Of a stretch of DNA of 64,000 nt, positions 1 through 64,000 are shown piece after piece. Positions within the stretch are counted from its first letter, which is position 1, and every line of letters begins with the position of its first letter. The DNA comes from Octopus vulgaris (taxonomy: Eukaryota), in contig OX597816.1 in NCBI GenBank assembly GCA_951406725.2, positions 68,572,001 through 68,636,000 of the forward strand, read 5' to 3'. The translations under genes were made by a program, and so were the position numbers. The notes beneath the pieces were generated by a model. It did no database searches. It saw only the letters and a program-made list of their open reading frames with translations, and was not told the origin of the DNA.

Positions 1-246
1 TAGTTTAAAGCACGTGTGTAACTTTCCAGTACGTACTGTTTGATATATATATATTACACACACCCACACACACAAACACACATTCAGCAATTTCCGCTAT
101 TCTGTCATTCCACTATTCGCCTTTGAAATCTGGGAGAATTTTCTGTAACTCTTTCTACAGCCACATACGTTTCTTATTGACACACTTCGCAGTTATAGAT
201 GACTCTACATTCAGCTCACATCTATCTATTCAGTTTTTGCGTTAAA

Positions 247-641
247 CTAGCAGTATCACCCGGCGTTGCTCGGGTTTGTTTCGACCCCTTAGAATTGGAA
301 TTTTTGAAACGTAAAAATTTTGTATTATGTAGCTTGTTATTCTCTTTAAGTGAACATTTTTCTGGTTGAAATACACTGAAAAATGGCGACACAGCGGTTA
401 AAAAATCATAAAAAAGTAGGGATTTTCATAGAAAAACAAAGCACCTTTTTGATGTAAATAATTTTTGGTGTTAACATGGTCCGATTTGAAATTTTTGTTC
501 TACGGAAAGAAGAGCAAGCCTTCTTCTATTATACTCTCAATTTTGGTCAACTTGCGCCGCAGGGTCTCGGAGGAGATAGTGTTAGTTGAAGGCTACCAAA
601 CCTGCCATACACAGACAATTTCAGCTTTATATATAGAGAGA
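247..641 (-). mobile_element. Non-autonomous Helitron-like element
   Basis: Minus strand starts TCTCTCTATATATAAA and ends with hairpin CCCGAGCAACGCCGGG followed by CTAG; same termini recur at 21984-22367. Confidence 0.6.
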
Positions 642-1161
642 TATATTTTCATACTGATAAGATTGCAAATATCATTCTGTAGCCATATACGAACCGTTGA
701 CTTTTATTTCGGTCAGGTCTGCCTTTACCTTCTTCAGTTAAGATTTTACTTATATCTATGACGCATTATAAGAACACAAAAGAAAAAAAAAATTTCATTA
801 TCAATTAGTGCTGTTGTTCTTAGCGGTGGGGGATAATAATTGCAAAATTGACCTTGCTGGCATTTGAACTGAATATCAAAAGCTTTTTATCCATAGTTCT
901 GACGATTCTGCCAGATAATGCATCGCCTGAGCGACAGTGATTTAATATGAATATATACAACATGTATATTGAAGCGCTCACGCTGTGGTTTTATGCTCAT
1001 TCATGTAACAAGCAAGAATTCAAACATTTCTTAATAGACAATGCATTACAATGAAGTACAATATAATAGAATGGGTTGTGTAAACATTTCAAGCTGTTGT
1101 GTATTCTTGTAATAGACTTTACGGTAGTTGAACACAATAGAATAAATTCCAATTGTACATG

Positions 1162-1800
<639 letters not shown>

Positions 1801-1917
1801 ATGTCGCAAAAAGAATCCACTATATAATTTATTTCATTTTTTTCATATTAACATGGTAATTCACGATTTCTGCTTTCAAATATCTCAAAAGAGACAATAC
1901 ACACACACACAGACACA

Positions 1918-1972
<55 letters not shown>

Positions 1973-2358
1973 GCGCGCACCCACACATATACACTTCTAT
2001 ATTCCTATGCTGATATATTTATTTTCTCTATTGTAACAATAAAGTTACTACTGCTTCTCATACGATATTTTTGCTTCGATGAAATAACTCTAATTTAATA
2101 AATATATAGAATTAACAACAACAACAACATCAATAAAAAACAACAACAACAACCCACAACACAATGATAATAACCATAATAATAATAATAATGATAATAA
2201 TAATAATAATAATGATAGTATATAATGACATCTTCAGTTATATGTAAAATATCTCTACAGGAATAAAATGTTGATGCAAATCGCTCTTTATAGGGTGATT
2301 TCCGCTACATAGAATAATTCCCAAACTTACTTTAGCTATAAAATTATAGAATATATTC

Positions 2359-2423
<65 letters not shown>

Positions 2424-2573
2424 CACACACACACACACACACATATATATATACATATGTATTGAATGTATATATACGTGCGTCCGTATCTAGTAATCAA
2501 CAAGTGACAAACAATTGAATAATAGAAAATGTATTTAGTCACCAACATAGAAATTGAAGACGTGAATTTGAAA

Positions 2574-2608
<35 letters not shown>

Positions 2609-3269
2609 TACATACATACACACACACATATATATATACATACATTATACATATATATATATATACATACATTATACATACATATATATATATACATTAT
2701 ACATACATATATATATATATATACACACACACACATACATAGTCGTTTGACTTATGATTAGTACATTGCTCTTGGTGATAATTAACCATCAAACACGAGG
2801 GTGTTAGTGATGAAACTAAAAATCGATATCAGTGGGGTTTTGAACTTGCTGCCTAAACGAACTGCAAGAGACACTCCGAATACACACGCGCGCGCAAACA
2901 CACACATATAGCCACACACACACATTTATATATAGTGAAGGCATCTACGTTTCTTATTCGGCGCCGTGTTCTAATACACATTGTTAAATATTAGTTGAAG
3001 ACAGTAATTTTGAGGAGAGGAAAAACAGTCGATTCATCTAATGTTTTACTTCGACGATGAAGAATGTAACATGTGAACTTTTACGGGTTCAGTGAATCTG
3101 GTGGCGAATGGGGGAGACATTAGACCTGATACGTTTTCTAAACGGTGACACAACGAGGTTTCCTAAGTTTTCTATAGTGCGGCTAAGGAGCAGGCTGCAA
3201 TGATCAAAGGCGGCAAGACAACACAGAAGAATGTCAGTAAACGGTTTATCAAAATGATTAGTCCACACC

Positions 3270-3482
3270 AATCCCTAAAGCGCATAAGGCCGGCTTCTCA
3301 GTTTCTCCGCCGCGTGGCGTAGTGGTTGGGGAGTTGGACTTACGATCGTAAGATTATGGTTTCAATTCCTGGACCGAGCAATCCATTGTGTTTTTGAGAA
3401 AAAACCCTTCATTTCACGCTGCTTCAGTCGTCTTAGCTGGTTAAAATGAATAATCCTGGGGTGCACAAGCGTCCCGTCCAGG
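3270..3482 (+). mobile_element. tRNA-derived SINE, family C (degenerate)
   Basis: A/B-box-like head (GGCGTAGTGG...GTTTCAATTCC); homologous to 42749-43190. Confidence 0.6.
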
Positions 3483-3597
3483 TAGGAAACTACCACGATA
3501 AAGATGGTTGCCCGAAACAGGAGGAAAATTGTGGACAACGAGAACTGCGATGGAGTTGGGAAGTATCTGCAGGATTTTTTTTTAGGCTCTGAAAGCT

Positions 3598-3965
3598 TCT
3601 TTCCTATACCTATTTCTTTACTACCCACAAGGGGCTAAACACAGAGGGGACAAACGAGGACAGACAAACGGATTAAGTCGATCACATCGACCCCAGTTCT
3701 TATTTAATCGACCCCAAAAGGATGAAAGGCAAAGTCGACCTCGGCGGAATTTGAACTCAGAACGTAGCGGCAGACGAAATTTCTATTTCTTTACTACCCA
3801 CGAGGGGCCAAACACAGAGGGGACAAACAAGAACAGACAAACGGATTAAGTCGATTATATCGACCCCAGTGTGTAACTGGTACTTATTCAATCGACCCCG
3901 AAAGGATGAAAGGCAAAGTCGACCTTGGCGGAATTTGAACTCAGAACGTAGCGGCAGACGAAATT
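3598..3965 (-). mobile_element. SINE family A (MetaSINE-like core), two tandem units
   Basis: Reverse complement of GCCTTTCATCCTTTCGGGGTCGAT core and B box GAGTTCAAATTCC, duplicated in tandem. Confidence 0.8.
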
Positions 3966-6021
3966 CCAGTAGAAATTTAAAGTAGAGGGTTTATTGGAAA
4001 TAGACTTAGAGCAACGGTGTAATCAATCAGCACGAATTGTCCTTAAGCTAATGCCATCTTGAAAGAAATCAGATGAAAAGTTGAAAGTATCATCCATGGG
4101 ATATGCTTGAAAAGAGATAATATCTGGAAAGTGAAGTGATGTATATATGTGAGGAAGATGCTTGTTTTCCTATATGGTAAGTCAAACTTGTATAACTCTA
4201 CAATTTGAACTATGCTGATTATCCCGAGATGGACGTCTGATCGAATAGTAGTCAGTCTATTCGTAAAGCCGTTGAGGGAGGATCGTGAAGTGTTACGCAT
4301 TCTCTCTTGATCACTCCCGATACCTACTGACGTCCAGTAAACGAAACTTCTATTGGGAGCACTTGTACATGCTAGCTGCTTGCTAGTCTAAGTGGCAGCC
4401 AATGTTTTAAATATCCAGGAACAATTTTTATTCAAATTAATTTTGCTACGCACCCGATGATTTGGTCTACTCAATACAACGGTTTAGTAACAATGAACTC
4501 ATTAACTTAATTTGTCTCTTAAGTGGGGGATAAAATTTAATGGAGCATGCAGCTACATCTGCTTTAGTTAACAGCAAATTCGGTTATAAATTTGTGACTA
4601 TCAGCTTTGTCAAGAAATAGTCGTCCAACTTTACTTGAGCGCTTCGACCCTCTAATACTATGTCACTAGTTGGCGAGGAGTCACAGTCACTCTCCTAGCG
4701 TATAACAGGATTAAAAATTTATTCAATGAGACAGTTGAAACTGTTCTTTGATATTTTATTTTGAATCAGATTAGAAAAAAAAATCGACTTAAAAAATATG
4801 TTTACTATTCCTGACGACTTGGAGACTATAGAATATTTTAAAGCTTAATTGTATCATATATATCGTGAGTAAGTATATATTTTACATTGCAACATCTTTA
4901 AATTTTGAAATTAGTCTACATATCCTCAATACGCACTTTGTTGGAACACCCAAGTTGGGAAACAGCTAAGACCAATTTAAATATCGAGCAATACCCAGAC
5001 TGCAGAGATGGTCCGTATTCTTGCAATAAAGTGGACCCTGCTAAAGGTATCCGAAGGATCATCTATGCACAAATGACAGTTGATGGCCACTGGCGTCTGT
5101 GTAATTGACTTGTTCCTTCTCCTCAACATTACTGACCTTCTAGCTTGCAACGGCCTGCCAACGGTTTATGAGAACGTTGTGACTTTGTCGATAAAAATGA
5201 AAAAGTAAGGCTACAGTGCAGACAGTACCAGCATTGAACCTATAGCACCACCATACTTACACTGATTACCTCATTACATATGTGTACTTATTTTATTAGT
5301 TTCGAATTTTAAAATGAAAGGATGGTTTGGCAGATCCATACACGGACTAGTTATATACCGTAAGGCATGGTTGTTGCCACTCTACCAAATTTGGTAATTA
5401 ACCACAGTCACACACTCCGAGATTATTGTAACGTACAGCTATTGCAATAGACCCGAGAATATCACAAACAAGAAATGCCTACGACATTGAGAAACGACAC
5501 CGAAAGCTTATCAGAAAGTTACATAATTCTTTGGACAGCTCCTAAAAATTTAGAACTTTTAATTATATGGCTTAATACTTGTCGAAAATGTGCATATAAA
5601 TGTCAAAGTAATGTCAGAAGAATGACAGGAAAATTCTCTTATATATATAATCAATGCGGGAATATATCTATCTACTTACTTCCCTACATAGCTACCTCCC
5701 TACTTAATCAGCCCGTACCATATACTTATGTACCTAACTTACACACCTCTCTAACTTTCTATTTGTGTTTCAGTAAATATATTTATTGATTTATCCGATT
5801 ATTGATTCGTATATCTATCCAACGTCTTACTAACATATACTTTACATACATATCATTATACGTATTTAACACTTTCTCTCCTTCGCAGTCTCTCCTTTTG
5901 TGAACCCATACGTGCTTTATATGTGGGTATACGCATTTAAATACACACAGGTGTGTGTATGTGTGTGTGTGTGTGTGTGCTGTCGTATGCCTAGCTCATT
6001 TGTCTGATACATATATATATG

Positions 6022-6307
6022 TGCTTGTTCCTTCTCGAGCCACGCCTGGCTCATTAGAGCCGGTTTCCCGGTTTCCTTGGCGTATTAGGTTCCCCACCTG
6101 GACGGGACGCCGGTCCGTCGCAGGTGAGCTGCAAGATGCAGGAGGAAAGAGTGAGAGAAAGTTGTGGCAAAAGAGTTGTGGCAGAAGTTCGACATTACCT
6201 CCTGCGTGGAGCTTAGGTGTTTCGCTCATAAACACACACATCGCCCGGTCTGAGATTCGAACCCGCGATCCCTGGACCGCGAGTCCGCTGCTCTGGGCCA
6301 TGCGCCT

Positions 6308-6310
<3 letters not shown>
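6022..6310 (-). mobile_element. tRNA(Arg)-like-headed SINE, family D
   Basis: Head GGAGGCGCATGGCCCAG..GGACTCGCGG..GGTTCGAATC on minus strand; homologues at 32175, 40802 and 59380. Confidence 0.75.
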
Positions 6311-6388
<78 letters not shown>

Positions 6389-6777
6389 CAAATGAGTTAG
6401 GCATACGACAGCGCATTCATATGCACTCCACTCCAGACACACACACTCATACAGTTTCTGGTAGTTTTTTTAAGGTATCGGCACTTCGTTTCCGCCCTTG
6501 CTTGCTCCCTTGATATAATTATATACATATGCACATTATTACTACCTTAAAGTATAAATTGCCTACACATTTTTTTAGCATGCTGACTACTTGATAAAAA
6601 TCATTATTTTTTGCTTTAATCCTGAAATTGGAACCAATTCACAGTTAACGTGAGGTCTTTTTAATTTTCTCTCACTAGCCTGCGGGCAGCCATTTGTATA
6701 TTTATCTGGAGTTTCTGGTAGTATTTTGAAGGTATCGGCACTTCAAGCGTGCTGGAGTCAGGTCATTTTCGCCATTG

Positions 6778-6830
<53 letters not shown>

Positions 6831-6860
6831 CAAAATAAACAACAAGGATATCCAGAGGTA

Positions 6861-6949
6861 ATGCAGTACGATCGTTTCAGGCGACTCCATTTAATTGAAA
6901 AATGCAATCATTACATCAATTTAAGATGTAGAGCAATCTTCAGCTGCAT
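6861..6949 (-). ncRNA. Type I hammerhead-like ribozyme in a (TA)n-flanked element
   Basis: Minus strand: atgcag CTGAAGA ... GAAA cgatcg TA ctgcat; 6-bp stem I, palindromic stem III, weak stem II base; homologous to 19678-19767. Confidence 0.6.
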
Positions 6950-7500
6950 AAAAACATAGATTATAATTAAATTTCAAGGATACATTAGTATAATTTTATC
7001 CAAAATCTCCAAGAGGAGAAGAAGATAGACAAAGAGCATGTTTTACCAACAACCTCACAGTTGTAACCGAAATCTTTTTCAAAAATAACACTGCTTTTCG
7101 CTGATTATTTGTGTTATTTAGATTTAATTACGGTGTTGGGATCAGTTTTAATTTTTTTAGGCTAGTTTATCAAATCTGAGAGAAGACAGAGGATAGTTTC
7201 AGTTTGGGGTGGGGTAGAGTAGATAGACATCCTAAATCAAGATTTATTTGAAGCAATGCCATTAGGTTTATGAAAAGAATACTTCAAACAAAATTTTGGC
7301 TTCTATTAAGCAGACCAATGCTAATGGGACAGGGGACGTCTTAACATATAGTACTACAATTAACTACTATAAAATAATGTTGCTATATATATATAGATAA
7401 ACTTCAGGGGTATTCCAAAGATTATTAAGAAGAATATTTATGAATTCTTTCAGTATATGTCAAAAATAGAGAGACAGAAAATATAGAAATAGTAAGGGTG

Positions 7501-7559
<59 letters not shown>

Positions 7560-8142
7560 TAGGAAGTTAAAAGTTGTGGCAGTTCATGGAGTGATAATTG
7601 GTTTCACACCTATTGAACGGTTGACAGCGTAGGCGACTCGTCAGTCTCGAATGGTTGAGAACACATAACGTCTCTACAACTAGAGGAAGAAAGGCGTAAT
7701 GGTCAGTTGTTTTACAAGCGAACATATACAAAAAAATAAATGTCCGTGGTGGAAGCGGAATGGGGTTCTCTCCCTTACATCGGCTCCGGTGGATCTAGTC
7801 AACGAATGGCAAATTCTGAGTTTGTGATAGGAAACGTTTTAGATGGGAACATACCTAATCAAAACCACTACAATTGTTTCGGCCATTCTCGCATAAGTTT
7901 TGAAACAATTGTAGTGATTTCGAATCTGTTTAATTCCATTTCTGTCTCTGATCTATCTATATAAATTCTACGGTTACTTTGGAATTCCTGAAATATATCC
8001 AACAGCATGTGAATTTCTAGATATGATAACATCAGGCATCCAATAATTGTGGATGAGCTTTGCTACAGGACTTTACGAGATCTTTACCTGAAACCCACTT
8101 GCCTATATATATATATATATGTGTGTGTGTCTACACACACAG

Positions 8143-8372
8143 AAGGCGGCGAGCTGGCAGAATCGTTAGCATGCCGGGCGAAATGCATAGCCGTATTTCG
8201 TTTGCCTTTACGTTCTGAGTTCAAACCCCGCCGAGGTCAACTTTGCCTATCATACTTTCGGGGTCGATAAATAAAGTTCCAGTTACGCACTGGGGTTGAT
8301 GTAATCAACTTAATCCCTTTGTGTGTCTTTTTTTGTCCCCTCTGTGTGTAGCCCCTTGTGGGCAATAAAGAA
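8143..8372 (+). mobile_element. SINE family A (MetaSINE-like)
   Basis: Head GGCGGCGAGCTGGCAGAATCG, B box and core present. Confidence 0.8.
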
Positions 8373-9223
8373 ATATATATGTATACACACACAGACGCGC
8401 ACACATATGTAGGTAAGTATCTGTTTCTTTCTCTTGCCTTCGCTTTCTACACACACAAACACACAGAGACACACATGTATATGCATCTGATCACGTTTAA
8501 TAAAGTAAAGCAAATTTAACTCTTATCATTTCTTGTATTGCTTACACATAACGTGAGTACACGTATTCGTTGCTGTCTGCTTCACGACGACACACTTATA
8601 TTCAATATATTTTCTGAAATAAGATTTGCCTTTAGCGTCTCTTGAATTTTTCTTTTTTCATTTTTTTTTTTTTTTTTTGAAGATTCCTCCTTTCTCTCAT
8701 GAGGCAGCAGGTGTTCTGCAGTATATTTGCTACCTCGTTTAACTAAAATGTAGTTGATACATCTTGCGTGTACAGACAGTGTACATATTGCTTTTTTTTG
8801 TTTTGTTTCGTATTATTGCTTTTAAGTTGGGTTGAAAGTCATAATAAATATGTGAGTGTGCATGTGGGTGCACGCGCGTGCGTAGGTTCAGATATATATT
8901 TTCATGTATGTATATATGTATGTATACTTTTATATACATATTTGATTATGATATATGTTAGCTAACATACTCATAATCAAATATGTATATAAAAGTATAA
9001 GGCATATGCGCACGTGCGCATATGCCTTATATAAATATCTCTATGTTCACACAAAAATATGTACACGCCTTTGTGTATGTATTGAATATATACTTAAATG
9101 AATATAAATATATATATATATACAAATATATGTATATATATATATACATATATATATATATACATACATATATATATACATAGATATACATATATATATA
9201 TACATATATAAATATATATATAC

Positions 9224-9274
<51 letters not shown>

Positions 9275-9390
9275 CACATAAATATACATATGTATATACA
9301 TATATATTTACATATATATATACATAAATATACATATATATACATAAATATACATATAAATAAATATTTATATACATATATACACATATT

Positions 9391-9437
<47 letters not shown>

Positions 9438-9497
9438 GCTTATATACATACATACATTTATGTATACATATATACATAAACATACATACACACGCAC

Positions 9498-9545
<48 letters not shown>

Positions 9546-9709
9546 ATGCTAATACATATTTTACACATTATAATGTATTTATACATGACGATACTAATAA
9601 TCCTATGACAACACTTAATGTATATACACTTTCAAATAAATGTTAGTTGCGTTCCGAACATATGAAATTAAATGAAAAGGAAAAAGGAAATTGTGCGATG
9701 AACTTCATT

Positions 9710-9779
9710 AGCTTGCAGCTATTTCTGCTATAGGATGCTGTGCTCTCATGGCTGAGTGATTGTGCATCACATCAGAGCT
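9710..9779 (-). ncRNA. Degenerate hammerhead-like motif
   Basis: Minus strand: agct CTGATGTGA tgc...gca GAAA tagctg CA agct; core imperfect. Confidence 0.3.
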
Positions 9780-10304
9780 TTCTCGGAGCTTTTAAAATGA
9801 TGTTTAAGTATATTTGTGTAAGCATTTACATATAGGGATCATATCTCCGTCGAAACAAAAATACCTAAGAAACGGTATATAGAATTTGAACGATGAAAAC
9901 CACTCCCAGAAATATGTAGGCACACGACGAAGGCACACAGCGAAGCGTATGTAAAGAATTATTCATACGCATAAATAACAAAAATAACGAAGGGGAATTC
10001 ACAATGTTCACATGACCGTAGGAACCCAGAGAGAAAAATGTCAATGAAGAGAGATAGAATGTGACAGAATTAAAAATGAGAGAATGAGAGAGAAGGGGAG
10101 GGGAGAGAAGCGAAGAAAAAAAAGAAAAGTAAAGCGAAAAGATAAAGCACAAAAAAGATGCCTGCTAAGGTCGTAAGGCAGTTCGCAAGATTACATGTTT
10201 TAAAGATTCCAACTAGATTTGACAACAGGCCAGTATCTGAGTTCCTCAACATTTTCAAGCATTTTCACCCTTGCACCCTTAATATAATCATATATATATA
10301 ATAA

Positions 10305-10545
10305 CATGCGCCCTTTTCAAGCCTAGCCAGGCTCATGGGCCCAGTTTCTATGGCGTATATGTTCTCCAGCTGGACGGGGCGCCAGTCCATCGCAGTGTTA
10401 CTCATTTTTGCCATCTGAGTGGACTGAAGCAACGTAAAATGAAGGGTTTTGCTCAAGAACACAACGAGTCGCCCGGTCCAGGAATCGAAACCACAATCTT
10501 ATGATCATGATGCTGACACCCTAACCACAGAGCCACCCGCCTCCA
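10305..10545 (-). mobile_element. SINE family C
   Basis: Homologous to 17390-17615 and 42749-43190. Confidence 0.75.
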
Positions 10546-10720
<175 letters not shown>

Positions 10721-10724
10721 TATT

Positions 10725-11769
10725 CTAGCTGAGGTACCCGGTAATAAATTGGTGTTAGTAAGATATCTGTTTATAGCCATGAAACATTTTTCGTCAAATT
10801 TCGGGATTTTTCAAGAATTTATAGTCTATATTCATGGGTAGTACCTATTTGACAAAAAAAAACAAAAAACAAAAAAAGTGCTGAGTCTGTTAGCGAACCC
10901 GTGTCGTCGTCATTTTTTATGCATGTGCGTAAAATGCCTAAATTTTTCTTGGGAAATAAAATGATCTTACCTAATGAAAACCTGAAACGCTGGGGAATTA
11001 AAAGAACGAATTGAAATAGTATGTTTTAGCAAATCAAAACAATTCGCATTGCTATGAAAAATTAGTAAATGCTAAATAGATTACCGTTAATATGTCTTTT
11101 GACAGTCTTCAAACATTTTGCGTCAGATTCCAGCATTTTTCAAAAGATTAAACCTTTATTTATGTGTTGGAGCAATTTGACGAAAAAAATTAGCAGAATC
11201 TGGTAGCGAACCCGTGTCGTCGTAGTATTTTTTTTTTTTTTTTTTTTTTTGGATGTGCGTAAAATGGCAAAATTTTACGCTTTGCGGCAGATTTCGTCGA
11301 GTTGATGTCACGACGGGTAGTGTGCAAAATGCCTAAATTGTGTTTGGGGAAAAGAAATGCACTTACCTATTTAAAACCTGAAACACTGGGGGATTAAAAA
11401 AACCAATTGAAATACTAAGTTTTAAGAAATCGAAACAATTCGTAGTGAAATGAAGAATTAGCAAATGCTAAATAGATTGCCGTTAATAGAGCTGTCTGTT
11501 TATACCCAAGAAACATTTTTCGTCAAATTTGGGCACTTTTAGTCAAATTGATGTTACGATGGCTAGTGCGAAAAATGCCGAAATTTTACGATTTTTGAAA
11601 AACCGATGCTGATCAAAAATCGATTTTTAAAAAATTCGAAGTGCGTAAGTGACCACATAGGCATAAGCCCCACACGCGTGTCAAGTTTTATCAAGGTCAG
11701 TTGGATAGTCTCGGAGGAATTATAGTAAAAAATTCACAAACACACAAACTTGCCATTTATTATTATAGA
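10725..11769 (-). mobile_element. Helitron-like non-autonomous element with an internal tandem duplication
   Basis: Minus strand runs TCTATAATAATAAA ... CTAG; the block containing TAGCGAACCCGTGTCGTCGT and GCTAAATAGATT occurs twice. Confidence 0.5.
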
Positions 11770-11772
11770 TAT

Positions 11773-12896
<1,124 letters not shown>

Positions 12897-12919
12897 TATA
12901 TATGTATATATTATTTCGT

Positions 12920-13320
12920 TCGTCTCAGGCAGGGTATTGAAGAGCTGTGGGCTATTAAACACTAAGCTGTTGCAGTACTGGTCCTAAATATAGTTGGAGT
13001 GGATAGTGCCTTTGGTACAATAAAGTGGTGCTCAGCTCTGGCGTTTGTGTAACACTCAATGCCGAAATTAGATATTAGACCTTCTAGAGTTTTCCATATG
13101 AAGATTGTTACATATCTGTCGTTCCTTCGCTCCAGGAAGTAACGTTGCAGATTTTTCAACCTCACCCTATAGCTCATCCGCTGTACTATTTCAATATTCT
13201 TTTTAATGTAGAGGCGTTGAACCCTTTCATGCTCCGCTGTTAGTTTGGCACTATATGGTGACCACAGCTAGGCTCAGGAGTCCAGCCGGCTGAAAACAAA
13301 TGTCCTCCACAGGGTCAACA
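12920..13320 (-). mobile_element. CR1/L2-type LINE, 3' fragment of ORF2
   Basis: Translations LTLWRTFVFSRLD..LWSP..ERVQR and SYRVRLKNLQ..LERRNDRY..FIWKTLEGL resemble the CR1-group RT C-terminus. Confidence 0.7.
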
Positions 13321-13326
13321 TAATTT

Positions 13327-13548
13327 CTTATTTCTTTATTGCCCACAAGGGGTTAAACGAAGAGGGGACAAACAAGGTCAGACAAGGAGATTAAGTCGAT
13401 TACATCGGCCCTAGTGCGTAACTGGTACTTAATTTATCAACCCCGAAAGGATGAAAGGCAAAGTCAACCTCGGTGGAATTTGAACTCAGAATGTAACAGC
13501 AGATAAATACCGCTAGGTATTTCGCCAGACATGCTAACATTTCTGCCA
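13327..13548 (-). mobile_element. SINE family A
   Basis: Homologous to 8143-8372. Confidence 0.8.
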
Positions 13549-14679
13549 GATCACAACCTTCATAACTTCTTGGTTCTTGTCTTGAAGGACCTTTGTATCC
13601 ATCCTACCAGTTGTTTGCCCTTTCCTGCCTGGACGCAAACACACAAACACTGGTTGTCAAGCAGTGGGGAGGGGACAAACACATACACACACACACACAC
13701 ATATAGGCGTGCGTATGTATGTATGTATGTATGTATGTATGTATGTATGTATGTATGTATGTATGTATGTATGTATATATATATATATATGTGTGTGTGT
13801 GTATGTATGTATAAATTCTTTACACATTGCCTTGAATGAATGATACTTTTACAGAAGTGATGTGTTAATATTCGGAATTCTAATGCATATTGCAGTAACA
13901 GCTGTATATAACAGGTTTCAGAACTTAAGTCTTCTACTTTCTGTTTCCGAGTGAAATCAATAGAGAAACAAGAACAATACAATTTCTTACAAAGTATAAA
14001 AGAAAGAAAGAAAGAAAAAAATGCTCTTCACTGAGCAAAGTTGTATTGTGTGGCATTGCATACTAAGTCTACAATGAAGTACCTGGAGGAATAAACTAGA
14101 TAGCGAAATTCTACCATGAGTTGAAAAAAAACAAAAACTTCTTGGAAGTTTCACCCAGTCTGACTATTTATTTCTTTCTCTTCATCTTCGCGCTTCTATC
14201 CGTCTATCCGTCTCGTTCTCTGCTCATTTAGACTTCAACAATGATCATACATGAAATGCTTCAGGCCGACTTAAAATGGCCCTCATTATCATAATTATGC
14301 TTATTTAGATAAGACATGTAAATTCATCATAGTCAGGACACATGGCGGTTTGCTCCTGGCATTACTGTCCAACACAGGCGTTTATGCGTTTTCACTAGTT
14401 TAAACAGTACAATGAACAGATATAGGATCATTAGAACATTAAAACGTACAAATGCATTCGCCGATACACACACACACACACGATTTTATCTTTTATTCTT
14501 TTACTTGTTCCAGATATTGAAATGAAGGACAATTGCAAAGTTTGGTGCTTATTTAATTGTTCTTTTTGCCGAATTGCTAATACTTTGGTGACATTAAACA
14601 TACTAAAGCAGGTTTTTAAGCATTGACAAATAAGCACAAAATACGTATATGCACACACACAAATACACACACACACACA

Positions 14680-14962
14680 CATGGCTGTGTGATAAGAAGC
14701 ATGTTTCTTAACCACGCGGTTCCGGGTTCAGTCCCCCTGCGTGTCAACTTGGGCAAATGGCTTCTACTTTAACCTCGGGCCAACCAAAGCCTTGTGAGTG
14801 GATTTGGTAGACGGAAACTGAAAGGCGCCTGTCGTGTATATATCCCCGAAAGGATGAAAGGCAAAGTCGACCGCGGGAGAATTTGAACACAGAACGCAGC
14901 GCCGAGGGAAATACTGCTAAGCATTTCGTACGGCTTAATAACGATTCTGCCAACTCGCTACC
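14680..14962. mobile_element. SINE family B head (+) abutting a SINE family A head (-)
   Basis: GGCTGTGTGATAAG...GGGCAAATGGCTTCTAC followed by CCCCGAAAGGATGAAAGGC. Confidence 0.7.
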
Positions 14963-15178
14963 ATCGTGCTCCTTAATATCGAAACTACAAAGGCGGTGTT
15001 ATTTCTTTTAGGTTCGGATTTCTGTGTTCACAAATAAGAAATGCCTAATTTAGAAAGAGTAGTGTTTTACGCATCGTAAAAAGCCCTAGAAGGAACATTT
15101 AAATTTAAACTGCATATTCAATTTCTTTCTTTGAAGTTCATCTCTCTCTCCGTCTCTATCTCTCTCTTTGTTTCTCTG

Positions 15179-15219
<41 letters not shown>

Positions 15220-15899
15220 ACAAATATGCTTACATACATATAACTGTGTGTGTCTGTGTGTATTTATTTCTGTCAAGTCAAAGTCAATTTATGCCTTCGC
15301 TTTAAGGCAAACGAGGAAACAAAAGAGGTAATTCTATACAGCTGCATTAATTTCACACTAGAAGTTCTAAAAATCGCCGACAAACTTCGACGACGCCAAC
15401 GCATTGGCCATCCACCAATTAAGTTACGTCACAGCGGAAGAGTCCACTTTTGAGAATCAGGAAGTGGTTGAGCTTTGAAAGCTTGCCTGTTTGAAGCTAC
15501 AATGGATTACTATTTAAATCTACAACACAGTAACGGCTTACATACATCGAACATTGCAACCGTGCGCGCATGCACTTTCTATCTCTCTCTTACAAACACG
15601 CACACAGACACACACACATGTCTCGAACACTACATTCATTCAAACTCGACCTCACGAACACATAAACACAGAGGCACGCAGACATTCTTTTTCCATCACA
15701 AAAATAAATTAGAAATTGCTTTGTCACACGCAACATGCAGAGGTCAAAGATCTTATATATTTGTCGAATGTATATGACGGTTGCATGAACCTAAACAAGT
15801 CACGTGCCAGTTACCTTTACTAAAGTCACTGCTCTCGTATCTCACATTCGTGACGATCTTTTTATAACATTCAACAAAACCATTCTCAAAGGGACATAC

Positions 15900-15992
15900 C
15901 TCCAAAGCTCCAGCCCTGTCCATGTTCCTAATTCAGCCACATAATCTACATAGCGGCAATAAAATCTTCCAATATCTAACTGCATTGGGGCT
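15900..15992 (-). other. Candidate 93-nt host exon
   Basis: Non-repetitive block bounded on the minus strand by ttttccag| and |gtatgt; open in one frame (APMQLDIGRFYCRYVDYVAELGTWTGLELW), or 5'UTR plus MDRAGALE in another. Confidence 0.3.
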
Positions 15993-16466
15993 CTGGAAAA
16001 TGTTTTGGCATTGTTCCATTGCAGATGGAATCGTTTTCCTTTCACCTATTTTTATATTTCTATATTCCTGCATTTTTTCACCACGCATCCTGATTGTATC
16101 ACTCAATTACCAGTACACACACACACATACATACATACATACATACATACATACATACATACACACATACACACATACATTCATACATACATAGACACAT
16201 ACATACATACCTAAGCGTGAGTATATACATGTATATACATACATGAATATGCAAATATGTAGATATATATATATACATACATACATATATATATATAAAT
16301 ATATATATACATATATATATATATATACATATATGTACATATATATGTGTGTATATATATATATATAAATATATGTATATATATATATATATACATACAT
16401 TATGTACATATATATGTGTGTGTATATATATATATATATATCATATAATATTTATATTATATTTGT

Positions 16467-16518
<52 letters not shown>

Positions 16519-16739
16519 GTATATGTACGCATGTGGGGGTGGGGTGTTTGTGTGGACGTGAATGGACATACATATTAAAATTGCCTGCGTGTCTTTCGGT
16601 TTGATTATGATTGAATGAACGGATCAATACAACGATCAAATCGCCCTGTCTCTCTTCTTTTACTCTCTCACGGTTTCGTTTTGTTCCCCTCACTTTTGTC
16701 TTCCTCACTTTTTTCCAATTTGTCTCTGCATACGTGCAT

Positions 16740-16771
<32 letters not shown>

Positions 16772-17389
16772 TATGCACATACGCACACGCATACAGAGAC
16801 GCATGCACAAACATGCACATACATACATACATACATACAAACATACATACATACATACATACATATGTGCGTGTCTCTGTTTCTCTGTGTATGTAGGCAT
16901 ATGTTTACAAATAATATCTATAAAATTAATTAACTTGTATTTAGTTCTGCTGGCAAAGTAAGTCCCGTAGTTAAACCGCAGGGATTTCTCCAGGTTGAAC
17001 CTAAAGTAAATATATACTTATTGAACATATAGACAGAACTCTGTAAACATACGTATTAATTACTCAAGAAGAATTATAAATACGTGTATGTATTTGTGTG
17101 TGTGTGTGTGTGTGTCTGTCTGTCTATAATTATATACCTCGTGCTTTGCATTTTATGTTGGGTCGTAATCAATAAAATCGAAGAATTCAATGAAAAACTC
17201 CACATAAACAGCGCCACATTTGCTGCAAAAGCACGTGCAATAGTCACATCTGTGCAGAAAAGCGTAAGTCCCTAATAAGGCTGAAAAGCTGCAACTGTAT
17301 TGCTCGCGTTACAGCGAACAATCAAACGATAGCAATATTCGAAATCGAGCTATAGCTAACATTTATGGATGTAAAAAATAAAAAATAAA

Positions 17390-17615
17390 TGCGCCCTTTT
17401 TAAAGAGAAACCTGGTTCATGGGCTCGGTTTCCCGGTTTCAATGGCATATGTGTTCCCCAGCTGGACGGGACGCCAGTCCATGTCAGCGTTACTCATTTT
17501 TGCCAGCTGAGTGGACTGGAGCAACGTGGAACGAAGTGTTTTGCGTCGCCCGGTCCAGGAACCTAAACCACAATTTTACGATCATGATGCTGACACCCTA
17601 ACCACTGAGCCACGC
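17390..17615 (-). mobile_element. SINE family C
   Basis: Homologous to 10305-10545. Confidence 0.75.
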
Positions 17616-18126
17616 GAATGGACGTATACACACACATAAATATAATTTTGTCGGTCACAACATGTACAGACGACTATTGGCAGCTGCTCTACAGGAAAGT
17701 CAATAATATCGTTAGACCAATGTATTGGAATATAGCTGAGAACAAAACCACGCAAAAGAATCACTATCGTCAGAAGACCGTATGAGCTTAGTTTTGACTA
17801 CCTCAAGCAGCAGAAACATTAAAACCAGGGATTAAGACATACAGAATTAACTGTATTCTAATACGATATATAAACATTGAATACGATATATAGGCACAGA
17901 AATTTGACTGAAATTTTCACAAACGAACCTGGGGCCCAATACCGGGTTAAACGCTGAAGTACAAAGGAAGAATACGGACACAGTTAAGACTTAGTATTAA
18001 TGCTACTTATTCTCAAGCCAAATCTTTACTCGCAGTTCATACGTCGCGATGCATACACGCTGAGATGGGTTTCTGACACCGTGACTCAGCCGTTTTGGCG
18101 CCGCATTTTTGGTGTTGTGATTCAAC

Positions 18127-18362
18127 TCTTTTACTTTTTTACTCATTTACTTGTTTCAGTCATTTCACAGTGGCCATGCTGGAGCACCGCCTTTAGTCGA
18201 GCAAATCGACCCCATGACTTATTCTTTGTAAGCCTAGTACTTATTATATTGGTCTCATTTGCCGAACCACTAAGTTACGGGGACGTAAACACACCAGTAT
18301 CGGTTGTCAAGCGATGTTGGGGTGACAGACACAGACACACAAACATACACACACACACACAC

Positions 18363-18433
<71 letters not shown>

Positions 18434-18578
18434 TACGACGGGCTTCTTTCAGTTTTCGTCTACCAAATCCACTCACAAGGCTTTGGTCGGCCCGAGGCTA
18501 TAGTAGAAGACACTAGCCCAAAGTGCCACGCAATGGGACTGAACCCAGAACCATGTGGTTGATAAGCAAGCTACTTAC
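18127..18578 (-). mobile_element. SINE family B with internal (TA)n/(CA)n
   Basis: Homologous to 54006-54420 and 61116-61555. Confidence 0.8.
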
Positions 18579-19294
18579 ATTTCTCTCGTTTTAATGTGTC
18601 TCTCGTTCTCTCTACCTCTCACAGTCTTCCGTTTCTCTCTCCCTCCCCATCCCTCTCTCTCTCTCTCTCTCGCACTCTCTTCCTCTCTCTCTGTTTGTGA
18701 GCATATTTGTCTTTATGTGCCTGAGTGCTTATATCAGTCGTATTCTATAACTCAATTATAATCTCTCTTTCTTCCTCTCTGTCTCTCTCCTTCTCTTTTT
18801 CCCACGCGCACTCTCTCTACCTGCATGTGTATATTTCTGCGCACCTGCGCATAAGCGTCTGTGTGTATTTGACTCCAACGAGAAAATGCATGGTGAATTT
18901 CCAGTCAGCCGTGCCAAATCGTCAGTCTCCAAACAGTAGCGCCAAATTGTCTCATTACGCACATAGATTGTGAACGGTATGAAATTGCCAAGAATATTTG
19001 TAGAAAGAATTAATGTATTTTACGGAAGTACCGAGAACCATTCGGTTTTGCTGATCTTGCTACAAAATTTCTCGTATGTTATTACAGATTTTCTTTTTTT
19101 TTTTATATATTCAGTACAGTAGACATAAACAGTCTATTCAAAATAAACGGAAAGTATGCAAAAACAAAAAAAAATGCTGAGATTATAATTCAGCCAGCTA
19201 TACTGACTTGAATATCGTGTAGAAGGATGAAAACAAACTATTCAGAAAAAAACCCCAGCTTACACAGACAGACAGACAGATAGACAGACAGACA

Positions 19295-19354
<60 letters not shown>

Positions 19355-19489
19355 TAGATGGATAGATACTTACATACGGTTACATAGAAGTATGATACGA
19401 GTATATATTTCCAAAAGTATATTTACATATATATGTGTGCACTTAATTCTACATATTAGCGTATGTAACAAATCTGGTCTTTAAACATC

Positions 19490-19565
<76 letters not shown>

Positions 19566-19677
19566 GTATGTGTGTGTGTGTGTGTTACTACTATGATATT
19601 GTTGATGAAACTATGATTTTGGTTAATGGAGTAACTATAAAATAAATCTTTTAAATTTAACTAAATTGTATATTTTT

Positions 19678-19767
19678 ATGCAGCTGGAGATTGCTCTTCA
19701 TTTTAAAACTGATGTAATACTTGCATTGTTCAATTAAATGGAGTCGCATGAAACGATCGTACTGCAT
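19678..19767 (+). ncRNA. Hammerhead-like motif (core variant CTGGAGA)
   Basis: atgcag CTGGAGA ttgc...gcat GAAA cgatcg TA ctgcat; same family as 6861-6949. Confidence 0.5.
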
Positions 19768-20541
19768 TACCTCTGGATATTCTTGTTGCGTATTTTGATT
19801 ATAATCACCCCATTTTGAATTTTATGGATAATAGCATACAAAATTCTGGTGCCTTTAACTTAAGTACCATATTCAACTAGATCTAAATTTTTACTGAACT
19901 GTACAAACTAGGGTGTTGGAATACCATTTGCTAGGAAGATGAGTTACCACTCCAAAACTGCAAATATATATATATATGCAGAGATTTAAAATTTCTTATA
20001 ATATTTTTCAATGCCGGATAGAAAAGAGATAAATATATTGGCGCTCAATTGGTCTTTCTTTTATCGACTCCGAAAGCATAAAAAGCAAAATCGGCTTCAG
20101 CCGAATGTGAAACGAGAACATAAAGACGACGAAATAAGCCAAACATTTTGCTCACTGTACTAACGATTCTGTCAGCTCACCTCTTTTAGAAATGTAATGA
20201 AGATATTGGTTTCAAATTTTGGCACAAGACCAGCAATTTCCGAGGAGAGGTTAAGTCCATTACATAAACCCCAGTGCTTCATTGGTCCTTATTTTATCGA
20301 CCCGAATGGATAGCAGGACATGGGTGAAATTTGAACTCAGAACGTAACAGCGGACGAAATGCCGCTAAGTATTTCGCCCGGCTTATTTCTACCAGTTTAT
20401 TCCTACCAGCTCGCAGCTTTTAAAGAGATGAATATATTAAAAAAACTTTGAACTTTTCAAGCATGAAATATTTCTGTTTATCTACGTTTTTCGTTATTTT
20501 AGCATTCGCCGTACGTGTGTATGCTAATATGTAAACATGTG

Positions 20542-20579
<38 letters not shown>

Positions 20580-20600
20580 ATTATGTACTTTCTGTGTATG

Positions 20601-20652
20601 TCCCACTGAAGGGACAGAGCATATTGTTAATGCCAGAAATCTAGATCTGGGA
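20601..20652 (+). ncRNA. Hammerhead-like motif (core variant CTGAAGG)
   Basis: tccca CTGAAGG ...gcat..atgc.. GAAA tctaga TC tggga; 5-bp stem I, palindromic stem III; host segment lies between (TA)n tracts. Confidence 0.5.
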
Positions 20653-20905
20653 TTATCCAGTAATTTTTACTAGTTTATTTGTCTCTTTGCCTTTTCTCCT
20701 GGTTCTGTATGAATACTTGATGTGGTTTTAGAGTCAAGTTTTGACTGCTATCTGTAGCACGGTGGTATCTTTTAGGTACCCTTAATTATAATTTTAATAA
20801 TAATTATTACCTATAAGTTTTTTTTATTCTCATGCTGGCCACTTGATATAATCGGTATTTTAAATAATGATCTTATCCTTTTTTCTATAAATTTATATAT
20901 ATATA

Positions 20906-20970
<65 letters not shown>

Positions 20971-21142
20971 TGCTGTTAATTATTAGCTGCTGCTAATTAT
21001 TAGCTGCAGGCTAGTTTTCTCGGGTTTCAACGCGCCAAAGTATATTTGAAAGATATATTCAAATGTAATAGGCTGAACTCCATGCACGCGATATTTCGGT
21101 ATCGTGTTTGCATCTAGTCCAGCAAATTACATTTATAACGGA

Positions 21143-21207
21143 CCATGCTGATGATGGCTGCAGTTTTCCTTGCGGAAAATAACAGCTGAAACTAAGTTAG
21201 TACATGG
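21143..21207 (+). ncRNA. Type I hammerhead ribozyme
   Basis: ccatg CTGATGA t ggctg...cagct GAAA cta agt tag TA catgg; intact core, all three stems, GUA cleavage triplet. Confidence 0.75.
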
Positions 21208-21445
21208 GTAATTATTTTATTTCGTATATTTTTCACTTGTTTATTGCTATGGTTTTGTGTTGAGTTTGATCTGAGAACATAATCTTTTGTGGTGAATGGC
21301 GATTTGACGTCTATATCTAGCATGTTGACTGTCCACTTTTCGTGTTCAGTCCTTAATTGGTATATATAAATATTTTAATCTTCGGATTCTTTTTTAATAT
21401 GCTAGACCACTGGTCTTAATTGATAAATATCAATTTCTACCCTTA

Positions 21446-21500
<55 letters not shown>

Positions 21501-21923
21501 GCCCATATATATGTATGTATGACGTAAATTTATAATATATCTAACACACATGAACACAGACATACACACACACACGTTTCATCGTTTCATCCTTTACTTG
21601 TTCCAGTTAATAGACCGTGGCCATAATGGAGCACCGTCTTGTAAATTGATAGTCGAACGAATCGAAACGAATACTTAGTTTTTTTAATGTTTTAAACCTG
21701 ATACAAATTCTAACGATTGTGTACATACACATATACGTGAAAGGGATTCTTTCAGTTTCCGCCTGGCAAATCAACAAACAAGGCTTTGACCAGTTCAAGA
21801 CTATATAGTAGGAAACTTTTGCACGTGGTACCACGCTGTGGGACTAAAATCTGAACTATGTATTGGAAAGCAAACTTCTTACCATACAGTCACGCATGCG
21901 CCTACACACACTGACACAGTATA

Positions 21924-21983
<60 letters not shown>

Positions 21984-21984
<1 letters not shown>

Positions 21985-22367
21985 TAGCAGTATCGCCCGG
22001 CGTTGCTCAGGTTTGTAAGGAAAATAACTATAAAGCATTTTTAGAGAGTTATAGCCAAAAAATAGCAAAAAAATGGAAAAAAAATGATGGTAAATTTTTT
22101 TGAGAGTTAAAAAAGGTGGAGTTGCGTCCCCTAGACGGTCTGTGGTTTGGGTTTCTGATTCTCGACCCCATGTCGAATTTATCGATTTTTTTCAGAACTG
22201 GGGGAACTTTTCAAAATTTTCGCTGCGTTAGTTTTGAATTATGACATTGGGCTATGTGTGTGTCAAGTTTCATCAGAATCGGTTGAAAGCCGTGGTCAGA
22301 GTGAGGGTACAACCAAACAGACACACAGAAACACACACAGACAAACTGCCGTTTATATATAGAGAGA
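21984..22367 (-). mobile_element. Non-autonomous Helitron-like element
   Basis: Same termini as 247-641 with a different interior. Confidence 0.6.
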
Positions 22368-22373
22368 TATATG

Positions 22374-22516
<143 letters not shown>

Positions 22517-22571
22517 GATAGACCGTTAGCTCCTACACGTATTTTTTCTCTCCTTGTTTCTTTACTGTGTA

Positions 22572-22609
22572 TCTTTCTGTCGAAGAGCGTAGGCTCGAAA
22601 CGGAAAAGA
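22572..22609 (+). ncRNA. Minimal hammerhead-like motif (mutated) in a short repeat family
   Basis: tcttt CTGTCGA agagc gtag gctc GAAA cgga aaaga; relatives at 30431-30467 (+) and 39371-39408 (-). Confidence 0.45.
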
Positions 22610-22971
22610 CTTGTTCTTTTTCTATTCCTGAGCGCCATACTAATACATTTGTTTGTTTGTACTCCACCAGCCTTCGTCTTTTGTTTATTTTCGTAAATCT
22701 TCCCGTTATATTTATATACATATACACACAAATACACACACACATATATATATATACATACACACATACAATCACACACGCACTTAAATATTGATATATG
22801 TATGTATTTGTGCATGTAGAGATAGAAAGATAGATAGATAGAATGATAACGTGTCTATACACATGTATGTGTTTTTGTTTGTGCGCGCGTATAGATATAC
22901 GTATGATTTAATATTGTTATACATACACCCATACACATCCAAACACATTCACACACACACACGCTCCCATG

Positions 22972-23006
<35 letters not shown>

Positions 23007-23546
23007 CACACTCTCTCTCTCATATAGACAATCCTGCTTCGCACAAATTACCCGCCACTGACACCATCACACACACAAATACATATATGTATATCATTAA
23101 ATATTGATAACAGTATTCGTTGAAATATTCCTCTGATAACAAAGATATTCCACGCTTTCTGTTGTTATTCTATGAAATAATGCAACAAAGCTGATCGACT
23201 GATGAAATAAAAATATTGACCCAGAATCACAAATATTTACCAACGCTAGATTATATGTTGCAGAAATACAGTATTGTTTTCTTTCGCTCAATGCTGTTGT
23301 ATTCATCCCGGCTGTGTTAAGATTCACTCTCTTCAGTTATTTGTTGGTGAGGCTTTGTTCTAGTTCGTGTTTATGTACGTATGTATGTATGTATGTATGT
23401 ATGTATGTATGTATGTATGTATGTATGTATGTATGTATGTATGTATGTATGCCTATATCTATACATATCTTTACGTTCTCATCTATATGTATATATAGAT
23501 CTCTCTATATCATTTATCTAGCTATATATACATACTTACATACATA

Positions 23547-23581
<35 letters not shown>

Positions 23582-23596
23582 ATATCTATCTATCTA

Positions 23597-23637
<41 letters not shown>

Positions 23638-23641
<4 letters not shown>

Positions 23642-24188
23642 TACAAAATTAGAGAATGGAGAAACATACTTAAATCAATAAAACATCAACTATCCGATGA
23701 TACTCAATCCATACTTTAATACACCATTACATAGGAGTAAAGGCAATATATAAAATGAAATGAGATATACAGTAATAGTAAAAGTAAAAAGATAAAGAGA
23801 TATAAGTAAAAAATTACAAATACAATATGCAAATAAATCAAAACTGACAGCTGTTTCGGCAGTGAGGACAGTCATACCTCATTTAACCTATAAGCCATAA
23901 AGGCAGGTATAAATGAGGCATTAACAAAGATGCCCCACGGCCTCTTCAGAGAATTAAATTAAATTTGTTATAATAGTGAAAAATATTATATAATCATATA
24001 CATATAAATATAAAAATATAAAAAAGTAAAATATAAAAACTTATACATCATAATGCTACACTTGTATAATATAATACACATTTGTACAAAAAGGAAGGTA
24101 ACCAGAACAAAATAAAACAAAATATATAACAGTGTATATATAATATTAATAAGTACCGATATCATACATATTTAGCTAATAGTTTTTT

Positions 24189-24231
<43 letters not shown>

Positions 24232-24320
24232 TAACACATATGGAGATGAAAAATAATAATAATTAAATCCGTGGTACAGTTCATAAAATTCTAAAGCTAT
24301 AAAAGTTAATAAAAATTACT

Positions 24321-24354
<34 letters not shown>

Positions 24355-25486
24355 GTAATAAAAATAAAAAATAATAAAAATAGATACAGTTAAGTTATCA
24401 CCAAGTCCATCCTTCAAAGATCGAAATAACTATGAGTTAAGAAATGCTGACCACTAGGTAAAGAAAATTTAGATTAATTCGATTGGCTATTGGTTTGAAA
24501 TTTAAATCACAAAAGAAAATTATACGGTTGGTTAGTCAGGGAACGCCAATATTCACACACGCATCTATAGATCAATCGCACATACACACATAGTTATATG
24601 TATATACATACACTTGTACATATACATAATCATAAGCAACAACTCACACTTAGATAAACAAATAGGGAAGCAACCATGCTAACACTAAGTCCTTCAAAAT
24701 TATAACTGAGCCTAAATAACCAAAAAAAAAAAAGAACCATCCATGCATTCTATAAAATATTTAATTAAGATATAAATGTATTTAAATATCAGTATGTTAC
24801 TAATTCAGATAATTATTTCATGGGTAACTTAAAATTTATAACACCGGTTTGTTGCAGAGTAAACATACGGTTGTTAGGTTTATCGTAAGTTTGTTATGAT
24901 TTAAAGTACGCTAAATTATAAAATATAAAATATAAAATATATTAATTTAGATATTATAAATAAGTCACTTATTAACTTAATAAATATAGTGCCAAAATAT
25001 ACCAGTTTAGGCAATAAAAATAGAGGGGGAAGTATTAATGTAAACGCTTATGAGAACATCACAGAAATTTTAAATAAATTTTATATTATAAAGACTTAAT
25101 ATGAAAAGAGATAAAATAAATAAAAAGGAATAAATACGAAGGAATAAATACGGTTATACACATAATTATAAGTACAAACTAGTATATATGTATTCATATA
25201 TTATTAAAATTAAATAAAAATAAATGATAGATATGTATGTATACAACTACACCAGTATAAGTAAATAAGTAAAGAATAAATAGGTAACAAATTAAATGAC
25301 TTGATATGTATGTAAACATCCACACTTAAATAGGCAAATAAATAAATAAATAGAAGACTAGATGCAAATATTGATAATATTACAATAAAATGGGAAATAA
25401 ATAAAAATAAATAAAGTGAATATATATATTTTATATTGTTGAAAGTAAATATGTATGGAAGGATAGTTTAAAGTACAGATCCAGAG
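23638..25486 (-). repeat. Left inverted arm (~1.85 kb)
   Basis: Reverse complement of 27467-29289; the ORF track gives the identical 61-aa peptide at 23690-23875(-) and 29052-29237(+). Confidence 0.97.
23841..23955 (-). ncRNA. Hammerhead ribozyme motif in the left arm
   Basis: Reverse complement of the motif at 28972-29086. Confidence 0.65.
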
Positions 25487-26866
25487 CATTACTTAAGGCA
25501 GGATATAAAAGTAAGATTTGGTTTATACCTAAGGGGAACCCCCTAATGGAGGTAGAACTATCAAGAACAACACAAATAGATTTAGGATAATCAACAATAT
25601 ACATAAGAATAGTAAAAACAGAATATATGATAACACCTATAATAAATGTAGAAGTGACGTTAACCTTGGAAAGGTGAACGGTAGCTCAAATAGATCTAAA
25701 CATACGAGTAGTAGTAGTAATATTAATAATAATATACGAATTAAAACTTATGGTAGACATGATAATGGTAAAGTTTACTTGCGCAATAACCATGGTAATA
25801 TTGATATAGATAGATGTAACAATGACAGTGGTAAGAATAGTAATCCTATGAGTTGGTCTACGAATAGGATTTTTACAAATAACATTAATTCTATAGGCAA
25901 TCCTAATTCTGATAAGGATACTCTTTGGTTGATTATCCCGTATGCAATGCAGATTAAAACAAACATAGTGAGAGCTTTGCATAATATTATTTTTAGGCAT
26001 TTTGGTAAGGATAGGAATAAATTTAGTCCTTTAATTAACAACGGTACTGTTAGAGTGGGATATAGCATTACTCATAATCTAGCCACCATCATCTCCTCTT
26101 TTAATAACAAGAAACTGGATCACTTCTATAAGGATAGAAAATTGAATTTAGACCAGGAAAACTTGCCCCTCTTCATTAATAATAGGAATAGAAATTTTCT
26201 TGGAACAAATGGGAGCAACCTCCTTACTAATAATGAGTGCACCATACCTGTCAGAGATAATATAAATGTAATAGATCATACCACTACTACCAATACTAGT
26301 ACTAGTGATAGGAATATAGCCGATAATGTGGAATTAACTCATTCGTTGATTTTGGGTTTGGATGATGATAACAATTGTAACACTTATAATGTGAATAGTA
26401 GTATAGGGGTGGTGTCCAATCTTAGATTTCCTCATTCTGTTAATCTTTGTAATTGCAGAAATAAAAATAAATGTGTATTTGGTAATCAATGCCTCAGGAA
26501 GGAGGTAGTTTACCAATGCACTGTAGATACACAATTGAGTAGTAGAGTGTATATCGGGGCAACTATGAATAGCATAAAACAAAGATGGAATTATCATAGA
26601 TATACTTTTAGGAATAAAAATAGAATGTACTCTACAGGGCTAAGTGCATATATTTGGGAACTTAAAAGTAAGAACTTAGATTTTAGATTAAACTGGAAAA
26701 TACTAACTTCAGCACCTGTGTATAATGGAAAAAATAAAAATGCTCTCTATGTATTAATGAAATTTTCTTCATTATTAAAGCGGGTCGGCAAATTATTAAC
26801 AACATTAATGAGAAAAACTTCTTTTGTATTCATAGGCTACCGTTCACCTTTTCTAGATTCAAATAG
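25486..26866 (+). pseudogene. Penelope-like ORF C-terminal part: RT-thumb end, linker, Cys motif and GIY-YIG endonuclease (frameshifted)
   Basis: ALLKAGYKSKIWF from 25486; main ORF 25674-26873 with LWLIIPY..IKTNI..IIFRHF..TVRVGYS..FNNK, CNCRNKNKCVFGNQCL, VVYQC..VYIGAT..IKQRWNYH, STGLSAYIWELK..LNWKIL; after a frameshift near 26740 it continues CSLCINE..IINN..FCIHR to TAG at 26864-26866. Confidence 0.85.
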
Positions 26867-27466
26867 AACTTAGCACTTCCACTATTATCAATTTTTTAAT
26901 TCCCTTCTTTAACTAAATATACCTGTGGTCTTCTATAATTCTAAAGTATACAATTTATAAATTTCATAATTTTATAATTTTTATAGCTACATTTGTATAA
27001 TAACTAATTGGATGTGTCTAGTATTATTGGTTTCTTGGTTTTTGTATGTGGGTTTTTGTTTGTTTTTTTTAAGAGAAATGCAATATGACATAAAATAACA
27101 TATTCATTTTGGTATTTGCCTTGTAATATGTGATTTTTGAAGTTTTCCAATATTGCATAGTATATTGCAAAGTATATATGTATATCTTGGTTAGATACCT
27201 AGCTCTGGATAATGTAATGATATTGTATAATATGTAATATATGAGAGCCTTTTGTGAGTTTGGTGGGTTTAGGTTGAGATTATGGGTTTTTTGTATGTGC
27301 TGATTTGGAAGGTTTTTATTATATATTTGGTCTTTTTGTACTCACCTTAATTTGTATCTTATGCTATTCACTGATAAACCTTTTTCATTTTTTTCATTTT
27401 CTCATTTACATGCATTTTGCTTTATAATTGTTACCAGCTTCATATATTTAGTTTATATCTATAGTC

Positions 27467-28593
27467 CTCTGGATCTGTACTTTAAACTATCCTTCCATAC
27501 ATATTTACTTTCAACAATATAAAATATATATATTCACTTTATTTATTTTTATTTATTTCCCATTTTATTGTAATATTATCAATATTTGCATCTAGTCTTC
27601 TATTTATTTATTTATTTGCCTATTTAAGTGTGGATGTTTACATACATATCAAGTCATTTAATTTGTTACCTATTTATTCTTTACTTATTTACTTATACTG
27701 GTGTAGTTGTATACATACATATCTATCATTTATTTTTATTTAATTTTAATAATATATGAATACATATATACTAGTTTGTACTTATAATTATGTGTATAAC
27801 CGTATTTATTCCTTCGTATTTATTCCTTTTTATTTATTTTATCTCTTTTCATATTAAGTCTTTATAATATAAAATTTATTTAAAATTTCTGTGATGTTCT
27901 CATAAGCGTTTACATTAATACTTCCCCCTCTATTTTTTATTGCCTAAACTGGTATATTTTGGCACTATATTTATTAAGTTAATAAGTGACTTATTTATAA
28001 TATCTAAATTAATATATTTTATATTTTATATTTTATAATTTAGCGTACTTTAAATCATAACAAACTTACGATAAACCTAACAACCGTATGTTTACTCTGC
28101 AACAAACCGGTGTTATAAATTTTAAGTTACCCATGAAATAATTATCTGAATTAGTAACATACTGATATTTAAATACATTTATATCTTAATTAAATATTTT
28201 ATAGAATGCATGGATGGTTCTTTTTTTGTTATTGAGGCTCAGTTATAATTTTGAAGGACTTAGTGTTAGCATGGTTGCTTCCCTATTTGTTTATCTAAGT
28301 GTGAGTTGTTGCTTATGATTATGTATATGTACAAGTGTATGTATATACATATAACTATGTGTGTATGTGCGATTGATCTGTAGATGCGTGTGTGAATATT
28401 GGCGTTCCCTGACTAACCAACCGTATAATTTTCTTTTGTGATTTAAATTTCAAACCAATAGCCAATCGAATTAATCTAAATTTTCTTTACCTAGTGGTCA
28501 GCATTTCTTAACTCATAGTTATTTCGATCTTTGAAGGATGGACTTGGTGATAACTTAACTGTATCTATTTTTATTATTTTTTATTTTTATTAC

Positions 28594-28627
<34 letters not shown>

Positions 28628-29289
28628 AGTAATTTTTATTAACTTTTATAGCTTTAGAATTTTATGAACTGTACCACGGATTTAATTATTATTATTTTTC
28701 ATCTCCATATGTGTTAGCCCTTTTTTTTTTTTTTTTTAAAAAAACTATTAGCTAAATATGTATGATATCGGTACTTATTAATATTATATATACACTGTTA
28801 TATATTTTGTTTTATTTTGTTCTGGTTACCTTCCTTTTTGTACAAATGTGTATTATATTATACAAGTGTAGCATTATGATGTATAAGTTTTTATATTTTA
28901 CTTTTTTATATTTTTATATTTATATGTATATGATTATATAATATTTTTCACTATTATAACAAATTTAATTTAATTCTCTGAAGAGGCCGTGGGGCATCTT
29001 TGTTAATGCCTCATTTATACCTGCCTTTATGGCTTATAGGTTAAATGAGGTATGACTGTCCTCACTGCCGAAACAGCTGTCAGTTTTGATTTATTTGCAT
29101 ATTGTATTTGTAATTTTTTACTTATATCTCTTTATCTTTTTACTTTTACTATTACTGTATATCTCATTTCATTTTATATATTGCCTTTACTCCTATGTAA
29201 TGGTGTATTAAAGTATGGATTGAGTATCATCGGATAGTTGATGTTTTATTGATTTAAGTATGTTTCTCCATTCTCTAATTTTGTAGTAT
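27467..29289 (+). repeat. Right inverted arm / 3' pseudo-LTR
   Basis: Reverse complement of 23638-25486; unique sequence continues to (TA)n at ~29461. Confidence 0.97.
28972..29086 (+). ncRNA. Type I hammerhead ribozyme motif with extended branched stem II
   Basis: CTGAAGA (28978-84) GGC...GCC GAAA (29070-73) cagctg TC; inner helix cctcattta/taaatgagg; stem I is short. Confidence 0.65.
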
Positions 29290-29459
29290 TAATTTACGGT
29301 AATATTATTACCCTTACCCATTTAATACAATAGATGAACTGATTGCTTGACAATTTCTAACATCTATGTATTAATTTTGTTGGGTACCTATCTAGCAGTA
29401 TATTGGATATATATTATCCCATGGTGGGTTGAATTTTCAACCCCTATCTCATTTTATAA

Positions 29460-29497
<38 letters not shown>

Positions 29498-29802
29498 TCT
29501 GTGCGTACATATGTATAAATATATATACATATATATGTATATTCTTATACATATGTACACACACACACACACACATATATACATATACATATGTACAAAC
29601 ACAGAGACATACACACACACACGCACACAAACACCGACAAACACATGAGTTCACACACACGCACACACATGCAATAAGTGATCTCCAATAATAAGCCTGA
29701 AACCAGTGGTAACATTGTGACAGGCCATAACATGCAACTCGTAGGTACATATATACACAAAAACTCATAGACACATATATACAAAAACGCAGATACGCGC
29801 AT

Positions 29803-29834
<32 letters not shown>

Positions 29835-30278
29835 ATTCTCATTTGCATATATATATATATATACACTCGCACACAGTCCGCCCGCACACACTGTCATGCA
29901 CACACACAAAGATACACACGACCGGCTACACCAACGCACCCACACACGTGCCACCACGCCTCTCTCTCTCTCTCACTTGCACACGCACACACACATACAC
30001 ATACGCACGCACACACGTACACAAACCGACACAAACATGAGCTCACCCACACACTCATATGTACATATGCACACACACTCATACGCACACTCACAGTCAC
30101 ATTGTGACTCTGTTATACGCACACGTGCAAACAAATACACACACACACAGCCACACCTATCCAACTTCCACACTTTTCACTTCTCTCGACCGAATCAAAC
30201 ACCAACCACTACCCTACACATTAGTTCACACCCGCATACATACATCACTCATATAAACACAAGCACACACAGATACTA

Positions 30279-30324
<46 letters not shown>

Positions 30325-30430
30325 GCCATCTTCTCAATATTCTGTCCTCTATCTTTTGTCACTTCAGGTTACTTCAGCAGCCAACGTGTTCTTGGTGATT
30401 TTCTTTCCCTCTCTGGATTTTTCACTTTCT

Positions 30431-30467
30431 TCTTTCTGACGAAGAGCTATGTTCGAAACATCAAAAT
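30431..30467 (+). ncRNA. Minimal hammerhead-like motif
   Basis: ttt CTGACGA agagc tat gttc GAAA ca TC aaa. Confidence 0.45.
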
Positions 30468-30742
30468 ATTTTTATTGAGCGTCAAACTGGTCCTTTCTTC
30501 CCGCACGTCCTTTTGTCTGTTATTGTTAATTTTATAGTTCGTTTAATTAAATTAAACACACACGCACACACACACACATAGGGGAAAAATAAAAAAAAAT
30601 CCAAAAGACGGAGGCAGGTGGTGTAGACAACAAACAGATGTATTAGTTTAACGCTCGGGAAGTGAAAAATTCTTCCACAGAAAAGAACACAAAAAGAAAC
30701 AAGGAAAGAAAATAAAGAATATGTAGTGGCTAGCGATCTATC

Positions 30743-30779
<37 letters not shown>

Positions 30780-30934
30780 AAAAATATTGCAATAAAATAG
30801 TATTACTTACCGGGCAAATAAAGCACCGTAAAGGTAAAAGTATAAGTATAGAATAGTGGTACAACATGGCACCAATGTTTGCTGGAAATAGCGGGCGATG
30901 ATTTTACGACGCTTTAGTAAAACTTCATTGTATA

Positions 30935-31360
30935 TATTCTTTTCTACTCTAGGCACAAGGCCGGAAATTTTGAGGGAAGGGGCCAGTCGATTAGATTGAA
31001 CACAGTACGCCACTGGTATTTAAATTATCGACCCTGAAAGGCAAAGTCGACCTCGGCGGAATTTGAACTCAGAGCGTAAAGACAAACGAAATACCTGTCT
31101 CATTATTACCCACAAGAGGCTAAACATAGAGGGGACAAACAAGGACAGACAAACGGATTAAGTCGATTACATCGACCCCAGTACGTAACTGGTACTTCAT
31201 TTATCGACCCCGAAAGGATGAAAGGCAAAGTCGAACTCGCCAGAATTTGGACTCAGAACGTAGTGGCAGACGAAATACCGCTAAGCATTTCGCCCGTTGT
31301 GCTAACGTTTCTTTTTTTTATTGCCCACAAGGGGCTAAACATAGAGGGGACAAATAAGGA
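30935..31360 (-). mobile_element. SINE family A, tandem units
   Basis: Two GGCAAAGTCGA cores; homologous to 3598-3965. Confidence 0.75.
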
Positions 31361-31478
31361 AGCAATTTCAACAACGCATTACTCATTCGACTAGCTTGCG
31401 GCTCCCTGTCAATAAAATTGGGAATACATCGAGATAAATCGACAAAGTATATACATGCACCTGCGATTTAAATGCACA

Positions 31479-31517
<39 letters not shown>

Positions 31518-31559
31518 ACATACACACACACACACACATACAATACATACCTACATATG

Positions 31560-31652
31560 GTGCGTTGGCCAAGTGTCTTCTACTATAGCCTCGGGCCGAC
31601 CAAAGACTTGTGAGTCGATTTGGTAGATGGAAACTGAAAGAACCCCGTCGTA

Positions 31653-31709
<57 letters not shown>

Positions 31710-31930
31710 GTGTGTATATGTTTGTGTGTCTGTGTTTGTCCCCCCAACATCGCTTAACAATCCATGCTGGTGTGTTTACGTCCCCGTAACTTAGCGGTTC
31801 GACAAAAAAGTCCGATAGAATAAGTACTAGGCTTACAAAGAAAAAGTTTTGGGGGCGATTTGCCCGGCTAAAGGCGGTGCTCCAGCATGGCCACAGTCAA
31901 ATCACTGAAACAAGTAAAAGAGTAAAAGAG
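31560..31930 (+). mobile_element. SINE family B
   Basis: Homologous to 61116-61555. Confidence 0.8.
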
Positions 31931-32174
31931 AAATATGTATATTTATATATACACGTGTGCGTGTATGTGTGCATGTGCGTACGTCTGTATTTGTATGTAT
32001 CTCCACACACACGCACACACATATCATTATCATAAATACATGGATATAATGCAGCCATACATAGGTTAGAAACAAAACACCTAATTAATCGTATATTCAG
32101 TATCGCAAGAATTGCTTACATCACATTTCCTTAAAGATTTCACATACGGCACAATCACTAGAGCCGAAACGGCG

Positions 32175-32480
32175 ATATCCTCCTCCTCCGACCAGGCTAT
32201 CAGATGTTGCTACACATCGCTTGTCACAATGCGCTTCGCATTGTTTTAGCCTTCAAATGACGCCACCCCGCTGGCTAAGCGACCAGGCCAAGAGAAGAAA
32301 GAGTGAGAGAAAGTTGCGGCGAAAGAGTGCAGCAGGGATCGCCACCACCCCCTGCCGGAACGTCGTGGAGCTATAGGTGTTTTCGCTCAATAAACACTCA
32401 CAGTGCCCCGTTTGGGAATCGAAACCGCGATCCTACGACCGCGAGTTCGCTGCTCTAACCACTGGGACATTGCGCCTCCA
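32175..32480 (-). mobile_element. SINE family D
   Basis: tRNA-like head near 32400-32480 on the minus strand; homologous to 59380-59765. Confidence 0.75.
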
Positions 32481-33100
32481 TACGGCGATATTTATTATAT
32501 TCTAATACACCAGACAGACAGACAGGTGACTGCGCCGTCGTCACACGCTGTCTGAGATATGCAACACCATACGCGTGCGCGTACACACAAACACAGACGT
32601 TCAGAGACACTCACACATACACACGCAAGCACAATACATACACGCACGCAGTTGCCTACTCGCTTCGCTGTGCTGTGAATATATTTTTTTTACCATTCTG
32701 TAAGAATATATTATTCCGTGTTTTGGAAACTATTCTTACGTAACCTTCCTATGATGTCGGTCCTGTATGCGGTGAGAGGGAGAAATTTCGGCTGCACGTG
32801 TTCGCCGTCGCAAACGCAAACACGCAATCTCTCTCTCTTTCTCCCTCTCTCTCTCTCGCTCTCTGACACACACACACAGACACACACACATAGATATTTA
32901 CACACATGCATACAAGAACTTATTCTCAAACACCACGCGTGTTTATATCTATCGATCCATCTTTCTGTATGCCTGTCTGTCTGTATAAGCATAAACGTTT
33001 GTTACAGCAGGCACGAGTAACTCCTTTTCAGAAGCAGAGCGCATGAGACACGGTTCATCTTTAGGTGGGCTGCAGGTTGCACACATATATGACCGATATA

Positions 33101-33148
<48 letters not shown>

Positions 33149-33188
33149 ATATATGTATGTAGGTATGTATATATACATACATATATAA

Positions 33189-33243
<55 letters not shown>

Positions 33244-33492
33244 GATATAATTAACGAGGACTATTTGATTTCATTATTTTTTGCCATACGTGAGTTACAA
33301 ATATTGTTGTCTGTGGAGACATATTTTTGTAGAAAAAGGAAATAGTAGTCCTTTGGCTGCTATTTCTAATATTTTCGGTATGTGGTCATGCAACTTGTTG
33401 CAAACCCTTATTGTTATAATTATATATATAAATATATATACATAGATACATATATATATATAGGTATATATATGCATATATATATATATGTA

Positions 33493-33597
<105 letters not shown>

Positions 33598-33611
33598 ACA
33601 CATATATATCT

Positions 33612-33965
33612 CACTGCGTGACACCTTGGGCAAATGTCTTCGACTATAGCCTCGGGCCGACCAAAGCCTTGTGAGTGAATTTGGTAGACGGAAACTGAAA
33701 GAAGCCAGTCGTATATATGTATATGTATATATATATGTATGTGTGTGTCTATGTTTGTGTGTCTGTGTTTGTTCCCGCTCCACCATCGTGTGATAACCAA
33801 TGCTGGTGTGTTTACGTCCCCGTAACTTAGTGGTTCGGCAAAAGAGACCGATAGAATAAATACTAGGCTTAGAAAGTATAAGTCCTGGGGTCGATTTGCT
33901 CCACTAAAGGCGGTGCTCCAGCATGGCCACAGTCAAATGACTGAAAGAAGTAAAAGAATAAAATA
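33612..33965 (+). mobile_element. SINE family B (5'-truncated)
   Basis: Homologous to 61116-61555. Confidence 0.8.
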
Positions 33966-34511
33966 GTATAGTATATATACAAGCTCGGGATTAAATCTAT
34001 TACATCGATTCGTCTTCCACTGGTAATTATTCAATTGACCTCGAAATGATGAAGAGCGAAGATGATGCCGCTAAGCATTTTGCCCGGCGTGCTAACGATT
34101 CAGCCAGCTCGTCGCCTTCAGGGACAAATAGATGATCCTTTCTACTAAAGGCACAAGGCCTGATATTTGGGGGAAGGAAGCAGTCGATTACAACGACCCC
34201 CGTTCTTAGAACTCACTTGATCTTAGTTTAGCGACACCAAAGGGAGAAAAGGCAAAGTCGACTTCGGCAGAATTTGAACTCAGAGCGGAAAGACGGACGA
34301 AATGTTGCAAAGCGTTTCACACGGCGTACCAACTATTTTGTCAGCACGCCACCTTAAGAGCCAAAATAATAATGACACCAAAACCCCACCCCCAACGCCA
34401 AAAGCAAAAATACCTGTCAAGGAGGGAGCCTCTAAAGAGTCACAAGCCCCTGATACACACATACATGTATGAGCAAACATACACACATACATATATACAC
34501 ACATACATACA

Positions 34512-34574
<63 letters not shown>

Positions 34575-34577
<3 letters not shown>

Positions 34578-34736
34578 GCTGGGTGGTAAGAAGCTTGCTT
34601 CCCAGCCACATGGTTCCGGGTTCAGTTCTACTGCGTGGCACCTTCAGCAAGTGTCTTCTATTAGAGCCTTGGCCGACCAAAGCTTTGAGAGGGGATTTTG
34701 TTGATGGAAACTGGAAGAAGCCCGTCGTATATAAAT

Positions 34737-34807
<71 letters not shown>

Positions 34808-34965
34808 TGTGTGTGTTTGTGTTTGTTCCCCTGCCATCACTTGACACCCGATGCTGGTGGGCAAAAGAGACCGATAGTATGCGTACTAGGCTTACAAAGA
34901 ATAAGTCGCGAGGTCGATTTCTTTGACTAACTTTGACTTGAAGGCGGTGCTCCAGTATTGCCGCA
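34575..34965 (+). mobile_element. SINE family B
   Basis: Head GGCTGGGTGGTAAG, B box GGTTCAGTTCT, internal (TA)n. Confidence 0.75.
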
Positions 34966-35457
34966 TCTATCGTATTAGAATACATATCGTTTTACTTTCA
35001 TATGTCCATTCAGTGTCGACGTGCATACTTAAGGCTCAACATTGCCGGCGTCTTTCGCACACACCTCCATTATGGGAAGTCCTCGGTCTTATCATAAATG
35101 GTATGAAACTAAGTATTACCATTCGGGTTGATAACTGTTGAAAAATTAGGGACTCTCTGTATCTTATACGAATACTTTATTTTTATCTGTCGTTGTTTAC
35201 TTATAATGCACTTTTCATTTATCAAGTCATAGTGCGCAACACACACCCGACGTTTATTAACAATAAGTTTATATATATATTTATATATATATATATATAT
35301 ATAACAAAGTGGAGTTCTAAGGTACCGCACGAGTGGAATTATATACGAAAGAAGGTTGGAAAATGCAATTTTAAAAGATGTTTATTTACTTTACCGGTTT
35401 CTCTTTTTAGAAAAAGATCGTCAAAAGTAACATGTAAAAGTTTGGTTGCGTTAATTA

Positions 35458-35767
35458 TTGGTTGTTACAAAATGCTACAATACATATATACATTCTTTGG
35501 TAACAAGAACATGTTAAGAACATAAAAAGTTTAACAAGTTCATTAAAATATTGGGCACAAAAGATTACAACATATATATACATTCTCAAGAAAATGTTAA
35601 AGATAGTTTCCAGAAGGAATTATTAAAAAGTTCAGTGGAATACTGGTATTGTATCTGTATGTACATACACGCACAGAATATTGGTTGTCACAAAATACTA
35701 CAATACATATATACATTCCTTGGTAACAAGAACATGTTAAGAACATAAAAAAAGTTTAACAAGTTCA

Positions 35768-35770
<3 letters not shown>
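35458..35770 (+). repeat. ~90-bp direct repeat pair
   Basis: TTGGTTGT(T/C)ACAAAAT..CTACAATACATATATACATTC..GGTAACAAGAACATGTTAAGAACATAAAAA at ~35458 and ~35681. Confidence 0.85.
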
Positions 35771-35816
<46 letters not shown>

Positions 35817-35827
35817 TTACATATACA

Positions 35828-35897
<70 letters not shown>

Positions 35898-35939
35898 AAG
35901 CATGAAAAAAGTTTAACAAGTTCATTAATATATATATAT

Positions 35940-37500
35940 GGTTTGCTGGTGAGAGGTTGATTGGAAACAAAATGGTAATACAACGATATAGGAGTTTCAG
36001 AGATGTGATGGTATATTTAAGAAGTGTACTGTGTTATTTTGATTATATATCGTAGAATAATAACGTATTTTGACTATTTACAATTAATCTACTTGTATCT
36101 TAATTAATAGTATTTTCTGTTTAACTTATTGTGTATGTATTTATACGTCCTTTGATGGGCATACATGTATTTTGTATTATATAATTTAGTAAATATTTGA
36201 ATAGAAACATAGTGGAAATGTAAAGATATAGAATTTTTTTTTAGTGGTAGGATAGTTTGTTTACGGAAAATACGGTGTTATTTTAATTATGTACCTTATG
36301 ATAATTTACATTCTTCATCGGGGTATAAATGTATGTATGATTGCATATACGAATTTATGAATATATGAGTGGATATGTTTGTAAGCATGTATGTGTGTGT
36401 AAGTGTGGGCTAGTATCTCTTATGTTATGTTATGATTTGGCTGTGTATGTGCGTATGTGCGCACGTTTGCAAGTGTGCGCGTGTGGATGTTTCTCAACTA
36501 ACCAACCGTAAAAAACAATTGTAATTTAAATTTAAAAGTATAAGCCAATCAAATTCCGGCGTTCGTTTCATAACTATTTCGGAAATTACTAATATATTAG
36601 TGTCACAATAGAAATTATTAATTCACATGCATCTGTGGAAATTAACACCATGTAAACTGATTGACTTGACTGATTTTTATATGTATGTGCAAATATTTAA
36701 TGCCTTGCATAATACTGTGGTATTATGTTGGTCCCTAGTTTTGCTACTATATTGCTAATTATGTGATATATGTATTGTTTTATTAGTATTAATGTTATTA
36801 GAAATAAGAACAATGATATTGGTAGCATTAATGATATTGATAACAGTATTGATGTTAATATTAATGACTTTTTGTAAATTAATATAAGGTAATACTGACT
36901 CTATATATCTGCATTGAAGTATGAATATGTCTATGTTCTCTACGTTGTAATATCTTAATATTAAGTTGAAAAACATTGACTATGGAACATATATATATTT
37001 TATTGATTTATATTATTTGTATTATTATGTATATGTATATGTGTATGTATAAGAGTATGAGTATATGCACTCATATATATATGTAAATGATTTATTATGG
37101 GTATGTACCCACACTTATATGAGTATATTTGTAATTTGGTTTATACTTTAGAATCTCCGAAGAGGCCTTAAGATATCTTTGCAAATCTCTCATTTTTAAC
37201 TTCATATTGACATACTATACATGGCTAATATAGGTAAAATGAGACATATTTATCTGCATGGCCGAAGCAGCTGTAAGATATAGTGTATATTTATATGTAT
37301 ATCTATTTATATTTATTTATTTATATCCTCTTATAATGATTGTACCTATTGTATTGTATTACTCATTCATGTACGCTGTTTTGTTATATATTTTTATGTT
37401 TAACCTTAATGTTCTTATGTAATGGTTCAATAAAGTAAGTGATTGGGTATTATCTGGTAGTTGATTAATGATTTAGATGTATTTCTCCATTTTCTGATTT

Positions 37501-37502
<2 letters not shown>
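35940..37502 (+). mobile_element. Diverged solo pseudo-LTR related to the 23.6-29.5 kb element
   Basis: Shares three collinear blocks with the right arm: ACTAACCAACCGTA..AGCCAATC, the hammerhead at 37153-37279, and the terminal TTTCTCCATT.TCT.ATTTTG; flanked by (TA)n. Confidence 0.7.
37153..37279 (+). ncRNA. Hammerhead motif with mutated core
   Basis: atct CCGAAGA ggcc...ggcc GAAG cagctg TA agat; inner helix tctcatttt/aaaatgaga. Confidence 0.55.
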
Positions 37503-37564
<62 letters not shown>

Positions 37565-37916
37565 CATACATACAATATACATATATATACACATACATAC
37601 AACATATATATATATATCGAAATACGGAATAAGTCGAAGGAGGGGCAGCTGAAGAAAGGGAATTTTCCTTGTGTTGTATGTCTTGTACACTGTTTTTTCG
37701 TTGTTTAAAAAAATGTCCGTTTCCATGGTTTTGTTTTTGTTTTCGTTTCTCATTGTGTTCGACGTTTTTTTTTTTTGGTGTCCTGTACCCATATATGCAT
37801 GTATATGTACATATAGATGTAGGTACGTACATATATGTATGTATATATGCATATGTTTTATTTATTATTTTGTTATTATATCTTTATATATACATATAAA
37901 CAAATACATACATACA

Positions 37917-37978
<62 letters not shown>

Positions 37979-38877
37979 CACATACATACGACATATATGT
38001 GTGTGTGTGTGTGTAAACAAGATGATCATTGATTGACTGCCTTCGCCTTCTAGTTGTTCATGTAGGTTAGTCGAACGACTGGTGACCCTGGGTTAACAAA
38101 TAACAATGCGATAACAAATCCCACGGGTAGTAACACTAAACAAGGTAACATCAACAAAAATGACAAAATAACAAGGAAATCTACATATACACCACCACCA
38201 TCACCACCACCACCACCACCACCACCACCACCAATAATAACAATAACAATAACAGCAACAACAACAACAACAACAGTAACATCAAGAGAGAAATGTAAAC
38301 TGAGGCCAGAGGGTTTAGATATGGAATATCCACAGCATATTACGCAATACGTACGATACGCGCTGTGATGTTGCGTTAACATGTAATATGGATCATAGAC
38401 GTGTGTGTAAGTTCGTCTGAACGCTAGAGGAAGGCGCGCAGTTGTGTGTGTTTGCTAAGACCTGTATAATAGTTCTGTGCACATGTGCTCTTTCCTCTGT
38501 GTGTGTGTGTGTGTGTGTGTCTCTATTGCATGTGTATTGTATGCGTGTACGTTTATGATGTTACGCTCTAGTGTTTGCGTGCGAGCGTGTGTGCGTAAGC
38601 CTATGTTGTCTGTGTTGTGTGTGTGTGTGCGTATCGTACGTATTGTGTATTATGTTGTGTGTGTTGTGTGTGTGTGTGTGTGTGTGTGTGTAGCGATGGA
38701 ATCAAGGAAAATTTCTCATGAGGTTTGATCGATAACATTCGATTATCGCATTCATATATAAATCTATACAATTATTTACGTGTAAATAAACACACGGACA
38801 AGCACATACACGAATACATACACCTACACACATAAATATATATACATGTATAGATACATACATACAAACTACCTACA

Positions 38878-39066
<189 letters not shown>

Positions 39067-39370
39067 GTTATTAAGGCGCATGAATGGTTACACTTGCGGT
39101 AGTGTGTGGGTATTGATGTGTGCTTTCATCAGGGTCCCGGTTCTTATCTGTCTGTCCCTCTATTTCTTTAAGCCCTCCCTCTAATTTTCTATTGTTGTCC
39201 CTTTCTCACTCTCTCAGTCTTTTTTCTCTCTCCCTCTTTGAATATATATATCCATATATTTTCTTTTCTTTACTGTCTCTTTCCATTTGGCAATATATAT
39301 ATAGTTGAAATTTATAGAAAAACAAACGACAATCAGGTGTATTAATTTCACGTTCAGAGAAATGAAAATG

Positions 39371-39408
39371 TCTTTTACGTTTCGAGCCTTCGCTGTTCAA
39401 CAGTAAGG
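39371..39408 (-). ncRNA. Degenerate minimal hammerhead-like motif
   Basis: Minus strand: CTGTTGA acagc gaag gctc GAAA cg TA aaaga; family of 22572-22609. Confidence 0.35.
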
Positions 39409-39494
39409 AATAAGAGAAAATAAACAGAGAGAATTAAAACAAAGCAACCTGTAGATTTAGCGGTCAAGCAGATCGACTATTGTCTTTATATGTA

Positions 39495-39930
39495 CAGGGT
39501 GCGTAAGGTATTTGAGGACATACCGTTTTTGGGTCATTGCTGCATTTTTTGCTAACCCTGTATAATCTTTGTTTCAGAAAATAATAATGGCAGACCCTCT
39601 GCTTACTCAAGAAATGAAGAGGCGTGCTATTATTGTAAGCAGAGCGATTTAGAAATATCTCGAATTTTAAGTTGCCAGATCTTTCGTCTACAAAGTTTGT
39701 AAGGAGTTAGAGACTAAAGATGGAAAACGTATCACCAGTACCAAAGCATAAAAAGCATTCTAAACACTCTGAAATCATCAGAACACCTGAATTTATCCAG
39801 CAAGTTCAACAGAGCATTGATTACAATCTCAGAAAGTTCATGAGGTCAATTGCAAAAGATTTCCATGTGTCAGAAGTAACAGTCAGAAATGTTGTCCACG
39901 AAGACATCAGATATAGGTCTTATATGATGA
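39495..39930 (+). mobile_element. Tc1/mariner-superfamily 5' fragment (maT/DD37D-like N-terminus)
   Basis: TA|CAGGGTG terminus; translation IRTPEFIQQVQQSID..RKFMRSIAKDFHVSEVTVRNVVHEDIRYRSY (HTH); catalytic domain absent. Confidence 0.7.
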
Positions 39931-40600
39931 GGATGCTACTCAGCAACTCCGTTGGCCCATCTGTTGTCTGTGATCAATGCCACATGTCCGGCACAACGGA
40001 ATTTGTACTTTCGATATTCTACGATCGCATTCTTCACTGAGCTCCGTTCACGAATATTTAAATGCGAGAGAAAGGTGTCATAGTTTCACGCCATCTGCCG
40101 AGTCATTGTCTCTCTTGAACATTTCTCGACATAGTGAAGAGATTTAGCGACGTGGTTTCTCTTTATTTTTCACGGATTTCTCAATTGTGATTCTTGTAGC
40201 GATAACAGTGCTGATTTGGCGGCTCATACATTGCTTGCAACCCTGAGCGGTTCGGTGTATTGCGCCTGCACACCTTATATTTCAATAGTTTTCAACAATG
40301 CATTCATCTAGGCTCTATCGAAAACCTTTTCGCAGTCGATAACAGCAATGCACAGAGATATCATTTGTTCTTTCACCTGTGCTATAAGCTGTTAAAAGTG
40401 AATAAGTGAACCAACGTACTATAGATCTTACTGAAATCTTGCTCCCTCGACTGCTGGTCATCGAGATGTTTTGATAGACTGGTTTACGTCTGCTTGGGGC
40501 ACATAATGAATACGAATTGGGACACAGCTGCTGAAAACTCGAGTAGAATAAATCAGGATAGAAGGCGTCTGACACATTAACAATTGTACCTGTCCACCTA
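39930..40600 (-). mobile_element. RTE-clade LINE RT fragment (degraded, internally deleted)
   Basis: Minus-strand translations HLDDQQSREQ..YST..HLFT, LCIAVIDCEKVFD and KFRCAGHVALITDNRWA. Confidence 0.7.
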
Positions 40601-40801
40601 TCTTAATAAATGGTTTTTGACTTATTTGTAAGACTTATAATTTTGAGGGGAGGGAATTTGTCGCTTACACCGACTCTGTACTTGACTGGTACTTTATTTC
40701 ATCGTCTTCTAAAAGATAAAGTGCTAAGTTGATCTTGACAGAATTTGAAATGAGAACGTAAGGAAGCAGAAGAAATAAATATAATGCATTTTGTTCGATA
40801 G

Positions 40802-41102
40802 TGGAGGCACATGGCCTAGTGGTTAGAGCAACTGACTCGCGGTCGAGGGATCGCGGGTTCGAATCTCAGACCGAGCGATGTGAGTGTTTATGAGCGAAAC
40901 ACCTAAGCTCCAAGCGTCTCCGGTAGAAGATAATGGTGAACCTCTGCTGAATCTTTCGCCACAACTTTCTCTCACACTTTCCTTCTGCATCAAGCAGCTC
41001 ATCTGCGACAGGACCGGCGTCCCGTCCAGGTGGGGAACCTATACGCCAAGGAAACCGGAAAACCGGCCCTTATGAGCCAGGCGTTGCTCGAGAAGGAACA
41101 AA
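40802..41102 (+). mobile_element. SINE family D
   Basis: Head GGAGGCACATGGCCTAGTGG..GACTCGCGG..GGGTTCGAATC; homologous to 6022-6310. Confidence 0.8.
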
Positions 41103-41989
41103 CAAACAACAAACATTTTGTTCGATGCTCTGACGATTCTGTCTGTAATCGCTTCTAACTGAATCAGAAGACGAGAAATATTGGTACAGTAGAGTCGATT
41201 AAATCGTTCTCGGTAATTGACTTTATTTTACCGACCCCGAAGTGATGAAACACGAAGTCGATCTTGGATCAGTTTGAGTTCAGAACGTAGAGTTGTACAA
41301 TAACATAATGTTGGGTTCGCTTTCCAACCGCGAGGTTCCAGCTTTTATTCCTCTGTAGCACGTTGAGCGAGACTTTTCTACTATAGCCCCAGGTTGTCCA
41401 TAAATAATATCTCAAGGATTTAGTAAAAATATGAACGGAAAATTTGACAAAATGACAACACAGAAAATTCGTAGCAATGTACAAATACTGAAGGAATGTG
41501 TACAGGACAGTTTGGTTATCCGGTGCGCATCTAGGATAGATTAGATTGATGATGGTTTTAATTTATTTGACCTCAGGAAAAATGTCTTTGTTCTTGTGAC
41601 AAATAAGCAATTGAAGTCTGGACAGAGAGCTGCTTTGCTTACAATAACCTGTGGGGAGCGAATTTTTACTCCGTCATATGATCCAAACAGATCACGATAC
41701 GGACTTATGAAAAGTAGATCTGGAGCCATTCCGCTCTACGAGGTATCACACCGAGATGAAGTATGTTATAGACAGATCTGCTGGATGATTGCAAACGTTT
41801 GATAGTTTCCGATAATGATACCAAGAATAAGAAACCCTCAACGTTGCTTATCATTGTGGAGCAGAGTTATGAGCTTGAAGCTGTCTAATATCTACTAATC
41901 TCTTATTCAGGTCTTCCTCTACAGCATCGCTATTCCTCAGCTCCCAAAACTTAGAAAACTTACACTCTGATGCCAGCTGTAATGACAGC

Positions 41990-42200
41990 TGTTAACGCAG
42001 TAGTAAACAAATCTGACAGGTAGCCATTAAGTTTGTCGGACAGATCACAAAATCCAGTGATTTCGCCATGGGACAATTACTTAACATGTCTGTAACTTCA
42101 TTTGATGAAATCAGTTTCAAATTCTCTTTCCTTTTTTGTGCTGCACACTGATTTTCGAGCCAGAAGTTGCAGCAGACCATCCACGTCTACCGTGGCCAGT
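41990..42200. repeat. Unclassified interspersed repeat
   Basis: TAGTAAACAAATCTG..AAGTTTGTCGGACAGATC..AAATCCAGTGATTTCGC also occurs at ~46855-47040. Confidence 0.7.
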
Positions 42201-42748
42201 CTGCCAATCCTTCTGTGCAGTTCCTCAAAGTGCTGATTACCGTTCCATTTTTTAAAAATAAAAATATCACACGACCGTTCAAGAGTATTATAATCCCACA
42301 TTACAACCGCATCTTCTACTAGCCGGTTTCGGAAAGGGTAGGGGACATCATTTACTGTATTTTTATTCGTGTATTGATCGCACTATTTTACACTTGATTT
42401 TTGAATTGAAAAAACAAGGGGTGCGACTTATACGCGGGACAAACCTAAAACTATGAAGGGGAAAAACATTGTACCAAGATTTACCACTAGAAGTGTGAAG
42501 CATATATATGAGTGCAACTTATTCCCGAGTGAATACGGTGTCTGGTTTTCACTCAAAGATATTCAAGATTTTAGAACTGTTTCTCATGATTACGTCCGAT
42601 GTGCCCCTCAAGTATATTCACACTGGCTTTCTTCCTAAAATGCGTCAGGTCACCCATGATCGTTCTCAGAAGTTTTTGAATAAATTCCCGGCATCATTTC
42701 TATCAGAACTTTGTGCATTACTTATTTTCTTCACTACGTTCCCCTTCG

Positions 42749-43190
42749 TGGAGGCGCGTGGCTTAGTGGTTAGGGTATCAGCACCATGATCGTAAGATTG
42801 TGATTTCGATTCCTGGACCGAGCGACGCCTTCTATTCTTGAGCAAAACACTTCATTTCACGTTACTCCAGTCCACTCAGCTGGCAAAAAATGAGTAACGC
42901 TGCGATGACCTGGCGTCCCGTACAGCTGGGGAACACATACGCCATAGAAACCGGGAAACCGTGCCCATGAGCCTGGCTAGGCTTTAAAAGGGCGCAATTA
43001 TTATATTTATATATATATATCCTGGACCGAGCGACGTGTTGTGTTCTTGAGCAAAACACTTCATTTCCCGTTGCTCCAGTCCACTCAGCTGGCAAAAAAT
43101 GAATAACGCTGCGATGACCTGGGGAACACATACGCCATAGAAACCGGGAAACCGGGCCCATGAGCCTGGCTAGGCTTTAAAAAAGGGCGC
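42749..43190 (+). mobile_element. SINE family C with duplicated 3' body
   Basis: Head GGAGGCGCGTGGCTTAGTGG; the body repeats after a short (TA)n. Confidence 0.8.
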
Positions 43191-43668
43191 ATTTATTATT
43201 TTATTTACGTTCCCCTTTATATATCCAATCTGTCGTTATTTTAGCGATTTCTTTTTAATTATTGAAGATTTCCCTTAACACGCTGTCCATACGAACAGCA
43301 CTGAGCTTGTGGGAAGTTGAATGTTGCTATTGTTGGCTATTATAGTAGAACTTGTTGTTCCAATTATTTAAGCTATAGCGGAAGTTGTTTTTGCTTTTGT
43401 TGTCGTTAATGTTTTAGTTGGATAGTTGATAGACTCGTTTGATTCGGCAGGTGCTTTGTTTTTTCTTCTCAGTATTTTTGTATAATTTTTTCTTTTGTTA
43501 TTTTGCTAGACATTCGTTTGCTAAACAAATAGACAGTGGGAATTGAATTGCTCACGTCTCCTGTGCCGCGTCATATATATGTGTATGTATACGTATGTAG
43601 ATATCTATATCGATGTAAGTACTCATACATGTATGCTTATTTCTCTCTCCCCTCTCTCTCTATATATG

Positions 43669-43741
<73 letters not shown>

Positions 43742-43847
43742 CTGTGTGTGTGTATGTGTGTATGTATCTGTGTGTGTGCGCGTGCGTGTATATAAATCTT
43801 TTAACTCTCTGCCTTCATACATTCATACAAATAGAGACAGACAGACA

Positions 43848-43896
<49 letters not shown>

Positions 43897-44070
43897 ACAC
43901 ACTGCAAATGAATAAAAATACATTTACTTCTGTTAAGTAGACTAAAATAACAATTATTCATAGGTGAGTCCACGTGAGTGACTAAGACAACTAAAGAATT
44001 TCGAATAATGACAACACGTTGAGTAAAGGCGTTAACACACATATGTGCATGTATACATATATTTGTTTAC

Positions 44071-44151
<81 letters not shown>

Positions 44152-44163
44152 TATGTATGTATG

Positions 44164-44208
<45 letters not shown>

Positions 44209-44587
44209 GTGTATATATGTATGTATGTCCTCACTATTTGTTTCACTGTCCTGTTTATGTTACCAGCTTTTACCCTCCGCAAAATCCCAAATCATATTTT
44301 GGTTTACAGGAGCAATTGCTTTCTCGAAGGAACATATTGTTGTGAATTGCTCGAAATGTGGAGTAGATAAACAGTCGATAAGTGATGAAGGGTCGTTTCT
44401 TTATGTTACTTCTCTTGTTTTCCCTTTGTTTTTATCGTTGTTCGCAAAAGAAATTTTATTTTCGAACTTCATATTTGTTTAAATTTGTTTAAATTTTGTG
44501 CCGTCCTGTACTCATATATGCATATATATATGTACATATATATGTCAGTATGAACATATATGTATGTATATATGCCCATATGTATAT

Positions 44588-44623
<36 letters not shown>

Positions 44624-44868
44624 AATATAGATAAATAGATATGCGTATATGTTTATGTATAGAAAAGCATTGATTTTACATGTAAATGATATGACTGCGA
44701 GCTAAGAAGTTTGCTTCTCAGGCACATGATTGCGGGTCTAGTTCGTATGGCAGCTTGAGAAAATGTCTTTTACCATAGCCCCGGACCGAAGAAAGCTTAT
44801 AAATGGATTCGTCGCACATACACATAAAGATATATGCATGTGTATGCGTATGTATATATATATATATA

Positions 44869-46477
44869 CAGTTGCGGCCAAAATGTTCAGAAGGGCATTG
44901 TTTTCGTCAGAAAAGTAGGTATAAGTTTTTATCAAAGTTGTTTTATATTCTATAATTTTCACGGACAATAAATACAATATTAATTGTTATTGTCTGAGAT
45001 TTTGGTGTAATTTGAGGGGACAATACAAAAGTTATGGATGATTTAGTGATTTACTGCAAAACCTATGGCGGCCAAAATGATCAGAACAGTTGAAAAAATA
45101 ACAAAATAATCAAAAATGACAGCAAATACTGGAATTATTTAATATTTAGTGTGAAGTCCTTTAGCTTCAATCACACTCTGACATCTTCGACTGCATGAGG
45201 AAATTAAATTTTCAATTTCTTGCTGGGTGATCTTATTCCATTCTTCCTGAAGGGCATTCCATAATTGCTCAGTTGTTTTAGGATTTCTGGCTTTCGAACG
45301 TTCTCCTAGAATATTCCACACATTTTCAATAGGATTGAGATCTGGGCTTTGAGCTGGCCAATCCATAACAGTAACCTTTTCAGCCTTGAGGAAGTTCATG
45401 ACCACCTTAGTCTTGTGACATGGGGCATTGTCCTGCATGAATATGGGTGGTCGCTTAGTTGAATTTCTCAGCACAGGCAAGACATGATCTTTTACAAGTT
45501 GTTTATAAACTCCTGCATTTAACTTTCCATGTAATCACACCAAAGGGCCCACGCCATCTCCAGATATCATTCCCCAAACCATGACACTTCCTCCACCGAA
45601 TTTAACACTAGTCTTAAGGCATTTAGGCAACAATTTTTCACCTACTTTTCTACGAACGTACCTTTTCCCATCTGAGCCAAATAGCATAAACTGAAATGCA
45701 CCGTTTGCCATTTTTCTTGAGACCACAACACATGTTCGGTTGCAAAGGTAAGACGACACTTTTTATTCTTGGAGCTGATCAGTGGCTTCACTGCAGGTGC
45801 TCTTGCTTGTAGGTCATGGTCAACTAAACGACGAGACACAGTTTTTCGAGATAAAGTTTTCTTCAATACAATGCTCATTTTCCGAGAAACAACAGCAGCA
45901 GTTTTAAATCTGTCCTTTTTAATCAACTTTACCATAGCACGATCTTCTCTCTTGGTCGTTTTTCTTGGCCTACCTGTAAACTTTCTTGCTTCACACGAAC
46001 CACAATCATCGTAGACCTTAAGAATACCGTTTACAACACTTTTTGACTTGTTAACAATCTTTGCAATAGATCCAATTCTTAAATTATCCTTCCTTCGAAG
46101 CTTAATAATCTGCTGACGAATTGGTAACGGAGTAAGTGGCTTAATATTAACAAAGTACACTGCAAATATTCTTACTAATGTTTAGTAAACGAACCGTCAC
46201 GTAAACAAATTCAAAACATTAGAGTTCGCCGGTTAAACATACTAAAACACGGAGTAAAAGCAATCGTTCTGATCATTTTGGCCGCCATGGGTTTTGCAGT
46301 AAATCACTAAATCATCCATAACTTTTGTATTATCCGCTCAAATTACACCAAAATCTCAGGCAATAACAAATAATTTATTGTCTGTGAAAATTATAGAATG
46401 TAAAACAACTTTGATAAAAAATTATATCTACTTTTCTGACGAAAACAATGCCGTTCTTAACATTTTGGCCGCAACTG
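44869..46477 (-). mobile_element. Full-length Tc1-like (DD34E) transposon with ~215-bp IR/DR-type TIRs
   Basis: TA|CAGTTGCGGCCAAAATG ... CATTTTGGCCGCAACTG|TA; TIRs 44869-45087 and 46266-46477. Confidence 0.93.
45139..46160 (-). pseudogene. Tc1 transposase pseudogene
   Basis: GRPRKTT, VKFGGGSVMVWG, FMQDNAPCH, WPAQSPDLNPIENVW with 34 residues between D and E; first catalytic D deleted with a frameshift near 45690; stop at 45535-45537. Confidence 0.92.
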
Positions 46478-46494
46478 TATATGTGTGTGTATGT

Positions 46495-46544
<50 letters not shown>

Positions 46545-47051
46545 CTCACATACATACATATATATATGCTGGGTTCTCCTGCTGAGAATAAAGTATGAGC
46601 ATTTAAACAGTTAGGCTCATCTTCTTATGGAATTGGTTTGGATGTGACTCAGTATTCGATAGACGTGTCTTTCTTTAACGTAATTGTCAGATAGGGTCAC
46701 CGTGACACACTCTTTCAACGCTAGATCACTGAATTATATTTGCAGTGGCGCCAACGGTCTGCTACATAATTTTTTCTCCATTGTCACTCGTACGTTTGTT
46801 CAACGCTTGTCCCGTGGTTCTAAAGGACATCCTGCTGATATAATGAGAACCGTCAACACACTAGTAAACAAATCTGGCATGTACTATTCAAGTTTGTCGG
46901 ACAGATCTTCAAATCCAGTGATTTCGCAATTGTACAGCTACTGAATATTTCTGTAGCTTCATTTCTTAAAATCGGCTTTGTTTTAAACTACGCTCTACAT
47001 CTAGAGCAAATGTTGCAGTAGACCATCGAAGTCTATCATAACCAGTCCAGC

Positions 47052-47420
47052 GTAGGAGTGGCTGTGTGGTAAGTAGCTTGCTTACGAACCACATGGTTCC
47101 GTGTTCAGTCCCACTGCATGACACTTTGGGCAAGTGTTGTCTACTATAGCCTCAGCTCGACCAAAGCCTTGTGACTGGATTTGATAGATGGAAACTGAAA
47201 GAAGCCCGTCGTATATATGTATATATATATACATATATATACATATGTATGTGTCTGTATATGTTTGTGTGTCTGTGTTTGTTTCGAAATTCCCCCAGGA
47301 CATCTGATGAAGGCTGGAGAGTATATCAGCCAAAACATGTTAACAACAAACAAAATGAGGGTAAATATCCGACAAATGTAAATAATGTACATAATTCCTC
47401 ATCTCTCAAATATAGAACTG

Positions 47421-47486
<66 letters not shown>

Positions 47487-47740
47487 GCACGCACACACAT
47501 ATATAAATGTGTGTGCATTTATGCATGTATGTATATATGTATGTGTGTCTATGTGTCCTTGTCTGTCCCCGTCATCGCTTAACAACCGGTGTTGTCGTGT
47601 TTACTTCCCCGTAAATAAGAGGTTCGGCAAAAGATACCGATAAAAAAAAGGCTAGTCTTTAAAAAAAGTAAGTGCCGGTGTCTATTCGCTCGACGAAAAG
47701 TTTTTAAGGCGGTACCCCAGCTTGGCCGCAGTCTAATGAG
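47052..47740 (+). mobile_element. SINE family B interrupted by nested insertions
   Basis: Head at 47052; 3' part resumes near 47560 after an inserted segment. Confidence 0.7.
47299..47341 (+). ncRNA. Degenerate hammerhead-like motif
   Basis: acat CTGATGA aggctg gagagtatat cagcc AAAA catgt; GAAA is mutated; segment ends in (TA)n at ~47424. Confidence 0.35.
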
Positions 47741-47743
47741 ATA

Positions 47744-48020
47744 CAGTAATCCCTCGCCATATCGCAGTTCACCTATCGCGGTTCACCTATCGCGATTCAC
47801 CTATCGCAGTTCACCTATCACGTTCGCCTATCGTGGTTTATTATTTAAGCTTACGTCGATTCCTCCGTGGTGTTGTTTTGCATTTATCATAAAATAAATA
47901 TATACAAATTATGAAAATGACAAAAAACAAATGCGATACAGTGCTGTTCCTACTTCGCGGAATTTCACCTATCCCGGGATGTATGGGAACGTAATACCCG
48001 CGATAGTCGAGAAATTACTG
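47744..48020. mobile_element. Tigger/pogo-type MITE
   Basis: Imperfect TIRs CAGTAATCCCTCG..ATCGC / GCGATAGTCGAGAAATTACTG; internal 14-bp tandem TTCACCTATCGCRG. Confidence 0.7.
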
Positions 48021-48547
48021 TTACGCGTAACAAGCAAAAGAAACTAAACGGAATATACACTCGAGCACACGGACGGACAAGAGAATGGATGTGTTTTAGA
48101 ATATCACTACGCAACCTCTTGGTTTAGTGTTCGATAATACGCACATGCATTCTAGCGAGTATCTTTGATTGTAACTTATAGATAACTTCTAAGAAGGTCT
48201 TAATTGAGAAACGTTATGTTGAATTCTGCCATGTGCATGTCTGTGTGCGTGTGAGTGTGTACATACAAGCATACATATATATATTTATACGCACATAATT
48301 TCAAACGTATACATATGTACACCCATTTGCACCTAATTACTCCTATTTGTCAACAGCATGAAACTTTCCCCGGGGCAAAACACAGGTTCGAATATACTTC
48401 AAACGTATTTGAGCTAGTAACAAGTTTGTGTGTATCTGTATCTATGTATCCACACACACACACACACACAGACACACATACACAGACACAGACACACACA
48501 CATACACACACACACACACATACGCACACACATACATGACTGTGTAT

Positions 48548-49244
48548 TGGCGCAGGTGTGGGTGTGTGGTAAGAAGCTTGCCTTGTGAGTGGATTTGGTA
48601 GACGGAAACTGAATGAAACCCTAAATGTGTGTGTGTGTGCGCGCGTGTGTTGTGCGCGTTGTGTGTGTTTTTTTTGTGTGTGTGTGTGTCTTAGCGTCTG
48701 TCTTTATCCCTCTCCACTAACTGACAACCGGTGTTGGTTTGTTACGTCCCCGTAACTTAGCGGTTCGGCAAATAGACCAACAGGATAAGTACCGGGCTTA
48801 AAAGAAAAAGAAAAAAAATATTACAGGGGTCAATTTGTTCGTCTAAAAGATCTTCAATGTGGTGCCCCAGTATGGCCGCAGTCTGATAAGTGAGACAAGT
48901 AAAAGAATAAAAAAAAGTACAAACACACATGGATAGAGCCAAGGACACACCCATGTACACACGTTTATATTTATATCAGTTATATAAATGGCGGTGCTCC
49001 CGCATGGCCGCAGTCAAAGATCTGAAAAATGTAAAAGAATGTTTATATATATTCTTTTATTTGTTTCAGACATTTGACTCTGGCCATGCCGGAGCGCCGG
49101 CTATAGTCCAGCAAATCGACCCCAGGACTTATTCTTTGTAACCACAGTACTTATTCTATCGGTCTCTTTTGACGAACCGCTACTTACGGGGACGAAAACA
49201 CACCAGCATCAAGCGATGTTGAGGGGACAAACACAGACACTCAA

Positions 49245-49277
<33 letters not shown>

Positions 49278-49451
49278 CACATATATATATACACGACGGG
49301 CTTCTTTCAGTTTCCGTCTACTAAATTCACTCACAAGGCTTTGGTCGGTCCGAGGCTATAGTAGAATACACTTGTCCCAGTTACCACGCAGTGGGACTAA
49401 ACCCGGAACCATGTAGTTGGTAAACAAGCTACTTACCACACAGCCACTCCT
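48548..49451. mobile_element. Two SINE family B copies, tail to tail (+ 48548-48910, - 49050-49451)
   Basis: Homology to other family B copies. Confidence 0.75.
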
Positions 49452-50412
49452 TATATTTATATTTATATAATTTTTCCATATCCACAAGTTGTCTGTGTTT
49501 ACGAATTTTCTCATAATGTGTGCATTTTATGGCTCGTAATACAATTAAAGGACAATGCTGTGGGGTTGATTACCGGTACGTCAGTATGACGGTAATGTGA
49601 TAAACGATACGATTCAAACATATAAATATATACATACAGACATAAGTAAATGCATACACATGTTTACAAATGTCCATATGTACATACATACTCATTCATA
49701 TACACATACATACACACTCTTGTATACATACATACATACATGCATACAAGCACATGCGCATACTTGCATACATATCTTCGAAGCTACATAGGTGCACACG
49801 TGCATGCATTTATATGTACATACACATTTATACATATACCTACACACATTTGCTCACACACACGCGCACACGCACACACACACACACAAACATACATACA
49901 CACATATATTTATGTTTCTTTATTAGCCACACAGGGCTGGACACAGACGGGACAAATTACTAAGTAGAGCTTTTCTTTTTGGGAAGAGAAATTAAAAAGA
50001 ATAAAAGGTGGGGTAGGTTTTCGATCCAAAGGGATGGTAGAAAGGAAGAAAAAAAAAACAAGAAAAACGAAAAAAAGAAAAGAAAAAAAAACGATCAATA
50101 AGGATCGTGTATCACAGAAATGTCAATCGAACTCGGCAAGCACGCTAGATCTACGAACTAAAGTGTAAAATTTATATTAATGAAATCACAGTCGTTCTTT
50201 TTCTTTTTTCAAATATAACAAACTGTACCAAGGATCTCACATATTTTCCAATACATACATACATACATACATACATACATACATACATACATACATACAT
50301 ACATACATACATACATACATACACACACACATACATACATACATATATACATATTAAGAAGATCTAAATCGGAAATGGATGCGTGGCGTTCAATCATATG
50401 GTAATATAAATA

Positions 50413-50444
<32 letters not shown>

Positions 50445-50459
50445 AGATATAATGTATAC

Positions 50460-50513
<54 letters not shown>

Positions 50514-51128
50514 ATTGCATATGTATATGCATCTATATATAGTATTGTTCATATATAAACGTATATATATATATATAAATATATATATATACATATCTAA
50601 GCAAATATGTGTACGTATGTATGTAGGTAGGTACGTATGTAGGTATGTATATCTGTCCACATAAATCAGTGTGCTGGTTTATGTATATACGTATGAGTGA
50701 ATGTGTGTATGTGTGCGTGTGTGTGTTTGTGTGTGTGCGTGTGTGTGTGTGTGTGTATAGTTTTTGTTTTCCGGTGGTATTAATTTGACAAGGATGTGCG
50801 TGTGTTCGTTTTCTTTTCACAGCCTATTGTTTACAAATTGGTGAACCACCTTAGCGTGTTACAGCACAAGGAGAGAGAAATACGTCAGCTGATGAGTCGT
50901 AACTTATTCTCATCTCCATGTGCATCTCTACGTACTACTATACGTGTGTGTGTGTGTGTGTGTGTTTGATCTTTATGATAATTTTTTGATTAGTGGTTTG
51001 AGAGGTAGTGACAGTGCAATGACCAACAGAACCAACAGACTGATAAACTCGTTGTATGAGCGTATGAGAGCGTGTGTATAGATCCTTATATATATATATA
51101 TACATAAATATAACTATATATAAATGTG

Positions 51129-51184
<56 letters not shown>

Positions 51185-51409
51185 CACGTATACGTCTATA
51201 TATAGTTATCTTTATATATAAACATATATGTAGCTAAGTAAATATATATATATATAGTATTTGTTGCCACTTCAAGATGACTGTTCCGCACGGAACAACG
51301 TTAACACACTTTTTTAACCCCAGGAGAATACCTCCTCCAGCTGGCTAACGACGTGACCTGTTTCTGATAGATTGCGCGTTGGGGTGGGGGGCAACCTCTT
51401 GCATCTAGC

Positions 51410-51469
51410 GATTTGACCGGACCATTAGATCAGTCAGGTTTCAGGGTAATTTTCCCTTCTTCAGAACTC
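51410..51469 (-). ncRNA. Type I hammerhead ribozyme with full stem III
   Basis: Minus strand: gagtt CTGAAGA aggg aaaatta ccct GAAA cc t gact gatctaat ggtc c gg TC aaatc; intact core, GUC triplet, stem I has one mismatch. Confidence 0.65.
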
Positions 51470-51572
51470 TCAATATATCGGGCGCATGTTGTGTCGTTGA
51501 CTCGCTGGAGGAGGCGTTCTGCTGTGGTGTTACTACTTACATCTCTTCCAAAGATTATAGAACTAGCTACAT

Positions 51573-51642
<70 letters not shown>

Positions 51643-51896
51643 ATAGGCAAGTCGAACAACAAAAGTTGAACATTAACAATCAAACATTATAAGCAACAAG
51701 AGGAAAAGAGAGTGACAAGGGGTTGCAGAAAAAGTTTATGCCTTAAAGGACCTCGCGAAAGGGCTGGTAGGAGGCCGAGCCTTCCGAGTTCCTTTACAAA
51801 GCTTATGAAAACTGAAGGACCGCTGCAATAACTTATTTTTCTGTATATTTTTTACGCAAAACTCGGAACTCTTCAGCACCCTCGAAAATATATCTA

Positions 51897-51965
<69 letters not shown>

Positions 51966-52115
51966 GTCTGCCTATCTATCTATTTTTTTTTTTGCATTTG
52001 CTTTCCTCTTTCTTTCCCATTTGATCGAACCCCCCCTTTTTTTATCCCCAAAAGAAAGCTTTACCTTTTAATTTGTCCCGTCTGTGTGCAGCCCCGTGTG
52101 GCTAATTAAGAAACA

Positions 52116-52186
<71 letters not shown>

Positions 52187-52267
52187 ATTTATATGTATAA
52201 TTACATTTGTATACATATTAAATACGTCTCTATATAAAAAGGGTATGTGTGTGTGTGTGTATGTGTG

Positions 52268-52310
<43 letters not shown>

Positions 52311-52467
52311 AGTGAGACATATACACATCTTTGTGCGATTGTAGCTACCAAGTAGGACACAGTGAGCAAAGTGACCTCATATTACATATTACATTTATTA
52401 GCTCACTGTGTGACCGCAATGACAAAAGCTCAGACCGCCCTGCGAAGCCGGTGAATAGAAACAGAAA

Positions 52468-52624
52468 ATGAAATGAAATAACAGTCGCCCTTCTAACCAA
52501 AGGAACGAAGCCGGAAGTTTTGTCGGAGCAGTGTAGCGGGTTATATGAAATGAAATAACAGTCGCCCTTCTACCAAAGGAACGAAGCCGGAAGTTTTGTC
52601 GGAGCAGTGTAGCGGGTTATATGA
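52468..52624 (+). repeat. ~77-bp tandem duplication
   Basis: ATGAAATGAAATAACAGTCGCCCTTCTA..GTGTAGCGGGTTAT occurs twice. Confidence 0.92.
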
Positions 52625-52839
52625 ACCCCAGCGTTCGATTTGTACTTCTCTCATGAACTTCTAAGAAGGTCTTAATTGAGAAACGCTATGTTGAATTCTA
52701 TGATGAGAAGTCTCCCGCGGTGGAATTTGAACTCAGAACGTAAAAGACAGACGAAATGAGGCTAAGTTATCTGCCTCGCATGCTAACGGCGATGCCAAGC
52801 TCATCATCGATTTAAGTAAGCATAATAATAATAATGATG

Positions 52840-52908
<69 letters not shown>

Positions 52909-53278
52909 TAAAAGTATTCAATCAGCGCTTCGACATGCACCGGTTTGTATCGGTACGAAACTCCAGACCAATCAGTTACTCAGATACTGCTACTACTACA
53001 ATTATACGTAACATAAGAATACACAGTTGTTCGTATACATAGACGTTTTCATATATATATATATATAGCATATATATATATATGTATAGCATGCATGCAT
53101 GCCTTGGCGTGGCTGCGTGGTTATGAGGTACGCTCTGCAGCCACGTGGTCTCAGGTTCATTCCCAGTGTGCAATATCTTGCGAAAGCGTGTTCTTACTTT
53201 AGCCCCCGGCCCGACCAGTAGCGTGCGAGCCAATTTGATAGACGGAAACAGTGTGGGAACCACGTATGTCTGTATATA

Positions 53279-53339
<61 letters not shown>

Positions 53340-53506
53340 GTCTGTCTGTATGTATGTATGTATATATATATGTATGTATGTATATATACATATATATATA
53401 TATATGTTTATATATATATATATATATATTTATATGTATATATATGTATATATATATGTATATATATGTATATATATATGTATGTATATATATGTATATA
53501 TATATA

Positions 53507-53559
<53 letters not shown>

Positions 53560-54005
53560 GCACACATCTTATTTTGAGCTTTATTATTCCTTTACGTATA
53601 TATTATTTATATATATATATATATATATATACATATATAAACACACGCTTATGTGTATACACACACATACACACATATACATACATGTGTATGTATATGT
53701 ATATATACGTATGAATGTTACATATCCATTTATACAACTTTCGCGTGTATATATGCATCTGTTTTATTTGTGTATTTGTGTTGCGGTTGTCTACCCACCG
53801 CTTGACAGCCGCCGTTTCTTTGTTTACATCCCAGGAACATAACATAACATAGCGGTTCGGCATAAGGGTCCGCTAGAATAAGAACCAGCCTTAAAGACAA
53901 ATAAAATACAAAAGGCCAATTTGTTCGACTTGCGATCACTGACGCCGGGCACCCCCAGCGAAGCCCGCTGTCCGTAAAGGATACAAAAATTTATAAATAA
54001 ATAAA

Positions 54006-54420
54006 TAGGAGTGGCTGTGTGGTAAGTAGCTTGCTTACCAACCACATGGTTCCTTGTTCAGTCCCACTGCGTGGGTCCTTGGTCAAGTGTCTTCTACTAT
54101 ATATAGCCTTGGGCCGACCAAATCCTTGTGAGTGGATTTTTGTAGATGGAGACTGAAAGAAGCCCATCGTATATGTGTATATATATATATATATGTATGT
54201 GTGTGTGCGTTTATGTGTTTGTATTTGTTCTCCCAACATCGCTTGATAACCGATGCTGGTGTGTTTACGTCCCCGTAAATTAGCGATTCGGCAAAAAAAA
54301 AACCGATAGAATAAGTACTAGGCTTACAAAGAATAAGTCCTAGGGTCGATTTGCTCGATTGACTAAAGGCGGTGCTCCAGCATGGCCGCAGTCAAATGAC
54401 TGGAGCAAGTTTAACGAGTA
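54006..54420 (+). mobile_element. SINE family B
   Basis: Full head GGAGTGGCTGTGTGGTAAG through tail GCAGTCAAATGACTG. Confidence 0.82.
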
Positions 54421-54819
54421 AACGAGAGATAAATAAATAAAAGATTCGAGAGCGGAGAAATATATATTTCATATTTAAGAATAACAACATCGTTAACTCA
54501 CCTTGTTTTGGATTTTAAATGTGTGTTCCCCTTACAAAAAACATGTGCTTCTCTGCTAGCTGAAACCATCTCCGACAGCGGTAATTCAGTGAAGTGTGTT
54601 GTTATCAGCTGTGCTGCGTTGTGCCGTACAAACAACAAGCTGTACTGCTGCTGCTACTTACGTAATATGCATTTAAGCTACAACAGCCTCATAGAAGAAT
54701 TGTCGCTTAACTTTTTCCCTCTCTTAAGATTGATTGAGAATTTTTACAATTTTACAGCTCAAACACTTGTTTGAAGACGAAGGTATATTGCCGTTTAGTT
54801 AATATATTGACGCACGAAC

Positions 54820-54883
<64 letters not shown>

Positions 54884-55020
54884 ATATGAATATATATAAA
54901 AGTCTATGTACGTGTACAAAAGTGTGTGTGTTTGTGTGTATGTGTGTAAAATGTATGTCTGGATGTTTGTATATCTGATTATGGATAGATGATGGATCGA
55001 AGTGTCTCCGTATGTACGTA

Positions 55021-55051
<31 letters not shown>

Positions 55052-55122
55052 TTATTATATATGAGTGTAATATGTGTACGAGTGTATCTATATTTGTCTG
55101 ATTTTCATGGATGTACGTACGT

Positions 55123-55197
<75 letters not shown>

Positions 55198-55281
55198 TGT
55201 ATGTATGTATGTATGTATGTTAATAGTTATGCATACATATGTATATGTGTGTGATATCTGTGATGCAAATAAGCCACCCTA

Positions 55282-55349
<68 letters not shown>

Positions 55350-55939
55350 ACGCTTTTATTTACTTATTTATGTGCGTATATATTTATGCACGGTTTGTTC
55401 AGACGCGAGTATGTGGATGTGTATATGTGTTTGTGTATATGCTATTACATGCTCGTATGTTATTGTGTGTGCGAGTGTGTGAGTGTGTGCGAGTGTGTGT
55501 GCGGGTGAAAGAGGTGTCTCGCTAAGTGCGTACGCCTCTGTCCATGTGTGTACGTGGCTTTATGTGAACTAAATCTGTGTGTTTGTGGTATGTCTGCGTG
55601 TGTGTATCTTAGCATCAATGTTGCTAGTGCTGATATAAAACTTGTTAAACGGATGCACTCGTTTAACACATTTATGTTTATTGTTGTCAAATCGGAGTTG
55701 CACAAACTTCCTTGATCGAAAGACTGCCGACAATTACTCTCCAGACGTTTTACGAACAATGTATCGGATTAATTCATCCAACGTGTTTATCCGTCGTTAA
55801 GCCGGTAGCAAGTAATGCGAACGAGATTCCGGCTGTTATTTCTAGCAATTTTCATCGGTGGTTCCTGTCTGCGTTTTGTTGATGTTAGTATATAATGAGA
55901 CAGAGTGAATCCTTCACATTTTTTACTGCACCAGGAAGC

Positions 55940-57115
55940 AGCGTGGTGTTGTTGTTGTTGTTGTTGTTGTTGTTGATGTTACCGCTACTCCTGCTGTTGC
56001 TGCGGGTGGTGATGATGCTGCTGCTCACGTGGCTGCTGATGGTGTGTGTTGCTGTTGTTGTTGTTGCTGCTGTTGTCTTCGCTACAGCTGTTGCTGCTGC
56101 TGTTGATAGGCTGTCACTGATGTTGCTGGTGAAAACTTTGTTATTATAGTTGCTAATGTTAACGATGACAACGATGCCGTTGCTATTGTTGCTAACGACG
56201 ATGTTTGTGTCGCTGTTGTTGTTGTTGTTGGTATTAGGTGTGGCTGTGTGGTAAGAAGCTGGCTTCCCAACTACACGGGTTCGGGTTCAGTCCCACTGCG
56301 TAGCACCTTGGACAAGTGTCTTCTATAGCCTCGGGCCGACCAAAGCCTTGTGAGTGGATTTGGTAGACGGAAACAGAAAGAAGCCCGTCGTATACATACA
56401 CACATGCATACATACATACACACATATATACATGTGTGTGTGTGTGATTGTTTTTTGTGCTTATCCTTCACCACCGCTTGACGACCGGTGTTGGTGTATT
56501 TGTGTCCCCGTAACTTAGCGGCTCGGCAAAGGTTAACCGATAGAAAAAGTAACAGGCTTAAACAGGAAGTACTGGGAGGTCGATTCATTCATTCGACTAA
56601 AAATTCAAGATGGCGCCCCAGCATGGCCGCAGTCTAATGACTGAAATAAGTAAATGATAAACGAGAAAAAGATATTATTGTTGCTAATATTGACGATGGC
56701 GATGTTGTTGTTGCTATCGTTGCCGTCGACGAAGTTTGTAAGTTTGTGTCGCTGTTGTTGATATTAGAAAGAACTGTTTGATGCTAACGTTGGTGTCGGC
56801 GTTGCTGTTGTGGTCGTTGTTTTCGTTGTTGTTGTTGTTGCTGTTCGCGGGGGTGGTGGTGGTGATAGTGTTGTTATTGTTGTGATGTTGCTACTGTTGG
56901 TTGTGATGCTGATATTACTACTCTCATCGCTGTTGTCGTTGCCACTGTAGTTGTTTGTTGTTGTTAGTGATGCGTCTGTATTGCTGTTGTGGCTGTCGAC
57001 GAAGTTTGTGTCGCTGTTGTTGATATTAGAACGAACAGTTGATGCGAATGCTGGTGTCACTGATGCTCTCGTCGTGGTCGTGGTCGTTGATGCTAATGTT
57101 GTTGATATTACTACT
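55940..57115. repeat. (GTT/GCT/GAT)-rich low-complexity region containing a family B SINE (56236-56660)
   Basis: Trinucleotide runs and a repeated GTTTGTGTCGCTGTTGTTGATATTAGAA unit. Confidence 0.8.
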
Positions 57116-57124
57116 TTCATTTAC

Positions 57125-57710
57125 CGCCAGCTGGCAGAACCGTTAGCATGCCGGGCGAAATGCGTAGCCGTATTTCGTCTGCCGTTACGTTCTGAGTTCA
57201 AATTCCGCCGAGGTCCACTTTGCCTTTCATCCTTTCGGGGTCGATTAACTAAGTACCAGTTACGCACTGGGGTCGATGTAATCGACTTAATCCGTTTGTC
57301 TGTCCTTGTTTGTCCTCTCTGTGTTTAGCCCCTTGTGGGTAGTAAAGAAATAGGTATTTCGTCTGCCGTTACCTTCTGAGTTCAAATTCCGCCGAGGTCG
57401 ACTTTGCCTTTCATCCTTTCGGGGTCGATAAATTAAGTACCAGTTACGACCTGGGGTTGATCGAATCGACTTAATCCGTTTGTCTGTCCTTGTTTGTCCT
57501 CTCTGTGCTTAGCCCCTTGTGGGTAGTAAAGAAATAAGTATTTCGTCTGCCGTTACGTTCTGAGTTCAAATTCCGCCGAGGTCGACTTTGCCTTTCGTCC
57601 CTTCGGGGTCGATAAAATAAATACCAGTTGATTACGGGGAGGGGGGGTTTCGATGTTATTGATTCACCCTCTCCCTGAAATTTGCTGGACTAGTGCCAAA
57701 ATTTGAAACC
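57125..57710 (+). mobile_element. SINE family A, three tandem units
   Basis: GTATTTCGTCTGCCGTTAC...GGGGTCGAT repeated three times at ~185-bp spacing. Confidence 0.85.
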
Positions 57711-58195
57711 GTTTATGCTGGTGTTGTTGTTAGAGTTCTTCTTGCTGTTATTGTTGGCGGTGGTGGTAGTGGTGGTGGTGTTAGTGATATGTTGGTATGC
57801 TGGGTGGCGGTGGTAGTGGTGGTGGTGGTGGTGGTGGTGCAGTGGTGCTGTTTTTGATGGTGTAGGGGGCGGCGGTGGTGACGCTGGGAGTGTTGGTGCT
57901 GGTGATTGTACACGTTGTCACTTTGTAAGTTGTTATTATGTTGTGATGTGTTCTCTAATCGTGTTGATATATTTATAGAATATAAGCACACATAGAGAGA
58001 GAGGGGGCAGAAATATATACATAGGTGTATATATATATATCTAATGTAGGATAAAATTTTTTTAGAAAAAATTTTTTTTATCAATGGCCAGCGTATTAAA
58101 AAAGACCTTTAAAAGTTAAATTTATAAATAACTTATAAAATAGGGGCAAAAGAAAAAAATTTCTTTTGCCCTTATGTTATAAGTTATATATATAT

Positions 58196-58603
58196 ACTCT
58201 CTTTTACTTTTTTACCTCTTTCAGTCATTTGACTGCGGCCATGCTGGAGCACCGCTTTTAGTCGAGCACATCGACCCCAGGACTTATTCTTTGTAAGCCT
58301 AGTACTTATTCTATCAGAGTCTTTTGCCGAATCGCTAAGTTACGGGGACGTAAACACACCAGCATCGGTTGTGAAGTGATGTCTGAGGGGCCAAACACAG
58401 ACACACAAACACACACACACACATACACACATACACATATATACATACGACGGGCTTCTTTCAGTTACCGTCTACCAAATCCACTCACAAGGCTTTGGTC
58501 GGCCCGAGGCTATAGTAGAAGACAGTTACCCAAGGTGCCACGTAGTGGGACTCTAACTCGGAACCATGTGGTTGGTAAGCAAGCTACTTACCACTCAGCC
58601 ACT
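58196..58603 (-). mobile_element. SINE family B
   Basis: Homologous to 18127-18578. Confidence 0.82.
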
Positions 58604-58619
58604 CATTATACACACGCAC

Positions 58620-58652
<33 letters not shown>

Positions 58653-59379
58653 CGTGTGCGTGTCTGCGGGTATATATGTACCTGTATGTATGTGTATGTG
58701 CGCATGTATGAGTCTTTGTTGTTACCGGTAGCATATGAGTTGGTGGTGATGATGACGGGGGTGGCTTTATAGGTATTCGTCATAGTTAAAGTGTTGATGT
58801 TGTTGTTGATAATAGAAGTGATAGCGATGATGGTGGTGGGGATGGTGGTGAAGGGGGAGTTGGTGGCAGCGGTAGTGGTTCGTAAGGAAGCTACTTACCA
58901 CACGGCAAATCCTAACTTTCTTTTAACTTTAATGTTTCTGCCTTTAGTGCATATATTTTTAAAAGCCTGGCCCTTATTCCGTCGATCTCTTTTGCCGAAC
59001 CGCTATTCTACGTGGACCTAAACACACCAACGCCAATTGACAAGCGATGAGGAGCGAAATTCACACAGACAGATAGACACATACACACATACACACGCAC
59101 GCATACACACACGCGCACACACACAAGCACATGCGCACATACATATATATATGGTGCGCTTCTTTCAATTTCCTTCGACCAAATCCACACGCAAGTCTTT
59201 GGTCTGTCCGAACCTGTATTAGAAGACCCTTGCCCGAGGTGTCACGCGGTTAGACTGAATCCGTCCACGTGGTTGCGAAGCAAACTTCCTACCACACAAC
59301 CACACCTGAGCATATAATTTAAAATTCTCACCGTCTAATCTATTGCTGAATGTTTTGTTGTTGTTGTTGCTGTTTCTTT

Positions 59380-59765
59380 GTTTGTTTGTTTCTTTCTTTG
59401 TTCGTTGAGCGAAGCGGTCTTCGTCCTTTAGTGGAAGAAGTCCGAAACGTGGTCCTTTGCTATCCGTAAGACCCGCAGAAGAGAAAGCAGGCCAACTCCC
59501 GACACCGAGATCATCGACGGATGGATGAATGCGCATCCAGGCTCAGCGGTTGCGTAGGAAGTCGGGGACAAGAAACGGGAAGAGAGAGTGATAGAAAGTT
59601 GGAGCGAAAGAGTACAACAGGGGTCGCCACCATCCCCTGTCGGAGCCTCGTGGAGCTTTAGGTGTTTTCGCTCAATAAACACACACAACGCCCGGTCTGG
59701 GAATCGAAGCCGCGATCCTCCGACCGCGAGTCCGCTGCCCTAACCCACTGGGCCATTGCGCCTCC
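59380..59765 (-). mobile_element. SINE family D
   Basis: Head GGAGGCGCAATGGCCCAGTGG on the minus strand. Confidence 0.78.
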
Positions 59766-60074
59766 TGCTGTTGCTGTTGTTATTCTTGTTCGTGTTGTGA
59801 TGTGAGGTTTAGGAGTGATGTCAAATGCTATTGTTATGATGGTGTTTTCATGAATGCGTTGTTTGTTGTTAATGTATTTAATATTGCTGTTAACTTAATG
59901 TGTCGCCATTGTTGTTTATTTTGATTCAGCCCACGGTCAATCTGGACCCAGCAGACACATGGCAAAATCCTCGTTGTTTAATGATAGCTACTTGGCCGAG
60001 GAGCAAACGCTCATTTTGTTGTTAGCTTTCCCAAGGATAACATTATCAGAATCCTGCGATTATAAGACTCCATA

Positions 60075-60330
60075 ATGCCCTCACCAACGAAAGGAAGAAA
60101 TATAAAGCAAGACTCAAGTTGAAAGCTGTACCAAAGAATATAATAATTGTGCTGCCGAAAAACATTATCATGATGTAAAAGAAAAGATGATTCGAGATTG
60201 GAGAGTAAACGCAGTCGCATTAAAGGGTATGCCAAGTAATAAATGTACATTAAGAAAACGTGCAGCCTATTGGCTGCTATTTGGAAACCATGTAGCTGAC
60301 ATGAAACTTTAATATCATCAAAATGTTTAC
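60075..60330 (+). mobile_element. pogo-family transposase N-terminal remnant (Brinker-like DNA-binding domain)
   Basis: Frameshifted translation RKKYKARLKLKAV / EYNNCAAEKHYHDVKEKMIRDWR..LKGMPSNKCTLRKRAAYW resembles POGK-type N-termini. Confidence 0.6.
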
Positions 60331-60514
60331 ATATTGAGACGGGATAATGTATTTTTACATTTTAGCAGGTTACATATAATACTGTATTTTATGCTAGGGT
60401 TGATCTGTCATCTTATACTTTGGCATTTCTGCTTATACATTGGCCATGAATACTAGTATAACTTTAAAATTTGTGTCTCGAGTTCCTCCGTTGAAATGCC
60501 GCTGGAACGTATAT

Positions 60515-60745
60515 ATTTCTTTACTACCCACAAGGGGCTAAATACAGAGGGGACAAACAAGGACAGACAAACGGATTAAGTTGATTACATCGACCCCAGT
60601 GCGTAACTGGTACTTGATTTATCAACTCCGAAAGGATGAAAGGCAAAGTGGACCTCGGCGAAATTTGAACTCAGAACGTAACCGCAGACGAAATACGGCT
60701 ACGCATTTCGCCTGGCGTGCTAACGTTTCTACCAGCTCGACGCCT
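60515..60745 (-). mobile_element. SINE family A
   Basis: Homologous to 8143-8372. Confidence 0.82.
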
Positions 60746-60873
60746 TCTTCCGCTAAGAAGGTATTTGCCCGATATCTTTTAGTTTGAGCTGTCAATGTTT
60801 TGGTGTCGTCCTGGTAAATTAATGCTGTTTGAACTTTCGCCATTTTCACACACACACGCACACATACACTCTA

Positions 60874-60906
<33 letters not shown>

Positions 60907-61115
60907 TATACACTCTCTCTCATGCACACGCACACAAACACACATGCACGAAAGACTCGAAGTGACATGTGATCCTTATTCTTCCTTCTCGCAGTATTAT
61001 TTATCTTGCGTATGTTGTACTCAGTAAATACATACACCAATATATCTTCGATTAAAATTATAATATGAAAACATTCATTATGTAAAAACGCATTTTTATA
61101 TTTTCATTTTCATAT

Positions 61116-61283
61116 AGGCGTAGGAGTGGCTGTGTAGTAAGTATCTTGTTTACGAACCACATGGTTCCGGGTTCAGTCCCACTGCGTGGCACCTTGGGCA
61201 TGTGTCTTCTACTATAGCCTCGGGTCGACCAAAGTCTTGTGAGTGGATTTGGTAGACGGAAACTGAAAGAAGCCCGTCGTATT

Positions 61284-61332
<49 letters not shown>

Positions 61333-61555
61333 GTATGTGTGTGTATATGTTTGTGTGTCTGTGGTTGTCCCTCCAGCATAGCTTGACCACCGATGGTGGT
61401 GTGTTTACGTCCCCGTAACTTAGCGGTTCGGCAAAAAGAGCCCGATAGAATAAGTACTATGCTTACATAGAATAAGTCCTGGGGTCAATTTGCTCGACCA
61501 AAGGCGGTGCCCCAGCATGGCCACAGTCAAATGACTGAAACAAGTAAAAGAGAAA
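61116..61555 (+). mobile_element. SINE family B, full length
   Basis: tRNA-like head, GCACCTTGGGCA CORE-like block, internal (TA)n, A-rich tail. Confidence 0.85.
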
Positions 61556-61727
61556 AAAATTGTATATATATATATGTATATATTTGAGTAATTGAATGAA
61601 TTATCTTATTAAGGATACTTCGAAAGATAACCGATACCTGGGTAGCAAATTCACATCAGAAAGAACACGGTTGAAGCTACGTCCCTAGGGCATAGACTAC
61701 GTGTCTTCGTGAGGAAATTTGTATGTT

Positions 61728-62280
61728 TATTTTAAAATTATAAGTATATGAAAGAATTGAGTTGAACGACTAGTTAACAAATATCCTTTATTCTCGACAT
61801 ATGTTTCGAAGGCTGCATGTGTATGTGTGTGTCTGAATGCGTGATACACACATTAAGACAGTTATATACAGTCACACACACAGGCACTCATTCACAAAAG
61901 AAATCATTTAAACTCACCATTCTTTTGACTTGCACTCTCTCACCTTACTATTCTTATGCCTCCCTCCTCCTACTTTGTTTGAACTCTTGAACCTTTAGAA
62001 ACTTCTAGATTCTTCTACATTCAGCCACTCTGACGTCACTCATTATAAAGAGACACTCATTATCGCCATGGGCTCCTTGAGAGCGGTCAGCTAAAAGTTT
62101 TTTGTGCATTTTGATGTCGACATAAGTTCCTTGATTTTCCTGATGAGAAATCTGCATAATGTACTCCTTATTCCTTCGGAATTAGGAATATGCAGCCTTC
62201 GAAACATATGTCGAGAATAAAGGATATTTGTTAACTAGTCGTTCAACTCAATTCTTTCATATACTTATAATTTTAAAATA
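61728..62280 (+). mobile_element. Short Penelope-type pseudo-LTR with inverted 5' copy
   Basis: ~91-bp inverted repeat 61728-61818 / 62190-62280 enclosing a hammerhead motif. Confidence 0.7.
62134..62218 (+). ncRNA. Type I hammerhead ribozyme
   Basis: attttc CTGATGA gaa..tgcata...tatgca..ttc GAAA catatg TC gagaat; intact core, palindromic stem III, GUC triplet. Confidence 0.75.
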
Positions 62281-62447
62281 TATATGTATATATATATCAT
62301 TATTATTTACTCGGAGTTTTACGACGAACGGGAACGTGAAACAGGTTTTGTTGAATTTCTGCTGCTTTTAAATAAAGCATATTACTCTACCCCTGGTATT
62401 TGAGTACTCTTTTTTCCCACCTTGTTTCACATATATGTGTTTACTCC

Positions 62448-62498
<51 letters not shown>

Positions 62499-63639
62499 GT
62501 GTATCTGAATATATATATGTGTGTGTGTATATATTTATATATGGGTATCTGTATATATATATGTGTGTGTGTGTGTATGTATATATGTACATACATATGT
62601 GCATATCGATCTTTCTATCTCTCTCTCTCTCTTTCTCTTTCTCTTTCAATATTTATAAATTATAAAGAAAGACACCTCCTTTGTAAGAAGGAGAAGATAT
62701 TCTATGGGTTACACTTCAGCGACCAGTATATATTGCGTCTGGACATGCCTAGACATATTAAGCATAAACATACAAATAATCATTGTGTGTGTATGTGCGT
62801 GTATATATGTATTAATGTGTGTATATATATATCTGGATAAATATATATATAATTATATGCATACATGTATACATATATAACATATATACATATGTGTGTG
62901 CGAATGAATGTATATTCGAAAACAATTATTGTTTTCTGATTATTCTTTAATACAATATTATGGACATATAGACATCATAACTTGAGACAAACCAATCAGA
63001 GAACGCGGTGCAAAATTTATTAGGTCTTCACGTGTCTGTTTCGTATTGATTATTTTTGCTCATGTTTGAAATGGAGGTGTTCTGTGTGGTACGTAGACGA
63101 GGAAAACTTAAACTAATTCTTAATGGTTTCCATACGTTAGTGACAAGACTGTCCACCACAAGGTCACATATTGCAATGTGACAAGTATTAGACATGTTAA
63201 AGTGGAATTTCTACAGACGGAAATGAAATTCAAAGCCAAAGATTTGACCAAAACCACGCAGCCGATCGAACAATCAGTGAAGCAGAAAAGGCTGTCATTA
63301 AAACGCTGTAAATAGCTGCTAACCTGATGAACAGAAACCAGGTGTCATCCAATGCATTTATTTATTTAGATAATCAATTTAACACTTTTTGGGCCATACC
63401 AAGCCCAAAATATTTCCCCAAATATTCGACCTGTTGTATGTTCAAACCGACCACATCTGATCTGTCATACCTATCGTACAATGTCATTCTATTATCGAAA
63501 TCTTGAAGTTATGAGACATAGCAAAGTTATTTAGAAAGAATTTAAATAAGTATCATGTTTCACACAGATATATGAATGCTAAAGTGTGAATCTACCGCAT
63601 AAAGCCAGTAAACCACGAGAAACTGAGATAAGGTATCTC

Positions 63640-64000
63640 TTTTACTCTTTTACTCTTTTACTTGTTTCAGTCATTTGACTGTGGCCATTCGGGAGCACCT
63701 CCTTTAGTCGAGCTAATCGACCCCAGGACTTATTCTTTCTAAGCCTAGTACTTATTCTATCGGTCTCTTTTGTCGAATCGCTAAGTTTCGGGGACGGAAA
63801 CACACCGGCATCGTTTGTCAAGCGATGTTGGGAGGACAAACACAGACACACAAACACATACACATACACTCACACATACATATACATATATACGGCGGGC
63901 TTCTTTCGGTTTCCGTCTACAAAATCCACTCAAAGGCTTTGGTCGGCCTGAGGCTATAGTAGAAGACACTTGCCCAAGGTGCCACGCAGTGGGACTGAAC
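63640..64000 (-). mobile_element. SINE family B (runs off the window end)
   Basis: Homologous to 58196-58603. Confidence 0.8.

Follow-up and report, generated by a model that had tools for sequence, protein, structure and literature searches.

Inverted 5′-truncated copies and tails at one end only are typical of Penelope-like elements (PLEs; PMC8557442), and the origin of their tandem and inverted structures is presented as an open question by Craig et al. 2021 (PMC8557442). According to the same source, PLEs of the Hydra clade are "generally <3 kb"; the longest of the 27 listed has 3,045 bp together with an inverted copy, Hydra-1_Obim has 2,507 bp, and Penelope-13_HM carries a 5′-truncated inverted copy at its 5′ end. 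For a Poseidon PLE it is described that reverse transcription starts at two sites which define the tail and that both strands are extended, with a dimer being predicted (PMC11167929). Penelope of Drosophila virilis (PMC2377424) and Poseidon PAc of Anolis (PMC11167929) resemble the Octopus family described below in their partial tandems, variable inverted repeats, AT-rich targets and an optional tail arising from two RT start sites, but they belong to another clade with DKG and CCHH, and their tail measures 30–40 bp; a genome-wide count of tail pairing was not found in the portions of these two sources at hand. The Penelope families of Adineta vaga (PMC3846280) have in common with the Octopus family Asn-rich in-frame inserts between RT and endonuclease, an inverted pLTR, a tail at one end and palindromic junctions, and differ in their low copy number, pLTRs of ~200 bp, a 31-bp tail and visible target-site duplications, which in the (TA)n sites of Octopus are not resolvable.

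The window analyzed here is a stretch of 64,000 nucleotides from Octopus vulgaris (contig OX597816.1, 68,572,001 to 68,636,000, forward strand), and a long inverted repeat is confirmed to be present in the assembly. The locus is laid out as follows.

23600..23637, no strand: left (TA)n target site (from the sequence; TRF 23484-23640)
23638..25486, minus strand: inverted 5′-truncated copy without coding sequence (u3754-5586), which terminates at the proximal 3′ end and lacks the tail (from the arm alignment)
23846..23949, minus strand: hammerhead-like motif of the inverted copy (reverse complement of 28978-29081; 25-mer match)
25485..25486, no strand: head-to-head junction with 2-nt microhomology, unique in the genome
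25487..26873, plus strand: ORF remnant with the end of the RT thumb, Asn-rich linker, CxCx5C and GIY-YIG endonuclease
26874..29289, plus strand: extended non-coding 3′ part of the sense copy, of which 27467-29289 is mirrored by the left arm
28455..28526, plus strand: a pair of CCAAT boxes, with 5′ ends clustering in a hot spot at ~28515 (u4803)
28978..29081, plus strand: type I hammerhead-like motif (z -3.67)
29290..29461, plus strand: structured tail of ~170 nt corresponding to the start of a next unit, at this end only (z -3.90)
29462..29495, no strand: right (TA)n target site (from the sequence; TRF)

An initial annotation had described near-identical arms which differ mostly in run length, and this is borne out: over 1,850 alignment columns the arms 23638-25486 and 27467-29289 are 98.4% identical, with two substitutions (24568, 24714) and three gaps of 21, 6 and 1 nt, all at A/T runs, while two additional mismatches of the alignment fall beyond the junction. 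That both outer ends lie in (TA)n holds for the ends of the whole unit but not for the right arm, since there an unpaired tail of 172 nt with hairpins at 29298 and 29426 intervenes.

The core between the arms comprises 1,980 bp and starts abruptly with ALLKAGY, as had been noted before. Its 446-aa frame (25533-26870) contains two Asn-rich stretches in the linker (22–26% N), CxCx5C at 26448 and, at its end, the endonuclease domain from ~26505. The corresponding in-frame domain of a sister copy (L031) is predicted to adopt a GIY-YIG fold (pLDDT 88.9) and superimposes on I-TevI with Z 9.9 and rmsd 2.3 over 89 residues, which agrees with the earlier assignment of the core. Pfam gave no match for the window ORF, P0001 or P0089, the PDB sequence search with alignment A1 gave none either, and Foldseek returned no match at E≤0.001, its top rows being GIY-YIG enzymes. 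The locus had also been called RT-less, rightly so, as YRDD, DKT and RWR occur in no frame of 23600-29480. The comparison with other copies shows that this is due to truncation: 38 of the 39 fetched sister loci extend upstream into RT, 28 of them reaching YRDD and 15 the ATG, and all 41 other long matches to the core start at or just past the junction, none in the arm. The window copy could not have supplied RT even when newly inserted.

We conclude, with a probability of roughly 0.85, that the locus consists of a recent 5′-truncated sense copy of a PLE and a shorter inverted copy joined head-to-head, likely in one integration event at a (TA)n site and with the enzyme supplied by a full-length copy. 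This is in essence the simplest reading of the initial annotation, which had however in addition supposed an unusually long pLTR. Arm length varies freely from locus to locus in the family, the shortest arms having <100 nt and the longest exceeding one unit of 5.6 kb, so that the 1.8-kb arm does not represent a pLTR of fixed size; it is an arbitrary 5′-truncated piece of the ~2.7-kb non-coding region.

The family itself has a tandem period of 5,586 bp. One copy (L060) contains a naturally open RT-endonuclease frame of 962 codons including YRDD, and [YF]xDD is found in all 87 homologues, one of which (P0030) gave RVT_1 at E 4e-5, below the cut-off. The family is thus shown to be a PLE with RT and GIY-YIG endonuclease in a single ORF. 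P0001 carries RWR, a conservative variant of RWK, at residue 50 and DKT, changed from DKG, at residue 151; RW[KR] is present in 56 and DKT in 71 of the 87 homologues. In P0089, which derives from L031, CxCx5C lies at 29, CxxC at 127 and CxH at 155, the latter two flanking the conserved E and N of the family endonuclease, and CCHH is absent as judged by eye. The 3′ ends adjoin (TA)n in nearly all loci inspected, with L100, L119 and N gaps among the exceptions, and partial tandems (pLTR), inverted 5′-truncated copies and the optional tail are all found. The family is young, with at least 191 exact 25-mers of the hammerhead-like motif and many copies 98–100% identical.

As far as Hydra-clade PLEs are described in the sources at hand, they have in common with the Octopus family the C-terminal GIY-YIG domain, RW[KR], DKT, the CxCx5C linker, CxxC/CxH around E and N without CCHH, (TA)n targets, a 3′ hammerhead motif (hammerhead-like in Octopus) and the inverted 5′ copy. 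Judged by these motifs the family appears to be a new and unusually long member of this known clade. Its unit exceeds the <3 kb which are typical of the clade without defining it and is about twice as long as the described elements; the ORF has ~950 aa compared with a median of 704 for the homologues, and two Asn-rich inserts, ~2.7 kb of non-coding sequence and the ~170-nt tail set it further apart.

Insertions of the family end at one of two fixed 3′ ends, a proximal one (P, u5582-5588) and a distal one (T) ~170 nt further, and this tail is long enough to be scored unambiguously. Among 54 scorable head-to-head insertions the tail is present on exactly one end in 53, the remaining one being P/P and none T/T (p 3e-15 against a ceiling of 0.5 for independent ends). 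The table of two-ended insertions was compiled by hand, and 47 of the 54 were re-scored automatically in single loci; left out were L051 (N gap), L067 (lacking an outer end), L100 (truncated end), L105 and L120 (≤10 nt of second arm) as well as L091 and L099 (rearranged). Symmetric junctions, with both arms cut within 20 nt, were observed 10 times, whereas 1.2 are expected by permutation (maximum 7 in 20,000). A sister family, 65–69% diverged, shows the same P/T pairing at two loci. We found no count of tail pairing or of same-RNA twin priming for PLEs in the literature, though older papers on the tail may state it.

We regard it as somewhat probable that these insertions arise by dual priming at T and P on the same RNA by a dimeric RT-endonuclease. 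An enzyme supplied by a full-length copy would cleave the two strands of a (TA)n site; one of the resulting ends would prime cDNA synthesis at site T and the other at site P of the same RNA, and both cDNAs would stop early and be joined via microhomology. If true, single-RNA dual priming would account for the inverted arms, the one-tail rule and the excess of same-point cuts. Whether every head-to-head insertion reflects one dimeric enzyme, with a single RNA used to prime both target strands at the two sites separated by 170 nt, seems to us evenly balanced; the distances between the arms (0–10 substitutions over up to 1,081 nt) do not distinguish a single RNA from a pair of RNAs of the same source. 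The locus alone is an ordinary dead copy and the family matters modestly. Countable predictions follow from the one-tail rule and from the symmetry of junctions, testable by an assay like that of Frangieh et al. 2024, and if single-RNA dual priming is true the family would be a genomic read-out of an unresolved step of PLE integration.

A single cDNA could instead fold back, prime itself and copy itself, the endonuclease then trimming one end at P. Such self-priming has been proposed for the Adineta PLEs (PMC3846280, in the part at hand) and would fit the 10 symmetric junctions, which are often hairpin-like (near-perfect hairpins in L070, L075 and L096), as well as the window locus, where the P arm lies entirely inside the span of the T arm. 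However, 17 of 53 insertions have a P arm that extends 5′ beyond the limit of the T arm and therefore cannot have arisen by snap-back copying from the T cDNA, and five T arms (L033, L056, L121, L124, L129) hold little beyond the tail; neither is copyable from one cDNA of less than unit length. We consider self-priming rather unlikely.

The frame of the window ORF is shifted twice, at one homopolymer run near 25538 and another near 26735, shifts which are mostly absent from short-read contigs. It is improbable that the family expresses RT and endonuclease via programmed frameshifting in the G/C run at about 25538, even though this run is one base short in 28 of 39 copies and the in-frame form has little depth in X15 (5.6 of 11,018). 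Against it, the extra base is carried by all of the depth in the short-read contigs of X1 and X2 and by 986 of 1,236 in X10, the run is interrupted by a substitution with the frame intact in L059 and L069, and by our own reading of the sequence a canonical slippery heptamer is lacking. None of the 40 aligned copies has all run-length sites in frame.

Such run-length errors in the assembly could also speak for an assembly fold-back artefact, as could the finding that among the matches listed from four short-read runs (25250-27000) no piece bridges the junction. Since these pieces are contigs, perhaps from other individuals, the missing bridge is no evidence either way. Two substitutions distinguish the arms, only one side carries the tail, the unit is flanked by unique sequence within a contig of 182 Mb, 53 other loci obey the P/T rule with breakpoints of their own, and the diverged sister family does so as well; an artefact is thus very improbable.

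Foldback and TIR DNA transposons as well as MITEs have long inverted repeats around a core, as at the Octopus locus. The Octopus family differs from these in having no fixed ends, recurring internal junction or transposase, and its arms are retrotransposon 3′ sequence. That an endonuclease-only foldback unit is mobilised as a whole, the second possibility raised by the initial annotation, for which the young core coding for endonuclease only would speak, is refuted in this assembly by the junction, whose 39-mer has one match in the 2.8-Gb genome with ≤2 mismatches allowed, and by the sister loci continuing into RT, and junction pairs are distinct in 53 of the 54 two-ended insertions. Elsewhere in the family a foldback junction without coding sequence (u4474|u5504) does recur, exactly twice in the genome (L090 and L123), so foldback re-copying can perhaps happen; direct descent of L123 from L090 is doubtful because they differ at the common site u5133.

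Young palindromes of 1–5 kb are plausible fragile sites. The hammerhead-like motif in the non-coding region consists of CUGAAGA, a long branched stem II, GAAA, a minimal palindromic stem III and GUC; core and stems II and III fit the Hydra-clade layout in File S2. Its stem I is weak, with 2 bp and U.U mismatches, and the constrained fold lies 7 kcal/mol above the MFE; Rfam gave no hammerhead match, only microsatellite-driven noise. Possibly transcription starts at ~28515: 15 of 87 arm ends fall at u4790-4820, and the CCAAT region is conserved in the sister family.

The inverted arms of the element (window 23638-25486 and 27467-29289) are 98.4% identical over 1,850 columns and differ by only 2 substitutions and 3 gaps located at A/T runs, confirming the long near-perfect inverted repeat described in the initial annotation. 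The enclosed core of 1,980 bp starts, as had been described, at ALLKAGY and contains a frame of 446 aa; a motif scan detected YRDD, DKT and RWR in none of the frames of the window element. Both outer ends had been placed in (TA)n. This is correct for the left arm, whereas the right arm is followed by an unpaired tail of 172 nt before (TA)n is reached. Comparison with the family unit and the other loci resolves the window copy into sense u1772-5586 (u, position in the family unit) plus the tail, preceded by inverted u3754-5586, with a 2-nt overlap at the junction. The insertion is very recent, with 2 substitutions in about 1,830 nt (0.1%) between the arms, and we do not give a date because errors in the assembly are about as frequent.

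The own 2.8-Gb genome was searched with window 25300-27600 as query, and the best 40 of 630 candidates were scored. We found at least 41 other long matches (94-100% identity), all of which start at or just past the junction (query 186, 195 or 298) and never inside the arm. A junction 39-mer has a single match in the genome with up to 2 mismatches allowed. The 41 matches are covered by 39 fetched regions of ten kb; the sense copy extends upstream of the start of the window copy in 38 of them, reaching YRDD in 28 and the ATG in 15. The initial annotation had regarded recurrence of the junction as the mark of a self-contained RT-less unit mobilised as a whole. The junction being unique and the relatives running on upstream, we reject this unit and retain simple truncation; the window locus is a long new member of an already known kind of PLE copy. 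Inverted 5′-truncated copies with a one-ended tail are described in PMC8557442 (Fig. 2 legend), PMC2377424 and PMC3846280, and a Hydra-clade example is Penelope-13_HM (PMC8557442 File S1); passages of 10.64898/2026.07.22.740005 and PMC13282606 leave this verdict unaffected.

In tandem copies the family unit measures 5,586 bp, its ATG lying at u312, and locus L060 has a natural uninterrupted RT-to-EN frame of 962 codons. The C run near 25538 is one base short in 28 of the 39 copies compared, and the A run near 26735 in many of them. Short-read contigs of sequencing runs X1, X2 and X10 carry the extra C, those of X2 and X10 also the extra A; X15 has little depth for either. Copies with a C run interrupted by a substitution are in frame. 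Judging from these sequences, the C-run shortfall is likely a run-length error of the assembly. The A-run state partly tracks subfamily, and this shortfall may be real in older copies.

According to the definition in Craig et al. (2021, PMC8557442), Hydra elements have RWK, DKT, CxCx5C, CxxC/CxH, hammerheads and (TA)n targets and lack CCHH. The family protein carries RWR, DKT, CxCx5C, CxxC and CxH, and these motifs occur in most of its 87 homologues (RWR/RWK 56, DKT 71, CxCx5C 60, CxxC 75, CxH 72), the closest of which with a named source is from Argonauta, which makes a mollusc likely as the animal host. The match by motifs suggests a Hydra-clade PLE. The putative hammerhead has an intact core and a weak stem I, and its exact 25-mer occurs at least 191 times in the genome. 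Sequence searches of Pfam, Rfam and PDB gave no match. The endonuclease domain of locus L031 has a predicted fold (pLDDT 88.9) which, as a model, resembles I-TevI (Z 9.9, rmsd 2.3, 89 aligned residues), T4 EndoII (Z 8.0) and UvrC (Z 6.7). Compared with described Hydra members the element is twice as long, with a non-coding part of about 2.7 kb, a tail of 170 nt and two inserts rich in Asn (N content 26% and 22%); comparable inserts are reported for Adineta PLEs (PMC3846280).

Further loci were taken from the first 100 of 191 listed hammerhead matches, so that long copies were not favoured, adding 16 head-to-head insertions, 3 extensions and 40 apparently single sites. Every 3′ end lies at one of two places, the proximal end P (u5582-5588, with a few ends stopping just short of it) or the distal end T (u164-182). 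The 54 scorable two-ended insertions comprise 53 P+T, 1 P/P and 0 T/T, when independent ends would give at most 50% P/T pairing. This table was compiled by hand, and 47 rows were re-scored by motif within single loci; each of the remaining 7 either lies in two separate loci or escaped the motif. By our own count, P predominates among single-ended copies (about 27 versus 9 T). The main value of the family is that the one-tail rule can be counted.

The shortest arms have less than 100 nt and the longest exceed one unit, and therefore templates longer than one unit exist. At three sites (L032+L087, L082+L083, L066+L089) the inverted arm alone is longer than the 5.6-kb unit, which implies that the RNA templates were multimers or circles. 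A hot spot of 5′ truncation at u4790-4820, where 15 of the 87 arm ends cluster, lies just 3′ of two CCAAT boxes (boxes and hot spot together at window 28455-28526) and is a candidate transcription start. Junction overlaps are 0-5 nt in most insertions, and at 10 junctions the cut points of the two arms lie no more than 20 nt apart (1.2 expected by permutation).

For a Poseidon PLE, Frangieh et al. (2024, PMC11167929) report that reverse transcription starts at two sites bounding the tail and that the enzyme, a predicted dimer, cuts and extends both strands. The simplest fit to our data, to which we assign a probability of roughly 0.6, is that a single dimer would use one RNA to prime both target strands, one at T and one at P, the two short cDNAs then being joined via microhomology. 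One RNA is favoured because of the strict P/T pairing and the symmetric junctions. Snap-back of the cDNA with endonuclease trimming (PMC3846280, PMC8557442) possibly explains the symmetric junctions, but in its pure form it is opposed by 17 insertions in which the P arm is longer than the T arm. One junction, u4474|u5504, occurs at exactly two loci in the genome (L090:1614-1692 and L123:1468-1546), the latter being the sole P/P case and the only two-ended insertion lacking the tail. Possibly a non-coding foldback was re-copied, and because of this recurrence we avoid a blanket statement that such copies are never remobilised; the 5-nt microhomology at the junction could explain the repeat instead. 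An assembly fold-back artefact is unlikely, since the tail is on one side only, substitutions distinguish the arms and the P/T rule holds family-wide.

The window contains the following other features:
35895-37505, + strand: 5′-truncated non-coding copy of a sister PLE, between (TA)n runs, 65-69% identity at the 3′ end
45645-46181, − strand: 179-aa frame, putatively similar to the DNA-binding N-terminus of Tc1/mariner transposases
3696-3967, 31035-31312, 57136-57620: dispersed repeat forming short tandem arrays (about 180 bp; mutual similarity 90-93%)
52468-52625: 76-bp tandem repeat, two copies, 98% identity

The dispersed repeat is probably of SINE origin. The sister copy has a hammerhead-like motif with the core CCGAAGA and a stem II changed on both sides. 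The genome contains at least 40 relatives of this copy, with 64% homology in the EN region at one locus (L142), and its family shares the P end and a similar tail; P/T pairing is seen at L135/L137 and L143/L144.
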